A DNA stretch of 64,000 bases from an uncultured Thermoleophilaceae bacterium (GTDB lineage: Bacteria; Actinomycetota; Thermoleophilia; Solirubrobacterales; Thermoleophilaceae). The stretch covers positions 360,410-424,409 of the forward strand of contig CAVXKC010000009.1 in the NCBI GenBank assembly GCA_963762265.1. The letters are read 5' to 3'. The translations under genes and the position numbers were made by a program. Numbering within the stretch: the stretch's first letter is position 1; every line of letters starts with the position of its first letter. Shown here in pieces: positions 1 through 64,000 of the stretch. The notes under the pieces are model-generated. The model was not told the DNA's origin. It made no database searches and saw only the letters and a program-made list of their open reading frames with translations.

Positions 1-422
1 GGCGGGCCGCGAACGTGTTCGACCGGCTCGTCGTGGGGGTGGTCGACCAGCCGGTGCGCAAGCAGAAGACCCTCTTCGGTGCGGAGGAACGAGTCGCGTT
101 CATCGAGGAGCAGGTGGCGGAATACGGGAATGTGCAGGTAAAAACCTTTGATACCCTGCTCGTCGATTTCGCTCGGGAGCACGGCGCCAAATCGATAGTC
201 AAGGGGCTGCGGGCGATCTCGGACTTCGAATACGAGTTCGAGATGAACCAGCTCAACCGAAAGCTGGCGCCGGACATCGAGAGCATCTATCTGATGGCAG
301 CGCCACAGTTCAGCTTCCTTTCCTCGAGTGGAGTGAAGGAACTGGCAATGTTTGGCGGTGACGTGAACGGCCTCGTGCCCGACCGTGTCGCCGCTCGCTT
401 GCAGGAAGAACTCAAGCGGTGA
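1..422 (+). CDS. coaD: phosphopantetheine adenylyltransferase, 5'-truncated by window edge
   Basis: ORF 15..422, with the frame open to base 1, reads FDRLVVGVVDQPVRKQKTLFGAEERVAFIEEQ...KGLRAISDFEYEFEMNQLNRKLAPDIESIYLMA...SSSGVKELAMFGGDV. This is the CoaD core. The N-terminal ~25 aa lie upstream of the window. Confidence 0.85.
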   Translation, partial: RAANVFDRLVVGVVDQPVRKQKTLFGAEERVAFIEEQVAEYGNVQVKTFDTLLVDFAREHGAKSIVKGLRAISDFEYEFEMNQLNRKLAPDIESIYLMAAPQFSFLSSSGVKELAMFGGDVNGLVPDRVAARLQEELKR

Positions 423-440
423 AGAACTGAGGAACCGCCC

Positions 441-917
441 ATGGACGTACTCGTCCTAATCGACAAGCTCGACGACACGATTCACAACGCCAAGCCCGTC
501 CCGCTGACGGATCAGGTGCGCGTGGACAAGGAAGAGGTCTACGACATCCTCGACCAGATGCGCGCGACGATCCCGGAGGAGATCAAGCAGGCGCGCTGGA
601 TCGTGAAGGAGCGCCAGGAGATGCTCGCCGAAGCCAAGCGGGAGGCCGAGCGCATCGTCAAGGAGTCGCGCGACGAGCAGACCCGACTGATCTCCGAGGA
701 GGAGGTCGTCAAGCAGGCAGAGCGCCAGGCCGAGGAGATCATCGAGGACGCTCGCGCCCGCGAGCGCGAGATCCGCCTGGGCGCGGAGGACTACGCCGAC
801 GACATCCTGAACACGCTCGAGGTCAACCTGACCAAGTTCATCGCGGCGGTGCAGCGCGGCCGCGATCGGCTGCAGGGCCGCGAGCACGAAGAGGCCGAGG
901 TCGGCAGCGGGTCTTAG
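441..917 (+). CDS. charged coiled-coil protein (ATP-synthase-b/DivIVA-like), function unknown
   Basis: Intact 158-aa ORF 18 nt after coaD. It is rich in E/R/K/A heptad-like sequence (EEIKQARWIVKERQEMLAEAKREAERIVKESRDEQ...). No catalytic motif recognised. Confidence 0.55.
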   Translation: MDVLVLIDKLDDTIHNAKPVPLTDQVRVDKEEVYDILDQMRATIPEEIKQARWIVKERQEMLAEAKREAERIVKESRDEQTRLISEEEVVKQAERQAEEIIEDARAREREIRLGAEDYADDILNTLEVNLTKFIAAVQRGRDRLQGREHEEAEVGSGS

Positions 918-1678
918 CTGGAGGGGCGAGAGGCCCTGCGATGCTCCGCGAACAGGGTGAGCGCGAAGCGTCCCGCGGGGTGGTCTCGGACGCGCCGGAC
1001 AAGCTCCGCGGTCGGTGGCGGCAGGATCTCCGGCTGCGGGAGAGGAACGCCGTACTCGGGTGGCATGACGAGCGCGGCGGACAGCGCCGCGAAGGTCAGG
1101 TCGGCCGCGCCGAAGCGCTCGCCGCAGAGGTAGGGACGGTCATCGGCGAGCCTGTCCGCGACGAAGTCGAACTCGCGCCACACCGCCTGCTCGTCCTCGG
1201 CCTCGACCCCCGGGCGAATGCCAAGCTCGCGCGTCAGGAAGCGGGTCGCGAAGGGCCAGCCGTAGCGCATCGCCAGGGCCTCCCAGGCCGGGACACCGGC
1301 GTTGTTGAAGCGCAGCGCCAGCCGGCGCTCAGCCAGCATGTGGACGTACATCAGCCTCCGCCCACGCGGGCCGAGGCCCTCGTCGAGGCGCCGGCAGAGG
1401 CCCTCGACCTCGCGGCGCGCGCCCGGCTCCTCGGGGAACAGCCGCTGCTCCGCGGAGGCGCGCCCGTCGACCCAGTCGAGGATCTGAGCCGACTCTCCGA
1501 GCGCGCCGTCCGGCGTGACCAGCACGGGCACCGTGCCCGAGCCGCCCGCGCGCCGCGACACGAGCCGGTGGACGCCCTGGACGTGGCGTTCCTCGCGGTA
1601 GGCGATCGCGGCGCGGTCGAGCGCCCAGCGCGCCTTCTCGCAGTAGTGGCTGATCGGGATGGTTATGAGCCTCAGCAC
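914..1678 (-). CDS. glutathione S-transferase-like protein
   Basis: ORF 914..1738. The thioredoxin-like N-domain reads ITIPISHYCEKARWALDRAAIAYREERH...GTVPVLVTPDGALGESAQILDWVD, followed by a helical C-domain. The GTG at 1678 (VLRLITIP) is the likelier start because ATG 1738 would overlap the divergent GFA gene. Confidence 0.7.
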   Translation of the reverse strand: MLRLITIPISHYCEKARWALDRAAIAYREERHVQGVHRLVSRRAGGSGTVPVLVTPDGALGESAQILDWVDGRASAEQRLFPEEPGARREVEGLCRRLDEGLGPRGRRLMYVHMLAERRLALRFNNAGVPAWEALAMRYGWPFATRFLTRELGIRPGVEAEDEQAVWREFDFVADRLADDRPYLCGERFGAADLTFAALSAALVMPPEYGVPLPQPEILPPPTAELVRRVRDHPAGRFALTLFAEHRRASRPSS

Positions 1679-1713
1679 GGGCGCCAGTATGCCGCGCTGC
1701 GAGGATCTGATGC

Positions 1714-2103
1714 ATGGCCTTCGAAGCGGCGACACCACCCACCGGGCGCTGCCTGTGCGGCGCGGTCAGCTACGAGGTCCACGGGCCGCTGCGCGACGTG
1801 TGGCTGTGCCACTGCCGCGAATGCCGGCGCTGGCACGGGCACGTGTGCGCGATGACCGCCGCACGCAGCGAGCACCTGCGCCTGATCGCCGACCGCGGCC
1901 TGCGCTGGATTGACAGCCCGCGGAGCGCCGCCAACGCCCGGCGCGGCTTCTGCTCGGAGTGCGGCTCGAGCCTCTTCTGGGACGCGCCCGGGCGGGACAC
2001 GATCAGCATCGCGGCGGGGACGCTCGACGCCCCCACCGGGCTCTCGACGACCGGCCAGATCTACGTCGAGGACGCCGGCGACTACTACGAGCTCGATCCG
2101 TAG
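1714..2103 (+). CDS. GFA/CENP-V family protein (glutathione-dependent formaldehyde-activating-like)
   Basis: Intact 129-aa ORF with the Zn-Cys pattern CLCGAVSYEV...CHCRECRRWHG...GFCSECGSSLFW typical of GFA domains. Confidence 0.8.
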   Translation: MAFEAATPPTGRCLCGAVSYEVHGPLRDVWLCHCRECRRWHGHVCAMTAARSEHLRLIADRGLRWIDSPRSAANARRGFCSECGSSLFWDAPGRDTISIAAGTLDAPTGLSTTGQIYVEDAGDYYELDP

Positions 2104-2112
2104 GATCTGGTC

Positions 2113-2493
2113 ATGGCCTCTTACCTGCACACGTGCTATCGCATCGGCGACATCGACCGCTCGATCTCCTTCTACGAGAAGCTCGGCTTCGAGGAGCGCT
2201 GGCGGATGCCGATCGGCGACGAGGCGATCAACGTCTTCATGGGCCTGCCCGGCGCAGACCCGGTCCTCGAGCTGACCTACAACCACGGCGTGGACTCCTA
2301 CGATCTGGGCACGGGCTACAACCACATTGCGCTTGCGGTCGAGGACCTCGATGGCACGCTGGAGAAGCTCGCGGGTGACGGCATCGAGCCCGAGAAGCCG
2401 CCCTACCGGCCGGGCGGGCGCACCGAGGGCTCCTTCATCTGCTTCGTGCGCGACCCGGACGGATACCGGGTCGAGTTGATCGGCCAGAGCTGA
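2113..2493 (+). CDS. gloA: lactoylglutathione lyase (glyoxalase I, VOC family)
   Basis: Intact 126-aa ORF: HTCYRIGDIDRSISFYEKLGF...LELTYNHGVDSYDLGTGYNHIALAVEDLD...FVRDPDGYRVELI, matching the short GloA architecture. Confidence 0.8.
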   Translation: MASYLHTCYRIGDIDRSISFYEKLGFEERWRMPIGDEAINVFMGLPGADPVLELTYNHGVDSYDLGTGYNHIALAVEDLDGTLEKLAGDGIEPEKPPYRPGGRTEGSFICFVRDPDGYRVELIGQS

Positions 2494-2503
2494 GCCCGGC
2501 GGC

Positions 2504-3019
2504 ATGAGTCAGCGCACTGAGGTCTTCAACCTCGGGCGGCTGCGGCTCACCTCCGGGGAGGGCAAGCGGCTGGACCTCGAGGTCCCCGTCGACGGCTTTG
2601 ACTTCGGCGGCCAGAGCTACTCCGTCCCGGGTGGCACGGTGAGCGCGCGGATCGACGTCTCGCGCACGACCTCGGGCTACTCGCTGCGGCTGCGCTTCGA
2701 GGCCGCGCTGATCGGGCCGTGCATGCGCTGCCTCGACGAGGCCGGCCATGCGATCGAGGTCGACGCGCGCGAGGTCGACCAGCCCGGCGGCGGCGAGGAG
2801 CTGAGCTCCCCCTACCTGGAAGAGGGCGAGCTCGACGTGCGTGCCTGGGCGCGCGACGCCCTCGCCCTTGCGCTGCCCACGCAGATCGTCTGTCGCGAGG
2901 AGTGCCTCGGGCTCTGTGCCGTGTGCGGCGAGAACCTCAACGAGGCCGGACCCGGACACGTGCACGAAAAGGAGCCCGACCCGCGCTGGGCCGCGCTGCG
3001 CGAGCTGAAGCTCGAGTAG
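2504..3019 (+). CDS. yceD: YceD/DUF177 family protein (large-subunit rRNA accumulation protein)
   Basis: Intact 171-aa ORF with CMRCLDEA...CREECLGLCAVCGENLN Cys motifs. It sits in the conserved position directly upstream of rpmF. Confidence 0.8.
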   Translation: MSQRTEVFNLGRLRLTSGEGKRLDLEVPVDGFDFGGQSYSVPGGTVSARIDVSRTTSGYSLRLRFEAALIGPCMRCLDEAGHAIEVDAREVDQPGGGEELSSPYLEEGELDVRAWARDALALALPTQIVCREECLGLCAVCGENLNEAGPGHVHEKEPDPRWAALRELKLE

Positions 3020-3111
3020 GGGGTGGGGCCGGATGGCCGGATAGTGCCCACCGCATAGATGCCGCGATCCGGGCGTCAGCACTCGCACTCCCATGGGCAC
3101 TCGCGCTCGCG

Positions 3112-3156
3112 GGTGCCTTAGTTTCTTGTTGCATAGCCCCCACAACCTCAGGCACC
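3112..3156. repeat. 45-nt hairpin element, copy 1 (10-bp arms GGTGCCTTAG / CTCAGGCACC, 25-nt loop)
   Basis: It matches the reverse complement of 36218..36261 at about 40 of 45 aligned positions, including the loop core TTGTTGCAT.GCCCCCA. It lies in the 290-bp yceD-rpmF spacer. Confidence 0.6.
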
Positions 3157-3310
3157 CCTCGAGCCTGACCGCCCACGCCGCACCGGCGGGTTACGGGTGT
3201 TACTTCATTGCCGGCCGTTAGCCCGACGCCGAGAGCCCCGAGCCTCTCGGGTACCGGCCGCAAGCGCTCGGCCCGGCCGAGTGCACGCGGATCACTATCC
3301 TCTCCGCCCG

Positions 3311-3508
3311 ATGGCCGTCCCCAAGCAAAGACAGTCCCACTCGCGCACCAACAAGCGCCGCTCCCAGCACAAGATCACGGCTCCGGCGCTGAGCCGGTGC
3401 CCGCGCTGCCACGAGCCGCGCCGGCCTCATCGCGTCTGCCCGAACTGCGGCACGTACGCCGGGCGCGAGGTGGTCGTGCAAAGGCCGGATACCGACATCG
3501 ACGAGTAG
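3311..3508 (+). CDS. rpmF: 50S ribosomal protein L32
   Basis: ATG at 3311 gives MAVPKQRQSHSRTNKRRSQHKITAPALSRCPRCHEPRRPHRVCPNCGTYAGREVV, the canonical L32 with a CxxC...CxxC zinc ribbon. Confidence 0.9.
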   Translation: MAVPKQRQSHSRTNKRRSQHKITAPALSRCPRCHEPRRPHRVCPNCGTYAGREVVVQRPDTDIDE

Positions 3509-3511
3509 TCG

Positions 3512-4512
3512 GTGGTCGCGGTCGACGCCAACGGCGCCGACCAGGGCCCGGGCGCCGTCGCCGAGGGCGTCCGCCGCTGCGGGCTGCCCGTGCTGCTGTT
3601 CGGGCCTGCTTCGCAGCTCTCGGGCGCCGGAGCGCTGGCGGAGGTCGTCGACGCCCCCGAGGCGATCGAGTCGGGCGCCGAGTCGGCGGCGGCCGCCGTG
3701 CGCGCGCGCCGCGACGCGTCGATCGTGCAGGCCGCCCGCGCCGTCGGCGACGGCCGCGCCGACGCCCTGGTGAGCGCCGGCTCGACCGGTCCCACGCTGG
3801 CGGCGGGAACGCTCGCTATCAAGCGAATCCGCGGCGTGTTCCGGCCGGCGCTCGCGGTGCTGCTGCCGCTGCCCCACGGGGACGTGTTGCTCCTCGACGC
3901 CGGCGCGAGCGTCGAGGTGCGCCCCGAGCACCTCGTCCAGTTCGCCTACATGGGCGCCGGCTTCATGGACGGCGGTGCAGGGGCTGGAGCGCCCGCGCGT
4001 GGGTCTGCTCAGCGTGGGCGAGGAGTCCGGCAAGGGCACGCCCGGACGTGCTCGTCGCTCACGAGCGCCTCGCCGAAGGCAGCCTGAACTTCGTGGGCAA
4101 CGTCGAGGGCTTCGACCTGCCCACCTCGGGGGCGGATGTGATCGTGACCGACGGCTTCACCGGCAACGTCGCGCTGAAGGTGCTCGAGGCCACGGCCAAG
4201 GCGATGGGCGCGGCGGTGCGCGACGCGATCCGCTCGGGTGCGGTCTCCTCGCTCGGCGGGTTGCTTGTCAAGGGCAAGCTGGCCGGCCTGCGCGACCAGC
4301 TCGATCCCGAGCGTGCCGGCGGCGCGATCCTGCTCGGCCTGCGCAAGCCCGTGGTGGTGGCGCACGGCTCCTTTGGGCCGCTCGGGATCGAGAGCGCGGT
4401 CCGGCTCGCCCACCGCGCGGTCGAGGAGGACATGGTCGGACGCACGACGGCCGCCCTCGAGGCAGCCGGGGCCTTGAGGTCCGCGCCCGCTGCTACGGTC
4501 GCCGGGCCGTGA
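3512..4512 (+). pseudogene. plsX: phosphate acyltransferase PlsX, two apparent +1 frameshifts (near 3971 and 4047)
   Basis: The N-terminal part is in frame 2 (VAVDANGADQGP...STGPTLAAGTL...LLLDAGASVEVRPEHLVQFAYMGAGFM). The middle is in frame 3 (LERPRVGLLSVGEESGKGTP). The C-terminal part is in frame 1 (LNFVGNVEGFDL...VIVTDGFTGNVALKVLE...LLGLRKPVVVAHGSF). Confidence 0.8.
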
Positions 4513-4763
4513 CCAGAGCGGAGGTCCTTCAGCGCATCCGGGAGCACCTGGCCACCGAGTTGGAGGTGGATGCGGGGCGTATCGGCGAGGACACGCGTTT
4601 CCGAGAGGACCTCGAGGCGGACTCGCTCGACCTGGTCGAGCTGGTGGTCGAGCTCGAGGACAGCTACGGGGTTCGTATTCCCGACGAGGAGGCGACCAGG
4701 ATCCAGACGGTCGGACAGGCCGCGGACTTCGTCGCCGCCCATGCCGCGGAGCTCGAGCACTGA
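4509..4763 (+). CDS. acpP: acyl carrier protein
   Basis: GTG 4509 overlaps the plsX stop (GTGA). The product reads VTRAEVLQRIREHLATELEVDAGRIGEDTRFREDLEADSLDLVELVVELEDSYGVRIPDEEA, with the DSLD phosphopantetheine site. Confidence 0.85.
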   Translation: MTRAEVLQRIREHLATELEVDAGRIGEDTRFREDLEADSLDLVELVVELEDSYGVRIPDEEATRIQTVGQAADFVAAHAAELEH

Positions 4764-5442
4764 GAGCCTCGCAGCGCTGCTCGGCGAGCTGCCGGAGGAC
4801 CTGCGCCGGCAGGCCTTCACCCATGCGTCGTGGGTGGAGCACCGCTCGCAGTCCTACGAGCGGCTCGCGTTCCTGGGGGACGTGGTCCTGAGCCTGGCCG
4901 TCTCCACCCACCTCTATCCCGCGCTTCGAGCGCTACGGGGCCGGACGCCTGACGAAAGTGCGCGCCCAGGCGGTCAGCGGCGCCTCGTGCGCACGGGTGG
5001 CGCGCGGGCTGGGCGTGGCGGAGGAGCTGCTCAGCGCCGCCCCCGCGGGCACCACCGGGCGCAGCGCGGAGATGCTCTTGGAGTCCGAGCGCGTGCTCGC
5101 CTCGATCTGCGAGGCGATCATCGGGGCGGCTTACCTGGCATTCGGCTTCGAGCGCACCTCACTGGCGGTGGTCGAGTCGTTCGCCGCCGAGATCGACGAG
5201 TCGCTCGAGCACCCGGTGGACTACAAGTCGGTGTTCCAGGAGCGCCTGGCGCGGCGGGCCGAGGTCGTGGTGTACCGAACGGTCTCCGAGGAGGGGCCGG
5301 CTCACGATCGCTCGTTCGTCGTATGTGGCCGAGGTGGCGGGGGAGGAGCTCGGGCGCGGGGAGGGAAAGACGAAGAAGGGCGCGGAGCAGGAAGCCGCGC
5401 TGCAGGCGCTCGACGTGCTTGGACGAGGCGGTGGCCGGCTGA
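4741..5442 (+). pseudogene. rnc: ribonuclease III, two apparent +1 frameshifts (near 4925 and 5318)
   Basis: Frame 1 gives FTHASW...YERLAFLGDVVLSLAVSTHLYP. Frame 2 gives RFERYGAGRLTKVRAQAVSG...ESERVLASICEAIIGAAYLAFG...YKSVFQERL...GPAHDRSFVV. Frame 3 gives the dsRBD tail VAEVAGEELGRGEGKTKKGAEQEAALQAL. The exact stop is uncertain because frame 3 runs into the smc ATG. Confidence 0.8.
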
Positions 5443-8400
5443 TGCACCTACGTTCGATCTCCATGAAGGGCTTCAAGTCCTTCCCGCACCGGACCAAGCT
5501 CGAGTTCGGCACGGGCGTGTCGGTGGTCGTGGGGCCGAACGGCTCAGGCAAGTCGAACATCACCGACGCCGTGCTGTGGGCGCTCGGCGAGCAGTCGCCG
5601 CTGGCGGTGCGCGGCCAGGTGATGAAGGACGTGATCTTCGCCGGCGGCCACGGCGTGCAGGGCTCGGCCGCGGCCGAGGTGGAGGTCGTGATCGACAACT
5701 CCGACGGCCGCCTGGCCACCGAGTTCTCCGAGATCTCGATCGTGCGCCGGCTGGGCCGCGACGGCGAGGGCGAGTACCGGCTGAACGGCGCGCGCTGCCG
5801 CCTGGTGGACGTGATCGAGGTGCTGTCCGACTCCGGGCTCGGCAAGGAGATGCACTCGGTCGTCTCGCAGGGCAAGGTCGAGCAGATCGTGCTCTCGCGC
5901 CCGCGCGAGCGCCGGCTGCTGATCGAGGAGGCCGCCGGGCTCGGCAAGCACCGCAAGCGCCGCCGCCGTGCCCAGCTCAAGCTCGAGCGCACCGAGGAGA
6001 ACCTCGGCCGCGCGCTCGACGTGGAGCGCGAGGCTCGCTCGCGGCTGCGGCCGCTCAAGCGCCAGGCCGAGGCCGCCGAGCTCCACGAGCGCCTCGAGCG
6101 CCAGACGCTCGAGGCGCGCTACGCGCTGGCGCGAGACTCCGCACGCGCGGCCCGCGAGGCGCTGGCCGCCGCCGAGGAGCGAGCCCGTCGGCGCGCGCGG
6201 CGAGCGCGACGAGGCCGAGCGAAGCTGGCCGAGGTGGCGCGCGCGCCGCGAGCAGGCCGAGCAGGCCTTCGCCGCACAGAGCCGTGATCGCGAGCGACTC
6301 CAGGCGCGCGCCTACGCCGCCCGGTCGGCCGCCGAGCGGATCTCGATGCGCCTCGAGCGCGTGCGCGAGCAGACCCACGCGGCCGCCGAGCGACGCGAGC
6401 GCCGCGTGCGCCAGCTCGAGCTGCTCGAGGCCGAGGCTCGAGCGCGAGGCCGCCGCGGCGGCCGACCCGCTACCCGACGAGCGGCTGCCGCGCCCGCCGG
6501 AGGACGCGCACGAGGACGCGGACCGCGCCGGCCACTTGGGACGCGCTCCACGCCGGCCGACCGGATCCGCTCGCTCGAGCGCGAGATCCGGCGCCTCGAG
6601 ACCGACCGCGAGGCGCGTCTGCGCGGACGAGATCGACGCGCTCGAGGCCGAGCGCGCGCAGGCGGAGGCCGAGCGAGAGCGCCTCGAGGCAATCGCGGCC
6701 GGGGCGCGCGCCGCTGCTCGACACCGCCGAGCACGGAGGTCGAGCGCACGCGGGCCGAGCGCCGCGCGCGCGGAGCTGGCGGTCGAGGCCGGCCGGGCGC
6801 GCGCCGCGCAGGCCGGTGCCGAGCTCGCTGCGGTCAACCAGTTCCTGCGGACGGCCGCCTCGGCGGCGGACGGCTCGGCGACGCTCGCCCAGTCGCTCGA
6901 CGTCGAGCCCGGCTACGAGCTGGCGCTCTCGGCCGCGCTCGGCCCGCGCCTGGCCGCCGCGCTCGTCGACGACCTGCCGGCCGGGGAGCGGCTGCTCGAC
7001 GGCGCCGGCGACAAGGGCGGGACCGCGCTCGTCGCGAGTCTGGCCGCGGCCGTCGAGCGCGACGCCCGGGCGGACGGCGAGGCCGCTCCCGGCCGCCGGC
7101 GCGCAGCGGCTGCTCGCCCAGGTGCGGCCCGACGCCGAGGTGGCGGCGGCCTGCCGAGCGGCTGCTGGCGCGGCGTCTGGGTCGTGGACTCGCTGGCGGC
7201 GCTGCCGGACTCCTTCACCGGCGTCGCGGTCACCCGCTCGGGGCGTTCGCTCGACGGCGCGACCGGCGAGCTCTCGCAGGCCCCGGTGGGCGGCGCCGAG
7301 CGCGTGCTCGAGGAGCGCCGGCGGCGCGACGGGCTGATCGCCGCCTCCGAGGCGGCGGTCGCCGACGAGGCCGAGGCCCGGGCGGGCGCGGGCCGAGCCG
7401 TCCGAGGCCGCTGCCGAGGCCGACGTCGCGCGCGAGGAGGCCGACGTGGCGCTGCGGCGCGCCACCCGCGAGGTCGCGGAGGCCGCCGAGCTGCGTCAGC
7501 CGCGCCGAGTGGGTCATGGCGCGCCGGCGCGAGGCGCCCGACGAGGGCCCGGGGGCCGTGCGGCGCGCCGAGCTGCTCGCCGACCTTCGGGCCGAGCGGC
7601 GGCTGGCCGAGCGGTCGAGGGCGAGCGCAGCCGGAGCGCGAGCGGGCCCTCGAGCGGCTTGCGCACGGGCATCGATCGCGACGCCGGCATCGCCCGGGAC
7701 GGCGAGCGCGCCGCGCGGCGCTGGCGGCCGCGAGCGAGGCGGTCGAGCGCTCGGCGCGACGCGCCTCGCGGCGGAGCTCGAGCTGCATGCGGCGAGCGGC
7801 GAGGAGGCGGCGGCCGCGCTGCGCGCGTGCGCCCACGAGGAGGCCGAGCTCCAGCGCGCGGCTGAGGGAGGCCAGCGAGGCCGTGACGGGCGCCGAGGTC
7901 GCGGCCCAGCAGGTGCGCGACACGGCCGCGGAGGTCGAGCGCGACCTGTCCGAGATCGCCGGAGGGCCTTGGACTGGCGCCCGAGCCGGCGACCGAGGCG
8001 CTGCCCGACGACGAGCGCGAGGCGCTCGGGCATGCGCGTCGAGCGCCTGGCACGGCGCCGCGAGCAGCTCGGCCCGGTCAACCCGCTCGCCAAGCAGGAG
8101 TACGACGAGGCGGTGGAGCACGTCGAGGAGCTCGAGGCCCAGCGCAGCGACCTCGAGTCCGCCCTCGCCGAGCTCGAGGGCCTCATCAAGGAGACCGACC
8201 GCCGCATCCGCGAGAGCTTCGAGCAGACCTTCGAGGCCGCGGCCAAGAACTTCGAGGACGTGGTCCAGCACCTGTTCCCGGGCGGCCGCGGCCGGCTGCG
8301 GCTCGTGCAGGCCGAGCAGGCCCCGCGCCCCGTGATCGCCGGCGAGGACGCGCCGAACGCCCCCGAGCCCGACCCGAGACGAGGAAAGCGAGCAGCCCGA

Positions 8401-8763
8401 GGCCGGGCGTGGAGATCGAGGTCACGCCGCCCGGCAAGTCGACCAAGCGCCTGTCGCTGCTGTCCGGCGGCGAGAAGTCGCTGGTGGCGCTCGCCTTCAT
8501 GTTCGCCGTGTTCCTCGCCCGGCCGTGCCCGTTCTACATCCTCGACGAGGTCGAGGCGGCGCTCGACGACATCAACATCGACCGCTTCCTCGAGCTCGTC
8601 AAGCGCTACTCGGACCGCGCCCAGTTCATCGTCGTGACCCACCAGAAGCGCACGATGGACGCCGCCGACACGCTCTACGGCGTGAGCATGGGCGGCGACG
8701 GCATCTCGCGGGTGATCTCGCGCAGGCTCGGCGGCGCCGACGTGGACGAAGTGCGCAGCCTAG
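5442..8763 (+). pseudogene. smc: chromosome segregation protein SMC, at least 10 apparent frame changes
   Basis: The N-terminal head is intact from ATG 5442 (MHLRSISMKGFKSFPHRTKLEFGTGVSVVVGPNGSGKSNITDAVLWALGEQS). Coiled-coil and hinge pieces (SLDVEPGYELALSAALGPRL, VWVVDSLAALP) are scattered over all three frames. The C-terminal head reads LSLLSGGEKSLVALAFMFAVFLARPCPFYILDEVEAALDD...FIVVTHQKRTM. The end is approximate. Confidence 0.8.
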
Positions 8764-8771
8764 GCTCGCCC

Positions 8772-9762
8772 GTGGCACGCACCTGGCAGGAGCTCTTCGT
8801 CACCGGCGAGGACGCCCCGCCCCCGCCGGAGGCCGAGGCCGAGCCCGAGCGCCGCGGCTTCTTTCGGCGCCTGCGCGAGAACATGTCGAAGACGCGCGAG
8901 GCGCTCGGCGCCGAGCTCCAGGCGACGGTGTTCCAGTCGCTCGACGACGAGGCCTTCGAGCACCTCGAGGAGACGCTCATCTACGCCGACGTCGGCGCTC
9001 CGACCACCGCGGTGATCGTCGAGCGGCTCGAGCGCGAGGCCGAGTCCGGCGAGCTGACCGGCGGCGAGGACCTCTCGCGCCGGCTGCGCGAGCTGCTCGC
9101 CGAGACCGCGCGCCTCGACGGCGACACGATCGAGCTGACCGAGCACCCGACGGTGATCCTGGTGGTCGGGGTGAACGGCAGCGGCAAGACCACGACGATC
9201 GGCAAGATCGCCTGGCACCTGCAGAAGGAGCTCGGCCGGTCGGTGCTGCTGGCCGCGGGCGACACCTTCCGCGCCGCGGCGGCCGAGCAGCTCACGCTGT
9301 GGGCCGAGCGGGCCGGCTGCGAGATCGTGCGCGGCGAGGCCGGCTCGGACCCGGGCGCCGTGATGTTCGACGCGATCGAGGCGGCCAAGGCGCGCGGGCA
9401 CGACGTGGTGATCTGCGACACGGCCGGCCGCCTGCACACCCAGCAGCACCTGATGGACGAGCTGCGCAAGGTGCGCAAGGTGATCGCCGCGCCAGGCGCC
9501 CGGCGCTCCGCACGAGACGCTGCTGACGATCGACGCCACCACCGGCCAGAACGGCCTGCGCCAGGCGCTGCTGTTCCGCGAGGCCGTGGACGTGACCGGC
9601 ATCGCGCTCACCAAGCTCGACGGCACGGCCAAGGGCGGCATCGCGCTCGCGATCGCCCAGGAGCTGGGGGTGCCGGTCAAGCTGATCGGGATCGGGGAGG
9701 CGCTCGAGGACCTGCGCCCGTTCGACGCCGACGACTTCGCGCGCGCGATCCTCGAGCCATGA
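8772..9762 (+). pseudogene. ftsY: signal recognition particle receptor FtsY, one apparent +1 frameshift near 9488
   Basis: Recognisable segments are RGFFRRLRENMSKTREAL, VILVVGVNGSGKTTTIGKIA, LLAAGDTFRAAAAEQL and VICDTAGRLHTQQHLMDEL in frame 3. Then [16 protein letters not shown]...[31 protein letters not shown] follow in frame 1, to the TGA at 9760-9762. The start is a guess: GTG 8772. No in-frame stop separates it from smc in this sequence. Confidence 0.8.
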
Positions 9763-10877
9763 GCGAGCACGGCGACGGCACGCGGGTGGTCCGGGCCGGG
9801 CTGCCGAAGGTCCGCGCAGGGCGAGCCGTTCCTGCCCGGGCCGGTGTTCGCGGCGCCGTTTCACTTCAGCGGCGAGCCCGAGGACTCGGCCTTCGTCTAC
9901 GGGCGCTACGGCAATCCCGACCTGGGAGCGCTACGAGCACGCGCTCGGCGAGCTCGAGCGCGCCGAGGCGGTGCTGTTTCCGTCGGGCATGGCCGCGGTC
10001 GCGGCGCTGCTGCTGACCGAGCTTCGGCCCGGCTCGGTGCTCGCGGTGGACTCCTCGTGCTACCTCAACGTCCGGCGCTTCGCGGCGGCCCACCTGGAGC
10101 GACAACGAGGTGGAGGTGCGGCTGGCCCCGGCGTCCGAGCTCGGCCGGCGCGCTCGAGGGCGCAACGATGCTCTGGCTCGAGTCGCCCGTCGAACCCCAA
10201 GCTCGAGGTCTACGACATCGCGGCGCTGGCGGAGGCGGCGCAGGCGGCGGGCGCGCTGACGCGTGGTCGACAACACCACGGCCGGCCCGCTGCTGCAGCG
10301 CCCGCTCGATCTCGGTGCCGGCGCGGTCATGACGAGCGCCACCAAGCAGATCACGGGCCACGCGGACCTCGTGCTCGGCTACGTGACGACGCGCGACCCC
10401 GAGCGCGCGCAGCGGCTGCGCGACTGGCGGCGCAACGTCGGGCGCGATTCCCGGACCGTTCGAGGCCTGGCTCGCCCACCGCTCGCTGCCGACGCTCGCG
10501 CTGCGGGTCGAGCGCGGCTGCGCCAACGCCCAGGCGCTTGCCGCGCTGATCGCCGGGCGCGACGACGTGGCGGGCGTGCACTACCCCGGCCTCGCGGCGA
10601 TCCCGGGCACGAGGTGGCGCGCCGGCAGATGCACGGCTACGGGATGGTCGTCTCCTTCGACCTCGGCACGCGCGAGCGCGCCGAGCGCTTCCTCGCGGCG
10701 GCCGAGCTGGTCACCGACGCGACCAGCTTCGGCGGCGTGCACTCCACCGCCGAGCGCCGCGCGCGCTGGCGCGGCGACGACGTGTCCGAGGGCTTCGTGC
10801 GCCTGTCGGCCGGGATCGAGGACACGGCCGACCTGGTGGCGGACGTCGCGCGCGCGCTCGACGCGTGCTCCTCGTAA
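9759..10877 (+). pseudogene. Cys/Met-metabolism PLP-dependent enzyme (cystathionine gamma-synthase/lyase-like), at least 6 frame changes
   Basis: Fragments [26 protein letters not shown]...YGRYGNP, VLFPSGMAAVAALLL, TMLWLESP, NPKLEVYDIAALAEAAQAAGAL, VVDNTTAGPLLQRPLDLGAGAVMTSATKQITGHADLVLG (PLP lysine), FEAWLAHRSLPTLALRVE and MVVSFDLG...ATSFGGVHSTAE are found in alternating frames. Confidence 0.7.
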
Positions 10878-11677
10878 CCGGGGGCAGCGGCTACCTCGGC
10901 GCCGAGCTGCTGCGCCGGCGCCCCGACGCCGTCGGCACCTACTTCTCGGGCAGGGTCACGCGGCGTTGCGCTCGACGTCCGCGACGCCGCAGCGGTTCGC
11001 GCGGCCTTCGAGCGCTTGCGCCCGGCGGCGGTCATCCACACCGCCTACCGCCAGGACGACCGCGCGACCACCTTCGACGGCGCCGTCGCGGTGGCCGCGG
11101 CGGCCGCGCACGGCTGTGGCGCGCGGCTGCGTCCACCTCTCGACCGACGTGGTCTTCGACGGCGAGAGCGAGCGCCCCTACGACGAGGACGACGAGCCGC
11201 GGCCGATCAACGACTACGGGCGGGCGAAGGCCGACGCCGAGCAGGCGGTGCGGGCCGCGCACCCCGAGGCCCTGGTGCGTGCGCACCTCGCTGCTCTACG
11301 GCGGCGCCGAACCCGGTCCGCAGGAGCGCCTGGCCGCCGACCCCGGCGCTGTCTTCTTCTCGCGACGAGGTGCGCTGCCCGACCCATGTCGGCGATCTCG
11401 CCGGCGCCCTGCTCGAGCTGGCCGAGCTCGACCGGCGGGCGTGCTCCACGTCGCCGGCGCCGACGCGCTCGACCGCTACGAGTTCGCCTGCCTGCTCGCG
11501 CCGCCGCAGGGTCACGACCCCTCGGCGGTCAGGAGCCGCGCGACCGGCCGAGTCCGGCGAGCTCTCGCGCCCGCGCAACTGCGCGCTCGACAGCGGCCGG
11601 GCACGCTCGCTGCTCGCCACGCGGCTGCGCGGGGCGCGCGGGCGGTTGCTGGCAGCCGCTCCGGGGCCCACCCCTAA
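10865..11677 (+). pseudogene. RmlD-like NAD(P)-dependent sugar-nucleotide reductase/epimerase family protein, at least 4 frame changes
   Basis: Fragments LLVTGGSGYLGAELL, AAVIHTAYRQDD, VHLSTDVVFDGESERPYDEDDEPRPINDYGRAKADAEQAV, SLLYGG, CPTHVGDLAGALLELAEL, VLHVAGADALDRYEFA and NCALDSGRARSLL are spread over three frames. Confidence 0.6.
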
Positions 11678-11690
11678 GGATCGGGCGCGA

Positions 11691-12119
11691 ATGGACGACT
11701 GGGTCTGGTGGATGATCGCGGCGGGGGTGCTGGCCGTCGGCGAGATCTTCACGCTGAGCTTCTTCCTCGGCCCGATCGCCGTCGCCGCCGGTCGCGGCCT
11801 CGGTCATCGGCGCTCGCCGGCGGCGGGACCGGCATCCAGTGGATCGTGTTCATCGCGGTGTCGCTGGCGTCGCTGCTCGTCCTGCGCCCGATCGCCCGCC
11901 GCCACCTGCCGCACGCCGGCGCGGCTACGGACCGGCACGGCCGCGCTCGTCGGCGCCCGCGCGGAGGTGATCGAGCGCGTCGACGGCCGCGGCGGCCAGG
12001 TGAAGATCGGCGGAGAGATCTGGAGTGCCCGCACCTACGACGAGGACGAGGTCATCGAGACGGGCACGCGCGTGGAAGTCATGAAGATCGACGGCGCCAC
12101 GGCGCTCGTGTCGGAATAA
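11691..12119 (+). pseudogene. NfeD-family membrane protein, two frame changes
   Basis: MDDWVWWMIAAGVLAVGEIFTLSFFLGPIAVAA is in frame 3. GIQWIVFIAVSLASLLVLRPIARRHL is in frame 2. LVGARAEVIERVDGRGGQVKIGGEIWSARTYDEDEVIETGTRVEVMKIDGATALV (the OB fold) is in frame 3. It sits in the classic position upstream of an SPFH gene. Confidence 0.65.
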
Positions 12120-12137
12120 GAAGAAAGGCTCCCTGAA

Positions 12138-13059
12138 TTGGCCACCCTGATCGTGCTCATCGTCGTTGCCGCCGTCGTGCTCATCACGCTGGCGCGGAGC
12201 ATCCGGATCGTGCCGCAGGCGCGCGCCGGGATCGTCGAGCGGCTCGGCCGCTACCACCGCACGCTCGACGCCGGGCTCGCGCTCGTCGTCCCCTACGTGG
12301 ACCGCGTCAGGCCGCTGATCGACCTGCGCGAGCAGGTGGTCTCGTTCCCGCCGCAGCCGGTGATCACCGAGGACAACCTCGTGATCCAGATCGACACGGT
12401 CATCTACTTCCAGGTGACCGACCCGAAGGCGGCCACCTACGAGATCGCCGACTACATCTCGGCGATCGAGCAGCTGACCGTCACGACGCTGCGAAACGTG
12501 GTCGGCGGGATGACGCTCGAGGACACGCTCACCTCGCGCGACAAGGTCAGCACCGCGCTGCGCCACGTGCTCGACGAGGCGACGGGCAAGTGGGGCATCC
12601 GCGTGAACCGCGTCGAGCTGAAGGCGGTCGACCCGCCCGCCTCGATCCAGGAGGCGATGGAGAAGCAGATGCGCGCCGAGCGCGACCGGCGCGCGGCGAT
12701 CCTCACCGCCGAGGGCGTCAAGCAGTCGCAGATCCTCACCGCCGAGGGCGAGAAGCAGAGCGCCATCCTGCGCGCCGAGGGCCAGCGCGAGGCCCAGATC
12801 CTCCAGGCCGAGGGCCAGTCGAAGGCGATCGAGACGGTGTTCGACGCGATCCACCGCGGCGACGCCGACCCCAAGCTGCTCGCCTACCAGTACCTGCAGG
12901 TGCTGCCGCAGATCGCCCAGGGCGAGTCGAACAAGGTCTGGATCATCCCGAGCGAGGTGACCCAGGCGCTGGGCAACCTCGGCGCGATGATCCCCGGGGA
13001 GAGCGCGCCGGCGACAAGCCGCTGCCCCCGCCGGCGCCGCCCGCACCGCCCGGCCCTAG
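12138..13059 (+). CDS. SPFH/band-7 (stomatin-like) protein
   Basis: It starts at TTG 12138. The sequence is continuous: IRIVPQARAGIVERLGRYHRTLDAGLALVVPYVDRV...ITEDNLVIQIDTVIYFQV...TLRNVVGGMTLEDTLTSRD...WGIRVNRVELKAVDPP...AERDRRAAILTAEG. The 3' end is uncertain: the ORF runs to 13250 over the convergent gene, so a late frame change is suspected. Confidence 0.8.
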
Positions 13060-13460
13060 TCGAGATCGACCCGCACCGTCACGGGCTCGGTCGCCCATCA
13101 GCCGCACGACCGCGGAGTTCATCCGGTTGGGCATCCGCCGCTGACGCGCACGCCAGTCGTCACCGGCCAGCACATGCGCGGTCCCGCTGCGCCAGCGCCG
13201 CCCGACGCGCACCCGCACCCGCGGATGCGGCCTCGATGTTGCGCACGTAGGAAGCGCCGAGGCCGTGCTCGGCCACGACCCAGAGCGTGTCGCCCTCCAG
13301 CGCCCGGCCGACCGGCGTGCGCCGGGGCTGGCCCGACCTGCGGCCCGTCGTTTCCAGGATCACGATCGCCGGGGAGCGGGAGCCCGGCGCGGGCGGCCGC
13401 CTTGACCAGAGGGTTGACGCAGGCGGGTCGAGAGCCACGTCGACAGCCGGCGCTTGTCCA
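13056..13460 (-). pseudogene. deazaflavin(F420)-dependent nitroreductase-family (DUF385-like) protein, at least 3 frame changes
   Basis: The minus strand gives MDKRRLSTWL..., NPLVKAAARAG, IVILETTGRRSGQPRRTPVGRALEGDTLWVVAEHGLGASYVRNIEA, NPRVRVRVGRRWRSGTAHVLAGDD and VRLMG..TEPVTVRVDLD in different frames. The family call rests on motif memory only. Confidence 0.55.
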
Positions 13461-13540
13461 TCGCGACAAGCTACCGGAGGCGAGTGCGCGCTCTGCAGCG
13501 AGCCGCGCCCGCGGACCTATCGCGCTCTTGCACGCAGGCA

Positions 13541-13712
13541 CTAGATGATTGATTTCGAATCCGTGTGCCTTCGGGGGCGCGCCAGACCAAGCTGGGCGGC
13601 GCACGCGGACGAAGCCGATAGTTGAAGAACTATCGGCGAGGACGCGGGTGGCGAACCAGCGCCGGTATGGCGCGTCATCCGAAGGTGCACGGGTTTGGAA
13701 TCAGTCATCTAG
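13541..13712 (+). ncRNA. candidate structured RNA or MITE-like palindromic element: 172-nt rod-like hairpin
   Basis: 34-nt arms 13541-13574 and 13679-13712 pair with 28 Watson-Crick pairs plus 6 G-U pairs and no mismatch on the + strand. The helix continues inward to a perfect 10-bp apical stem (13614-13623 / 13628-13637, GAAG loop). The arms are AT-rich, both termini are CTAG, and no credible ORF covers it. Confidence 0.5.
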
Positions 13713-13724
13713 CCTTCCCCGAGC

Positions 13725-15057
13725 ATGTTCGACGCTCTCTCCGACCGCCTCCAGGCAGCCCTCGGCGACGTCCGCTCACGCGGCAAGCTGACCGAGGACG
13801 ACGTCAACAAGGCGATGCGCCAGGTGCGCCTGGCGCTGCTCGAGGCAGACGTCAACTTCAAGGTCGTCAAGCAGTTCACCGCGGCGGTCAAGGAGCGCGC
13901 GCTCGGGCACGACGTGCTCGACTCGCTCAACCCCGGCCAGCAGGTGGTGAAGATCGTCTCCGACGAGCTGACGACGCTGATGGGCGGGGCGGGGCGCGAC
14001 CTCGCACTCGCCAAGCCAGGGCCGACCGTGATCCTGATGGCCGGCCTGCAGGGCTCGGGCAAGACCACCGCCTGCGGCAAGCTCGCGCGCCACCTGCGCG
14101 AGGAGCACAAGATGGACGTGGCGGTGGCGGCCTGCGACGTCTACCGGCCCGCCGCGGTCGACCAGCTGGTCAAGGTCGGCGGCCAGGCCGGCGCCCACGT
14201 GTACGAGCAGGGCACGGGCCGCGACCCGGTCGACATCGCCGAGTGGGCGCTCGACCAGGCCAAGCGCGACCGCCGCGACGCCCTGATCGTCGACACGAGC
14301 GGCCGCCTGCACGTCGACGAGGAGCTCATGCAGGAGCTCGCCGAGATCAAGAAGCGCACCAAGCCGCACAACGTGCTGCTGGTGGTCGACGCGATGACCG
14401 GCCAGGACGCGGTCAACGTGGCTGAGCAGTTCGCGGAGGTCGCGAACTTCGACGGCGTCGTCCTGTCGAAGCTTGACGGCGACTCGCGCGGCGGCGCGGC
14501 GCTCTCGGTCAAGGCGGTCACCGGCAAGCCGATCCTGTACGCCTCCACCGGCGAGAAGCTCGGCGACTTCGAGCGCTTCCACCCCGATCGCATGGCCCAG
14601 CGCATCCTCGGCATGGGCGACGTGATGACGCTCGTGGAGAAGGCCGAGCGCCAGATGGACGAGCGCCAGGCGGTCGAGCTCGAGCGCAAGATCCGCAAGG
14701 AGCAGTTCACGCTCGACGACTTCCTCGAGCAGATGAAGCAGGTGCGCAACATGGGGCCGATCGGCAACCTGCTTGAAGATGATGCCCGGCGTCGGCGCTC
14801 AGCTCGGCAACCTCAACGTCGACGAGAAGGAGCTCGACCGCCTGGAGGCGATCATCCTGTCGATGACCCCCGAGGAGCGGGCAAACCCGAAGATCATCGA
14901 CGGGTCGCGCCGGCGCCGGATCGCGCGAGGGTCGGGGACGAACGTGCAGGCGGTGTCGCAGCTCGTCAAGCAGTTCGCCCAGATGAAGAAGCTGATGAAG
15001 CAGGTGTCGGGCGGCAAGATGCCCAACCTGCAGCAGCTGGCCGGCGGCCGCGGCTGA
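13725..15057 (+). pseudogene. ffh: signal recognition particle protein Ffh, one apparent +1 frameshift at about 14773
   Basis: MFDALSDRLQAALGDVRSRGKLTEDDV...ILMAGLQGSGKTTACGKLA...IVDTSGRLHVDEELM...VVDAMTGQDAVN...LSKLDGDSRGGAALS...GMGDVMTLVEKA...MGPIGNLL is in frame 3. The M-domain KMMPGVGAQ...LEAIILSMTPEERANPKIIDGSRRRRIARGSGT follows in frame 1. The local sequence is CTGCT[T]GAAGATG. Confidence 0.9.
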
Positions 15058-15072
15058 ACCTCTCACCGCTCT

Positions 15073-15345
15073 ATGTCCGTACGAGTGCGACTCACCCGAG
15101 TGGGCAGCAAGAAGAATCCGATCTGGCGCGTGGTCGTGGCCGACCAGCGCTCGCCGCGCGACGGCCGCTTCATCGAGACGATCGGGCACTACAACCCGCA
15201 GACCGAGCCCTCGACGATCTCGATCGACGAGGAGCGGCTTCAGCACTGGATCGGCCTCGGCGCCCAGCCGACGGGAACGGTCAAGCAGCTGATGAAGGCG
15301 CACGCCAAGAGCGGCGCCGCCGCTTCCTCCGACCCGTCGGAGTAG
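15073..15345 (+). CDS. rpsP: 30S ribosomal protein S16
   Basis: Intact 90-aa [46 protein letters not shown]. Confidence 0.9.
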
Positions 15346-15348
15346 CGG

Positions 15349-15582
15349 GTGGAGGACCTGCTCGAGTACCTCGCCCGGGCGCTCGTCGACAAGCCCGACG
15401 AGGTCGAGGTCGAGGGATTCGACGAGGACGACGGCACGATCGTCCTCGAGCTGCACGTGGCCGACGACGACGCCGGCAAGGTGATCGGCCGCGGCGGCCG
15501 CACCGTCGCCGCGCTGCGGACTGTGATGAAGGCAGCGGCCGTGCGCGACGGGCACCGCGTGCTGGTCGACGTCGTCGATTGA
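15349..15582 (+). CDS. KH-domain RNA-binding protein (YlqC-like)
   Basis: Intact 77-aa ORF with the GKVIGRGGRTVAALRTV (GxxG) KH motif. It lies in the conserved rpsP-KH-rimM arrangement. Confidence 0.8.
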   Translation: MEDLLEYLARALVDKPDEVEVEGFDEDDGTIVLELHVADDDAGKVIGRGGRTVAALRTVMKAAAVRDGHRVLVDVVD

Positions 15583-16005
15583 CCCTCGTGACCGCCGGCC
15601 GAGTGGGAAAGCCACACGGCCTCGACGGAAGCTTCTATGTGGAGGTCGCCAAGCACCCCCTTGCGCTCGGCACGACCGTCAGCGTGGGGTCGTCCACACA
15701 TACGGTCGCGCGGCGTGCAGGCAGCGATGCGCGCCCGCTGATCCGTCTCGCCGGGCGTGGACGATCCGCGCTCGCTGCGCGGGGAGCTGCTCTTGGTGGA
15801 GGACGAGCTGGCGGAGGGCGAGTGGCTCGCCGGCGACCTGGTCGGGCGCGCGGTGCCCGGCCACGGCCAGGTGGTGCGGGTGCTCGACGGTCCATCGTGC
15901 TCGCTCCTCGAGCTCGAGGACGGCACGCTCGTCCCGTTCGTCGCCGACGCCATCAGCTCGATCGACGGGAACGCGATCGTGATCAACGAGCGCTTCCTCG
16001 GGATG
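15579..16005 (+). pseudogene. rimM: 16S rRNA processing protein RimM, apparent +1 frameshift in the G-run at about 15754
   Basis: LVTAGRVGKPHGLDGSFYVEV...LIRLAG is in frame 3. VDDPRSLRGELLLVEDELAEGEWLAGDLVG...LLELEDGTLVPFVADAISSIDGNAIVINERFL is in frame 1. The start is TTG 15579 or GTG 15588, and the stop is unclear because it runs into the trmD ATG. Confidence 0.75.
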
Positions 16006-16679
16006 AAGATCGACATCTTCACGCTCTTCCCGGGCTGGTTCGTCGTGGTTTACCGAGCAGCGCCACGTGCGCAACGCGCTCGAGCTCGGCCACTCGGTCG
16101 AGTTCGCCGACCTGCGTGCATCGACGCCGCTGAAGGCCGGCCAGGTCGACGACACGCCCTATGGCGGCGGGGCCGGGATGGTGCTCCGAGTGGACGTGGT
16201 CGAGGCGGCGCTGGCCGCTCGCTACGGCGAGGCCCCACCCGTCGGGCGGCGCGTGATCGCGCTCGCCGCGGGCGGCCGGCCCTTCGACGACGCGCTCGCG
16301 GTCGAGCTTGCCGCCGAGCGCGAGCTCACGCTGCTCTGCGGGCGCTACGAGGGCTTCGACGAGCGCGTCCACGAGCACCTGGCGACCGACGTGCGTCTCG
16401 ATCGGGCCGTACGTGCTCTCCGGCGGCGAGCTGGCCGCCATGGTGGTCTGCGACGCGGTGCTCCGAAAGCTGCCGGGTGCGCTCGGGCACGAGGAGAGCG
16501 CGATCGAGGAGTCCTTCAGCGCGGCGCTCGACGGAGCCCCCGAATACCCGCACTACACCCGCCCCTTCGAGTGGCGCGGCCACGCGGTGCCGGAGATCCT
16601 GCTGTCAGGCGACCACGCCCGCGTGCGCGAGTGGCGACTCGAGCAGAGCCGGGCGCGCGCGCGCCGCGGCAGCGCCTGA
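16003..16679 (+). pseudogene. trmD: tRNA (guanine37-N1)-methyltransferase TrmD, two apparent +1 frameshifts (about 16042 and 16394)
   Basis: MKIDIFTLFPGWF is in frame 1. SWFTEQRHVRNALELG...VDDTPYGGGAGMVLRVD...[13 protein letters not shown] is in frame 2. [30 protein letters not shown]...[32 protein letters not shown] is in frame 3. Confidence 0.85.
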
Positions 16680-16723
16680 GTCGCCGGTCCAACGGCCCAT
16701 CCCTTCGCTACCATTCTCCGCAC

Positions 16724-16757
16724 GCGCGACAGCCACCCGGCGGGTCGCGCCTCTTTT
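16724..16757 (+). terminator. terminator-like hairpin abutting the rplS start codon
   Basis: GCGCGAC (16724-16730) and GTCGCGC (16744-16750) form a 7-bp GC stem with a 13-nt loop, followed by CTCTTTTATG, where the ATG at 16758 is the rplS start. No Shine-Dalgarno sequence is visible in between. Confidence 0.3.
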
Positions 16758-17461
16758 ATGTCCGGAGTCATCGAAAGTCTCGAGCGCGCTCAGCTGCGTC
16801 GCGTTCCCGTCTTCCAGGCGGGCGATCGCGTGCGAGTCCACTTCCAGGTGGTCGAGGGCACACGCCGCCGGACCCAGGTATTCGAAGGAGTGGTGGTCAA
16901 GCGCCAGGGCAACGGAGCGCGCGAGACCTTCACCGTGCGCAAGCAGTCCTTCGGCGTGGGGGTGGAGCGGACGTTCCCGCTTCACTCGCCCAAGATCGAG
17001 CAGATCGAGGTGGCCTCTCGCGGCGACGTGCGCCGCGCAAAGCTCTACTACCTGCGCGACCGCGTGGGTCGCGCGCGCGCGCGTGCGGGAGCGCCGCTGG
17101 ACCGGCTCCGCCCACGAGGACGCCTACGTCGAGGGCGCGATGCCGCCCGACGATGCAGTACGCCCCGGCGAGGAGGAGCTCGCCGACGCCGCGATTGCCG
17201 AGGAGGCCGCCGGCGACGGCGATGCCCCCGACGGCGGCGCCGCTCCCGACGGTGAGGCCGCTGCTGGCCGCCGACGAGGCCGCCGATGGCGCCGCTCCCG
17301 AAGGTGGGGCTGCTCCCGAGGCCGGCGCCGCGCCTGACGGCGAGGCTGCGCCTGCCGGCGACGCTGCACCAGAGGGTGACGCCGCGGACGGCGAAACCGC
17401 CTCCGCCGACGCCGAGAGCGAGCCGGCCGCCGACCAGCCGGATGAGCGGCGCCCCAACTAG
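16758..17461 (+). pseudogene. rplS: 50S ribosomal protein L19 with a long acidic Ala/Pro/Gly-rich C-terminal extension; two apparent +1 frameshifts
   Basis: The canonical L19 sequence ([71 protein letters not shown]...[10 protein letters not shown]) is in frame 3. ARVRERRW...[29 protein letters not shown] is in frame 1, with the shift inside the (CG)n run 17071-17084. [43 protein letters not shown]...DERRPN is in frame 2, to the TAG at 17459-17461. Confidence 0.8.
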
Positions 17462-18098
17462 GTGAGCCGTAGGCTCCGTCCCCGCAGGGTGGCCCGAACC
17501 AAGGAAAAGAGCACCGCCGGCTCGCTCATCGAGCTGGTCACCATCGTGGCGGTGGCGCTCGGGCTCGCCCTCGGGATCCAGGCCTTCCTCGTCAAGCCGT
17601 TCCGCATCCCGAGCGAGTCGATGGTCCCGACGCTCGAGATCGGGCAGCGCGTGCTGGTCGACCGGCTGTCGAAGAACTTCAGTGACTATGAGCGCGGCGA
17701 CGTGCTCGTCTTCAAGCCGCCGGCCGGCGCCGACGCCAACTCGTGCGGCGTCCAGCACTCCGATCAAGAGGCGTGCCCGAAGCCGACCGAGGACCGCTCC
17801 GACACGAACTTCATCAAGCGCGTCGTGGCCGTGGGCGGCGACCACATCAAGGTCCTCGGCGGCGCCGTGTACATCAACGGCAAGCGCCAGAACGAGTCGT
17901 TCGCCAGGCTCGAGCGAGAGCTGCGCGAGCTGCAACCTGCCCGAGGAGATCACGATCCCGAAGGGCTACTACTTCATGATGGGCGACAACCGGGGCGCCA
18001 GCGCCGACAGTCGCGAGTGGGGGCCGATCCCCAAGAAATGGGTGATCGGCCAGGCCTTCGCGACCTACTGGCCACCCGGCAGAATCGGCTTGCTCTAG
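17462..18098 (+). pseudogene. lepB: signal peptidase I, one apparent +1 frameshift (17900-17935)
   Basis: FRIPSESMVPTLEIGQRVLVDR...GDVLVFKPP...FIKRVVAVGGDHIKVLGGAVYINGK is in frame 2. NLPEEITIPKGYYFMMGDNRGASADSREWGPIPKKWVIGQAFATYWPPGRIG is in frame 3. Confidence 0.8.
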
Positions 18099-18158
18099 CA
18101 GCGCCCGGCCGGCCGAGCGCCGCCTTCCGCCGAGCGTCGTCCTATCATCGCCTCCAGC

Positions 18159-18916
18159 GTGGGCAAGCCGCCGAGCGCCGACACCGAGCCCGACCAGCCC
18201 AGAGCAGCGGCGCGGTCGGCGTCCGCCGCCTCGTCGGTCGGCGCCCGCGCCCGGCGGGCCACCCGGCGCCGCAAGACCAGCGGACGCCGCCTGTTCGCCT
18301 TCGACCGCGACATCGGCTGCCGCTACATCGCCGGGGCCGACGAGGCCGGCCGCGGCTCGCTCGCCGGCCCGCTCGTGGCCGCCGCCGTCCTCTTCGACCT
18401 CGAGCGCCTGACGCTCTCCGACCGCCGGGCGCTCGAGCCGCCTCAACGACTCCAAGCAGCACACCGCGGAGGCCCGCGAGGAGCTCTACCCACTCGTGCT
18501 GCGCGCCGCCGCTCGCTCGGTGATCGTCTCTCGCTGCGTGCGCGGAATCGACGCGCGCGGGCTTCACAACACGAACCTCGAGGCGCTTCGCACCGCGCTG
18601 CTCGGGGTGGCCCGCGGCGGGACGCGTCTGCCTGGTCGACGGCTTCAAGGTGCCCGAGTTCGGATTCGAGCAGCGCGCAGTGATCGACGGCGACTGCCGC
18701 AGCGCCGCTATCGCCGCGGCCTCGGTGCTGGCCAAGGTCAGCCGCGACCGCTACATGCGCAAGGCGGCGGCGCGCCACCCCGACTGGGACTTCGACACGA
18801 ACGTCGGCTATTCGACGCCCGAGCACCGCGCGGCGATCGCCCAGCACGGCGTCTCGCCGCTGCACCGCATGTCGTTCCAGTCGATCGCCTACACCCAGCT
18901 GGCTCTCGAGGGCTGA
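18159..18916 (+). pseudogene. rnhB: ribonuclease HII, two apparent +1 frameshifts (about 18440 and 18628)
   Basis: IAGADEAGRGSLAGPLVAAAVLF is in frame 3. LNDSKQHTAEAREELYPLVL...IDARGLHNTNLEAL is in frame 1. LVDGFKVPEF...AVIDGDCRSAAIAAASVLAKVSRDRYM...GYSTPEHRAAIAQHGVSPLHRMSF is in frame 2. Confidence 0.8.
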
Positions 18917-18929
18917 GATGACTGCCAGC

Positions 18930-19319
18930 TCAAAACGCCCCCTCCAGGTGCTCCAGGCTGATTAGCCGGCCGCGCGCGTCGAGCTCGATCCCGATCGCGT
19001 CGAAGCGCAGCTCCGGGCGCCAGGGGCGGTCGCATGGCGCAGCGCGGCGAGCCATTCGCGGGCCATCAGCCGCACCTGCGGCGCTTGCGCGCGCCGATCG
19101 CCGCGAACGGCCCGAGCTCCCGCCGAGGGCCGTCCTACGACGCGCGTCTTGACCTCGCAGAAGACGAGCCGGCGCTCGTCCACCGCGACGAGGTCGAGCT
19201 CGCCGAGCCGGGTGCGGAAGTTCGCATCGATCACCTCGAAGCCCGCGCGCCTCGAGGTGACGCCGCGCGAGGTCCTCGCCGAGGGCGCCTACGAGACGAC
19301 GTCGATCGGTCTCGGACAT
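18930..19319 (-). pseudogene. yraN: YraN-family (UPF0102) endonuclease-like protein, at least 2 frame changes
   Basis: The minus strand gives MSETDRRRLVGALGEDLARRHLEARG, then VIDANFRTRLGELDLVAVDERRLVFCEVKTR, then RFDAIGIELDARGRLISLEHLEGAF in different frames. It runs opposite to rnhB and comM. Confidence 0.7.
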
Positions 19320-19472
19320 GGAGGCGACCGTACGACGCGCCCTCGCACGCGTGGGTGACGGCTGTAACGAAAGTGCAACTTCTCGCGCCGCCGCGCACCG
19401 GCGCAGGTTGGAGCACAATCGTTACCGTTCGCGTGCCCACGCGTAACCGCCGGCGGCGCTAGCGTCGCCGGC

Positions 19473-21000
19473 ATGCTCGCCAGCGTGGCCACTTTCGCCC
19501 TCGAAGGGGTCTCCAGCCAGGAGGTGACGGTCGAGGTGGACGTCCGGCCGGGGCTCGGCTCGTTCACGCTCGTCGGCCTTCCGGACCGCGCCGTGCGCGA
19601 GTCACGCGAGCGCGTGCGCGCGGCCGTTCTCAACTCGGCGCTCGAGTTCCCGCAGAAGCGCATCACGGTGAACCTCGCGCCCGCGCACGTGCGCAAGGCC
19701 GGCCCGAGCTTCGACCTCGCGATCGCGCTCGGCCTGCTGGCGGCGACCGAGCAGGTGCCGATCGAGGCCATCGCCCGCTACGCGCTGTGCGGCGAGCTCT
19801 CGCTGAGCGGCGAGCATCAAGCCGGTCAGGGGCACGCTGGCCGTCGCGCTCGGTGCGCGCGAGGCCGGCTTTCGCGATCTGCTCGTGCCCGCGGAGAACG
19901 CCGCCGAGGCCGCGCTGGTGGAGGGAGTGCAGGTCCGCGGGATCCCGACGCTCGGTCGGCTCGCCGACCTGCTGCACGGCCGCTGGGATCCCGACCCCGC
20001 TCGGCCCGAGCTCCCCGACGCGGAGGCCGGTGCTGGCACCGATGCCGTCGACCTCGCCGACGTGCGAGGCCAGGAGGACGCCAAGCGAGCCCTGCGAGAT
20101 CGCCGCCGCCGGCGGTCACAACCTGCTGATGATCGGGCCGCCCGGTGCCGGCAAGACCATGCTCGCGCGGCGGCTGCCGGGCATCCTGCCGCCGCCCAGC
20201 TTCGAGGAGGCGCTGGAGATCACCCAGGTCCACAGCGCGGCCGGGATCGGGACCGGGCGGCTCGCCACCGAGCGCCCCTTCCGAGCGCCGCACCACACGA
20301 TCTCGGCTCAGGGCCTCGTCGGCGGCGGCAGCCGGCCGCGCCCGGGCGAGGTCACGCTCGCGCATCGAGGCGTGCTGTTCCTCGACGAGCTGCCGGAGTT
20401 CGCCCGCAGCGCGGTCGACGCTCTGCGCCAGCCGCTCGAGGAGGGCCGGGTCGAGATCATGCGCGGCCAGCGCACGCTCGAGTTCCCGGCGAACGCGATC
20501 GTGGTCGCGGCCTGCAACCGCTGCCCGTGCGCGCGCCCGCCGGACGACTGCGCTTGCACCTCGCTGGAGCAGGGCGCGCTACCAGCGCCGCCTCAGCGGA
20601 CCGCTGCTCGACCGCATCGACCTCGTCTGCCAGGTCGAGCAGGTGCCGCCGCTCGAGCTCGTGGAGGACGCGGGAGCCGGCGCCGCCTCGAGCGAAGTAC
20701 GGCGCGGCGTGGTCGCCGCCCGCGAGCACCAGCGCCGACGGCTCCACGGCACGCGGGGCGCTCTGCAACGGCGACATGGACGGCCGCCTGACGCGGCCGC
20801 CGTCCCGCTCGACGCGGCGCTCACGGCGCGCCTGCTCGCCGGCGCGCGACCGCCTGAACCTGAGCGGCCGCGGCCACGACCGGGTGCTCCGTGTCGCGCG
20901 CACGATCGCCGACCTGGCCGATCGCGACGTAGTGCAGCCGGGCGATCTCGACGAGGCGCTCTCCTACCGGCTGGACGGCGTGGGACTGATGGCCGCATGA
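19473..21000 (+). pseudogene. comM: YifB/ComM-family Mg-chelatase-like AAA+ ATPase, at least 4 apparent +1 frameshifts
   Basis: Successive frames give: [24 protein letters not shown]...[26 protein letters not shown]; [18 protein letters not shown]...[11 protein letters not shown]; [33 protein letters not shown]...FRAPHHTIS...[11 protein letters not shown]...[14 protein letters not shown]; [15 protein letters not shown]; and LNLSGRGHDRVLRVARTIADLA. Confidence 0.85.
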
Positions 21001-21006
21001 GCGCAC

Positions 21007-22146
21007 GTGGAGGAATCCGCTTGCGACGCGTGCCTGCGCCGGGCGTTTCTCGTGGCCCGGCTGGCGCCGCGCATCGCCGGCCTGCTCGACCGGCCGCGGG
21101 CCGCGGACAGCCGGCATCCTGGCTCTCTCGGAGTCCGATCTGCTGGCGGCGGTCGCAGGCCGAGCGCGCCGAGCAGATCGCGCTCGACCTCGAGCAGCTT
21201 CGACCCGGACGCAGAGCGCGAGCGGCTGGGGCGAGCGCAGGTCTTGGCGCTCTGCCGTCACGCCGCCGAGCTATCCAGCGTGCGCTGCGCGAGCTCGACG
21301 ACCCGCCCGCGGCTCTGTTCGCGGCCGGGCGCCATGGGGCGCTCGAGCTCCTGTGCACCGAGCCGGCGGTCGCGATCGTCGGCACACGCGACCCGAGCCC
21401 CTACGGCACCGAGGTGGCGCGCGTCTCTGGGTCGCGGCCTCGGAGCAGCCGGCGTGCCGGTGGTGAGCGGGCTCGCGCTGGGAATCGACGCCACCGCGCA
21501 CCGCGGCTGCCTCGAGGGCGGAGGCGCGGCGTTCGCGGTGCTCGCGTGCGGTCCCGACGTCGCGTACCCGCGTCGCCACCGGCGCCTGCACGAGCAGCGT
21601 TCGCGAGAACGGCCTCGTGCTGTCCGAGCTGCCGCCCGGCACGCCTCCGTTTCGCTGGAGCTTTCCGGCCCGCAACCGGATCATGGCCGCGTTGGCTCGC
21701 CTGACGGTGGTCGTCGAGGCCGCCGACCCGAGCGGCAGCCTGATCACCGCGGACTTCGCGCGCGACCTCGGTCGCTCCGTGGCGGCGGTGCCCGGGCAGG
21801 GTGACCTCCAGGGTGGCCGCGCGGCACCAACGGCCTCTTGCGCGACGGTGCCGTGCCGATCACCAGCACCGAGGACGTGCTCGACGAGCTCTTCGGCGTG
21901 GGAGCAAGCATCCGCCCGCGCCGTCCCACAGCCTGCCGGCGAACCCGAGGATCCCGGCCTGCGCGCACGTGCTCGAGGCGGCCGAGAGGACTGGATTCGG
22001 TCGCTGCGATCGCCAACGCCGTCGGCCTCGTCGACGGCCCGAGGCGCGGGCCGCGCTCGCCCGCCTGGAAGCCGATGGCTACCTGGTGCGCCGGAGCCTC
22101 GACGGCTGGGAGCGGGCGCTCGGCCCTATCCTGCGCGGACCCGTGA
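21007..22146 (+). pseudogene. dprA: DNA-processing protein DprA, several frame changes
   Basis: Pieces are spread over three frames: [158 protein letters not shown] and [16 protein letters not shown]. Confidence 0.75.
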
Positions 22147-22150
22147 GCCG

Positions 22151-23027
22151 ATGCACATCGCTCGCTCGCCACCCACGGTGCTGTCGATCGCCGGCTCGGA
22201 CTCCGGCGGCGGCGCGGGCATCCAGGCGGATCTCAAGGCGTTCGCCCGCTGCGGTGTCCACGGCATGACGGCGATCACCGCCGTCACCGCTCAGAACACC
22301 GTGGCGGTCACCGGGGTCTATCCGCTGCCCCCGCGACGCCATCGTCGAGCAGGTCCGCGCGGTGGTCGAGGACATCGGCGTGGACGCGGTCAAGATCGGC
22401 ATGCTCGGCACCGCGGAGACGATCGCCGCGGTGGACCGCGCGCTCGACCTCGTCGGCGACGCTCCCATCGTGCTCGACCCCGTGATGGTCGCCGAGAGCG
22501 GCGCGCGGCTGCTCGACGAAGACGCCGAGGAGGTCCTGCGCACGCGCCTGCTCCGGCGCGTGACGGTCGTGACCCCGAACCTTCCAGAGGCGCGCGTCCT
22601 CGCCGGAGCCGAGCAGCCGCGCGTGCAGGCGCGGCCGGGCGCGCCCGGCGGCGATGAGGCCGAGCTCCTCGCTCGCGCGATCCTGGCGCGCGGCCCGCGC
22701 GCGGTCGTGGTCACAGGCGGTCACCGAGAGGCGGCCGCCGACCTCTTCCTCGACGGCGACCGGCTTGTCGAGATCCCGGGTGAGCGCCATCCCGGTGGCG
22801 CCGGGCACGGCTCGGGCTGCACTCACTCGTCGGCGCTGGCGGCGCACCTCGCCCTCGGCTTCGAGCCGCTCGAGGCGTCGCGAAGGGCCAAGGCGATCGC
22901 GGCCGAGGCGGTCCGCAACGGATTGCGCGGCCTCGGCCATGGCGCCGGCCCGGTGGACGTGTTCGGGCTAGCGGAGGCGCGGGCCAGCCGAGTAGCAGGC
23001 CGAGCAGCTGGAGCGCCGGTGCCATAA
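22151..23027 (+). pseudogene. thiD: hydroxymethylpyrimidine/phosphomethylpyrimidine kinase, one apparent +1 frameshift in the C-run at about 22333
   Basis: [41 protein letters not shown] is in frame 2. [25 protein letters not shown]...[15 protein letters not shown]...VVTPNLPEA...VVVTGGH...GHGSGCTHSSALAAHLALG is in frame 3. Confidence 0.8.
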
Positions 23028-23055
23028 TGCTCCGAGTCGCCGCCGCACGCGGCGG

Positions 23056-23352
23056 GTGGTGCACGCGCGCACAGCCGATTCAAGAGCGTCTGGGAGAGAC
23101 CACATCAAGTTCCTACGCATGAAGCCCGGATACGGGGAGGTCCTGCTCGCCGAGGGCGATCCGCGGGTGCGGGAGGAGCACGAGCGGCTGATCGAGGAGT
23201 TTCGCCGCCAGCTCGACGAGGGCATGTGGGCGGCCGTTCCCACCACCCATCCGGGCAGCGGCCGTCGCGAGGCGCGAATGGTCAAGAGCTACGGCGACAT
23301 CCCGCAAGGCGCCGACCGCGTGATCTTCTTCCCGCGCGCATCCGGCGGCTGA
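23056..23352 (+). CDS. hypothetical protein
   Basis: Intact ORF with non-junk composition (GEVLLAEGDPRVREEHERLIEEFRRQLDEGMW...VKSYGDIPQGADRVIFFP). The start is either GTG 23056 or ATG 23119. No family recognised. Confidence 0.4.
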   Translation: MVHARTADSRASGRDHIKFLRMKPGYGEVLLAEGDPRVREEHERLIEEFRRQLDEGMWAAVPTTHPGSGRREARMVKSYGDIPQGADRVIFFPRASGG

Positions 23353-23364
23353 GGAGGCGCTCAG

Positions 23365-23970
23365 GTGCTCCTGGCACTGCTCGCCCTCGCACTGATCGCG
23401 CTCGTCCTGGCGACCCCCCTGATCGCGCGCGAGGCCAAGGCGTGGCGCACCCGGCGCGCGGCAGCGCGCGGCACGGTCGGCCCGCTCGACGAGCTCCATC
23501 TCTATGACCCCGGCCGCGAGCGCCGCGCCGAGCAGCGGGCTCGCGAGCTCCTGCGCTCGTGTGTCAACGACGAGGAGTGGGCCATGTACCGCGATCTCGG
23601 CTTCATCCGGGTCGGCGGCAAGCACGCCCGGCGCGAGGCCGATCGCGGAGGCGCCAACGCCGCCGCGTACGCCTACCTGGTCTACCCGCACAAGCCGATC
23701 CTGGCCTTCGTCCCGGCGAGTGGCCAGCTTCTGTCCGAGTACTGCGTCGAGTTCCCCGACCTGACCGGCAGCGGCGGGCGGCATCGCCTACCCGCCTCCG
23801 ACGACGTGCTCGCGAAGTGGATGGCGCTGACCTCCGACGAGGATCGTGTGATTCGCCGCGCCAACCTGCACCTCGTCGGTCGCCAGCTCGATCCGGCTCG
23901 GGTGCGCCGCGACCTCTGGCGCCTCGCCGAGTGGGACCGACGCCGCAAGGTCCCCTCGCGCACGAAGTGA
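23365..23970 (+). CDS. hypothetical protein with N-terminal membrane anchor
   Basis: Intact 201-aa ORF with the N-terminal helix LLALLALALIALVLATPLI. Its stop overlaps the ilvD start (GTGA at 23967-23970). No family recognised. Confidence 0.5.
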   Translation: MLLALLALALIALVLATPLIAREAKAWRTRRAAARGTVGPLDELHLYDPGRERRAEQRARELLRSCVNDEEWAMYRDLGFIRVGGKHARREADRGGANAAAYAYLVYPHKPILAFVPASGQLLSEYCVEFPDLTGSGGRHRLPASDDVLAKWMALTSDEDRVIRRANLHLVGRQLDPARVRRDLWRLAEWDRRRKVPSRTK

Positions 23971-25643
23971 GCAAGGCCGACCCCCGCAGCCGCAGCCGGG
24001 TCATCCTCGATGGCCCGGACCGGGCGCAGGCGCGCGCCTACCTGAAGGGCGTCGGCTTCGACGACGAGGCCCTCCAGAAGCCGATCGTGGGCGTCGCCAA
24101 CACCTGGACCGAGACGATGCCCTGCAACTTCCACCTGCGCCGCCTGGCCGAGCGGGTCAAGGACGGCGTGCGTGCCGCCGGCGCCACCCCGATGGAATTC
24201 AACACGGTCGCGATCTCAGACGGCATCACAATGGGCACCGAGGGCATGAAGACCTCGCTGGTCAGCCGCGAGGTGATCGCGGACTCGATCGAGCTGGTCG
24301 CCCGCGGCCACATGTTCGACGCGGTGATCGCGCTCTCGGGCTGCGACAAGACGATCCCCGGGTGCGTCATGGCGCTGGCCCGGCTCGACGTGCCGGGCCT
24401 GATGCTCTACGGAGGCTCGATCGCCCCCGGCCGCTGGCGCGGCAAGGACGTGACGATCCAGGATGTCTTCGAGGGCATCGGCGCCCACGCAGCCGGCGAC
24501 CTGACCGACGACGAGCTGACCGACCTCGAGAACCACGCGAGCCCGGGCGCCGGCGCCTGCGGCGGCCAGTTCACCGCCAACACGATGGCCATGGCCTTCG
24601 AGGTGCTCGGGATCTCGCCGATGGGCAGTTCGATGGTCCCGGCCGAGGACGGCAAGAAGGGCCAGGTCGCCGAGGACTGCGGGCGCCTGGTGGTGGACGT
24701 GCTCGAGCGCGACCTGCGCCCGAGCAAGATCATCACCAAGGAGTCGCTCGAGAACGCGATCGCCTCGGGCGCCATGTCGGGTGGCTCGACGAACCTGGTG
24801 CTGCACCTGCTCGCGGTCGCCCATGAGGTGGGCGTGCCGCTCGAGCTCGAGGACTTCGACCGCATCGCGTGGGGCACCCCGCTCTTGTGCGACCTCAAGC
24901 CGGGTGGCCGCTATGTGGCAACGGACCTATACCGCGCCGGCGGCGTGCCGCTCGTGATCAAGCGCCTCAAGGAGGCCGGCCTGCTGCACACCGGCAGCGT
25001 CACCGTCACGGGCCAGACGATCGGCGAGGTGGCCGACCTCGCCGAGGAGACGGCGGGCCAGGACGTGGTCCGCGACACCGACGATGCGATCAAGCCCAAC
25101 GGCGGCTTCGCGATCCTGCGCGGCAACCTCGCGCCCGACGGCTGCGTGGTCAAGCTGTCGGGTCACGGCCGCACCGAGCACACCGGCCCGGCGCGCGTGT
25201 TCGAGTCCGAGGAGGAGGCGTTCGCCGCCGTCATGGCGAAGTCGATCCTGCCGGGCCAGGTCGTGGTCATCCGAAACGAAGGGCCCACCGGCGGCCCGGG
25301 GATGCGCGAGATGCTGCACGTGACCGCCGCGCTCGTCGGCGAGGGCCTCGGCGACTCGGTCGCCCTGCTCACAGACGGCCGCTTCTCCGGCGCCACCCAC
25401 GGCTTCATGGCAGGCCATGTGGCGCCCGAGGCGCCGCGCGGCGGCCCGATCGCCGCCCTGCGGGACGGGGACACGGTCACCTTCGACGTCGATCGGCGCG
25501 AGCTCAACGTGGCGCTCAGCGCCGAGGAGATCGCCGGGCGCATGGAGGGCTACGAGCCGCCCGCCCCCGCTTACACGAGCGGCGTGCTCGGCAAGTACGC
25601 GCGCTTGGTGGGCTCCGCCGCCGAGGGTGCCGTCACCGGCTGA
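23967..25643 (+). CDS. ilvD: dihydroxy-acid dehydratase
   Basis: From GTG 23967 the sequence is continuous: GPDRAQARAYLKGVGFDDEALQKPIVGVANTWTE..MPCNFHL...ISDGITMGTEGMKTSLVSREVIADSIE...LSGCDKTIPG...CGGQFTANTMA...TDGRFSGATHGFMAGHVAPEA. The upstream part of ORF 23559 is out-of-gene read-through. Confidence 0.9.
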   Translation: MSKADPRSRSRVILDGPDRAQARAYLKGVGFDDEALQKPIVGVANTWTETMPCNFHLRRLAERVKDGVRAAGATPMEFNTVAISDGITMGTEGMKTSLVSREVIADSIELVARGHMFDAVIALSGCDKTIPGCVMALARLDVPGLMLYGGSIAPGRWRGKDVTIQDVFEGIGAHAAGDLTDDELTDLENHASPGAGACGGQFTANTMAMAFEVLGISPMGSSMVPAEDGKKGQVAEDCGRLVVDVLERDLRPSKIITKESLENAIASGAMSGGSTNLVLHLLAVAHEVGVPLELEDFDRIAWGTPLLCDLKPGGRYVATDLYRAGGVPLVIKRLKEAGLLHTGSVTVTGQTIGEVADLAEETAGQDVVRDTDDAIKPNGGFAILRGNLAPDGCVVKLSGHGRTEHTGPARVFESEEEAFAAVMAKSILPGQVVVIRNEGPTGGPGMREMLHVTAALVGEGLGDSVALLTDGRFSGATHGFMAGHVAPEAPRGGPIAALRDGDTVTFDVDRRELNVALSAEEIAGRMEGYEPPAPAYTSGVLGKYARLVGSAAEGAVTG

Positions 25644-25716
25644 GCGCGCCGCCGGCTCAGGCGGCCTGCGACTCGCCGGGCGCCGCAGCCTTTGCGAGCT
25701 CCCCGGGCGCACGCGA

Positions 25717-25751
25717 CTTACGTTCGCCGCCACATAGGCGGCAAACGTAAG
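25717..25751. terminator. 15-bp stem hairpin between convergent ilvD and the hydrolase gene (candidate bidirectional terminator)
   Basis: CTTACGTTCGCCGCC - ACATA - GGCGGCAAACGTAAG. The single C/A mismatch on the + strand becomes a G-U on the - strand. There is no clear U-tract. Confidence 0.45.
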
Positions 25752-25815
25752 CCGGGCGGCTCGGCCGCTCGCGTTCGGCCGGGTCCTCCCGGCGCCGCGG
25801 AGCGAACGGCCCCGC

Positions 25816-26805
25816 TCAGGCCGCCTGCGACTCGCCGTCGCGCGTCTTCTTTGCCGCCGCCGGGCCGGTCTCGGCCAGGAACTCCATCATCACGTCGTTG
25901 AAGGCGCCCGGGCGCTCGGCCATCGGGATGTGGCCGGTGTCCTTCATGACGACCTTGCGGCTGTCGGGGATCAGGCGCTCGAATTCGTGCGCGTCCTTGA
26001 CGGGAATGATCGAGTCCTTCTCGCCCCAGACGATCAGCGTGGGCTGGCGAAGCTCGGGCAGGCGGTCGCGGAAGTCGTACTCGAGGTTCGCGCGCAGGGC
26101 GTCCTCGAAACCGGGCTTGCCGGTCCCCTTGAAGAAGCCCTCGTAGGCGAGGTCGGCGCGCAGCAGGGAGGGGTGGCGGGCGACGAGCAGAAGCGCCATG
26201 TGGCGCGACTTCGGCCGCGATGCGATCGGCCGCTGGCGCGACGCGCCGTGGGTTGCCATGGCCGCGGCGATCCGGCCCAGTGTCAGGACCGGCCGGTGCA
26301 CGAGGTCGGCGCTGGTGATCCCGGCCGCCGAAACCATGATCAGCTGGTCGATCCGCTGCGGAAACTGGATCGCCACCTCGGTGGCGATATAGCCGCCCAT
26401 CGAGTTGCCCACGATGTCCACGCGCCCCAGGTCGAGCCGCTCGCAGAGAGCATCGACCCAGCGCGCGTAGCCGGGGATCGTGATCTTGTCGCGCGGCATC
26501 GGCGTGCAGCCGAAGCCGGGCAGGTCGAGCGCGATCACGCGCCGCTCCAGGGCTGCGCGCGGGAGGTTCTCGAGCCAGTTCTGCCACTGGCCGCCGAGAC
26601 CGTGGACGAACACGATCGGCTCGAGATCCCCCGATCCGAGGTCGACGTAGTTCACTGGCGTGCCGTCGACGTCGATCTGGTGCAGATGGTCTGCCCACGG
26701 GATCAGCCGCCAGTCGGGCTCGGCGGTTCCGCCGTAGCCGTCGCCGGCGCGCCGAGCGGCTCGGACGCTGGCCGGGCGTGCTGTGGGGACGAACATCTTC
26801 GGCAT
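25816..26805 (-). CDS. alpha/beta-fold hydrolase
   Basis: Continuous sequence VFVHGLGGQWQNWL...IVGNSMGGYIATEVA (GxSxG nucleophile elbow)...LIVWGEKDSIIP...DTGHIPMAERP. ATG 26805 (MPKMFVP) is preferred over ATG 26856, which would overlap the divergent gene. Confidence 0.8.
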   Translation of the reverse strand: MPKMFVPTARPASVRAARRAGDGYGGTAEPDWRLIPWADHLHQIDVDGTPVNYVDLGSGDLEPIVFVHGLGGQWQNWLENLPRAALERRVIALDLPGFGCTPMPRDKITIPGYARWVDALCERLDLGRVDIVGNSMGGYIATEVAIQFPQRIDQLIMVSAAGITSADLVHRPVLTLGRIAAAMATHGASRQRPIASRPKSRHMALLLVARHPSLLRADLAYEGFFKGTGKPGFEDALRANLEYDFRDRLPELRQPTLIVWGEKDSIIPVKDAHEFERLIPDSRKVVMKDTGHIPMAERPGAFNDVMMEFLAETGPAAAKKTRDGESQAA

Positions 26806-26825
26806 GACACTTCTAGGGTAGGCCT

Positions 26826-27389
26826 GTGGCCAAGATTGCGCTCGACATCGACTCAACCCTCCATGAGTACTGGGATCTGCTCCGGCGCATCGTGAAGGAG
26901 CGCTACGGCGTAGACCTGCCCTACGAGGACCAGCGTGACTGGGGCATCACGGTCCTGGAGCGCGACGCGGTCGTCCACTGCGTCGAGGAGAGCCACTCCG
27001 ACGAGAACATCCTCGCCGGGGTGCCCTACGACAACGCGGTCGAGACCGTGCGCGACTGGCACGAGCGCGGCCACTGGATTCACGTCACGAGCCACCGCCG
27101 CCCGCAGACGGCCGAGGCCACCGCTCGCTGGCTCGAGCAGATCGGCATGCCGTACGACGACCTTCACTGCTCCTTCGACAAGGTCACCCGCTGCGTTGAG
27201 CTCGGCATAGACGTGCTGGTGGACGACAGTCCGGCCAACATCGCGCGCGCCCGCCAGGCCGGGATCCTGCCGGCCACGATCATCCATCCCTGGAACGAGG
27301 ACCTGGTCGGCCGCGACGGCGTAATCGGCGCGCGCGACTGGACTGGCCTGGCTACCGAGCTCGAGCCGGTGCTCGAGCGGATCGGCTAG
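26826..27389 (+). CDS. HAD-superfamily 5'(3')-nucleotidase-like protein
   Basis: Intact 187-aa ORF with the DxDxT motif (IALDIDSTLHEYW) and the downstream VLVDDSPANI motif. Confidence 0.65.
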   Translation: MAKIALDIDSTLHEYWDLLRRIVKERYGVDLPYEDQRDWGITVLERDAVVHCVEESHSDENILAGVPYDNAVETVRDWHERGHWIHVTSHRRPQTAEATARWLEQIGMPYDDLHCSFDKVTRCVELGIDVLVDDSPANIARARQAGILPATIIHPWNEDLVGRDGVIGARDWTGLATELEPVLERIG

Positions 27390-27397
27390 GTCCACCA

Positions 27398-28033
27398 ATG
27401 GCGCTGCCGAAAGCACTCCGGCGCCGCGCTCCCGACGCCTGGCGCAACAGCGCCCGCCTGCGCCCGATCGCGCTCCGGGCCGGCCTCGTACCGCCGCGCA
27501 CCATGCATTCGCCGTCCGAGTCGGCGCTTCTGCGCAAGCTGGCGAGCGGGCGCCGTCACGCGCTCGAGATCGGCGTCTACGAAGGCTCCTCGGCGCTTGT
27601 GCTCATCGACGCCCTACCGCAGGGTGCACGCCTCGATCTGGTCGAGCCGTTCGGCGCCGGGATGGACTGGTGGCAGCCCGCCGACGAGCGCGCCGTGCGG
27701 GCGCTCGTGAGCAGGGCGGCGCGGCGCCGCGGCGGTCCGGCGCTGCGCTGGCATGTGACGACGAGCGAGGAGGCGGCGCGTGAATGGTCAGAGCCGCTCG
27801 ACCTCGTGTTCATCGACGGGGATCACTCCGAGCCGGCGTGCCGGCTCGACTGGCGCCTCTGGAGCCGATTCGTCGAGCCGGGCGGCGTGGTCGCCTTTCA
27901 CGACGCGCGCGGCGGCCACCCGGGCCCCACCGCGGTGGTGGAGGAGCTGTTCGGCGGCGACGGCACGCCGGGCTGGGGAATCGCCGCCGAGCAGGAGACG
28001 ATCGTGGCCGTTGAAAGACTCCAAGTCCGCTGA
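27398..28033 (+). CDS. class I SAM-dependent methyltransferase (O-methyltransferase-like)
   Basis: Intact 211-aa ORF: ALEIGVYEGSSALVL...LDLVFIDGDHSEPACRLDW...GGVVAFHD, the Methyltransf_24-like pattern. Confidence 0.6.
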   Translation: MALPKALRRRAPDAWRNSARLRPIALRAGLVPPRTMHSPSESALLRKLASGRRHALEIGVYEGSSALVLIDALPQGARLDLVEPFGAGMDWWQPADERAVRALVSRAARRRGGPALRWHVTTSEEAAREWSEPLDLVFIDGDHSEPACRLDWRLWSRFVEPGGVVAFHDARGGHPGPTAVVEELFGGDGTPGWGIAAEQETIVAVERLQVR

Positions 28034-28071
28034 CGCCTGCCGGGCAGGACGAGTCTGCAACACTCGAAGCG

Positions 28072-28962
28072 ATGGCCGACGGCAGCCGCACGACCCTGTC
28101 CATGCGCGAGCGCGAGCCCGCGCAGACGGCGCTCGTGCCCGCCGAGACGCTCAAGCGCCACCTGCCCGGCGTGGAGCCCGAGCGGCGCCTGAACGACTGG
28201 GGGCGTTCGGAGCGGATCGAAGGGATTTTCGACGCCACCGCCGCCGAGTTCTTCTACCGCTACTGGTTTCGCGCCGAGGTCGAGGGAATCGAGCACGTGC
28301 CCGCCACGAACGGCGCGCTGCTGGTCTCAAACCACTCCGGCGCGCTCCCTCCCGACGCCGCGATGATCTCCAAGGCCATCAAGGAGGAGCACCCGCACCC
28401 GCGGCCCGTCAACATCACGATCGAGCATTTCTTCAAAGGCTACCCGGGCTTCTCCACGCTGCTCCCAAAGCTCGGCTGCGTGGCCGCCCACCCGGCGAAC
28501 GTGCACCGCTTGCTCTACGACGAGGAGCAGCTCGTGCTCGTGTTCCCCGAGGGCCGCAAGGGCACCGAGAAGCTCTACAAGGACCGCTATCGCTTGCGCC
28601 GCTTCGGCCGCGGCGGCTTCGTCGAGGCGGCCATGCGCGCACGCACGCCGATCGTCCCGGTGTGCGTGGTCGGGGCCGAGGAGGCCGCACCGGTGTTCGC
28701 GCAGCTCGGGTTGCTCAAGCGCATGACCGGGCTGCTCTACTTCCCGATCACTCCGACGTTCCCGCACTTCGGCCTGCTGGGGATGCTCGGCTACCTCCCC
28801 GCGAAGTTCAAGATCCGCTTTCTGGAGCCGATCCGCTTCGACGAGGAGGGCATGCAGGACGACAAGGCCCTCGTCCAGACGGTGGCGCACGACATCCGCG
28901 CTCGCATCCAGGACAACCTCTGGGACATGCTCGCCAAGCGCAAGTCGGTCTGGTTCGGATGA
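28072..28962 (+). CDS. lysophospholipid (1-acyl-glycerol-3-phosphate) acyltransferase-family protein
   Basis: Intact 296-aa ORF with LLVSNHSGALPPD (Hx4D-type block), VFPEGRKG and IVPVCVVG blocks of PlsC-family acyltransferases. Confidence 0.8.
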   Translation: MADGSRTTLSMREREPAQTALVPAETLKRHLPGVEPERRLNDWGRSERIEGIFDATAAEFFYRYWFRAEVEGIEHVPATNGALLVSNHSGALPPDAAMISKAIKEEHPHPRPVNITIEHFFKGYPGFSTLLPKLGCVAAHPANVHRLLYDEEQLVLVFPEGRKGTEKLYKDRYRLRRFGRGGFVEAAMRARTPIVPVCVVGAEEAAPVFAQLGLLKRMTGLLYFPITPTFPHFGLLGMLGYLPAKFKIRFLEPIRFDEEGMQDDKALVQTVAHDIRARIQDNLWDMLAKRKSVWFG

Positions 28963-30299
28963 CGAGGGCGACGCGTGGGCAACTGGCCCGGCCGGGCGCG
29001 ATGGACTCGCGCCGGATCCTGCTTACTGGGCTGTCCACCTATTGGGGTGGGCGCCTCGCCCAAGCGCTCGAGGCCTTCCCGGAGGTCGAGGCGGTGATCG
29101 GCGTCGACAACGAGGAGCCTCAGGTCGAGCTCGAGCGCACCGAGTACGTCAAGGTCAGCGCCCAGCACGCGCTGCTGCGTCGCGTGGTGGAGGCGGCCGA
29201 GATCGACACGGTCGTCGATACGCGGCTCGTCGTGGACTCCTCGACGACGACCCCGTCGAAGGCGCACGAGAACAACATCATCGGGACGATGAACATCCTT
29301 GCCGCTTGCTCGGGCGACTCGCCCGTACGAAAGGTCGTGTTCAAGTCATCGACGCACTTCTACGGCAGCGAGCGCGACGACCCCGCCTTCTTTGACGAGA
29401 CCATGCGCCGCCCGCATCCGCCGCGCACACCGATCGAGCGCGACATCGGCGAGGTCGAGGCATCACTGACCGCGTTCGAGGAGCACAACCCGGACACCAC
29501 CGTCAGCGTGCTGCGCTTCGCAAACGTTCTCGGGCCGGACGTGCGCACCTCGCACATCGGCCTGTTCTCGCTGCCGGCGGTCCCGATGATCCTCGGCTTT
29601 GACCCGCGCTACCAGTTTGTGCACGAGGACGACGTGGTGCATGCCCTCGAGCACGCGGTCAAGCACGACATCCCAGGCGTCTACAACGTCGCCGGCGACG
29701 GCGTGCTCGCTCTGAGCGAGATCGCGAGCCTGCTCGGCAAGCCCTACGCGCCGGTGCTGCCGCCGTGGGGCACGGGGCTCGCGGCCTCGGCGCTGCGGCG
29801 CATCGGCATCAAGGTGCCCCCCGAGGCGCTCAACCAGTTGCGCTACGGGCGCGGAGTCGACAACCGGCGCTTCAAGGTGGCAGGCTTCGACTACGGCTAC
29901 ACAAGCCGGGAGGCGGTGCTCAAGCTCGGCGAGCACCTGCGCCTGAACCCGATGCTGAGCGGGGCCCAGGAGCCCTACCGCTATGAGCGCGAGGTCGAGG
30001 AGTTCCTGCGCTGGAGCCCGCACGTCAAGACGGCGCGCGACAAGGCGACCGGGAGGAGCCACGGCGATCGCGCGGTCGAGCTCACCCACGCCGAAGACCG
30101 CCTCACGGCGGCCGAGCAGCGCGCCGAGGCCGCTGAGCAGACGGCCCAGAAGGCCCTGGACCGCGCCAAGAAGGCCGAGCAGCGGGCCGCCGAGGCGGCT
30201 CTGAAGGCGACCGAACGCGTCAAGAAGGCCGAGCGGAGCGCCACCGCGGAAGACGCGATCGCCCTCGGGCCGGCGGAGGGCTCCGAGCGGGGCTCCTAG
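28959..30299 (+). CDS. NAD-dependent epimerase/dehydratase-family protein with C-terminal coiled-coil tail
   Basis: ATG 28959 overlaps the acyltransferase stop (ATGA). The sequence reads ILLTGLSTYWGGRLAQAL...KVVFKSSTHFYG...VLRFANVLGP...YNVAGDG, and the last ~80 aa are AEQRAEAAEQTAQKALDRAKKAEQRAAEAALKATERVKKAE. Confidence 0.8.
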   Translation: MTRATRGQLARPGAMDSRRILLTGLSTYWGGRLAQALEAFPEVEAVIGVDNEEPQVELERTEYVKVSAQHALLRRVVEAAEIDTVVDTRLVVDSSTTTPSKAHENNIIGTMNILAACSGDSPVRKVVFKSSTHFYGSERDDPAFFDETMRRPHPPRTPIERDIGEVEASLTAFEEHNPDTTVSVLRFANVLGPDVRTSHIGLFSLPAVPMILGFDPRYQFVHEDDVVHALEHAVKHDIPGVYNVAGDGVLALSEIASLLGKPYAPVLPPWGTGLAASALRRIGIKVPPEALNQLRYGRGVDNRRFKVAGFDYGYTSREAVLKLGEHLRLNPMLSGAQEPYRYEREVEEFLRWSPHVKTARDKATGRSHGDRAVELTHAEDRLTAAEQRAEAAEQTAQKALDRAKKAEQRAAEAALKATERVKKAERSATAEDAIALGPAEGSERGS

Positions 30300-30302
30300 G
30301 CG

Positions 30303-30326
30303 CAAGTGCGCGTTCAGGCGCATTTG
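30303..30326 (+). terminator. hairpin after the epimerase gene (weak terminator candidate)
   Basis: CAAGTGCGC - GTTCAG - GCGCATTTG forms a 9-bp stem with one G-U, 4 nt after the stop at 30299. Confidence 0.3.
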
Positions 30327-30367
30327 TCCGCTGGAGCGCGCCCTAGACTGATGCTGGTTCCGCACCC

Positions 30368-31402
30368 ATGAGGCAGAAGTCCTTCATCCTCGTGGCCGTC
30401 CTCCTGCTCCTGCTCGCGGGAGGCGCGGTCGCTGCCTACGCGTACGACTCGTCGCGCGAGGACCTGATCGCCGAGGGCGTGACCGTCGCCGGCATCGACG
30501 TCGGCGGCATGAGCACCGCGGACGCGCGCCTGCTGATCGAACGCCGGCTGAAGGAGCCGCTCGAGCAGCCGATCGCGGTACGCAGGGCAAAACGGCGCTT
30601 CAACCTCTCGGCCGAGGACGCCGGAGTGCAGGCAGACGTCGACGGCATGGTCGACGAGGCGCTCGAGGCCAGCCGCAGCGGCAGCATCTTCAGCCGCGTG
30701 GCCCGAGATCTCACCGGCGGGGATGAAGACGCCCAGGTCGCCGCCCGCGTGACCTACGACGAAGCCGCCGTCCAGGGGCTCGTGGCGCGCGTGCGGAAGA
30801 GCCTCAACCGCAAGGCGCAGGACGCCGAGGTGGATTTCCCGTCGCTCGAGAAGGTCAAGGAGCGCAAGGGGATCGCGGTCAAGGGGCCACTGCTGCAAGA
30901 GCGGCTCGCCCAGGCGCTGACCGTCCCGGGGGTCGCCCGCACCGTCAAGGCGCCCGTGCGGATCGTGCGGCCAAAGGTCACCCAGGCCGAGCTGGCCCGC
31001 AAGTACCCGACGCTGCTGGTCGCAGACCGGGTCAACTTCAAGCTCCGCTACTACCAGAAGCTCAAGCTCGTCAAGGAGTACACGGTGGCGGTGGGCGCCG
31101 TGGGATTCGACACTCCGGCCGGGCTGTACCACATCCAGAACAAGGCGGTTGACCCCGCCTGGAGCGTGCCCAACAGCGACTGGGCCGGCGACCTCGCGGG
31201 CACCGTCGTGCCGGGCGGCGTGGCCGAAAACCCGCTCAAGGCGCGCTGGCTGGGCATCTTCGACGGGGCCGGGATCCACGGCACCGACCAGACCTACTCG
31301 CTCGGCAGCGCCGCATCCCACGGCTGCATCCGGATGGCGATCCCGGACGTGATCGAGCTCTACGACCGCGTCCCGGTGGGAGCGCCGATCTACATAGCCT
31401 GA
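30368..31402 (+). CDS. L,D-transpeptidase (YkuD domain) with N-terminal membrane anchor and PG-binding-like region
   Basis: Intact 344-aa ORF. The catalytic block reads LYHIQNKAVDPAWSVP...GIHGTDQTYSLGSAASHGCIRMAIPDVIELY. Confidence 0.8.
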   Translation: MRQKSFILVAVLLLLLAGGAVAAYAYDSSREDLIAEGVTVAGIDVGGMSTADARLLIERRLKEPLEQPIAVRRAKRRFNLSAEDAGVQADVDGMVDEALEASRSGSIFSRVARDLTGGDEDAQVAARVTYDEAAVQGLVARVRKSLNRKAQDAEVDFPSLEKVKERKGIAVKGPLLQERLAQALTVPGVARTVKAPVRIVRPKVTQAELARKYPTLLVADRVNFKLRYYQKLKLVKEYTVAVGAVGFDTPAGLYHIQNKAVDPAWSVPNSDWAGDLAGTVVPGGVAENPLKARWLGIFDGAGIHGTDQTYSLGSAASHGCIRMAIPDVIELYDRVPVGAPIYIA

Positions 31403-31686
31403 CGGCCCCGGGCCTCGATCCCGATCTGCTCGATCGGGATCTCCTCCCACCCGCGATCCTCCAGAAAGGTCCGGCGGTCGGTGTGTCGAATGCAGAGCGT
31501 GCCTATGAAGACACCCCGTTCGCGCTTGCGAAGCACCGAGTACCACATGGTCGACGCGTCGCTCGGGCCCTGGATCGGGTGCCAGGGGCGGCCCGGCTTG
31601 CCATCGCAATCCACCAGCCGCGCATCGGCAAGCTGATTTCGAGTGGCCACCCGCCCATCCTCGGTGTTGACGAAGAACGCGCCCAC
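31390..31686 (-). CDS. hypothetical small protein
   Basis: The 3' part of minus ORF 31390..31947 has protein-like composition ([38 protein letters not shown]...[41 protein letters not shown]). The start is either GTG ~31686 or ATG 31548, so it may overlap the uncertain xerC start. No family recognised. Confidence 0.35.
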
Positions 31687-32584
31687 GTCGGCAGAGGCTA
31701 GTGGCCTCGGCCCGGGTTGGAGCCGCGCGCTGGCCGGCTTCGACGACTGGCAGCGAATGCGCGCCATGGGCGAGAAGACCCGCCGCGCGTACGGCGTAGA
31801 TCTCGGCCAGCTCGGGGAGTGGGCCGCAAAGCACGGGCTGGCTCCGCGCGAGCTCACCCACCGCGAGCTGCGACGCTTTGCCGCGGTGCTGGGCGAGAAC
31901 GGGGCGGCGAAGTCGACGGTGGCGCGCAAGCTCGCCGCGATCCGCACCTTCTATCGCTATCTGCTGGAGCGAGGAGAGGTCGAGGCCAACCCGGCCGACC
32001 TGGTCTCGAGCCCCAAGCAGGACGCCTATCTGCCGGCGGTGCTGAAGGCCGGCGAGCTGGCCGAGCTGCTCGAGCGGATCCCCGGCACGACCCCGCTGGA
32101 CGTCCGCGACCGAGCCATGTTCGAGCTCGCCTATGCGGCCGGGCTGCGCGCGGAGGAGCTCGTGAACCTCGACGTCGAGAGCGTTGACCCGGACGCCGAG
32201 GAGGTGCGCGTGGAGGGCAAGGGGGCAAGGACGCGCGTGGTTCCGGCCGGGGAGCACGCCTGGCGCGCGCTCGAGCGCTATCTCGACCGCGCGCGCCCCA
32301 CGCTGCACGTCGGAGAGAGCTCAGCGCTCTTTCTGTCCAAGAGCGGCAGGCGGCTCTCGACTTCGGACGTACGGCGGCGCCTGAAGCTCCAGGCGCGCCG
32401 CCTGGGCATCTCCCCGCACACCCTGCGCCACTCCTTTGCCACACACCTGCTCGAGGGGGGCGCCGACCTGCGCACGATCCAGGAACTGCTCGGCCACGCC
32501 TCTATCAGCACGACTCAGACCTACACTCGGGTAGAGTCGAGACGCCTCAAAAAGGCGTACTCGCGCTCTCATCCGCGCGCGTGA
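31643..32584 (+). CDS. xerC: tyrosine recombinase XerC/XerD
   Basis: [16 protein letters not shown]...[17 protein letters not shown]...[19 protein letters not shown]...[10 protein letters not shown]...[42 protein letters not shown] carries the R..HxxR..Y catalytic signature. The true start is probably downstream of 31643. Confidence 0.85.
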
Positions 32585-32597
32585 ACGAAGGGCTTAC

Positions 32598-33389
32598 TTG
32601 GAGACCAACCTCAAGGCGATAGAGCTCAAGGACCTCTGGCGCCGCTACAAGGACGAGAGAGACGAGAAGGCACGCGAGCGACTGGTGCTCGCCTATGCCC
32701 CCCTGGTCAAGTACGTGGCGGGCCGGATGTCGAGCGGACTTCCCTCCCACGTGGAGGAGTCCGACCTCATCTCCTACGGGCTGCTCGGCCTGATCTCCGC
32801 CATCGAGCGCTTCGAGCCCGAGCGCGAGATCAAGTTCGAGACGTTCGCGATCACGCGCATCAAGGGCTCGGTCATCGACGAGCTCCGCTCGCTCGACTGG
32901 GTGCCCCGCTCGGTGCGCACCAAGGCGCGCGAGATCGAGCGGACCAACGCGAAGCTCGAGCACAAGCTGCACCGTGCGCCGACCGACCAGGAGATGGCCG
33001 ACTCCCTCGAGGTGTCGGTCGAGGAGTTCCAGGAGTCGCTTGTGCGCATCTCCAACTCGTCGGTCGTCGCGCTTGACGAGCTCTGGACGGTCTCGGACTC
33101 CTCGGGAGACCAGGTCTCGCTCCTGGACACGATCCAGGACCCGAGCGCGCCCGACCCCGCCGCCGAGATGGACACCACCGAGATGAAGGACCGCCTGGCG
33201 GACGCGATTGCGCGGCTGCCGGAGCGCGAGAAGCTCGTGGTGGCCCTCTACTACTACGAGAACCTCACCCTTCGCGAGATCGGCGAGGTCCTCGGCGTCA
33301 CCGAGTCACGCGTGTCGCAGCTTCACACCAAGGCGGTGCTGCGTCTGAAGTCCCGCCTGCAGGGCGACCCGCTGGCCGAAGCCGACTAG
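32598..33389 (+). CDS. RNA polymerase sigma factor, FliA/WhiG (sigma-28) type
   Basis: TTG start. Region 2 reads LVLAYAPLVKYVAGRM...ESDLISYGLLGLISAIERFEPEREIKFETFAITRIKGSVIDELR. Region 4 reads LPEREKLVVALYYYENLTLREIGEVLGVTESRVSQLHTKAVLRLK. Confidence 0.85.
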   Translation: METNLKAIELKDLWRRYKDERDEKARERLVLAYAPLVKYVAGRMSSGLPSHVEESDLISYGLLGLISAIERFEPEREIKFETFAITRIKGSVIDELRSLDWVPRSVRTKAREIERTNAKLEHKLHRAPTDQEMADSLEVSVEEFQESLVRISNSSVVALDELWTVSDSSGDQVSLLDTIQDPSAPDPAAEMDTTEMKDRLADAIARLPEREKLVVALYYYENLTLREIGEVLGVTESRVSQLHTKAVLRLKSRLQGDPLAEAD

Positions 33390-33401
33390 GTCACCGGGAA
33401 A

Positions 33402-35798
33402 ATGCTTCGGCGCCGAGCTCATCGCTACCGGGACGAGGTGGCCACTCGGGCGCATCAGCAGGCCGCCGTGGCCGAGCTCGGCCAGCGTGCCTTGGCGGGA
33501 GCGCCGCTGGACGATCTGATCGGCGAGGCCGTCGAGTCCGCCGCCCGTGAGCTCGGCACCGACTGTGCATCGGTCCTGGAGCTGACCGGGGACGGGCGCG
33601 CCCTGTTGGTGCGCGGCGGCCACGGACTACCGGATGGCGTGCTGGGCGGCGTGCTGTACGCGGGCGAGGAGGAGCTCCCCGGCTTCGCCCTCCACGCCGA
33701 TGGCCCGGTCGTGATCGTCGACTTCGCGACAGAGACGCGCTTCGGCGCCTCGGCCCTCCAACGCGATCTTGGGATCGTGAGCGCGATGGCCGCGCCGATC
33801 GGGTCGCCCGAGCGCCTGTTCGGCGTGCTCGGGGCGAACAGTCGCACGCCCCAGCACTTCAGCCCGGACGACGCGAATTTCCTCCAAGCGCTCGCGAACG
33901 TCCTCGGCGCGGCCGCGGAACGGGCCCGCCACGAGGAGCTCGTGGGCGACAGCGAGGCCCGTTTTCGCGAGCTGGCCGACACCACGCCGGCCCTCATGTG
34001 GATGACCGATGCCGAGGGCGACGTCACGTTCGTCAACGAGGGCTGGCTGCGATTCACCGGCCGCACGTTGTCGGAGGAGCTTGGGGATACGTTCGCGATG
34101 TGCGCCCACCCTGATGACCGCGCCGAGATGCTCGCCGAATGGCGCGCCGCGGTCGCCCGGCGCGCGGAGTTCCGCTTCGAGTACCGGCTCACCAACGGCC
34201 GCGGCGGCCACAGCTGGGTGCTCGAGGTGGGCACTCCGCGCTTTGCCGAGGGCGACTTCGTCGGCTACGTGGGAACGGCTACCGACATCGACGAGCGCAA
34301 GGGCATGGAGGACGCCTTGCGTGAGTCAGAGGCGAGCTTTCGCCAGCTAGCCAACAGCGCACCGGTGATGATCTGGACCACCGATCCCGGCGGGCTCGTG
34401 ACGTTCGTCAACGAGGGTTGGCTGCGCTATACCGGCACAGCACTGGAGGACCAGCTCGGCCACCGCGGGAGGCTCGGGGTGCACCCCGAGGACGCCCCGG
34501 CGGTGCTCGGCACCTGGACCGAGCGGCTTGCCAGGCGCGAGCCGTGGGAACACGAGTACCGCCTGCGCGGCCGGGAGGGCGATTACCGCTGGATTGTCGA
34601 CCGCGGCGTGCCGCGCTACGAGGGCGGGCGCTTCGCCGGGTACGTGGGCACGGCGATCGACATCCACGAGCGCAAGACCATGGAGGCGCGCCTGCGCGAG
34701 GTCTACGAGCGCGAGCACACGATCGCGGAAACGCTTCAGCGCAGCCTTCTGCCCGAGCGGTTGCCGCGCATCGAGGGTCTGGAGATCGCCGCGCGCTACC
34801 TGCCCGCCGCGCGCGGAACCGCCATCGGGGGCGACTGGTACGACGCGCTCGAGCGCCCCGACGGGCGGGTGGCGCTCGTGGTCGGCGACGTGGTCGGTCA
34901 CGGGCTGCGCGCGGCAAAGTTCATGGGCCAGCTGCGCAACGCGTTCCGCGCCTATGGGGTGGCGGAGGCGTCGCCGGCGGAGGTGATGGCGCGTGTCAAC
35001 CGCCTCGTGCTCAGCGGTGACGAGGAGGCGATGGCGACGGTCCTCTACCTCGTGCTTGACCGCGAGACGGGCGAGATCCGGTTCGCGAGCGCCGGTCACC
35101 CGCCGCCGCTCGTGCTGGGGCCCGGCGGCGTCCACTTCCTGGAGGGCGGGCGCTCGGTGCCGATCGGTGCCGCCGAACCGGGCCTGTTTCGCGAGGCGAC
35201 CGCCGTGCTGGCGCCCGGCGCCTCTCTGCTGCTCTATACAGACGGGCTGGTGGAGCGGCGCGACGTGCCGCTCGAACATCGCCTCAGCGAGCTGGCCGAC
35301 GCGGTGGGGCGGGCCGAGGGCGAGCTGGAGGGGCTGTGCGACCACGTGCTGGGTGCCGTGCTCGGCGAGCAGGTGCCGAGCGACGACGTGGCGCTCCTCG
35401 CGGTGCGCCGCCGGTCGGTGGCCGGCGAGCGGATGCGGGTGTCGCTGCCGGCCGAGCCCGGGTCGCTCGGCGGCCTGCGGCGCCGGCTCGGCCGCTTCCT
35501 GATGGCGGTGGGGGCGAGCGACGTTGAGACCTACGAGATCACGCTGACCGTCTGCGAGGCAGCCGGCAACGCGATCGAGCACGCCTACGGCCCGGGCGAT
35601 GCCACCTTCGAGGTAGAGGCCGCGATGCGGGACGGGGAGCTCGTGGCCACCGTGCGCGACAGCGGCACCTGGCGCGACCGTCGCGGCACCCACCGCGGGC
35701 GCGGCCTCAAGATCATCGAGGGCCTCATGGACGAGGTCGAGGTCTCCACGGAATCCACAGGTACCGTTGTGCGCATGAGACGGCGGCTGGCTGCATGA
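33402..35798 (+). CDS. multidomain sensor: GAF + 2x PAS + PP2C (SpoIIE) phosphatase + C-terminal HATPase (RsbW-like anti-sigma kinase) domain
   Basis: Intact 798-aa ORF. PAS repeats are MWMTDAEGDVTFVNEGWLRFTG and MIWTTDPGGLVTFVNEGWLRYTG. PP2C blocks are GGDWYDA...VVGDVVGHGLRAAKFMGQLR...LLYTDGLVE. The C-terminal kinase-like block is VCEAAGNAIEHAY...DSGTWRD...RGRGLKIIEGLMDEVEV. Confidence 0.85.
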   Translation: MLRRRAHRYRDEVATRAHQQAAVAELGQRALAGAPLDDLIGEAVESAARELGTDCASVLELTGDGRALLVRGGHGLPDGVLGGVLYAGEEELPGFALHADGPVVIVDFATETRFGASALQRDLGIVSAMAAPIGSPERLFGVLGANSRTPQHFSPDDANFLQALANVLGAAAERARHEELVGDSEARFRELADTTPALMWMTDAEGDVTFVNEGWLRFTGRTLSEELGDTFAMCAHPDDRAEMLAEWRAAVARRAEFRFEYRLTNGRGGHSWVLEVGTPRFAEGDFVGYVGTATDIDERKGMEDALRESEASFRQLANSAPVMIWTTDPGGLVTFVNEGWLRYTGTALEDQLGHRGRLGVHPEDAPAVLGTWTERLARREPWEHEYRLRGREGDYRWIVDRGVPRYEGGRFAGYVGTAIDIHERKTMEARLREVYEREHTIAETLQRSLLPERLPRIEGLEIAARYLPAARGTAIGGDWYDALERPDGRVALVVGDVVGHGLRAAKFMGQLRNAFRAYGVAEASPAEVMARVNRLVLSGDEEAMATVLYLVLDRETGEIRFASAGHPPPLVLGPGGVHFLEGGRSVPIGAAEPGLFREATAVLAPGASLLLYTDGLVERRDVPLEHRLSELADAVGRAEGELEGLCDHVLGAVLGEQVPSDDVALLAVRRRSVAGERMRVSLPAEPGSLGGLRRRLGRFLMAVGASDVETYEITLTVCEAAGNAIEHAYGPGDATFEVEAAMRDGELVATVRDSGTWRDRRGTHRGRGLKIIEGLMDEVEVSTESTGTVVRMRRRLAA

Positions 35799-36145
35799 CC
35801 ACCGCGGCCGAGATCGCGATCGAGCGGCACGCCGGCACGGTCGTGGCGCAGCTCAGCGGCGAGGTGGACATGACCAACGCCGCGTACGTGCGCGAGGAGA
35901 TCGTCGAGTCGGTCCCCAACGACGCGCATGCGCTGATCATCGACCTGGGCGGCTGCAGGTACCTCGATTCCGCCGCGATCGAAGTCATCTTCGACCTCTC
36001 GCGACGCCTCGCCCGCCGCCGCCAGGAGCTTCGCCTGGTCCTCCCTGCCGCCTCGCCGCTCCGCCGCGTGCTCGAGCTGACCGAGGTGGCCAGCGTGGCG
36101 GCGGTACACGACTCGCTCGACTCGGCCCTCTCGCGGGAATCCTAG
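35795..36145 (+). CDS. STAS-domain anti-sigma-factor antagonist
   Basis: Intact 116-aa ORF overlapping the upstream stop (ATGA): VVAQLSGEVDMTNAAYVREEI...LIIDLGGCRYLDSAAIEVIFDL...LRLVLPAASPLRRVLELTEV. Confidence 0.85.
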   Translation: MTTAAEIAIERHAGTVVAQLSGEVDMTNAAYVREEIVESVPNDAHALIIDLGGCRYLDSAAIEVIFDLSRRLARRRQELRLVLPAASPLRRVLELTEVASVAAVHDSLDSALSRES

Positions 36146-36217
36146 GGTGCCGGGTTCCTGGGAAACTGCAGCTAAAGGGGGTCGGCCTCGACGGGCGTCA
36201 GTCCCGGCTGCCCCGAC

Positions 36218-36261
36218 GGTGCCTTAGGTTTGGGGGCCATGCAACAACAAGCTAAGGCACC
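36218..36261. repeat. 45-nt hairpin element, copy 2 (perfect 10-bp arms GGTGCCTTAG / CTAAGGCACC)
   Basis: Reverse-complement match to 3112..3156. On the + strand the loop reads GTTTGGGGGCCATGCAACAACAAG, and the ATG at 36239 opens a 28-codon sORF ending 3 nt before the ppk2 GTG. Confidence 0.6.
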
Positions 36262-36328
36262 GCTGGCGAAAACCACATCATTCGCGGCCCCCTGCGTAGA
36301 GCGGCGCAAACGCGGGCAGAGGTAGACC

Positions 36329-37159
36329 GTGAGCGACGACGCACCGGCCTGGGCCGATCTTGAGGACAGCGAGGCTTCCCCCCGCGGCTCAAGCGCAAGG
36401 AGTACGAGCGCGAGCTCGCCAGGCTCCAGCTCGAGCTCGTAAAGCTCCAACACTGGGTCAAGCAGGCCGGCCTTCGCGTGGTCTTGGTCTTCGAGGGCCG
36501 CGACGCTGCCGGCAAGGGCGGCGTCATCCAGCGCATCGTCGAGCCGCTCAATCCGCGCGGTGCCTCGATCGTCGCGCTCGGCACGCCGAGCGATCGAGAG
36601 AAGACGCAGTGGTACTTCCAGCGCTATGTCGCCGAGCTGCCGGCCGCCGGGGAGATCGTCCTGTTCGATCGGTCCTGGTACAACCGCGCCGGCGTGGAGC
36701 GGGTGATGGGCTTCTGCACCGACGAGGAGTACTGGGACTTCATGCAGAGCTGCCCCGAGCTCGAGCGCATGCTGGTTCGCGACGGCATCATCCTGCGCAA
36801 GTACTGGTTCTCGGTCAGCGACGCCGAGCAGGAGCGCCGCTTCCAGAAGCGCTCGGCGGATCCCACCCGCCGCTGGAAGCTCAGTCCGATGGACATCAAG
36901 TCCCGCGATCTGCTGGGTCGAGTACTCGCGGGCCAAGGACGAGATGTTCCGCTACACGCATACGCCCGACGCGCCCTGGTACACGGTCGAGTCCGATGAC
37001 AAGCGTCGCGCTCGTCTCAACTGCATCTCCCACCTGATCGACACGATCCCCTACGAGGACGTGCTGCCCGAGCCGATCGAGCTGCCGGTGCGCCCCAAGC
37101 AGGAGGACTACAAGCGCCCGCCGCGCGACGCGCACACCGAGATCGTCGGGAAGTACTGA
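36329..37159 (+). pseudogene. ppk2: polyphosphate kinase 2, two frame changes (-1 in the C7 run at about 36378-36384; +1 at about 36915)
   Basis: GTG 36329 opens frame 2. LKRKEYERELARLQLELVKLQHWV...VLVFEGRDAAGKGGVIQRI...REKTQWYFQRY...LFDRSWYNRAGVERVMGF...RWKLSPMDIKS is in frame 1. VEYSRAKDEMFRYTHTPDAPWYTVESDDKRRARLNCISHLI is in frame 2. Confidence 0.8.
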
Positions 37160-37232
37160 CGACCGGTTCGCCGGCTCGCGCGTCGCAGTAGTCTCAGCGC
37201 ACCGGGGCAGCATCAGCGATGGAAGGAGAGTT

Positions 37233-39308
37233 ATGGCGCACGAATCGCCAAAGAGGATCCGCAACGTGGCCTTGGTGGGCCACCGAGGCAGCGGGAAGAC
37301 TTCTGTAAACGAAGCACTCCTGTTCACGGCCGGAGCGATCAACCGGCTCGGCTCGGTGGCTGACGGAACCACGCTGTCGGACTCGGCGTCCGACGAGAAG
37401 GCGCGCGAGATGTCGATCTCCGCGAGCCTCTCCTCGTTTCGCTGGGACGGCCGCAAGATCAACCTGATCGACACCCCCGGCGAGCCCTCCTTCGTCGCCG
37501 ACGCGCTTGCCGCGCTTCGCGTCTGCGAGGGCGCGGTCTTCGTGGTCAACGGCGTGATGGGCGTCGAGGTGAGCACGAGCCGGCTCTGGCAGCGGGCTTC
37601 GGAGCTGGGGCTCTCGCGCACCGTGTTCGTGAACATGCTCGACCGCGAGCGCGCCGACTTCTTCCGAACGCTCGAAGCGCTGAAGCAGGCCTTCGGGCCA
37701 CACGTCGTCGCCACCGAGATCCCGATCGGCGCCGAGCACGAGCTCGAGGGCGTGATCGACCTCATCGACATGGAGGCCTATCGCTACGACGGTGCCGGGC
37801 GCGAGAACTCAGAGGAGATCCCGATCCCCGACGAGCTCGCCGACCAGGCAGCGGAGTACCGCGAGAAGCTGATGGACGAGGTGGCCGAGGTCTCCGACTC
37901 GCTGATGGAGCGCTACCTCGAGGGCGAGGAGATCTCACATGAGGAGACCGTCAGCGCGCTCAAGACCGGGGTGACCGAGGGGCACCTGTTCCCGGTCACG
38001 TGCGGCGCGGCCACACGCAACCTCGGCGTCAACCGGCTGCTCGACGCCCTCGTCGAGGACCTGCCCTCGCCCGCCAAGAAGGGCACGGTGGACCTAGACG
38101 GCGTCACCCTCGAGCCCGACGAGGACAAGGAGATGGTGGCTTTCGTCTTCAAGACGCTCGCCGACCCGTACGCCGGGCGGATCAACCTCTTCCGCGTCTA
38201 CCAGGGCGTCATGAGCCACGACTCGCACGTGCACAACTGCCGCGCCCACACCAAGGAGCGGATCGGCCAGTTGCTCGTGCCCCAGGGCAAGGAGACAGAG
38301 CACGCCGACGAGTTCGGCCCCGGCGACATCGGCGCGGTGGCCAAGCTCAAGGAGACCCACGCGGGGGACGTGCTCGCGGCCCACGACGCCGAGATCCCGC
38401 TCAAGCTGCCCAGCATGCCGCGCCCGGTGATGGCATTCGCGATCGAGGCCAAGGCCAAGGGCGACGAGGACAAGATGGGTCAGGCGCTGCGTCGCCTCCA
38501 GGAAGAGGATCCCACGATCGACTTCCACCGCGACGAGCAGACCGGCGAGCAGATCCTGGCGGGCATCACCCAGATCCACGTGGAGGTGATCGTCGGGCGC
38601 ATGAAGGAGCGCTTCGGCGCCGAGGTCGAGCTCCACCAGCCGCACGTGCCCTATCGCGAGGCGATCAAGACCTCCGCCAAGGCGCGCGCGCGCTACAAGA
38701 AGCAGACCGGCGGTCGCGGCCAGTTCGCCGACTGCCACATCGAGCTCGAGCCGCTGCCCGCCGGGGAGGGCTTCGAGTTCGTGAACGCCATCAAGGGAGG
38801 CGTGATCCCGGGCGGGTTCATCCCGGCCGTCCAGAAGGGCGTGGTGGAGGCGATGAGCAACGGGACGGTCGCCGGCTTCCCCGTGCAGGACGTCAGGGTG
38901 AGGCTGTTCGACGGCCAGCACCACTCTGTCGATTCCTCGGAGATGGCCTTCAAGATCGCCGGCTCCATGGCCTTCAAGGAAGCCATGGAGAGCGCCAAGG
39001 CCGTGCTGATGGAGCCGATCATGACGGTCACGGTCGCGGTGCCCGAGGAGTACGTGGGCGACGTGATCGGCGATCTCAACTCGCGCCGCGGGCGGCCGCT
39101 CGGCATGGAGCCGAACGGTGGCCTGACCGAGGTCAAGGCCGAGGTCCCGATGGCGGAGATGCTCAGCTACGCGCCCGACATGCGAGCGATCACCGGGGGC
39201 CAGGGCGAGTACACGATGGAGCTCGCCCGCTATGAGGAGGTGCCCGCTCACATCGCCCAGGCGGTCGTGCAAGAGATGCAGCGCGAGGCCGAGGTGGTCA
39301 AGGCCTAG
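37233..39308 (+). CDS. elongation factor G paralog (EF-G2-like translational GTPase)
   Basis: Intact 691-aa ORF preceded by the SD GGAAGGAG. G motifs are VALVGHRGSGKTSV, DTPGEPSF and NMLDR. Domains III-V are present (INLFRVYQG..., GRMKERFGAEVE, GGRGQFADCHIELEP, VLMEPIMTVTVAVPEEYVGDVIGDLNSRRG). Confidence 0.85.
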   Translation: MAHESPKRIRNVALVGHRGSGKTSVNEALLFTAGAINRLGSVADGTTLSDSASDEKAREMSISASLSSFRWDGRKINLIDTPGEPSFVADALAALRVCEGAVFVVNGVMGVEVSTSRLWQRASELGLSRTVFVNMLDRERADFFRTLEALKQAFGPHVVATEIPIGAEHELEGVIDLIDMEAYRYDGAGRENSEEIPIPDELADQAAEYREKLMDEVAEVSDSLMERYLEGEEISHEETVSALKTGVTEGHLFPVTCGAATRNLGVNRLLDALVEDLPSPAKKGTVDLDGVTLEPDEDKEMVAFVFKTLADPYAGRINLFRVYQGVMSHDSHVHNCRAHTKERIGQLLVPQGKETEHADEFGPGDIGAVAKLKETHAGDVLAAHDAEIPLKLPSMPRPVMAFAIEAKAKGDEDKMGQALRRLQEEDPTIDFHRDEQTGEQILAGITQIHVEVIVGRMKERFGAEVELHQPHVPYREAIKTSAKARARYKKQTGGRGQFADCHIELEPLPAGEGFEFVNAIKGGVIPGGFIPAVQKGVVEAMSNGTVAGFPVQDVRVRLFDGQHHSVDSSEMAFKIAGSMAFKEAMESAKAVLMEPIMTVTVAVPEEYVGDVIGDLNSRRGRPLGMEPNGGLTEVKAEVPMAEMLSYAPDMRAITGGQGEYTMELARYEEVPAHIAQAVVQEMQREAEVVKA

Positions 39309-39325
39309 CCCTATCATCGGGCGCG

Positions 39326-40075
39326 ATGAAGAAGGAGCTAAGGCCGGTCCACGACGCCGTCACCTGCGACGTATGCGGACGCACCATCCTCAAGGGCGAG
39401 CGCACCGAGCCCTATCTGGCACCGGGTGGGCACCGCCACCAGGTCTGCGACCTGTGTGCGGTGCGCGCTCAGCACGCCGGCTGGATCCGCGAATCGGCGG
39501 CCGGGGACATGCCGCAGCGCATGCCGCGCTCCGAGCCGCGCGGAGGCCTGCTGGGCCGGATGCGGCGGCGCCGCCCGGAGCCGCCGGCCCAGGCCGAGAT
39601 GGAGGAGATGGAGGCGAGCTTCGGCCCCGGCGAGGGGGGCGAGTCGCAGGAGGCCGGGGGCTCGCCCCACGCTCCGCTGCCGCCCCGGCCGCGCTCGCGC
39701 CCCAAGGACCCGCGCCACGTTCGCGCCGTGCCGACGACCGCCGAGGCGAAGATCGACCGCGCGCTCGACCTCTTCAACGGCTCCGATCACCAGCGCACGA
39801 TCGCCGGGCTCGCTCGCACGCTCGGAACGCCGCACGTGAGCACGCAGCCCGACACCGGCCAGGGGAGCCAGGTCTCCGTCGTGATCGCCTGGGAGCTCTC
39901 CTGGTATCGCTACCGGGTGGACCTCGGCGACGAGGGCGATCCGGTAATGATGCTCGACAAGGGTGAAGAGATAGAACAGATAGAAGAGTCGCTGCGGGAT
40001 TGGAATGCGACGCTCGACAGCGACGGCCGCGTGCTCGCGGGCCACGCCGTGACCGATGGAGGTTCCGAAGGGTGA
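39326..40075 (+). CDS. hypothetical protein with N-terminal CxxC...CxxC zinc-ribbon-like motif
   Basis: Intact 249-aa ORF 17 nt after the EF-G paralog. It has CDVCGRTILKG...HQVCDLCAV, a low-complexity middle and a structured-looking C-terminus (VSVVIAWELSWYRYRVDLGDEG). Confidence 0.55.
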   Translation: MKKELRPVHDAVTCDVCGRTILKGERTEPYLAPGGHRHQVCDLCAVRAQHAGWIRESAAGDMPQRMPRSEPRGGLLGRMRRRRPEPPAQAEMEEMEASFGPGEGGESQEAGGSPHAPLPPRPRSRPKDPRHVRAVPTTAEAKIDRALDLFNGSDHQRTIAGLARTLGTPHVSTQPDTGQGSQVSVVIAWELSWYRYRVDLGDEGDPVMMLDKGEEIEQIEESLRDWNATLDSDGRVLAGHAVTDGGSEG

Positions 40076-40278
40076 TCTACTGCGTGGTGCCTGAGGCGCT
40101 CGCCGCCGAGCTGTACGACAAGCTCGCCGACTACTACCGCGAGGACCCGAACGTCGAGGTGATCATCGACCGGCGCGCCCAGGGCGGCAACCCCGGCGAC
40201 CACCCGTCATACGAGGACCGCCGCCGCCAGCGGGCCAAGGGCAGCTTCCCGGCGATCGACGCGCCGTCCGGCGGTTGA
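40072..40278 (+). CDS. hypothetical small protein
   Basis: GTG 40072 overlaps the upstream stop (GTGA). The 68-aa product reads VIYCVVPEALAAELYDKLADYYREDPNVEVIIDRR..., and its stop overlaps the next start. Confidence 0.4.
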   Translation: MIYCVVPEALAAELYDKLADYYREDPNVEVIIDRRAQGGNPGDHPSYEDRRRQRAKGSFPAIDAPSGG

Positions 40279-40685
40279 AGGTCGTAGTAAACGTCGACGG
40301 CGGGTCGCGCGGCAATCCCGGCCCCGCCGCCGTGGCGGCCGTGGCCACCTCGGGCGGCGGCGAGTCGCTGGGCGAGCGCAACGCCTACATCGGCGAGACC
40401 ACCAACAACGTCGCCGAGTACCGCGCCCTGCTGCTCGGCCTGGAGCTCGCCCGCGAGCTCGGCGCATCGGAGGTCGAGGTGATCAACGACTCCGAGCTCG
40501 TGGCGCGCCAGATCGGGGGCGAGTACAAGGTCAAGCACGCCGGCCTGAAGCCCCTCTTCCTCGAAGCGATGCGCACGCTGCGCTCGTTCGACAAATGGGC
40601 GGTCCGCTCGGTGCGCCGCGAGCACAACGCGCGCGCGGACGAGCTGGTCAACGAGCTGCTCGACGAGATGCTGGGGGCGACCTGA
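40275..40685 (+). CDS. ribonuclease H (RNase HI-type, stand-alone)
   Basis: Intact 136-aa ORF: VVNVDGGSRGNPGPAA...TNNVAEYRALLLGLELA...VEVINDSELVARQI...REHNARADELVN carries the DEDD catalytic pattern. Confidence 0.8.
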   Translation: MKVVVNVDGGSRGNPGPAAVAAVATSGGGESLGERNAYIGETTNNVAEYRALLLGLELARELGASEVEVINDSELVARQIGGEYKVKHAGLKPLFLEAMRTLRSFDKWAVRSVRREHNARADELVNELLDEMLGAT

Positions 40686-40695
40686 CCAGACTCGA

Positions 40696-41142
40696 TTGTC
40701 GACTCACCGGTCCCCTGGCGGCCAGGCGCAAGCGGCGGTGAGGCCCGCGGGCGAGGCGGAGGTCCTGGCCCGGGCCAAGGCGAGGCTCGACCGGCTCGGC
40801 CTCTACCCCGAGCCGGTCGACATGTCCGGTGTGCGCATCCACGTGGTGCCGTGGCTATTTCGGGTGCCGGGCTTTCGGCGCTTTGGCGGCTATGCGATCG
40901 CGCGCCGGATCCTGGTGAAGGGAGCCCCACTCGACGAGGACCTGGTCGTCCACGAGCTCTGCCACCTCTGGCAGGAGCAGCACGAGCCGCTGAGAATGTG
41001 GCTCTCCTACGCGCGCCCCTCGACCTTCAGCCGCGACCGCACCGCCTACCGGGCCAACCGCTACGAGCGCGAGGCCCGTGCGGCGGTCGCCTCCACTCGT
41101 GCCGTTTCCCCCGCGAGCCGCCGGGTAGCGGGAGGCCAATGA
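40696..41142 (+). CDS. hypothetical protein with HExxH metallopeptidase-like motif
   Basis: Intact 148-aa ORF containing LVVHELCHLWQEQHE. No further family assignment is possible by eye. Confidence 0.45.
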   Translation: MSTHRSPGGQAQAAVRPAGEAEVLARAKARLDRLGLYPEPVDMSGVRIHVVPWLFRVPGFRRFGGYAIARRILVKGAPLDEDLVVHELCHLWQEQHEPLRMWLSYARPSTFSRDRTAYRANRYEREARAAVASTRAVSPASRRVAGGQ

Positions 41143-41339
41143 CCACTACCTCCGCGACCGTCCCCCTGCTCGAGGTTCCCGGCCCGGTCGAGCCCGACCA
41201 GCCGATGCCAAACCCGCCGGGCAGCCCCGAGACCCCCGAGCCGGGCGCGCCCGAGGTACCGAGCCCCGACCCCAAGGGTCCCGAGATTCCCGACTCGCCG
41301 CCGAGTCCCGAGCCGGAGATTCCCGCCGAGCCGCTGTAG
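41139..41339 (+). CDS. proline-rich small protein (hypothetical)
   Basis: ATG 41139 overlaps the upstream stop (ATGA). The 66-aa product has PE/PD/PS repeats (PNPPGSPETPEPGAPEVPSPDPKGPEIPDSPPSPEPEIPAEP). Coding status is uncertain. Confidence 0.3.
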   Translation: MTTTSATVPLLEVPGPVEPDQPMPNPPGSPETPEPGAPEVPSPDPKGPEIPDSPPSPEPEIPAEPL

Positions 41340-41345
41340 GGCCGC

Positions 41346-42023
41346 TCAGAGCCGCGCGAGCGCGGTGATCTCGGTGCGAAAGAACGGGGCCTCCCGTGGC
41401 GTCCCGTAGCCCCAGCTGACGGTCAGGCTGCTCGCGATCGTCAGATCGCCGAAGTCCTGCTCGGCGTGCACGTCGCAGCCGCAGGGGATGTAGTCGAACG
41501 ATCCGTTGCCGACCGGGCCCCAGCGCGAGGCGCTCGCGCTCCTGACCGCGCCCTCGTTGTCGATCCGCAGCTCCACCTCGGGGCGTTCGGGCGGCAGGTC
41601 GAAGCGGGCCACGATCCTGTCCTCGTCCTCGGCGCGCCACGCGACTCCGCGCTCCGGTAGGACGCCGGCGGGCGCGAAGACCACGCTCTCGAGCGCGGCT
41701 CGGCCGGCGGCCGAGCGCGCCGTGTCCTCGTCGGAGGAGTGAAAGAGCCGGCGCCGGCCGAACAGCCGACCCTCGGTGCTCCCGATCCCGCGCGCGTAGC
41801 TGTCCTCGATCCGCACCACCGTCAACGGTCCGAGCCCGACGCGGGCGCGCCAGGCGAACGAGCGGCCGTCGGCCTCCTCCTGAGCTCGAAACGGCAGCCA
41901 CAGGTCGGCCTTCACGCGGCCCTTCATCTCCAGCCGCACGCCCGGGGCGAGCGACGCGCCGGCGCGGATGGCGTGGGCGAAGTAGCGCCGGACCGGTTCG
42001 TCGAGGCCTGGGTGGGAGCTCAA
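41346..42023 (-). CDS. conserved hypothetical protein (DUF-type, beta-rich)
   Basis: TTG 42023 overlaps the stop of the upstream minus-strand gene (TTGA). The product reads LSSHPGLDEPVRRYFAHAIRAGA...LEMKGRVKADLWLPFRAQEE...FAWRARVGLGPLTVVRIEDSY. The N-terminal half of ORF 41346..43016 is antisense junk. Confidence 0.5.
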   Translation of the reverse strand: MSSHPGLDEPVRRYFAHAIRAGASLAPGVRLEMKGRVKADLWLPFRAQEEADGRSFAWRARVGLGPLTVVRIEDSYARGIGSTEGRLFGRRRLFHSSDEDTARSAAGRAALESVVFAPAGVLPERGVAWRAEDEDRIVARFDLPPERPEVELRIDNEGAVRSASASRWGPVGNGSFDYIPCGCDVHAEQDFGDLTIASSLTVSWGYGTPREAPFFRTEITALARL

Positions 42024-43009
42024 TCGGCCGAGATCGGCAGCGGACGCGGCATCGGGGGAGAAAGCCTGGCCCTGCGGTTCGGCCCGAACGCGAGCCGGTC
42101 GACGGCCGCCCACCCCGCAAAGGAGAGCCCGCCGACGGTTCCCGTCGCGGTCAGGAGCACGCCCGCGGCCGCGGCGGCAGCCACGCCCTGCGGGCCAAGT
42201 ATCAGCACGCTTGCGGCGGCGCCGACGCTCAGTCCGAACGGCAGCTGGCCGAGTGTGACGACGGCGATCAGCACGGCAACCGCATCGAAGAGCGAGGCGT
42301 CGACCCCGACCGCGTGCAGGAGCAGCCAGTTGCGGGCGATCTGCGCAAACACGGCGACGAGGACGAAGCCGAAGACGAGGTTGCGCCCCTCGAGGCTGCG
42401 CATCACCGCCAGGCCCTTGGCGAGCCAGCCGTCCTTCGCGAGCGCGATGCTGCGCACCCCTACGCTCAGGCCGACCACCACGGCCACGCACGCGAATGGG
42501 ATCCACCATGGGAGTCCGAGCGGCCCGACCAGCGTGAAGGAGGTCAGCGCAGCGAGCATCGCCTCGGTCGTGAGGATCGGGAGCTCGGCCGCGATCAGGG
42601 CCGGGACGCGCGGGCTCTGCTCGGGCGCGGACCGGCGCAGCGTCGCGATCCTTGCTGCCGCGCCAAGGTGGCCGTTCAGCAGGTTGCCGATGCACCCCAT
42701 GCTCGATGCGCGATAGAGGCAGCGGCGGCCGGTGGTGCCTCCGGAAGCGCGCACGCACACGTACCACGCCTCCGTACGCGAGAGGAGGGCGACGATCTGG
42801 AGCACCACGGCGAGCACGACGACAGTTGCCGAGGCGCCCTGGATGCCGGCGGCCAGGTCGTCCCACCGGTAGACGAGCACGGCGGCGAACACCAGGCTTG
42901 CGGCGATCGACGCCGCGACCGTCAGCTCGGTACGGCGCCGGCGGGCGTAGCTTCGAAGGCGCGCGGTGGGCTGGGCGGCGATCCGCGCCAACGACATCGC
43001 AGGCAACAA
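42020..43009 (-). CDS. integral membrane protein, flippase-like / lysyl-PG-synthase TM-region-like (UPF0104)
   Basis: Intact 329-aa ORF with about 8 hydrophobic segments and a typical RTEAW...LRAS... pattern. The family call is tentative. Confidence 0.6.
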   Translation of the reverse strand: MLPAMSLARIAAQPTARLRSYARRRRTELTVAASIAASLVFAAVLVYRWDDLAAGIQGASATVVVLAVVLQIVALLSRTEAWYVCVRASGGTTGRRCLYRASSMGCIGNLLNGHLGAAARIATLRRSAPEQSPRVPALIAAELPILTTEAMLAALTSFTLVGPLGLPWWIPFACVAVVVGLSVGVRSIALAKDGWLAKGLAVMRSLEGRNLVFGFVLVAVFAQIARNWLLLHAVGVDASLFDAVAVLIAVVTLGQLPFGLSVGAAASVLILGPQGVAAAAAAGVLLTATGTVGGLSFAGWAAVDRLAFGPNRRARLSPPMPRPLPISAD

Positions 43010-43054
43010 TACTCAATGGGGGAGATATGAGTCTAGAAACGCTAATCTAGGATC

Positions 43055-43363
43055 ATGGGTCGGGGCGTAATCCCTGCGTGGTCGTTCCTGACAAACCACG
43101 CCCAGGTGCTGCTCTGTATCGCGCGCGACCCCGGCACACGGTTGAGGGAGATCGGCGCGGAAGTGGGGATCACCGAGCGTGCCGCGCACCGCATCGTCGT
43201 CGAGCTCGCCGACGCCGGCTACATCTCGCGAACCCGTATCGGCCGGCGCAACTACTACACGATCCAAAGTCACCTGCCGCTCCCCGACCGGCTCGCGCGC
43301 GAGCAGAACATCGGCGAGCTGCTGGCCGTGCTTGCCGGACAGCCGGCGAAAACCAGCGCGTAG
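43055..43363 (+). CDS. winged-helix (MarR/ArsR-like) transcriptional regulator
   Basis: Intact 102-aa ORF: HAQVLLCIARDPGTRLREIGAEVGITERAAHRIVVELADAGYISRTRIGRRNYYTI. Confidence 0.7.
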   Translation: MGRGVIPAWSFLTNHAQVLLCIARDPGTRLREIGAEVGITERAAHRIVVELADAGYISRTRIGRRNYYTIQSHLPLPDRLAREQNIGELLAVLAGQPAKTSA

Positions 43364-43372
43364 GGGCTCGTT

Positions 43373-44269
43373 GTGATCGTCGGCCTGACCCTCGCGCTCG
43401 CATCTGCGGCGGCCACCAACCTGGCATTCCTGTTCAAGCAGCGCGGGTGTGTGCTCGCTCCGGCGATCGAGTTCCGCCATCTCGTGCGCAGCGCCGCCGG
43501 GCTGTTCCACTCCCGCTGGTTTCTGATCGGCTGGATGGTGGCCATCGTGGCCTGGGGTCTGCACGTGGGGGCGCTCGCGCTCGCGCCGCTGTCGATCGTG
43601 CAGGCCGTTCTCTCCGGCGGGCTCGTATTCCTCGCGGTGTTCGCCGAGCGCTTCTTTGGTTTTGAGCTCGGACGCCGCCAGTGGGCCGGCGTAACGATCA
43701 CGGCCGTCGGGCTGGCGGTGATCGGGTTTACCGGCGGCGGCGCCACCGACCCGCACAGCGCTTCGCTTGCCCCTCTGCTCGCGGTCGAGGGCGGGATCGC
43801 CGTGGTCAGTGCCGTGCTGGTGAGAGTCTCCACCCGCCGCCACCTCGCACCGCGCTGGGAGGGCCTGCTCCTCGGCGCCGCGGCCGGCGCGCTGTTCGGG
43901 GTGTCCGACGTCGCTCTCAAGTACCTCACCCAGGCGCCCCCGGGACCGATGTTCGGCTTGGTCAGCCCGTGGCTTGCTACCGCGCTCATTGCCGGGGTGA
44001 TCGCGTTCTACGCTTCCGCCCGCAGCCTGCAGCTCGGCTACGGCGTCGAAGTGATCGCGATCACGTCGGTGGCAGCCAACCTCGGGGCGATCATCGGCGG
44101 AATCCTCGTCTTCTCCGAACCGATCGGCTCGGGCCCACTCGCCATCGCCGCCCGCGCTCTGGCGTTCTGTTTCGTCATCGCGGGCGCGGCGCTCATGCCC
44201 GCCCCGATGCGCGCAACGCCTGGTCGAGCGCTCCCGGAGAGCGCCGCGGTGGCCACCCCCGCGTCTTAG
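43373..44269 (+). CDS. polytopic membrane protein (DMT/EamA-like)
   Basis: Intact 298-aa ORF with about 9 hydrophobic helices, 9 nt after the regulator gene. Confidence 0.6.
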   Translation: MIVGLTLALASAAATNLAFLFKQRGCVLAPAIEFRHLVRSAAGLFHSRWFLIGWMVAIVAWGLHVGALALAPLSIVQAVLSGGLVFLAVFAERFFGFELGRRQWAGVTITAVGLAVIGFTGGGATDPHSASLAPLLAVEGGIAVVSAVLVRVSTRRHLAPRWEGLLLGAAAGALFGVSDVALKYLTQAPPGPMFGLVSPWLATALIAGVIAFYASARSLQLGYGVEVIAITSVAANLGAIIGGILVFSEPIGSGPLAIAARALAFCFVIAGAALMPAPMRATPGRALPESAAVATPAS

Positions 44270-44401
44270 GGCGCTACGGCCATTGCGCCAGGAGTGCGGC
44301 GCCGTCAGGAGCCGGCGGGTGCGCCCAGTCATAGTCGATTCTCTAAGTAACACCCACAACATCCGCTAGCTCTTCGAAGTAATCGCCCCTAGGCTCAGTG
44401 G

Positions 44402-45391
44402 GTGCAGAACACGATGCCGGACCGCCGCCAGGGAGCGGCCGGCCCTCAATCGCCCGATGAGCTGGCGCTGCTCGAGCGCAGCGCGCTTGCCGCCAGCCGG
44501 GCGGCGGCCCTCGCCTGCCAGCTCTGGGTGGGCCGTGGCAACCCTGAAGCGGCCGACGCCGCGGCGACCGATGCGATGCGTGCCGTGCTCGGCGAGGCGC
44601 CCGGGCGCGGCACCGTCGTGGTCGGCGAGGGGACCAAGGACGACGCCCCGATGCTCTACGTCGGCGAGCAGCTCGGCCAAGGCGCTCGTGAGTTCGATAT
44701 CGCCGTCGACCCGCTCGAGTGCACGACCTTGTGCGCCAAGGGCGTTCCCGGCTCGCTCGCCACGATCGCGATCGCCGAGCCGGGCGCGATGGCGGCGCTC
44801 GGGCCCTCCTTCTACATGGACAAGCTCGTGGCCCCCGGTGCCGCACGCGGCGCCATCGACATCGAGCGGCGCCCCGAGGACAACCTGTCCACCCTGGCGA
44901 CAGCGCTGGGGAAGGCCGTCGCCGATCTGCGCGTGGTGGTGCTCGACAAACCGCGCCACGAGGGGCTGATCGGCCGAGTCCTCGCAGCCGGCGCGTCGGT
45001 GATCTCGCCTCCCGACGGGGACGTGGCCGGAGCGCTCGCCGCGCTGCTGTCAACCGGCCAGGCGGACCTCCTGATGGGCATCGGCGGTACCCCCGAAGGG
45101 TTGATGACGGCCTGCGCTGCACAGGCATCGGGCGGCTGGATGCAGGGGCGGCTCGCGCCCCAACGCGACGACGAGGCCAGGGCGGTGGCCCAAGCGGGCC
45201 TGGACTCTGAGCGCATCTACGAGTTGGACGAGCTCGTGAGCGGCAGGAGCTTTTTCGTTGCAACCGGAATCACGGGAGGCCCGCTTCTGCGCGCCCCGTG
45301 GGTGTCGGAAGGGGAGGCGTATACCGAGTCGATCGTGATCGCCGACGGCTCGGTCCGGCTCGTGATCGAGGGAAGAGGAGTGGGCACATGA
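44402..45391 (+). CDS. glpX: class II fructose-1,6-bisphosphatase (GlpX; probably dual FBPase/SBPase of the CBB cycle)
   Basis: Intact ORF: VVVGEGTKDDAPMLYVGE...FDIAVDPLECTTLCAKG...VVVLDKPRHE...DGDVAGAL...DLLMGIGGTPEGLMTACA...FFVATGITGG. The start is GTG 44402 or ATG 44414. Confidence 0.85.
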   Translation: MQNTMPDRRQGAAGPQSPDELALLERSALAASRAAALACQLWVGRGNPEAADAAATDAMRAVLGEAPGRGTVVVGEGTKDDAPMLYVGEQLGQGAREFDIAVDPLECTTLCAKGVPGSLATIAIAEPGAMAALGPSFYMDKLVAPGAARGAIDIERRPEDNLSTLATALGKAVADLRVVVLDKPRHEGLIGRVLAAGASVISPPDGDVAGALAALLSTGQADLLMGIGGTPEGLMTACAAQASGGWMQGRLAPQRDDEARAVAQAGLDSERIYELDELVSGRSFFVATGITGGPLLRAPWVSEGEAYTESIVIADGSVRLVIEGRGVGT

Positions 45392-46419
45392 CTGAGCACC
45401 GCCGGTCGCTCGAGGAAACGGCGCACGCGCTCGTCGCCGATGGCCAGGGCATACTGGCCGCCGACGAGAGCAACGCCACGATGACCACGCGGCTCGAGTC
45501 GGTCGGGGCCGAGTCGAGCCCGCACACGCGCCTGCGCTTTCGCGAGCTGCTCGTGACCACCCCCGGCATCGGGGCCCACATCAGCGGTGTGATCCTCTAC
45601 GACGAGACGATCCGCCAGGCGGCCTCCGACGGCACGGCCTTCCCGGATCTGCTCGCCGCCCGGGGCATGATCCCCGGGATCAAGGTCGACACCGGCGCCA
45701 AGCCGCTTGCCGGAGCCGCCGGCGAGAAGGTCACCGAGGGGCTCGACGGCCTGCGCGAACGCCTGGCCGAGTACCGGGAGCTCGGCGCGCGCTTCGCGAA
45801 GTGGCGCGCGGTGGTCGCGATCGGGGACGGCCTGCCGAGCCGTGGTTGCATCCGGGCGAACGCCCACGCCCTCGCCCGCTACGCCGCGCTTTGCCAGGAG
45901 GCCGGCATCGTGCCGATGGTCGAGCCCGAGGTGCTGATGGACGGCGCCCACGAGATCGACCGCGCTCAGCAGGTGACCGAGGCGACGCTCCGCGAGGTCT
46001 TCGCAGAGCTTCGGGGCCAGCGGGTGCTGCTCAGCGGGATGGTGCTCAAGCCGAACATGGTCCTGTCGGGCTCCGACTGTCCCGAGCAGGCAGGGGTCCA
46101 CGAGGTCGTGAAGCGCACGCTCGAGCTGTTCGGGCGGGTTGTCGCCACCGAGGTCCCGGGGATCGCCTTCCTCTCGGGCGGCCAGAGCGACGAGCGGGCC
46201 AGCGCTCACCTGAGCGCGATGAACGCCATCGGCGGCGCCCCCTGGCAGCTCAGCTTCTCCTACGGGCGGGCGCTGCAGGCCACGCCGCTCGCCGTTTGGG
46301 CGGGCGAGGAGCGTAACGCCGACGCGGCCCAGCGGTCCTTTGCCCATCGCGTTCGCTGCAACGGCGAGGCGCGGTTCGGGCGTTACACGGAGGAGCTCGA
46401 GCAGGCGCTGGCGGCATAG
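45388..46419 (+). CDS. fba: class I fructose-bisphosphate aldolase
   Basis: ATG 45388 overlaps the glpX stop (ATGA). The product reads GQGILAADESNATMTTRL...GVILYDETI...IPGIKVDTGAKPL...RFAKWRAV...PMVEPEVLMDG...MVLKPNMV...AFLSGGQS...LSFSYGRALQ, with the Schiff-base Lys context. Confidence 0.85.
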   Translation: MTEHRRSLEETAHALVADGQGILAADESNATMTTRLESVGAESSPHTRLRFRELLVTTPGIGAHISGVILYDETIRQAASDGTAFPDLLAARGMIPGIKVDTGAKPLAGAAGEKVTEGLDGLRERLAEYRELGARFAKWRAVVAIGDGLPSRGCIRANAHALARYAALCQEAGIVPMVEPEVLMDGAHEIDRAQQVTEATLREVFAELRGQRVLLSGMVLKPNMVLSGSDCPEQAGVHEVVKRTLELFGRVVATEVPGIAFLSGGQSDERASAHLSAMNAIGGAPWQLSFSYGRALQATPLAVWAGEERNADAAQRSFAHRVRCNGEARFGRYTEELEQALAA

Positions 46420-46478
46420 AGCAAACCCTATGGATACGGCTTAAGTTTTCAATTGCGCCCTCACGGTCCTTCGAATAG

Positions 46479-48489
<2,011 letters not shown>

Positions 48490-48493
<4 letters not shown>

Positions 48494-49515
48494 GTCCTCG
48501 CGGCCTCGACACGACAGGCAGGCCGCTCGACCCGGCGGCTGACCGCAGCTCGCCCTCCTTCTCGGATGAGTTCGGGGGCAAGGTCATCCGTCCGGCCAAG
48601 GGCGCGACGGCGGGCTCGGCGATCGACTCGGTGGACTTCCGCGAGGCGGTCTCCAACGGAGAGGCCGACGTTCGGACAGTCGTGGAGCAATCACGTGTCC
48701 ACGAGGTGCTCGAGCAGCTCGATCGCGACCTGGTGGCGCTCGAGCCGGTGAAGCGGCGAATCCGCGAGATCGCCGCCCTGCTCGTGATCGACCGCTTGCG
48801 AGAGGAGATGAATCTCAGCTCCCAGCCCCCGACGCTGCACATGAGCCTCACCGGCAGCCCGGGGACGGGGAAGACCACCGTGGCGCTACGGATGGCCGAC
48901 ATCCTGCATCGCCTCGGCTACATCGAGAAGGGCCACCTCATCTCGGTCACCCGCGACGACCTGGTGGGCCAGTACGTCGGTCACACGGCGCCGAAGACCA
49001 AGGACGTGGTCAAACGCGCCATCGGCGGCATCCTCTTCATCGACGAGGCCTACTACCTGCACCGCCCCGACAACGAGCGCGACTACGGGCAGGAGGCGAT
49101 CGAGGTCCTGCTTCAGGTGATGGAAGCAGAGCGCCAGAACCTGGTGGTCGTAATGGCCGGCTACAAGGAGCCGATGGAGGAGTTCTTCGTGGCCAACCCC
49201 GGGATGGGGTCGCGGGTGGCCCACCACATCAGCTTCCCCGACTACGACGCCGGCGAGCTCATGCAGATAGGCCGGCTGATGGTCGGCCAACAGGGCTACG
49301 CGCTCAGCGACGAGGCCGCCGAGGCCATGCGCGAGTACATCGAGCGACGCCTCGATCAGCCGCGCTTCGCGCATGGTCGCAGCATCCGCAACGCCATCGA
49401 GCGCGCGCGGATGCGGCAGGCCACTCGGCTGTTCGACTCGGACACGAAGCTGACGAAGAAGGACCTCATCACCCTCGAGGCAGGCGACATCCTGCAGAGC
49501 TCGGTGTTCGCATGA
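48490..49515 (+). CDS. cbbX: CbbX AAA+ RuBisCO activase (red-type)
   Basis: GTG 48490 overlaps the cbbS stop (GTGA). The product reads [24 protein letters not shown]...[20 protein letters not shown]...[11 protein letters not shown]...[11 protein letters not shown]...[15 protein letters not shown]. Confidence 0.9.
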
Positions 49516-49528
49516 GGGGGGTGACGGA

Positions 49529-50513
49529 GTGCCGCGCCCGATAATCCTTGGCGTCGTCGGCGACTCCGCGGCGGGAAAGACCACGCTGACGCGAGGGCTC
49601 GTGCGGATCCTGGGCGAGGAGCAGGTGACGGCGGTCTCCACCGACGACTATCACCGCTACGACAGAAAGCAGCGCGCCGAGCGCGGCATCACACCCCTCA
49701 CTCCGGACTGCAACTACATCGAGATCATGGGCCAGCACCTCAGGCACCTCCGTGCCGGCGAGGCGATCCTCAAGCCCGTCTACCGACACGCCGACGGCAC
49801 CTTTGGCCCGCCGGTCCACGTGACTCCGAAGTCCTTCACGGTCGTGGAGGGCCTGCTCGGCTACCACGCCCCCGACATGCGTGACTGCTACGACGTGCGG
49901 ATCTACCTGGCGCCGCCCGAGGAGCTGCGACGCAGGTGGAAGGTCCAGCGCGACTGCTCGCGGCGCGGCTACACGACCGACGAGGTCCTTGCGGAGCTCG
50001 ACCGGCGCGAGCCCGACTCCGCCCAGTTCATCCGCCCGCAAGAGCGCTACGCGGACCTGGTGGTCTCGTTTCGGGAGGGCGACGACGGCGACCCCAACTC
50101 GCTCGACGCCGAGCTCGTGCTGCGCGAGGGCCTTCCGCATCCCGACCTCTCGCCGGTCGTCGGCGGCGGCGAAGGCGACATCACGACCGAGCAGCGCGGC
50201 TCCGAGGTGCTGCTGAACATCCCGGGCGACATCGAGCGCGACGAGGCCGCCAAGATCGAGGAGGCGATCTGGGAGAAGCTCCACTTCGCGTCGCACCTGC
50301 GCTCAGACCGCCTCGGCCAGTTCACGATCAACAACGACCTCAAGCGCTCCGAGTCGCTGGCGCTGGTGCAGTTGATCATCCTCTACCACCTCGTGACCGC
50401 GAAGGCCGCGATCGCGACGGGGAGCGCGGGCACCCGCGCCAACGGTGGTCGAAGTTGCTCCCGAGCCCAGCGAGTCCGAGCGGCTGGCGCAGGCCGTGAC
50501 GCCCGCGGACTAA
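49529..50513 (+). CDS. prk: phosphoribulokinase (probable late frame change at about 50420-50430)
   Basis: IILGVVGDSAAGKTTLTRGL...STDDYHRYDRKQR...TPLTPDCNYIEIM...KPVYRH..GTF...VVEGLLG...DVRIYLAPPEELRRRWKVQRD...RGYTTDEVLAELDRREPDS..FIRPQ. The raw ORF runs to 50614 as Arg-rich sequence over the convergent LysR gene. Frame 3 gives a plausible tail ending at TAA 50511-50513. Confidence 0.85.
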
Positions 50514-51430
50514 GGCCGCGGCGCCGGCGTGGCGCCCTCCACGACGCGCCGGCCCTCGCCACGCACGAACGAAAGGAACTCTCGGACCGTCGGCCTGATC
50601 GGGCCATGCTCTGAACGGAGCAGGTACCAGTCGCGCTTGGGCAGCGACACGGCGGGCTCGATCGTTGCGAGCAGGCCCAGGTCCAGCTCGAGCTGCGCCG
50701 CGAGCCGCGACTGAATCGCGACACCCAGGCGGGCCCGTGCGGCCTGCTTGATCGCGCCGTTCGAGCCGAGCGTGAACTGGGCGGGGCGCACGTCGTGCCC
50801 GGCGAGGAAGTCCTCGGTCATCGTGCGGGTGCCGGACCCCTCCTCGCGCATGAGCCACGGCCTGCGCGCCAGCTCCTCGATGGGTACCGAGCGCCGCGCG
50901 GCCAGCGCGTCGTCTGCTGCCGTGATGATCACGATCGGATTGGCGAGGAAGGGCTCGCCCACGACGCCCTTGCCCGGCGGCCGGCCGCCGATCGCAAGGT
51001 CGGACCGATGGGTCCGAAGGCGGTCGAAAACGTCCTGCCGGTTGCCGACGTGGACGCTCAGGCTGACCTCCGGGTGGAGCGCCACGAACGCCTCCATGAG
51101 CGCTGGGACGATGTGTTCGCCGGCCGTCGTCACGGCGGCGATGCGCAGCTCTCGCCCGGCGCTCTGGCCGGCCTCGCCCGCGGCTCGCCGGCCCTCTTCG
51201 AGCAGGCCGATGACATCGGCGGCGTAGGGGGCGAAGGCCTCGCCGGCCGGTGTCGGGCGGATGCTTCGTCCGACGCGCTCTGTCAGCTCGACCTCGAGCT
51301 CGCGCGACAGCGCCGAGACCGCGGCCGAGACCGAAGGCTGGGTGACGACGAGCTCGTCGGCGGCCCCCGTCACCGACCCGGTCCGGTAGACCGCGAGAAA
51401 GCTGCGCAGCTGGGTCAGCGTTATGGCCAT
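50510..51430 (-). CDS. LysR-family transcriptional regulator (possible CbbR)
   Basis: Intact 306-aa ORF with the HTH MAITLTQLRSFLAVYRTGSVTGAADELVVTQPSVSAAVSALSRELEV and a LysR substrate-binding domain. It is convergent with prk and divergent from the next gene. Confidence 0.85.
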   Translation of the reverse strand: MAITLTQLRSFLAVYRTGSVTGAADELVVTQPSVSAAVSALSRELEVELTERVGRSIRPTPAGEAFAPYAADVIGLLEEGRRAAGEAGQSAGRELRIAAVTTAGEHIVPALMEAFVALHPEVSLSVHVGNRQDVFDRLRTHRSDLAIGGRPPGKGVVGEPFLANPIVIITAADDALAARRSVPIEELARRPWLMREEGSGTRTMTEDFLAGHDVRPAQFTLGSNGAIKQAARARLGVAIQSRLAAQLELDLGLLATIEPAVSLPKRDWYLLRSEHGPIRPTVREFLSFVRGEGRRVVEGATPAPRP

Positions 51431-51475
51431 TTCCCTGGGCGACCCATCAAGCTGTCAGCGGCTTTTGGGCCGATG

Positions 51476-51493
51476 CATTGATAGCACTCAATG
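51476..51493. promoter_or_regulatory. LysR-type T-N11-A palindrome CATTGA-TAGCAC-TCAATG
   Basis: A perfect 6-bp inverted repeat with a 6-nt spacer lies 46 bp upstream of the LysR start, in the divergent intergenic region. A second palindrome, GTATC-GATT-GATAC, is at 51538-51551. Confidence 0.4.
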
Positions 51494-51576
51494 GGTGAGC
51501 GGCAAAGTCCGATGGACGTTTGTTGTCAGGTTCGCTTGTATCGATTGATACTTTCGACTATGGCCGGGAGGTCGCA

Positions 51577-52029
51577 ATGCCGGAACCGAGCTCAGTCCTG
51601 CTGGTGGCCAATCGCACGGCCACGGGCGCCCACATGTGCCGCATCGTCAAGCGGCTTGGGGAGGCCGGCGCGGTCAGGTTCCACCTGGTCGTGCCGGCCA
51701 CTCCGCGGGGGCTGCACCGGGTCGTCGATCCGGAGGTGGCCGGCCGCGTCGAGGCTCGAGCTGCACTCGAGGCGGCACGCGGCCCCTTGAGTGAAGCCGC
51801 CGGCTTCGAGGTCAGCGGCGAGGTCGGCGACGCCGACCCGCTCGCCGCCATCCAGGACGCGCTCGGAGGGGGCGACTTCGACGAGATCGTCGTGTCAACC
51901 CTCCCGAGACGCCTGTCGCGGTGGCTTCACCTCGATCTGCCCGCGAAGGCGCGAGGCCTCGGGCTGCCGGTCACCCACGTAGAAGCCGAGGACGTGGAGG
52001 AACCCGCGCTCGCCCAGAGAGCCGCCTAG
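51577..52029 (+). CDS. hypothetical protein, USP/adenine-nucleotide-alpha-hydrolase-like fold suspected
   Basis: ATG 51577 follows the SD GGGAGG. The product reads VLLVANRTATG...VRFHLVVPAT...DADPLAAIQDALGGGDFDEIVVSTLPRRLSRWLHLDLPAK. The family call is tentative. Confidence 0.5.
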   Translation: MPEPSSVLLVANRTATGAHMCRIVKRLGEAGAVRFHLVVPATPRGLHRVVDPEVAGRVEARAALEAARGPLSEAAGFEVSGEVGDADPLAAIQDALGGGDFDEIVVSTLPRRLSRWLHLDLPAKARGLGLPVTHVEAEDVEEPALAQRAA

Positions 52030-52047
52030 CGGACTTCGCCGAATGGC

Positions 52048-52486
52048 CTAACGGGTTTCGAGAAGCGCCCGGAGAGCCTGGAGATCCTTCTTCAGGCCCG
52101 AGCGCACGATCGGCGCGAGCAGCGGGCCAAGCAGCCGCATCCCGCCCTTGGGGTCCAGGTCGATGGTGTAGGTGAACACGGCGTGGTCGCCGTTCGGGGT
52201 GGGGCGCACGGTCCGTCCGCCGGCGAGACCGCCGATGGTTCCGCTTGCCCGTGAATCGATACGAGGCGCCCGGATCCAGCTCGGTTACGACCGTGTCGGC
52301 GCTGAAGTCGCGACCGGCGGAATGGACCACCTCGCGGACCTTGGTGCCCACCGACGGCGGTCCCGGCGGGTCGGGCGTCATTTCGCGAAGTCCCTTGCGC
52401 CACTGAAGGTCGAAGGAATAGTCGGCGATCGCGTCCCACACCTCGTCCGCCGGCCTGGCGATCTGAACGGACTCCTCGATGCGCAT
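52048..52486 (-). pseudogene. SRPBCC (polyketide cyclase/START-like) protein, one frame change at about 52245
   Basis: MRIEESVQIARPADEVWDAIADYSFDLQWRKGLREMTPDP...DTVVTELDPGASYRFTG is in one frame. GGLAGGRTVRPTPNGDHAVFTYTIDLDPKGGMRLLGPLLAPIVRSGLKKDLQALRALLETR is in another, down to the stop at 52048. Confidence 0.65.
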
Positions 52487-52522
52487 GGCCGGCGCAGCCT
52501 AATCGACCTGTTTACTACCGGC

Positions 52523-54249
52523 GTGCTCTTTGTTGCCGTCGAAGGACAGCGGGCGTCCCGAGCCGTCGCCCGGATCGCGGTCACACTCGTGCTCGCACTC
52601 GCTGTGGCGGGCTCCTGCGCTGTGTCCGCCGTGGCCCGATCGCCCGAGATCACGTTCTACTTCGGGCTCGAGCGGCCCGAGGCCCAGGCGCGCGCCGCCT
52701 TTACCGCGGTCAGCCAGCCCGGCTCGCCGACCTACCGGCGGTTCCTGAGCACGCGGCAGGTGGCGCGTCGCTACGGCGCGAGCCGGCGCACCGTCGCCGC
52801 GCTGCGGAGCGTGGCCCGGCGCCATGGGCTCTCGGCGCGCGTCGACCGCTCGCGCGTGTTCGCCCGCGTGCGCGGCACCGTGCGCCGCTTCGAGCGCCTG
52901 TTCGGCGTGCGCATCCGGCGCCAGTTCGACAACGACGTCATAGCCAACGGCTACTTCGTCACGGGCAGAGGACCGCTTCGGCTTCCCAAGGGCTTCCGGC
53001 CGCTTGTCCGCGAGGTCGTCGCCTCGTTCAGCCGCTCGACCCGGCTCAAACCGGGCAGCGCTGCGGCAGACGGCCGCGCGGCGGCCGCCCCCGCGCCCGC
53101 TAACGCCGGCACCTGGACCGGTGGCTGCGCGGACGCCCAGGCCACCGGCGCCTACAGCTTCGCGCAGGTGCGCAGCGCCTACGGCCTCGACTCGGTCGGT
53201 CCCGGCGCGGACGCATCGGTGGCGATCGTGAACGCGGGGGAGGGCATCCCCGCGCCGGACATCGCCCGCGCCGCCGAATGCTTTGGCCTCCCGGCGCTGG
53301 CCACGCGCACCCTGCTCACCGACGGCCAGGCACGTCCGTTCGGCCGAGGCTCGTTCGAGCCGCAGGAGGACCTCGCCCTCGTGCGCGGGATGGCGCCGGG
53401 GCTCGGGTCGGCGACATTCAGTCAGGTATGGCTTGCGAGCCAGCTCTGGTTCCTCGGCATTGCCGAAGTGCTGGCGGCGCCCCGCCTGCCCGATGCGCTC
53501 TCGTTCTCCTACGGGGAATGTGAGCGCGACGTCCGCGGAGCGCGTGCCCAGCGGAGCTCGCGCGCGGGGCGGTGCTCTTCGACTCGCTGCTCGTGCGCCT
53601 GGGACTTGCGGGAGTCGGCGCCTTCGCGTCGGCCGGCGACTTCGGCTCGACCTGCAACGGCCAGCCGTTCCGGGCAGTCACCTGGCCGGCCTCCTCTCCG
53701 TACCTCACCGCGGTCGGCGGCACCAGGCTGGTCCTCGACAGCGCAAACGCGCGCGCGGACGAAGTCGTCTGGAACGACCTCGAGTGGCTCACGTCGGGCA
53801 ACGGCGGAGGGGCGGGCGGCGGCGGGCTCTCGGCCGTCTCGCGGCGCCCCGCGTACCAGCGCGGGCTGACGGTACCCGGCGCCAAGCGCGCCGTGCCCGA
53901 CGTCTCCGCCCACGCTTCGATGCTCCCGGGTTGGCCGGTGGTGCTCAACGGCAACTGGGTAGAGGACGCCGGCACGAGCGCCTCGGCCCCGCTGCTGGCG
54001 GGCGGCTTCGCCGTTCTCAGCGCAAACGAGCGCGCCGCCGGGCGGCCACCGCTCGGGCCCGTGAACGGCCTTCTCTACGCGTTGGAGACCAGCGCGCCGG
54101 ACACGCTCTTCGACGTCGTGTCCGGCTCCAACGGCTACGTGCCCAGGGTGCCCGCGCTCAGCGCCGCTCCCGGCTATGACCGGGCGAGCGGACTAGGTGT
54201 CCCGCGCTTCGACCGGCTCGCGGCCGCCCTGCCGCCCCCGGCGCCCTGA
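52523..54249 (+). pseudogene. S53 (sedolisin/kumamolisin-like) serine peptidase with pro-domain, one -1 frame change at about 53540
   Basis: A signal/anchor is followed by the pro-domain (FTAVSQPGSPTYRRFLSTRQVARRYGAS...) and SFSYGECE in frame 2. AFASAGDFGS...TAVGGTRL...GGGAGGGGLS...PDVSAHAS...GTSASAPLLAGGFAVL (catalytic Ser) follows in frame 1. Confidence 0.75.
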
Positions 54250-55717
54250 GGCCGCGCCCGCGCTCCTCGGCGGAGCCGCTCGCCACCGCCACGCGCAGGG
54301 CGGCGCCGGCGTGAGCGTCGTCTGGCCACCAACCGGCGGGCGTCCCGTCGGGTCGGACCAGCAGCGCGCCCGCGCCGCGGATGCCGAGGGCGCGCGCGAC
54401 GATCGGGTCGAGCCCGTACACGACGAGCGGCATGGGCCGAGGTACGGCGGCCGCGGCTGCCTCCCACGCCGCTCGCCGCGGTCCGGTGAACAGGGTCAGC
54501 CCGTCGCCGAGGAGGTCGAGCGTGGAGCGCCGGCCCGCCGATGAGCGCAACCAGACATGCGCGATCCGGCCTCCGATGTCGGCATGGGTCGCCTGGGCGA
54601 CATCCTGAACCGTGCCCTCCGGGTCCGCCGAGCGTGCCGTGTTGTGCTCGGCCACCGGCCTGCGCTCGGCCTCGTAGGAGTCGAGCAGCGCGGGCCCGGC
54701 CCAACCCCGCAGTACCCAGGCGAGCTTCCAGCCGAGGTCATGGCCGTCGTGGATGGCGGTGTTCATTCCGTTACCGCCCCGCGGCGTCATCCGGTGCGCG
54801 GCGTCTCCGACGAGGAAAGCGCTGCCCTTCCGGAAGCGCTCCGCGAGTTGGGCGGCGAAGGTGAACGCGCCGATGCGCTCGATGCGGGGCTGCAGGGCCG
54901 GGTCGCCGGCGGCGGCCCGGATGCGGCGCCGAAGCTGCTCCTCCGTGGCGCCGGCGAGATGCTCGCCACCGGGCCGGACCCGCGTGCCGTACAGCCAGCG
55001 ATCACCGCGGCCCGCGGGCAGGATGATGCCGGCGGCGTCGGGGTGGTTGATGTCGTAGAGGGCGTAGCGGCGCTCGCCGAGGAGGTCCCACAGCGGCGCG
55101 CGAAACAGCGCCGTCACCGCCCGGTCGAGATCGCCGGGCCCGTGCATCGGGATGCCCAAGGACGTTCGTACCGCGCTGTGCGCGCCGTCGGCGCCAACGA
55201 GGTAGCGCGCGTGAACCGTCCTCGGCTCTCCCGTGGCGACGTCGCGCAGAGCGGCGCGGACCCCCTCGCACCGGTCTCCACGGCGGTGACCTCGGTGGCG
55301 AATTGCACGCGGGCGGCGCCGAGTGAAGCGAGATGACGAAGGAGCACCGGTTCCAGGTGGTCCTGCGCCACGCACGCCGGCTTGGTCGGGCTGACCACCG
55401 CGCTCTGCGCTCGGCTGGGCCAGCCGAGCGGCGCCACGGAGCCGGCGGAGCTCAGGGTGTTGCCTACCCATCCCTTCCATTCCACGTCGACTGCTCCCTC
55501 GCGGACCTCTTCCTCCAGTCCCCACGAGCGCATCAGCTCCATCGCGCGGAGGTTCATCCCGGTCGCGCGGGGCAGGCCCGACAGCTCGCGCCTGCGTTCG
55601 ACCAGCAGGCACTCGACACCCTGCCGGGCCAGGGCGATCGCCGCTGTCGAGCCGGCTGGCGCTCACGATCGGCACGGGCACTTCGGTGTGTGAGGTCGCA
55701 TTGCTCATGGCGGCCAT
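54158..55717 (-). pseudogene. FAD-dependent aromatic-ring monooxygenase (PheA/TfdB-like), about 3 frame changes
   Basis: The minus strand gives an N-terminal FAD fold split over frames (..PVPIVSA / GPAGSTAAIALARQGVECLLVERR / NLRAMELMRSWGLEEEV...). ARYLVGADGAHSAVRTSLGI follows, then the intact FLVGDAAHRMTPRGGNGMNTAIHDGHDLGWKLAWVLRG...SYEAERRPVAEHN. The 3' end overlaps the S53 gene by ~90 nt, so the stop is uncertain. Confidence 0.75.
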
Positions 55718-55777
55718 GGTTGCGGCGAGCCGCGAACCGACCTGAGCACTCGCCTACTCAACTCTCGGCGGCCGCGT

Positions 55778-58414
55778 CTACTCAGGTGCGCCGCCGAGGA
55801 CCTGGGCGAGGTCCTGGCGGCGGGTGACGCCGAGCTTGCGGTAGGCGCGCTGGAGGTGGTTGTCGACCGTCCGCACGGACACGACGAGCCGCTCGGCGAT
55901 CTGGCGGCTGCTCAGCCCCGATGCGGCAAGCACGGCGATCTCTCGCTCGCGCCGGGTTAGTTCGTCCGACCACTTGCCCGCCCAGCAGCGTCGGTGGTCG
56001 CGCGCCCTCGCAGGCGTCGAGCAGCACGGCGGCGCGCGCCGCCGCCGCGCGGGCGCTCGCGTCGCGACCGGCATCGCGAAACGCCGCGGCGGCGGCGTCC
56101 GCGGCCTCGGCAGCCGACGCAGCAGCGCGCCCTCGGTCGGCGAACCGCTCGGCGACGTCGAGAAGAGCGGGCCCGTCGCGGGCGACGAGGGCCTCGGCGT
56201 GCGCGGCGGCGCTGGCCGCGAACGATCCGTCGACCTCGCGCGGCGAGCGCGGGCCAGCCGTGGCGCGCCCGAGGCGGCGTCACCCAAGCGGCAGAGCTCG
56301 TGGAGCGCGCGCACGGTGTACCCGTCCTGGCCGCGCGACTGCGTCAACTCACTCGTTTCGCGCGCGAGTGCGCGCGCCCGCGAGTGCTCGCCGGCCGCCG
56401 CGGCGCTCCACGCCCGCGCCAGCCCGAGCTCGAATTCGAAGCCCTTGTGCCCGAGCGGCGTGCGCTCGAGCTCCGCGACCGTCTGGCGAGCCAGGTCGGG
56501 TTCGCCGGCCTGCGCTGCGGCTTGGGTCGATTCCCGCGAGCGCCCAGGCCAGCATCCCGGACGGGTCGGCGTCGCGCAGCAGCGCCGCGCTCTCGCGAAA
56601 CCGGCGCAGCGCCGTCCGCACGCTGCCCCGCGCCAGCCAGATGAAGCCGAGCGACGCCGCCTCGACAGCCGCGGTCTGCGCCGAGCGGCGTGTCGAGCGC
56701 GAGCGCGTAGACGCCCTGCGACGTCTCGGTCGCCTCGACCAGACGCCCGGCGAAGCGCAAGGCGAGCCCGCGCATGCTCAGCAGCACCGACTCCAAGACT
56801 GGAAGCTCCTCGCGGTGGCGGCGCGCCACCGGCTCCCAGGCCTGAGTCAGCGCAACGGCCTCGTCGGTCCGGCCGCACGAGAGCAGCGCCTCGGCCGCGG
56901 CGAGGACCGCGGGCAGCCTCGCCTGCTCGCGCACGCTCGCGTCCTCGAGCAGCGGGAGCGCGGCGGCCAGCGCCTCGGCGGGCCGGCCGTGCGCGGCCTC
57001 CAGCCTGACGCGCTGCGCGGCGAGCTCGGCGCGCAGCTCATCGTCGGAGACAGCACGTTCGGCGCGCCGCAGCGCGGCGTCGGCCTCGGCGGCCCGTTCG
57101 AGTCCCCAGAACGCGTTCCTGGCGATCGCGATGGCCACCTCGGCTCGCTCGGCGTCGCTGCCGGCTTGCAGTTCCAGCGTCCGCCAGCAGCGCGTGAGCC
57201 TCCTCCGCGCGACCGGCGCCGGCAAGCGCTCGCCCCAGCAAGAGGCGCGCGCCGAAGCCTCCGCCCGCCTGGACCGCGGCCCGCGCCAAGCGCTCGGCGA
57301 GGACCAGGTCGAGCGCCGCCAGCGCCTGGCCTGCCGCGCGCTCGAGCAGGTCGCTATCGCCGGCCCCGCCGGAATCGAGCCGCCACACGGCGAGCCTGAG
57401 CAGGTCCTCGCGACGCCGCCCCCCGCGCGCCTCGACGGCTTCGGCCAGCCGTCGCTGGATTGCTTCCAGGCGGGTTGGCGTGAGTCCCGCTCGGATGACC
57501 TCCCCGTGCAACGGATGCGCCACGTCGATCGCCCGCCGCCGGCCGTCCTCGCGGCGTTCGACGACCTCGTGGACCTCGAGCGACGAGAGTGCCGGCAGCT
57601 CGCCCGGTTCCAGCAATCCGATCTCGAGCGGCGCGCCGATCGCCACCAGCTCGAGCACGCGTCGCTCGGGGGCTTCGAGCGCCTCGAGCCTGGCCTCGAC
57701 CAGCTCGCTCAGCCGCATCCCCGTGGCCATGTCGCCGCGCCAGCTCCAGATACCGCCCTGCTCGGTCAGCGCGCCCCGCTCGATTCCGTAGCGCACCAGC
57801 TCACGCGCGAACAGCGCGTTGCCCCGCGTCAGCTCCCAGAGCGCGTGGCCGCTCGGTCCATCGACCGGTCCGCCCAGCGCCTCAACGAGGAGGCGCTCCA
57901 GGTCATCGCGAGCGAGGGCGTCGAGCTCGAGCCGGGAGCACAGCTCGTCCTTCCACAGGGCCCGCAGCGCATCCGGCACCCGCTCGCCCCGCCGAACGGT
58001 GACCACGGCGAAGGCCTCGCGAGCCGCCACGAGCTGATGCAGCAAGGCGGCCGAGGCGTCGTCGAGCAGCTGGCCGTCGTCGACGCACAGCACCAGTCGA
58101 CGCCCGCCGGTGCGCTCAGCCAGAGCATGACGCGCGCGCGACAGCAGCTCGGCGCCGCCCTCTGAAGTGCTGTCCGGCGCGGCGGGCACAAGTGCCGCGA
58201 ACGCCCCGAGGGGGATCGTCGCCGCCGAGCGCGTTGCTCGCACCCACTCGACCGCACAGTCGCGCGATGCGGCAACTCGGGAGACCTCTGCTGCCAGCCG
58301 CGTCTTGCCGACCCCGGCGGCCCCCACCACGACCACTCCACCGGTCGACCCGTCCGACAGCAACTCGCCGGCCAGAGCCAGTTCACGATCACGCCCCACG
58401 AGCGGCCAGGCCAC
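55778..58414 (-). pseudogene. large LuxR-family regulator (N-terminal AAA/STAND-like ATPase + TPR-like repeats + C-terminal LuxR HTH), several frame changes
   Basis: The N-terminal part (458 aa, intact) reads LVGRDRELALAGELL...VVVGAAGVGKTRLAAEV...LVLCVDDGQLLDDASAALL. The middle is split over ORFs 56344..57225 and others. The C-terminus reads LTRREREIAVLAASGLSSRQIAERLVVSVRTVDNHLQRAYRKLGV. Confidence 0.75.
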
Positions 58415-58448
58415 ACCCGCAGTTTGAACAACAGCGCGAGGCGACCGG

Positions 58449-59111
58449 TCAACCGATGTCCTGGGCAGGGGGGAGGCGCATCTCGAAGCCGGCGATCAGG
58501 GCGCCCAGGCCGGCTTCGAAGCTGTCGTCCGGCCCGACGAGACCCGCCGCGGCGGCGGCTTGGCCGAGGTTCGGGTATGACCCGGTCTCGAGCAGGTCGC
58601 GCTGGCGCGCGGCGCTCTCGCCCAGCGCGCGCTCCTCCTCGACACTCGTGGGAAGACCGGACTCGTCGAGCGCGTGGCCGATCACGAAGCACGACGTGGC
58701 GTGAACGGCTGCCAGCGCACCTGCCGGATCGAATCCCGCCCGGAGCAGGATTCCGAGGGCGGTATCGAGGACACGGAGCGCGGCGGGGCTGATGTCCGGG
58801 CGCGTGACGACGGCGGGGAGAGTGTTCGGATGTCTGCGTAGAGCGGCCCTGTAGCCGCGGGCCAGGCTCGCAAGCTGCTCTGTCCAGGGCGCATCTCGTG
58901 GCACGTCCACCGGCACCTGTCCGATCACCGCTTCCACGACGCCGTCGAGGACGGCGGCCTTGTTCGACAGGTGGTGGTAGACCGCCATCGGATCGAGGCC
59001 CAGCTCGCGGCCGAGGGCGCGCATTGTCAGGCCGTCGAGCCCGTCGCGGTCCACGACTCGTAGCGCCGCGGCGAGCGCTCGCTCGCGCGTGAGCACCCGT
59101 CGAGCATTCAT
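58449..59111 (-). CDS. TetR-family transcriptional regulator
   Basis: ATG 59111 overlaps the stop of the upstream protease gene (ATGA). The product reads LTRERALAAALRVVDRDGLDGLTMRALGRELGLDPMAVYHHLSNK plus a helical ligand domain. Confidence 0.85.
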   Translation of the reverse strand: MNARRVLTRERALAAALRVVDRDGLDGLTMRALGRELGLDPMAVYHHLSNKAAVLDGVVEAVIGQVPVDVPRDAPWTEQLASLARGYRAALRRHPNTLPAVVTRPDISPAALRVLDTALGILLRAGFDPAGALAAVHATSCFVIGHALDESGLPTSVEEERALGESAARQRDLLETGSYPNLGQAAAAAGLVGPDDSFEAGLGALIAGFEMRLPPAQDIG

Positions 59112-60373
59112 GGGTCGGAAGGCGAGTCGACGACGAGGCACATGGTCTTGAAGTCCAGGGTCAGTGCGTGTGGCCGAAGGAACGCGTGCGAGATCAGCCC
59201 GCCCACGTCGAAGCCGAGCCGATCGCCGAGAATCGATGGGGCCTTCTTCTGCACGGTTCCGGCGACGGCGTGGTGCGTAATTGCGTGATCGCCCTCGCCC
59301 AGCGTGAGCGTGTCGATCACCACGTCCGTCTCCGTCACCGGTCCGCCGGCGCCAAGCCCTTCCCGCGCCCGTGACCAGTCGACCGCCACACCTGCCCTGC
59401 GCAGGTTGCTCTCGGGCGCGAGGAAGCCCGCGCCGGCCAATCCGGTGTCGACCAAGAAGAGCGTGGGGGGTAGGTCGTTCAAACTGCCGCGGGCGAGGAT
59501 GAGATGGGTGTCCACAAGCCAGAACGGGATTCGCGTGGTCTCTCGATGACCGAGCTCGCGGCCCCGCTGTGACAGCCCACGGCGGAGGATCAGCGCGCCG
59601 CCGGGATAGTCGATCGTGGCCATGAAATGCATCAGGATTCGCGTGCCGAGGATGCCCCTGATGTCGATTCCGAAGTATTCGGGCAGCGCTCGGAGATCGA
59701 GCGTGTGGATCGGGACATCGCTGATCCGCAGCTCTCCGGCTTGGATCGTGTCCACCTTGCCGAGTCCAGTCCTGGCTCGCCTGCGACCTGCGTATTCGCC
59801 GCTCAGCTCGCTCACCAGAGTGGCCCCCGCTTGCGCCGCGAAGCCGGCATCGAGCACGATCTCCGCCCCGCCGGTGTCGAGGAAGAACTTGGCCGGAGGC
59901 CCACCGTTCACTACCAGCTCCACGGTGGGCAACGGGTCGGTCACCACGAACTCCAAGCGTGTGACCGGCGGGCCGTCGATCCGGTACGGGCGGTCGTCGC
60001 CGAACGCCGCCAGGTGGCGGGCCACGCCTGCCAGGCCTCGAAACGGACCGACCGGCAGCCGGCCCGCAGCCGCCGCGAACTCCCTCGACGCGTCCCTGAA
60101 GCGATCGCTCCGGTAGTGGGCCATGCCGAGCTGTGCCCTGATCGCGGTAGCCAGCGGCCAGCGGCGCTTGAAGCGCGTGCTGTGAGTGAAGGCTTGGCTC
60201 AGGTAGCGCACCGCATCGTCCGCGCGATTCTCATAGAGAGCAAGGTCGCCGAGTCGCTTCAGGAGCGTCGCGTCCGCGGGGCGATCGCTCAGCGCGGCGA
60301 CGTACGACCCACTCGCCTCTCGCAGGCGACCGCTACGAAACAGAGCGTCAGCCGTCTCCACTGGCCCTTCCAC
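59108..60373 (-). CDS. retropepsin-like aspartic protease with two DTG motifs and N-terminal TPR-like region
   Basis: Intact 421-aa ORF. It has TPR-like helices (ALFRSGRLREASGSYVAAL...LGDLALYENRADDAVRYLSQAF) followed by FFLDTGGAEIVLD and FLVDTGLAGAGFL, two aspartyl-protease signatures in one chain. Confidence 0.7.
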   Translation of the reverse strand: MEGPVETADALFRSGRLREASGSYVAALSDRPADATLLKRLGDLALYENRADDAVRYLSQAFTHSTRFKRRWPLATAIRAQLGMAHYRSDRFRDASREFAAAAGRLPVGPFRGLAGVARHLAAFGDDRPYRIDGPPVTRLEFVVTDPLPTVELVVNGGPPAKFFLDTGGAEIVLDAGFAAQAGATLVSELSGEYAGRRRARTGLGKVDTIQAGELRISDVPIHTLDLRALPEYFGIDIRGILGTRILMHFMATIDYPGGALILRRGLSQRGRELGHRETTRIPFWLVDTHLILARGSLNDLPPTLFLVDTGLAGAGFLAPESNLRRAGVAVDWSRAREGLGAGGPVTETDVVIDTLTLGEGDHAITHHAVAGTVQKKAPSILGDRLGFDVGGLISHAFLRPHALTLDFKTMCLVVDSPSDP

Positions 60374-60377
60374 CGTT

Positions 60378-60411
60378 TCTACAGCGTAGAGATCTTAGTC
60401 TACAGCGTAGA
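60378..60411. promoter_or_regulatory. two identical 13-bp palindromes TCTACAGCGTAGA spaced 21 bp centre-to-centre (candidate TetR operators)
   Basis: The copies are at 60378-60390 and 60399-60411. Each is TCTAC-AGC-GTAGA. They begin 5 bp upstream of the protease start codon (60373, minus strand), in the divergent region shared with the flavoprotein gene. Confidence 0.55.
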
Positions 60412-60610
60412 TTGCGCGGCCCACTCTTGGAGTAGACGCTCGTCCAATCGGCGGCTAGATTCGAGGATGATTGCCGTAGTGCCTCCTTCGGGGGCCGCGG
60501 CGGCCGCCGCGGCGAGTGTCCAGACCGTCGCGGGCGGCGTCCGCGATACCCATTTTTGACTCGAGCGGCGGCCACAGGGCGCTGCATCCAGCCGAGAGGA
60601 ACCGAGACAC

Positions 60611-61738
60611 ATGTCCGTCGCCGGAAGCGATCAGCACCTGACCGATCCCAGCGTGACCGCACACCGCGAGGTGATCGTGGTCGGTGGTGGCCAGGCCGGC
60701 CTGGCGATCGGTTACTTCCTGGCCCGTCAAGAGCGCGACTTCACGATCCTGGAAGCGGCCGGAGAGCCGGCGGCCGCGTGGCGCGAGCGCTGGGATTCGC
60801 TCAAGCTGTTCACGCCGGCCCGCTACGACGGCCTTCCCGGCCTTGAGTTCCCGGGCGATCCGGAGCGCCACCCCGGCCGCGACGAGGTCGCGGCCTACCT
60901 GAGCGACTATGCCCGTCACTTCGACCTGCCGGTCGAGCTCAACAGCCGCGTCCACGCGATCAGCAAGCGCGAGGGCGCCTACCTGGTCGACGTCGAGGAC
61001 CGAGCCTACGAGGCCGATCAGGTGGTGGTCGCCACCGGCCCGTTCCAGGTGCCGCTGGTGCCGGCTTTCGCCGAGCGCCTCGACGCAGGTGTGGTGCAAC
61101 TCCACAGCAGCGCCTATCGAGCGCCGGGGTCCATCCCGGATGGGCCGGTTCTGGTGGTCGGTGGCGGGAACACCGGGTTCCAGATCGCTGAGGAGCTCTC
61201 CGCCTCGCGCGAGGTCCACCTGTCGATCGGAACGCGTCAGATGCCGCTGCCGCAGCGCATCCTCGGCCGCGACCTGTTCTGGTACCTCGACGCGACCGGG
61301 CTGATTCGCAAGACGACGCAGTCGCGGATCGGGCGCCGGATGTCCGAGCGGGACACGCTCGTGGGATCAACCCCCCGGGGCCTACGCCGCCGCGGGGTCG
61401 AGCTCCACGGGCGGGCCGCGGGCGTCGCGGGATCGACCGTCAGCTTCGAGGACGGCACCGACGTCGAGCCTCGCAGCATCATCTGGGCGACCGGATTCGG
61501 AGTCGATCACTCGTGGATCGATGTTCCCGTGTTCGACAAGAACGGCCGCGTCATCCACCAGCGCGGCGTGACGGACTCGCCCGGGCTCTACTTCCTCGGC
61601 CTGTCCTGGCAGCACACCAGAGGCTCCGCGCTGCTGGGCTGGGTGGCCGAAGACGCGGAGTACATCGCGCAACGGATCGATGCGTCGCGAGCGGGCTTGC
61701 CCACGTTGCTTACCGCCAATTCACAGGAGAGAAGATGA
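60611..61738 (+). CDS. FAD/NAD(P)-dependent oxidoreductase, flavin-monooxygenase / CzcO-like
   Basis: Intact 375-aa ORF with two dinucleotide folds, VIVVGGGQAGLAIGYFL and VLVVGGGNTGFQIAEEL, and C-terminal IIWATGF...PGLYFLG. Confidence 0.8.
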   Translation: MSVAGSDQHLTDPSVTAHREVIVVGGGQAGLAIGYFLARQERDFTILEAAGEPAAAWRERWDSLKLFTPARYDGLPGLEFPGDPERHPGRDEVAAYLSDYARHFDLPVELNSRVHAISKREGAYLVDVEDRAYEADQVVVATGPFQVPLVPAFAERLDAGVVQLHSSAYRAPGSIPDGPVLVVGGGNTGFQIAEELSASREVHLSIGTRQMPLPQRILGRDLFWYLDATGLIRKTTQSRIGRRMSERDTLVGSTPRGLRRRGVELHGRAAGVAGSTVSFEDGTDVEPRSIIWATGFGVDHSWIDVPVFDKNGRVIHQRGVTDSPGLYFLGLSWQHTRGSALLGWVAEDAEYIAQRIDASRAGLPTLLTANSQERR

Positions 61739-63357
61739 GCACCACAGATCGATTCCCCACCGACGCCGCAGGCCTTCCCGAGGCACGCTCACCCGAGGTG
61801 GTCGAGCTGGCCGACGGCGACCGCTTCGACCTGCGCATCACGCCGGTGGCCAAGGATCTCGGCGACGCCAGGGTGCGGATGCTGGCCTACAACGGCTCGA
61901 TACCGGGGCCGACCCTGAAGGTGAAGGAGAACTCCGAGGTCGTCGTCAACGTCGAGAACCGGGGCGACCTGGAAGCCACGGTCCACTGGCACGGGCTGCG
62001 CCTCGACAACCGCTACGACGGCACGCACGAGACTCAGCGTCCGATGGAGGTGGGCGAAGAGTTCTCCGCGCGTGTCACCTTCCCCGATCCCGGGCTGTAC
62101 TGGTACCACCCGCACATCCGGGAGGACTACGGGCAGGAGCTTGGGCTGTACGGCAACGTGCTGGTCGACCCGGCCGACCCCGACTACTGGCCGGCTGTTC
62201 ACCGCGAGCTGGTGCTGACGCTCGACGACATTCTTCTGGAGGACGGCAAGGTGGCGCCCTTCAGCCGCACCGAGACGACGCACGCGGCGATGGGCCGCTT
62301 CGGCGACGTGCTGCTGGTGAGCGGCGAGCCCGATCTCTCCTTGACCGCTCAGCTCGGCGAGGTCGTGCGGCTCTATCTGACGAACACCGCCAACACCCGC
62401 GTGTTCCGAGTCGCGCTGCCCGGCGCGCGGATGAAGCTCGTCGGCGGAGACAGCGGCCGCGTCGAGCACGAGCGGTTTGTCGACGACGTCGTTCTGGCTC
62501 CCTCCGAGCGAGTGGTGGTCGACGTGATGTTCGAGGAGGCCGGCGATCTGACGCTGGAGCACCGCACCCCGCAGCGGGTCTATCCGCTGGCCGCGATCAC
62601 GGTCGGCGAGGATCGGGCCGAGGCGTCGCTGGAGGAGCAGTTCGAGGTCCTGCGCACCAACGCCGAGATGGTCGCCGAGCGCGACCGGATCGCGGCGTAC
62701 GTCGATGCCGAGCCCGACAAGACCCTGGCATTCATCGCGGAGATGGACATGGGGGCGGCCGAGGGGGACGGCCCGGTCGCCTACACCTGCCCGATGCACC
62801 CCGAGGTCACGAGCGAGGAGCCCGGCCACTGCCCGGATTGCGGGATGAAGCTGTTGCCGGCTCAGCTCGTTGCGGCGGCTGCGGCCGGCCACGAGCACGG
62901 GCACGACCACCACGAGCATGGGCACCACGACCACCACCACGACCACGCGGGCACCGACGGGATCGAGTGGGAAGACGACATGGTCGACGTCAACCGGATG
63001 ACCACCCCGGCCAACATGCGCTGGAAGCTGATCGACCGCGAGACCGACGCCGAGAACATGGCCATCGACTGGCACTTCCGCGTCGGAGACCAGGTCAAGA
63101 TCCGGCTACTCAACGAGATGGCCGGCGACCATCCGATGCATCACCCGTTCCACGTCCACGGCGCCGGCCGCTTCCTGGTCCTCAGCCGCGACGGGGTGGT
63201 CGAGCCGAACCTGGTCTGGAAGGACACGGTGCTGGTGCGGACCGGCGAGACGGTCGACATCCTGCTCGACGTGACCAACGCCGGCCGATGGATGGCTCAC
63301 TGCCACATCGCCGAGCACCACGAGAGCGGCATGATGCTCAGCTTCGACGTCTCCTAG
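61735..63357 (+). CDS. multicopper oxidase with inserted Cys-rich metal-binding module and His-rich tract
   Basis: ATG 61735 overlaps the upstream stop (ATGA). Copper ligand blocks are TVHWHGLRL, YWYHPH, HPFHVHG and MAHCHIAEHHESGMM. The insert reads YTCPMHPEVTSEEPGHCPDCGMKL followed by GHEHGHDHHEHGHHDHHHDH. Confidence 0.85.
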   Translation: MSTTDRFPTDAAGLPEARSPEVVELADGDRFDLRITPVAKDLGDARVRMLAYNGSIPGPTLKVKENSEVVVNVENRGDLEATVHWHGLRLDNRYDGTHETQRPMEVGEEFSARVTFPDPGLYWYHPHIREDYGQELGLYGNVLVDPADPDYWPAVHRELVLTLDDILLEDGKVAPFSRTETTHAAMGRFGDVLLVSGEPDLSLTAQLGEVVRLYLTNTANTRVFRVALPGARMKLVGGDSGRVEHERFVDDVVLAPSERVVVDVMFEEAGDLTLEHRTPQRVYPLAAITVGEDRAEASLEEQFEVLRTNAEMVAERDRIAAYVDAEPDKTLAFIAEMDMGAAEGDGPVAYTCPMHPEVTSEEPGHCPDCGMKLLPAQLVAAAAAGHEHGHDHHEHGHHDHHHDHAGTDGIEWEDDMVDVNRMTTPANMRWKLIDRETDAENMAIDWHFRVGDQVKIRLLNEMAGDHPMHHPFHVHGAGRFLVLSRDGVVEPNLVWKDTVLVRTGETVDILLDVTNAGRWMAHCHIAEHHESGMMLSFDVS

Positions 63358-64000
63358 TGGCCGCGGCCCAGCTCCACTGCCTCGCCGTCGAAGTCGCGCC
63401 GGTCGTAGTCGATGCCCATCGTGTCGAGCACGGTCGGTAGGACGTCGACGAGCCGCAGCTCCTTCTTTGAGTCCTTCGAGCCCACCCCGGGGCCTGAGAA
63501 GACCATCGGGATGTTCTGGATCAGGCGGTTGTGGCCGCCGTGGTCGCCCATGACTCCGTAGGTGACGTCGGTCTTCAGGAGCGCCACGACGTCCGGCCCG
63601 AACGGGGCCGCCATCGTGTCCACCAGTTCCTGTGCGTGACTGAGGAACCAGCGCCGCTCGGCGTTCCCCATGGGGTTGGTGTCGAACAGGCGATAGCGGT
63701 TCTGGGCGTCGTTGAGGCGGTAGGTGGCGATCACCCCCGGCATGTTGAGCGCCGCTGCCGCCGCCTGGCGCTTGCGCGCCGGCGAGTTGTCCTTCAGCCA
63801 GGCAGCCACGTGCCCGTCCTGGTATGAGAAGGCCAGGTTTGTGTCCGCCACCGGATCTCCGCCGGGGGGCGTGAGCGCGGCGCGCAGCGCGGCAACCGCC
63901 GGGCTCGGGTCGCGGTAGTTCTCGTTGGCGTCCTGGCCGTAGTACCAGTTGCAGTCGGAGCGGAGCCCGCTTGAGCCGTTCACGCTGTCGCAGGGGACGC
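63354..64000 (-). CDS. alkaline-phosphatase-superfamily protein (nucleotide pyrophosphatase/phosphodiesterase-like), 5' part beyond window
   Basis: The minus ORF is open to the window end. Its C-terminal region reads TYGVMGDHGGHNRLIQNIPMVFSGPG...VDVLPTVLDTMGI, typical of the AlkP/ENPP core. Confidence 0.65.
   Translation of the reverse strand, partial: VPCDSVNGSSGLRSDCNWYYGQDANENYRDPSPAVAALRAALTPPGGDPVADTNLAFSYQDGHVAAWLKDNSPARKRQAAAAALNMPGVIATYRLNDAQNRYRLFDTNPMGNAERRWFLSHAQELVDTMAAPFGPDVVALLKTDVTYGVMGDHGGHNRLIQNIPMVFSGPGVGSKDSKKELRLVDVLPTVLDTMGIDYDRRDFDGEAVELGRGH

Follow-up and report, generated by a model that had tools for sequence, protein, structure and literature searches.

A hairpin upstream of ffh in a Thermoleophilaceae genome is probably one copy of a dispersed, TA-flanked MITE family with one-strand G-U pairing

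Analysis of a 64,000 nt stretch of DNA from an uncultured Thermoleophilaceae bacterium, referred to here as the window, revealed a 172 nt hairpin directly upstream of ffh that is very probably one copy of a non-autonomous DNA transposon (MITE) dispersed in Thermoleophilia genomes. On comparative analysis, the repeats related to it are best explained as a previously undescribed MITE family of this class, which shares no sequence with RUP, Correia or ERIC elements but works alike; a literature search found nothing on this repeat family or on MITEs in Thermoleophilia. Explaining a hairpin beside an essential gene as a mobile insertion averts a false annotation as an ffh riboswitch, leader or sRNA, and the repeat family, absent from the sources checked, occurs in a poorly studied, mostly uncultured class of soil actinobacteria. 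A TAG stop codon or TANNNT box rebuilt from a duplicated TA would show how a TA-targeting element can persist at ~70% G+C, and the G-U polarity found across the family hints that a single-stranded state, whether of RNA or of DNA, is important for the element.

Structure of the hairpin

The hairpin (13541-13712; CTAGATGATTGATTTCGAATCCGTGTGCCTTCGG ... CCGAAGGTGCACGGGTTTGGAATCAGTCATCTAG) was a near-perfect rod of 172 nt. Its outer arms, 13541-13574 and 13679-13712, formed a 34 nt inverted repeat with 28/34 Watson-Crick pairs, and the six non-complementary positions were transitions that all gave G-U in + strand RNA, so that 34/34 positions were paired on that strand. These consecutive arm pairs, and the helix continuing inwards from them to a perfect 10 bp apical stem with a GAAG loop, had been described in an initial annotation made from the sequence alone; both were borne out by an inverted-repeat search and by RNA folding. 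The G+C content of each arm was 16/34 (47%) in surroundings of 65-80% G+C, and CTAG was present at both termini, also as annotated.

The RNA folding that the annotation had proposed as a check gave -126.6 kcal/mol for the + strand compared to -62.2 +/- 4.1 kcal/mol in 200 dinucleotide shuffles (z -15.9; 0/200 equalled it) and -87.8 kcal/mol for the - strand (z -9.1). The hairpin is a genuine, non-random structure. With DNA folding parameters the + strand gave -66.2 and the - strand -50.2. Mechanically called ORFs overlapped the hairpin and none was conserved, because the interior sequence differs between the subfamilies described below; the earlier view that no credible ORF covers the element was upheld. 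There was no U-tract on the hairpin, and a scan of 13350-13800 for the intrinsic-terminator consensus was negative.

The + orientation of the element is defined here as the one in which every arm mismatch is G-U. The parts of the window copy and the neighbouring genes, each with the evidence used, were as follows.

13542..13543, no strand: left TA of the presumed target-site duplication, with a C before it (TA at -2/-1 in 19/25 copies; empty sites)
13544..13709, +: probable MITE proper, 166 bp, subfamily A (93-96% identical full-length copies elsewhere; family alignment A1)
13544..13574, +: left terminal inverted repeat, GATGATTGATTTCGAATCCGTGTGCCTTCGG (first ~26 nt kept in all subfamilies and short variants)
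13575..13678, +: interior rod with internal loops (helices kept while the sequence varies between subfamilies; RNAalifold)
13614..13637, +: apical 10 bp stem (13614-13623 with 13628-13637) and 4 nt GAAG loop (inverted-repeat search, fold)
13679..13709, +: right terminal inverted repeat, ...GGTGCACGGGTTTGGAATCAGTCATC (sequence comparison)
13710..13711, no strand: right TA of the presumed target-site duplication (TA at +1/+2 in 23/25 unique copies)
13710..13715, +: TAGCCT, putative TANNNT -10 box (invariant in six ffh loci, alignment A2)
13725..15057, +: ffh, with SRP54 N, G and M domains (Pfam, translations, comparison with locus L051)
13119..13462, -: divergent gene, homologue of F420H2-dependent quinone reductase (gene calls in L001, L002, L051 and L052; alignments)

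The left repeat together with the preceding TA, read from the sequence, carried stops in all three frames (TAG, TGA, TGA). The right repeat differed from the left by transitions only, each giving G-U on the + strand. In subfamily C the apical stem was GTTCATGCAT GAAT GCATGGAC, another sequence in the same place and with the same shape.

Both ffh and the gene upstream of it contained single-base indels relative to their homologues, so the family pattern is more certain than any single base of the window copy. The ffh reading frame was broken by one extra T near 14773 (14770-14776; CTGCTTGAAG compared to CTGC-TGAAG in L051), past which the M domain continued in another frame, and the quinone-reductase-like gene (13119-13462, - strand) had several such indels. 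These are probably long-read assembly errors rather than signs of pseudogenes. A separate 64 nt imperfect palindrome (13431-13494) lay across the start of the divergent upstream gene and gave weak, chance-level matches to miRNA models on both strands.

A dispersed family of related elements

A 22 nt degenerate arm pattern matched 19 contigs among the GTDB species representatives. Eight were from the Thermoleophilaceae MAG JBEVKF01, eight from the Actinomycetota MAG JAFAQQ01 and one from a Solirubrobacterales MAG; the remaining 2/19 look like chance matches. A slightly more degenerate pattern matched 29 JGI metagenome contigs, several of which represented the same sites as the MAGs. These two scans of public contigs, once duplicates had been removed, yielded 25 distinct complete copies of 44-208 nt, with Thermoleophilaceae, Solirubrobacterales, other actinobacterial MAGs and soil metagenomes as their sources. 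Several further copies were cut off at contig ends, which suggests that the repeat probably breaks assemblies. The other single-repeat matches were of three kinds: copies truncated where a contig ended, solo remnants, and chance matches to N-terminal coding sequence.

The initial annotation had also proposed BLAST against the genome and its relatives; in a BLAST comparison, full-length copies with 93-96% identity to the window copy were present at unrelated loci of a Thermoleophilaceae MAG. At least eight contigs each in JBEVKF01 and JAFAQQ01 carried copies, and their flanking genes differed. Pattern searches allowing three mismatches and an nhmmer profile found no second copy in the 64 kb window. 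There was no match to the 172 nt in BLAST searches of plasmids and phages, and none in a pattern scan of viral contigs. An Rfam scan, likewise proposed earlier, matched no described family: gathering thresholds gave 0 matches across the whole window, and a scan of 13300-13900 at E <= 10 gave only chance-level ones (E ~1-10).

All copies had terminal inverted repeats of ~30 nt (GATGAYTGATT...AATCAGTCATC), and the first and last ~26 nt were kept in 25/25 unique copies, arms-only variants included. The forms differed in length and interior.

Subfamily A (window type): 166-167 nt
Subfamily A variant with a 43 nt internal palindromic insertion: 208 nt
Subfamily C, with the same termini and a largely different interior: 163-164 nt
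Hybrid that joins an A interior to a stem of the C type: 198 nt
Short variant: 79 nt
Forms consisting of the arms only: 44-59 nt

Bacterial MITEs are defined as AT-rich, highly base-paired elements with terminal inverted repeats and target duplications (PMC3049150). The MITE features found in the present family were a length of 44-208 bp, no conserved coding sequence, terminal inverted repeats, dispersed copies and TA flanks accompanied by empty sites.

Some individual copies had further peculiarities. The 43 nt insertion of the 208 nt variants (TGCCCAGCCGCAAGCACTCGGCTCTGCCGAGTGCGCGCGGATCCG; L013 3694-3901, L021 351-558, L008 6709-6916 and L038 807-1014) adjoined the apical stem and had a 9 bp palindrome of its own; it may have arisen by duplication or be a small element nested within the larger one. 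At ~4811-4835 of L003, a mini-palindrome of ~25 nt (CTAGATGGACCTGGAATCAGCCATCTAG) composed of two truncated termini adjoined a full copy (4642-4807) and looks like a second, almost wholly deleted copy inserted in tandem. The hybrids (L042 539-736 and L030 1-137) combined a subfamily A interior with the CCTGG/CCAGG stem of subfamily C, which points either to recombination between the subfamilies or to compensatory change that took place more than once.

The terminal-repeat pattern was also found at apparent gene starts in five loci from unrelated phyla (L028, L031, L035, L043 and L006). There it read ATG ACT GAT TCC AAA CCC CTG, encoding MTDSKPL, with no TA flanks and no second arm, and these loci were treated as chance matches to the coding sequence of a common N-terminal peptide rather than as family copies.

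Ends and target site

Flanking bases were counted in the element's own orientation in the 25 unique copies. TA was present at positions -2/-1 (left) in 19/25 and at +1/+2 (right) in 23/25; position -3 was C in 20/25, and position +3 was G in 14/25 and A in 9/25. The target consensus was C-TA-R. The element's first G and last C were constant even where the adjoining flank base differed, which argues that the duplicated unit is TA and not CTA or CTAG. As the target TA is invariant, a duplicated TA is indistinguishable from one borne by the element, so we infer the duplication. The left flank of the window copy did not align with its relatives, and the 78 nt spacer at 13463-13540 did not align with their ~33 nt spacer.

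The initial annotation had suggested that the CTAG termini and AT-richness would fit a MITE-like palindromic insertion, with IS5-type duplication of a YTAR/CTAG target as the model. The insertion itself was supported by the terminal repeats, TA flanks, dispersed copies, size variants and empty sites, whereas the flanks did not agree with its IS5-type part. An IS5-family-derived MITE that duplicates a 4 bp CTAG/YTAR target would account for the CTAG on both sides of the window copy, but a left CTAG was combined with a right CTAA in 9 and CTAC in 2 of the 25 copies, and where the left flank base was G or A the right end still read ...CATC-TA. This origin is very improbable, and duplications of 4 bp (CTAG) and 3 bp (CTA) were both rejected on the flank statistics of the 25 copies.

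Members of the IS630 family take TA as their insertion target and duplicate it (PMC2170065); the passage of that paper which cites Tenzen & Ohtsubo 1991 gives, for IS630 itself, a preference for TA within CTAG. Judged from sequence, the TA flanks and C-TA-R target fit a 2 bp duplication of the IS630/Tc1-mariner type.

Insertion at the ffh locus

The ffh ATG was at 13725, 12 nt past the last base of the hairpin, and ffh was followed by rpsP. Ffh homologues with 92-97% identity were labelled Thermoleophilaceae. In 5/5 orthologous ffh loci (L001, L002, L051, L052 and L053) the gene order was the same and the element was missing; at the corresponding point each had a single (C/T)TAGCCT, with 7-9 nt between it and the ffh start codon. 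The junctions in the window read ...C-TA-[GATGA...TCATC]-TA-GCCT..., which places a 166 bp element within the TA of this hexamer. By sequence comparison, the five orthologous loci are empty sites.

The initial annotation had named a cis leader of ffh, a 6S-like rod and a processed sRNA among its candidates; the position of the hairpin 12 nt before ffh, its shared orientation with that gene and its very stable fold would agree with these. Such a conserved regulatory leader, or an RNA gene tied to this locus, would have to be reconciled with its absence from five orthologous loci encoding 92-97% identical Ffh, with the occurrence of the element elsewhere, in either orientation, at 24 or more unrelated sites, and with the lack of a match to any Rfam family, 6S included. 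An ffh-linked RNA of this kind is scarcely credible. A leader conserved at this locus is refuted, while an incidental local effect of the insertion on ffh is possible.

The TAGCCT hexamer did not vary among the six ffh loci and in each lay 7-9 nt upstream of the start codon (alignment A2), and comparison of the six revealed no Shine-Dalgarno sequence before ffh. A sigma-70 consensus scan of 13350-13800 found no promoter match. In actinobacteria the -10 consensus is TANNNT; its centre lies 7-12 bp before the transcription start, and a consensus for a -35 box is lacking (PMC3898074). It is possible that TAGCCT is the -10 box of a leaderless or near-leaderless ffh mRNA; given the TANNNT match and the missing Shine-Dalgarno sequence, ffh may be leaderless and the hairpin perhaps outside its mRNA. 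The insertion would have struck the TA of TAGCCT, and duplication of this TA would have rebuilt the hexamer beside ffh. With the hexamer restored, ffh expression would probably be little affected, the -10 assignment being putative.

Insertion in stop codons

ORFs flanking the copies were called on each side by their GC3. At 10 flanks, the neighbouring ORF ended exactly at TA plus the terminal base of the element, which points to insertion in a stop codon, with the element's G (or C, on the other strand) rebuilding TAG. Several other flanking ORFs ran a few bases into the element and terminated there at a TGA. Both element ends, CTAGATGATTGA and CTAGATGACTGA, carried stops in all three frames. 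In genomes of ~70% G+C, TA is scarce other than in stop codons and promoter -10 boxes, so that most TA dinucleotides tolerating insertion would be of these two kinds, and ends that rebuild TAG and supply three-frame stops would render insertion there almost neutral. Genes reading into the element showed no orientation bias: ~10 would transcribe the + version and ~9 the - version.

Strand polarity of the pairing

The preference for one strand was found across the family. Every copy folded 10-47 kcal/mol better in the + orientation (~20-40 kcal/mol for full-length copies). RNAalifold analysis of a 15-sequence alignment (A1) gave 53 pairs, 9 of them with compensatory double changes; 98.5% of the alignment cells were paired on the + strand compared to 83.8% on the - strand, and sliding the partners lowered pairing to 33-44%. 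The covariation score was 0.225 compared to 0.130 in shuffles, and 0/500 shuffles reached it. When ten more copies were added to alignment A1, the structure columns of the 25 sequences contained 971 Watson-Crick, 164 G-U, 4 A-C and 23 other cells. Ten distinct columns were G-U in a subfamily consensus and none was A-C. One stem segment occurred in three fully paired states (TTC/GAA, CCT/AGG and CGC/GCG), and in the light of hybrids L042 and L030 these states are not a single split between A and C.

Within subfamilies, single transitions in Watson-Crick pairs produced G-U 13 times and A-C 4 times (p = 0.049), and 14 transversions broke pairs. The hairpin is thus conserved at the family level with a real strand polarity, and constraint on individual copies is weak. 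The family-wide wobble argues against a structure-free, pure MITE, for which the initial annotation had expected dispersed copies with non-compensatory arm differences; the nine compensatory pairs were found instead.

That annotation had taken strand-specific preservation of wobble pairs to point to selection on an RNA. The wobble is real and family-wide, at 164 G-U against 4 A-C cells, and RNA is one possible level at which the constraint may act; the orientation of copies is unbiased and single-stranded DNA has the same asymmetry. The element could be a mobile structured RNA, that is, a MITE whose + strand transcript is the selected product, which would add to the MITE reading and not replace it; candidate roles for this transcript are those of an RNase III target, of a 3' hairpin that stabilises or terminates, and of a small-RNA precursor. 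The cell counts and the 10 G-U consensus columns against 0 A-C would agree with this, as would the better + strand fold of every copy, the nine compensatory pairs, the stem with three paired states and the excess of new G-U transitions. Many copies lay directly after stop codons and would be co-transcribed, and there is precedent in Correia/NEMIS and ERIC elements, which act as RNA hairpins (PMC2229807). Several observations speak against it. Orientation relative to genes was unbiased (~10 against ~9), the - strand also folded strongly (z -9.1), and the asymmetry under DNA parameters (-66.2 against -50.2) means that G-T pairs in single-stranded DNA explain the polarity equally well. Moreover, most G-U positions are shared by descent, leaving few independent events, and the 14 pair-breaking transversions imply weak constraint on single copies. 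We regard selection on the transcript as possible though unlikely, and an RNA function of the element, with which the polarity is compatible, as a minority possibility.

The polarity may also stem from a requirement, intrinsic to the element, that one strand be folded, or from a mutation bias of the element itself. A more far-reaching proposal, which is doubtful at present, is that the + strand hairpin is selected as an RNA (processed dsRNA, the precursor of a small RNA, or a self-limiting regulator of the element's transposase) while the ends evolved to home to and repair the stop codons and -10 boxes of high-GC genomes; the G-U polarity would be its signature.

Model of mobilisation

The reading that we prefer is a MITE moved in trans. 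Terminal inverted repeats of ~30 nt flank a non-coding, palindromic interior, so that the whole unit forms a rod. A transposase encoded elsewhere, most likely a DDE enzyme of the IS630/Tc1-mariner type, would bind the inverted repeats, excise the element and paste it into a TA, preferably within C-TA-R, duplicating the TA. The wobble pattern would have been inherited from the family ancestor and still be weakly maintained, and its polarity suggests that a single strand must fold at some stage, as a + strand transcript or as ssDNA. Mobilisation was probably by an IS630-like transposase, an assignment to family made because of the TA flanks and target preference only.

A search of the 53 fetched loci and the window for an autonomous partner with matching repeats, sought as an inverted pair 0.6-4 kb apart enclosing a transposase gene, was negative. 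The only distant inverted repeat pair, 1 kb apart in L032, was rejected as an autonomous element, as it encloses a gene of the inositol monophosphatase family and not a transposase; the ORFs beside single-repeat matches in L005 and L047 were rejected as partners because they too were not transposases. A solo terminal repeat lay on one side of the Pfam Inositol_P gene of L032 and a short remnant on the other (564-587 and 1555-1579). The longest ORF of this locus started at an ATG inside the repeat (TAG-ATG-ACT-GAT-TCC..., MTDSKPL), and the TAG stop of its upstream gene was the TA+G junction.

Mobility as single-stranded DNA through an HUH/Y1 enzyme (REPIN/RAYT-like or IS200/IS605-derived) was also considered. 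Such an enzyme would recognise the hairpin on one DNA strand, which would explain tolerance of G-T on one strand; the asymmetry holds under DNA folding parameters, the whole element is a hairpin as in REPINs, and neither the window nor any of the 53 fetched loci yielded a DDE partner. The TA flanks on both sides and the single TA at the empty site nevertheless fit a 2 bp duplication, and the deletion derivatives retain both termini, as expected if DDE cut-and-paste needs both ends. To our knowledge, IS200/IS605 elements and REPINs have no target duplication and no long terminal inverted repeats at their very ends. We consider this route improbable, and DDE-type movement of a MITE the better account.

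Comparison with known systems

The IS630/ISY100 elements of the Tc1-mariner superfamily resemble the present family in insertion at TA with TA duplication, and the CTAG preference of IS630, as given in the passage noted above, is close to C-TA-R. They differ in being autonomous elements of ~1 kb that encode a transposase, whereas the present element encodes nothing and no matching IS was found.

Among non-coding elements, the enterobacterial ERIC/IRU sequences are imperfect palindromes of ~127 bp that form an RNA hairpin and have an orientation-dependent effect on neighbouring transcripts (PMC2229807). The likeness lies in the imperfect palindrome that forms a hairpin; the difference is that orientation matters for ERIC, whereas that of the present family relative to genes was unbiased.

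The Correia/NEMIS elements of Neisseria are co-transcribed with their neighbours and form long RNA hairpins for which RNase III cleavage has been proposed (PMC2229807). They are unrelated to the present family in sequence and phylum and, unlike it, have IHF sites and promoter-like ends. Both are hairpin-forming MITEs with full-length and internally deleted size variants.

RUP, the repeat unit of pneumococcus, which is mobilised by IS630-Spn1, is a non-coding element of 107 bp with insertion at TA, terminal inverted repeats, stops in six frames and a tight hairpin (PMC2229807, PMC3049150). It has no sequence similarity to the present family and its host is a low-GC Firmicute. This partner IS of RUP has been identified with matching repeats, whereas none was found here, and neither a one-strand G-U bias nor stop-codon rebuilding is mentioned for RUP in PMC2229807 or PMC3049150. 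In the remaining respects RUP and the present family are alike, each being a small non-coding MITE with paired terminal repeats, a hairpin and insertion at TA.
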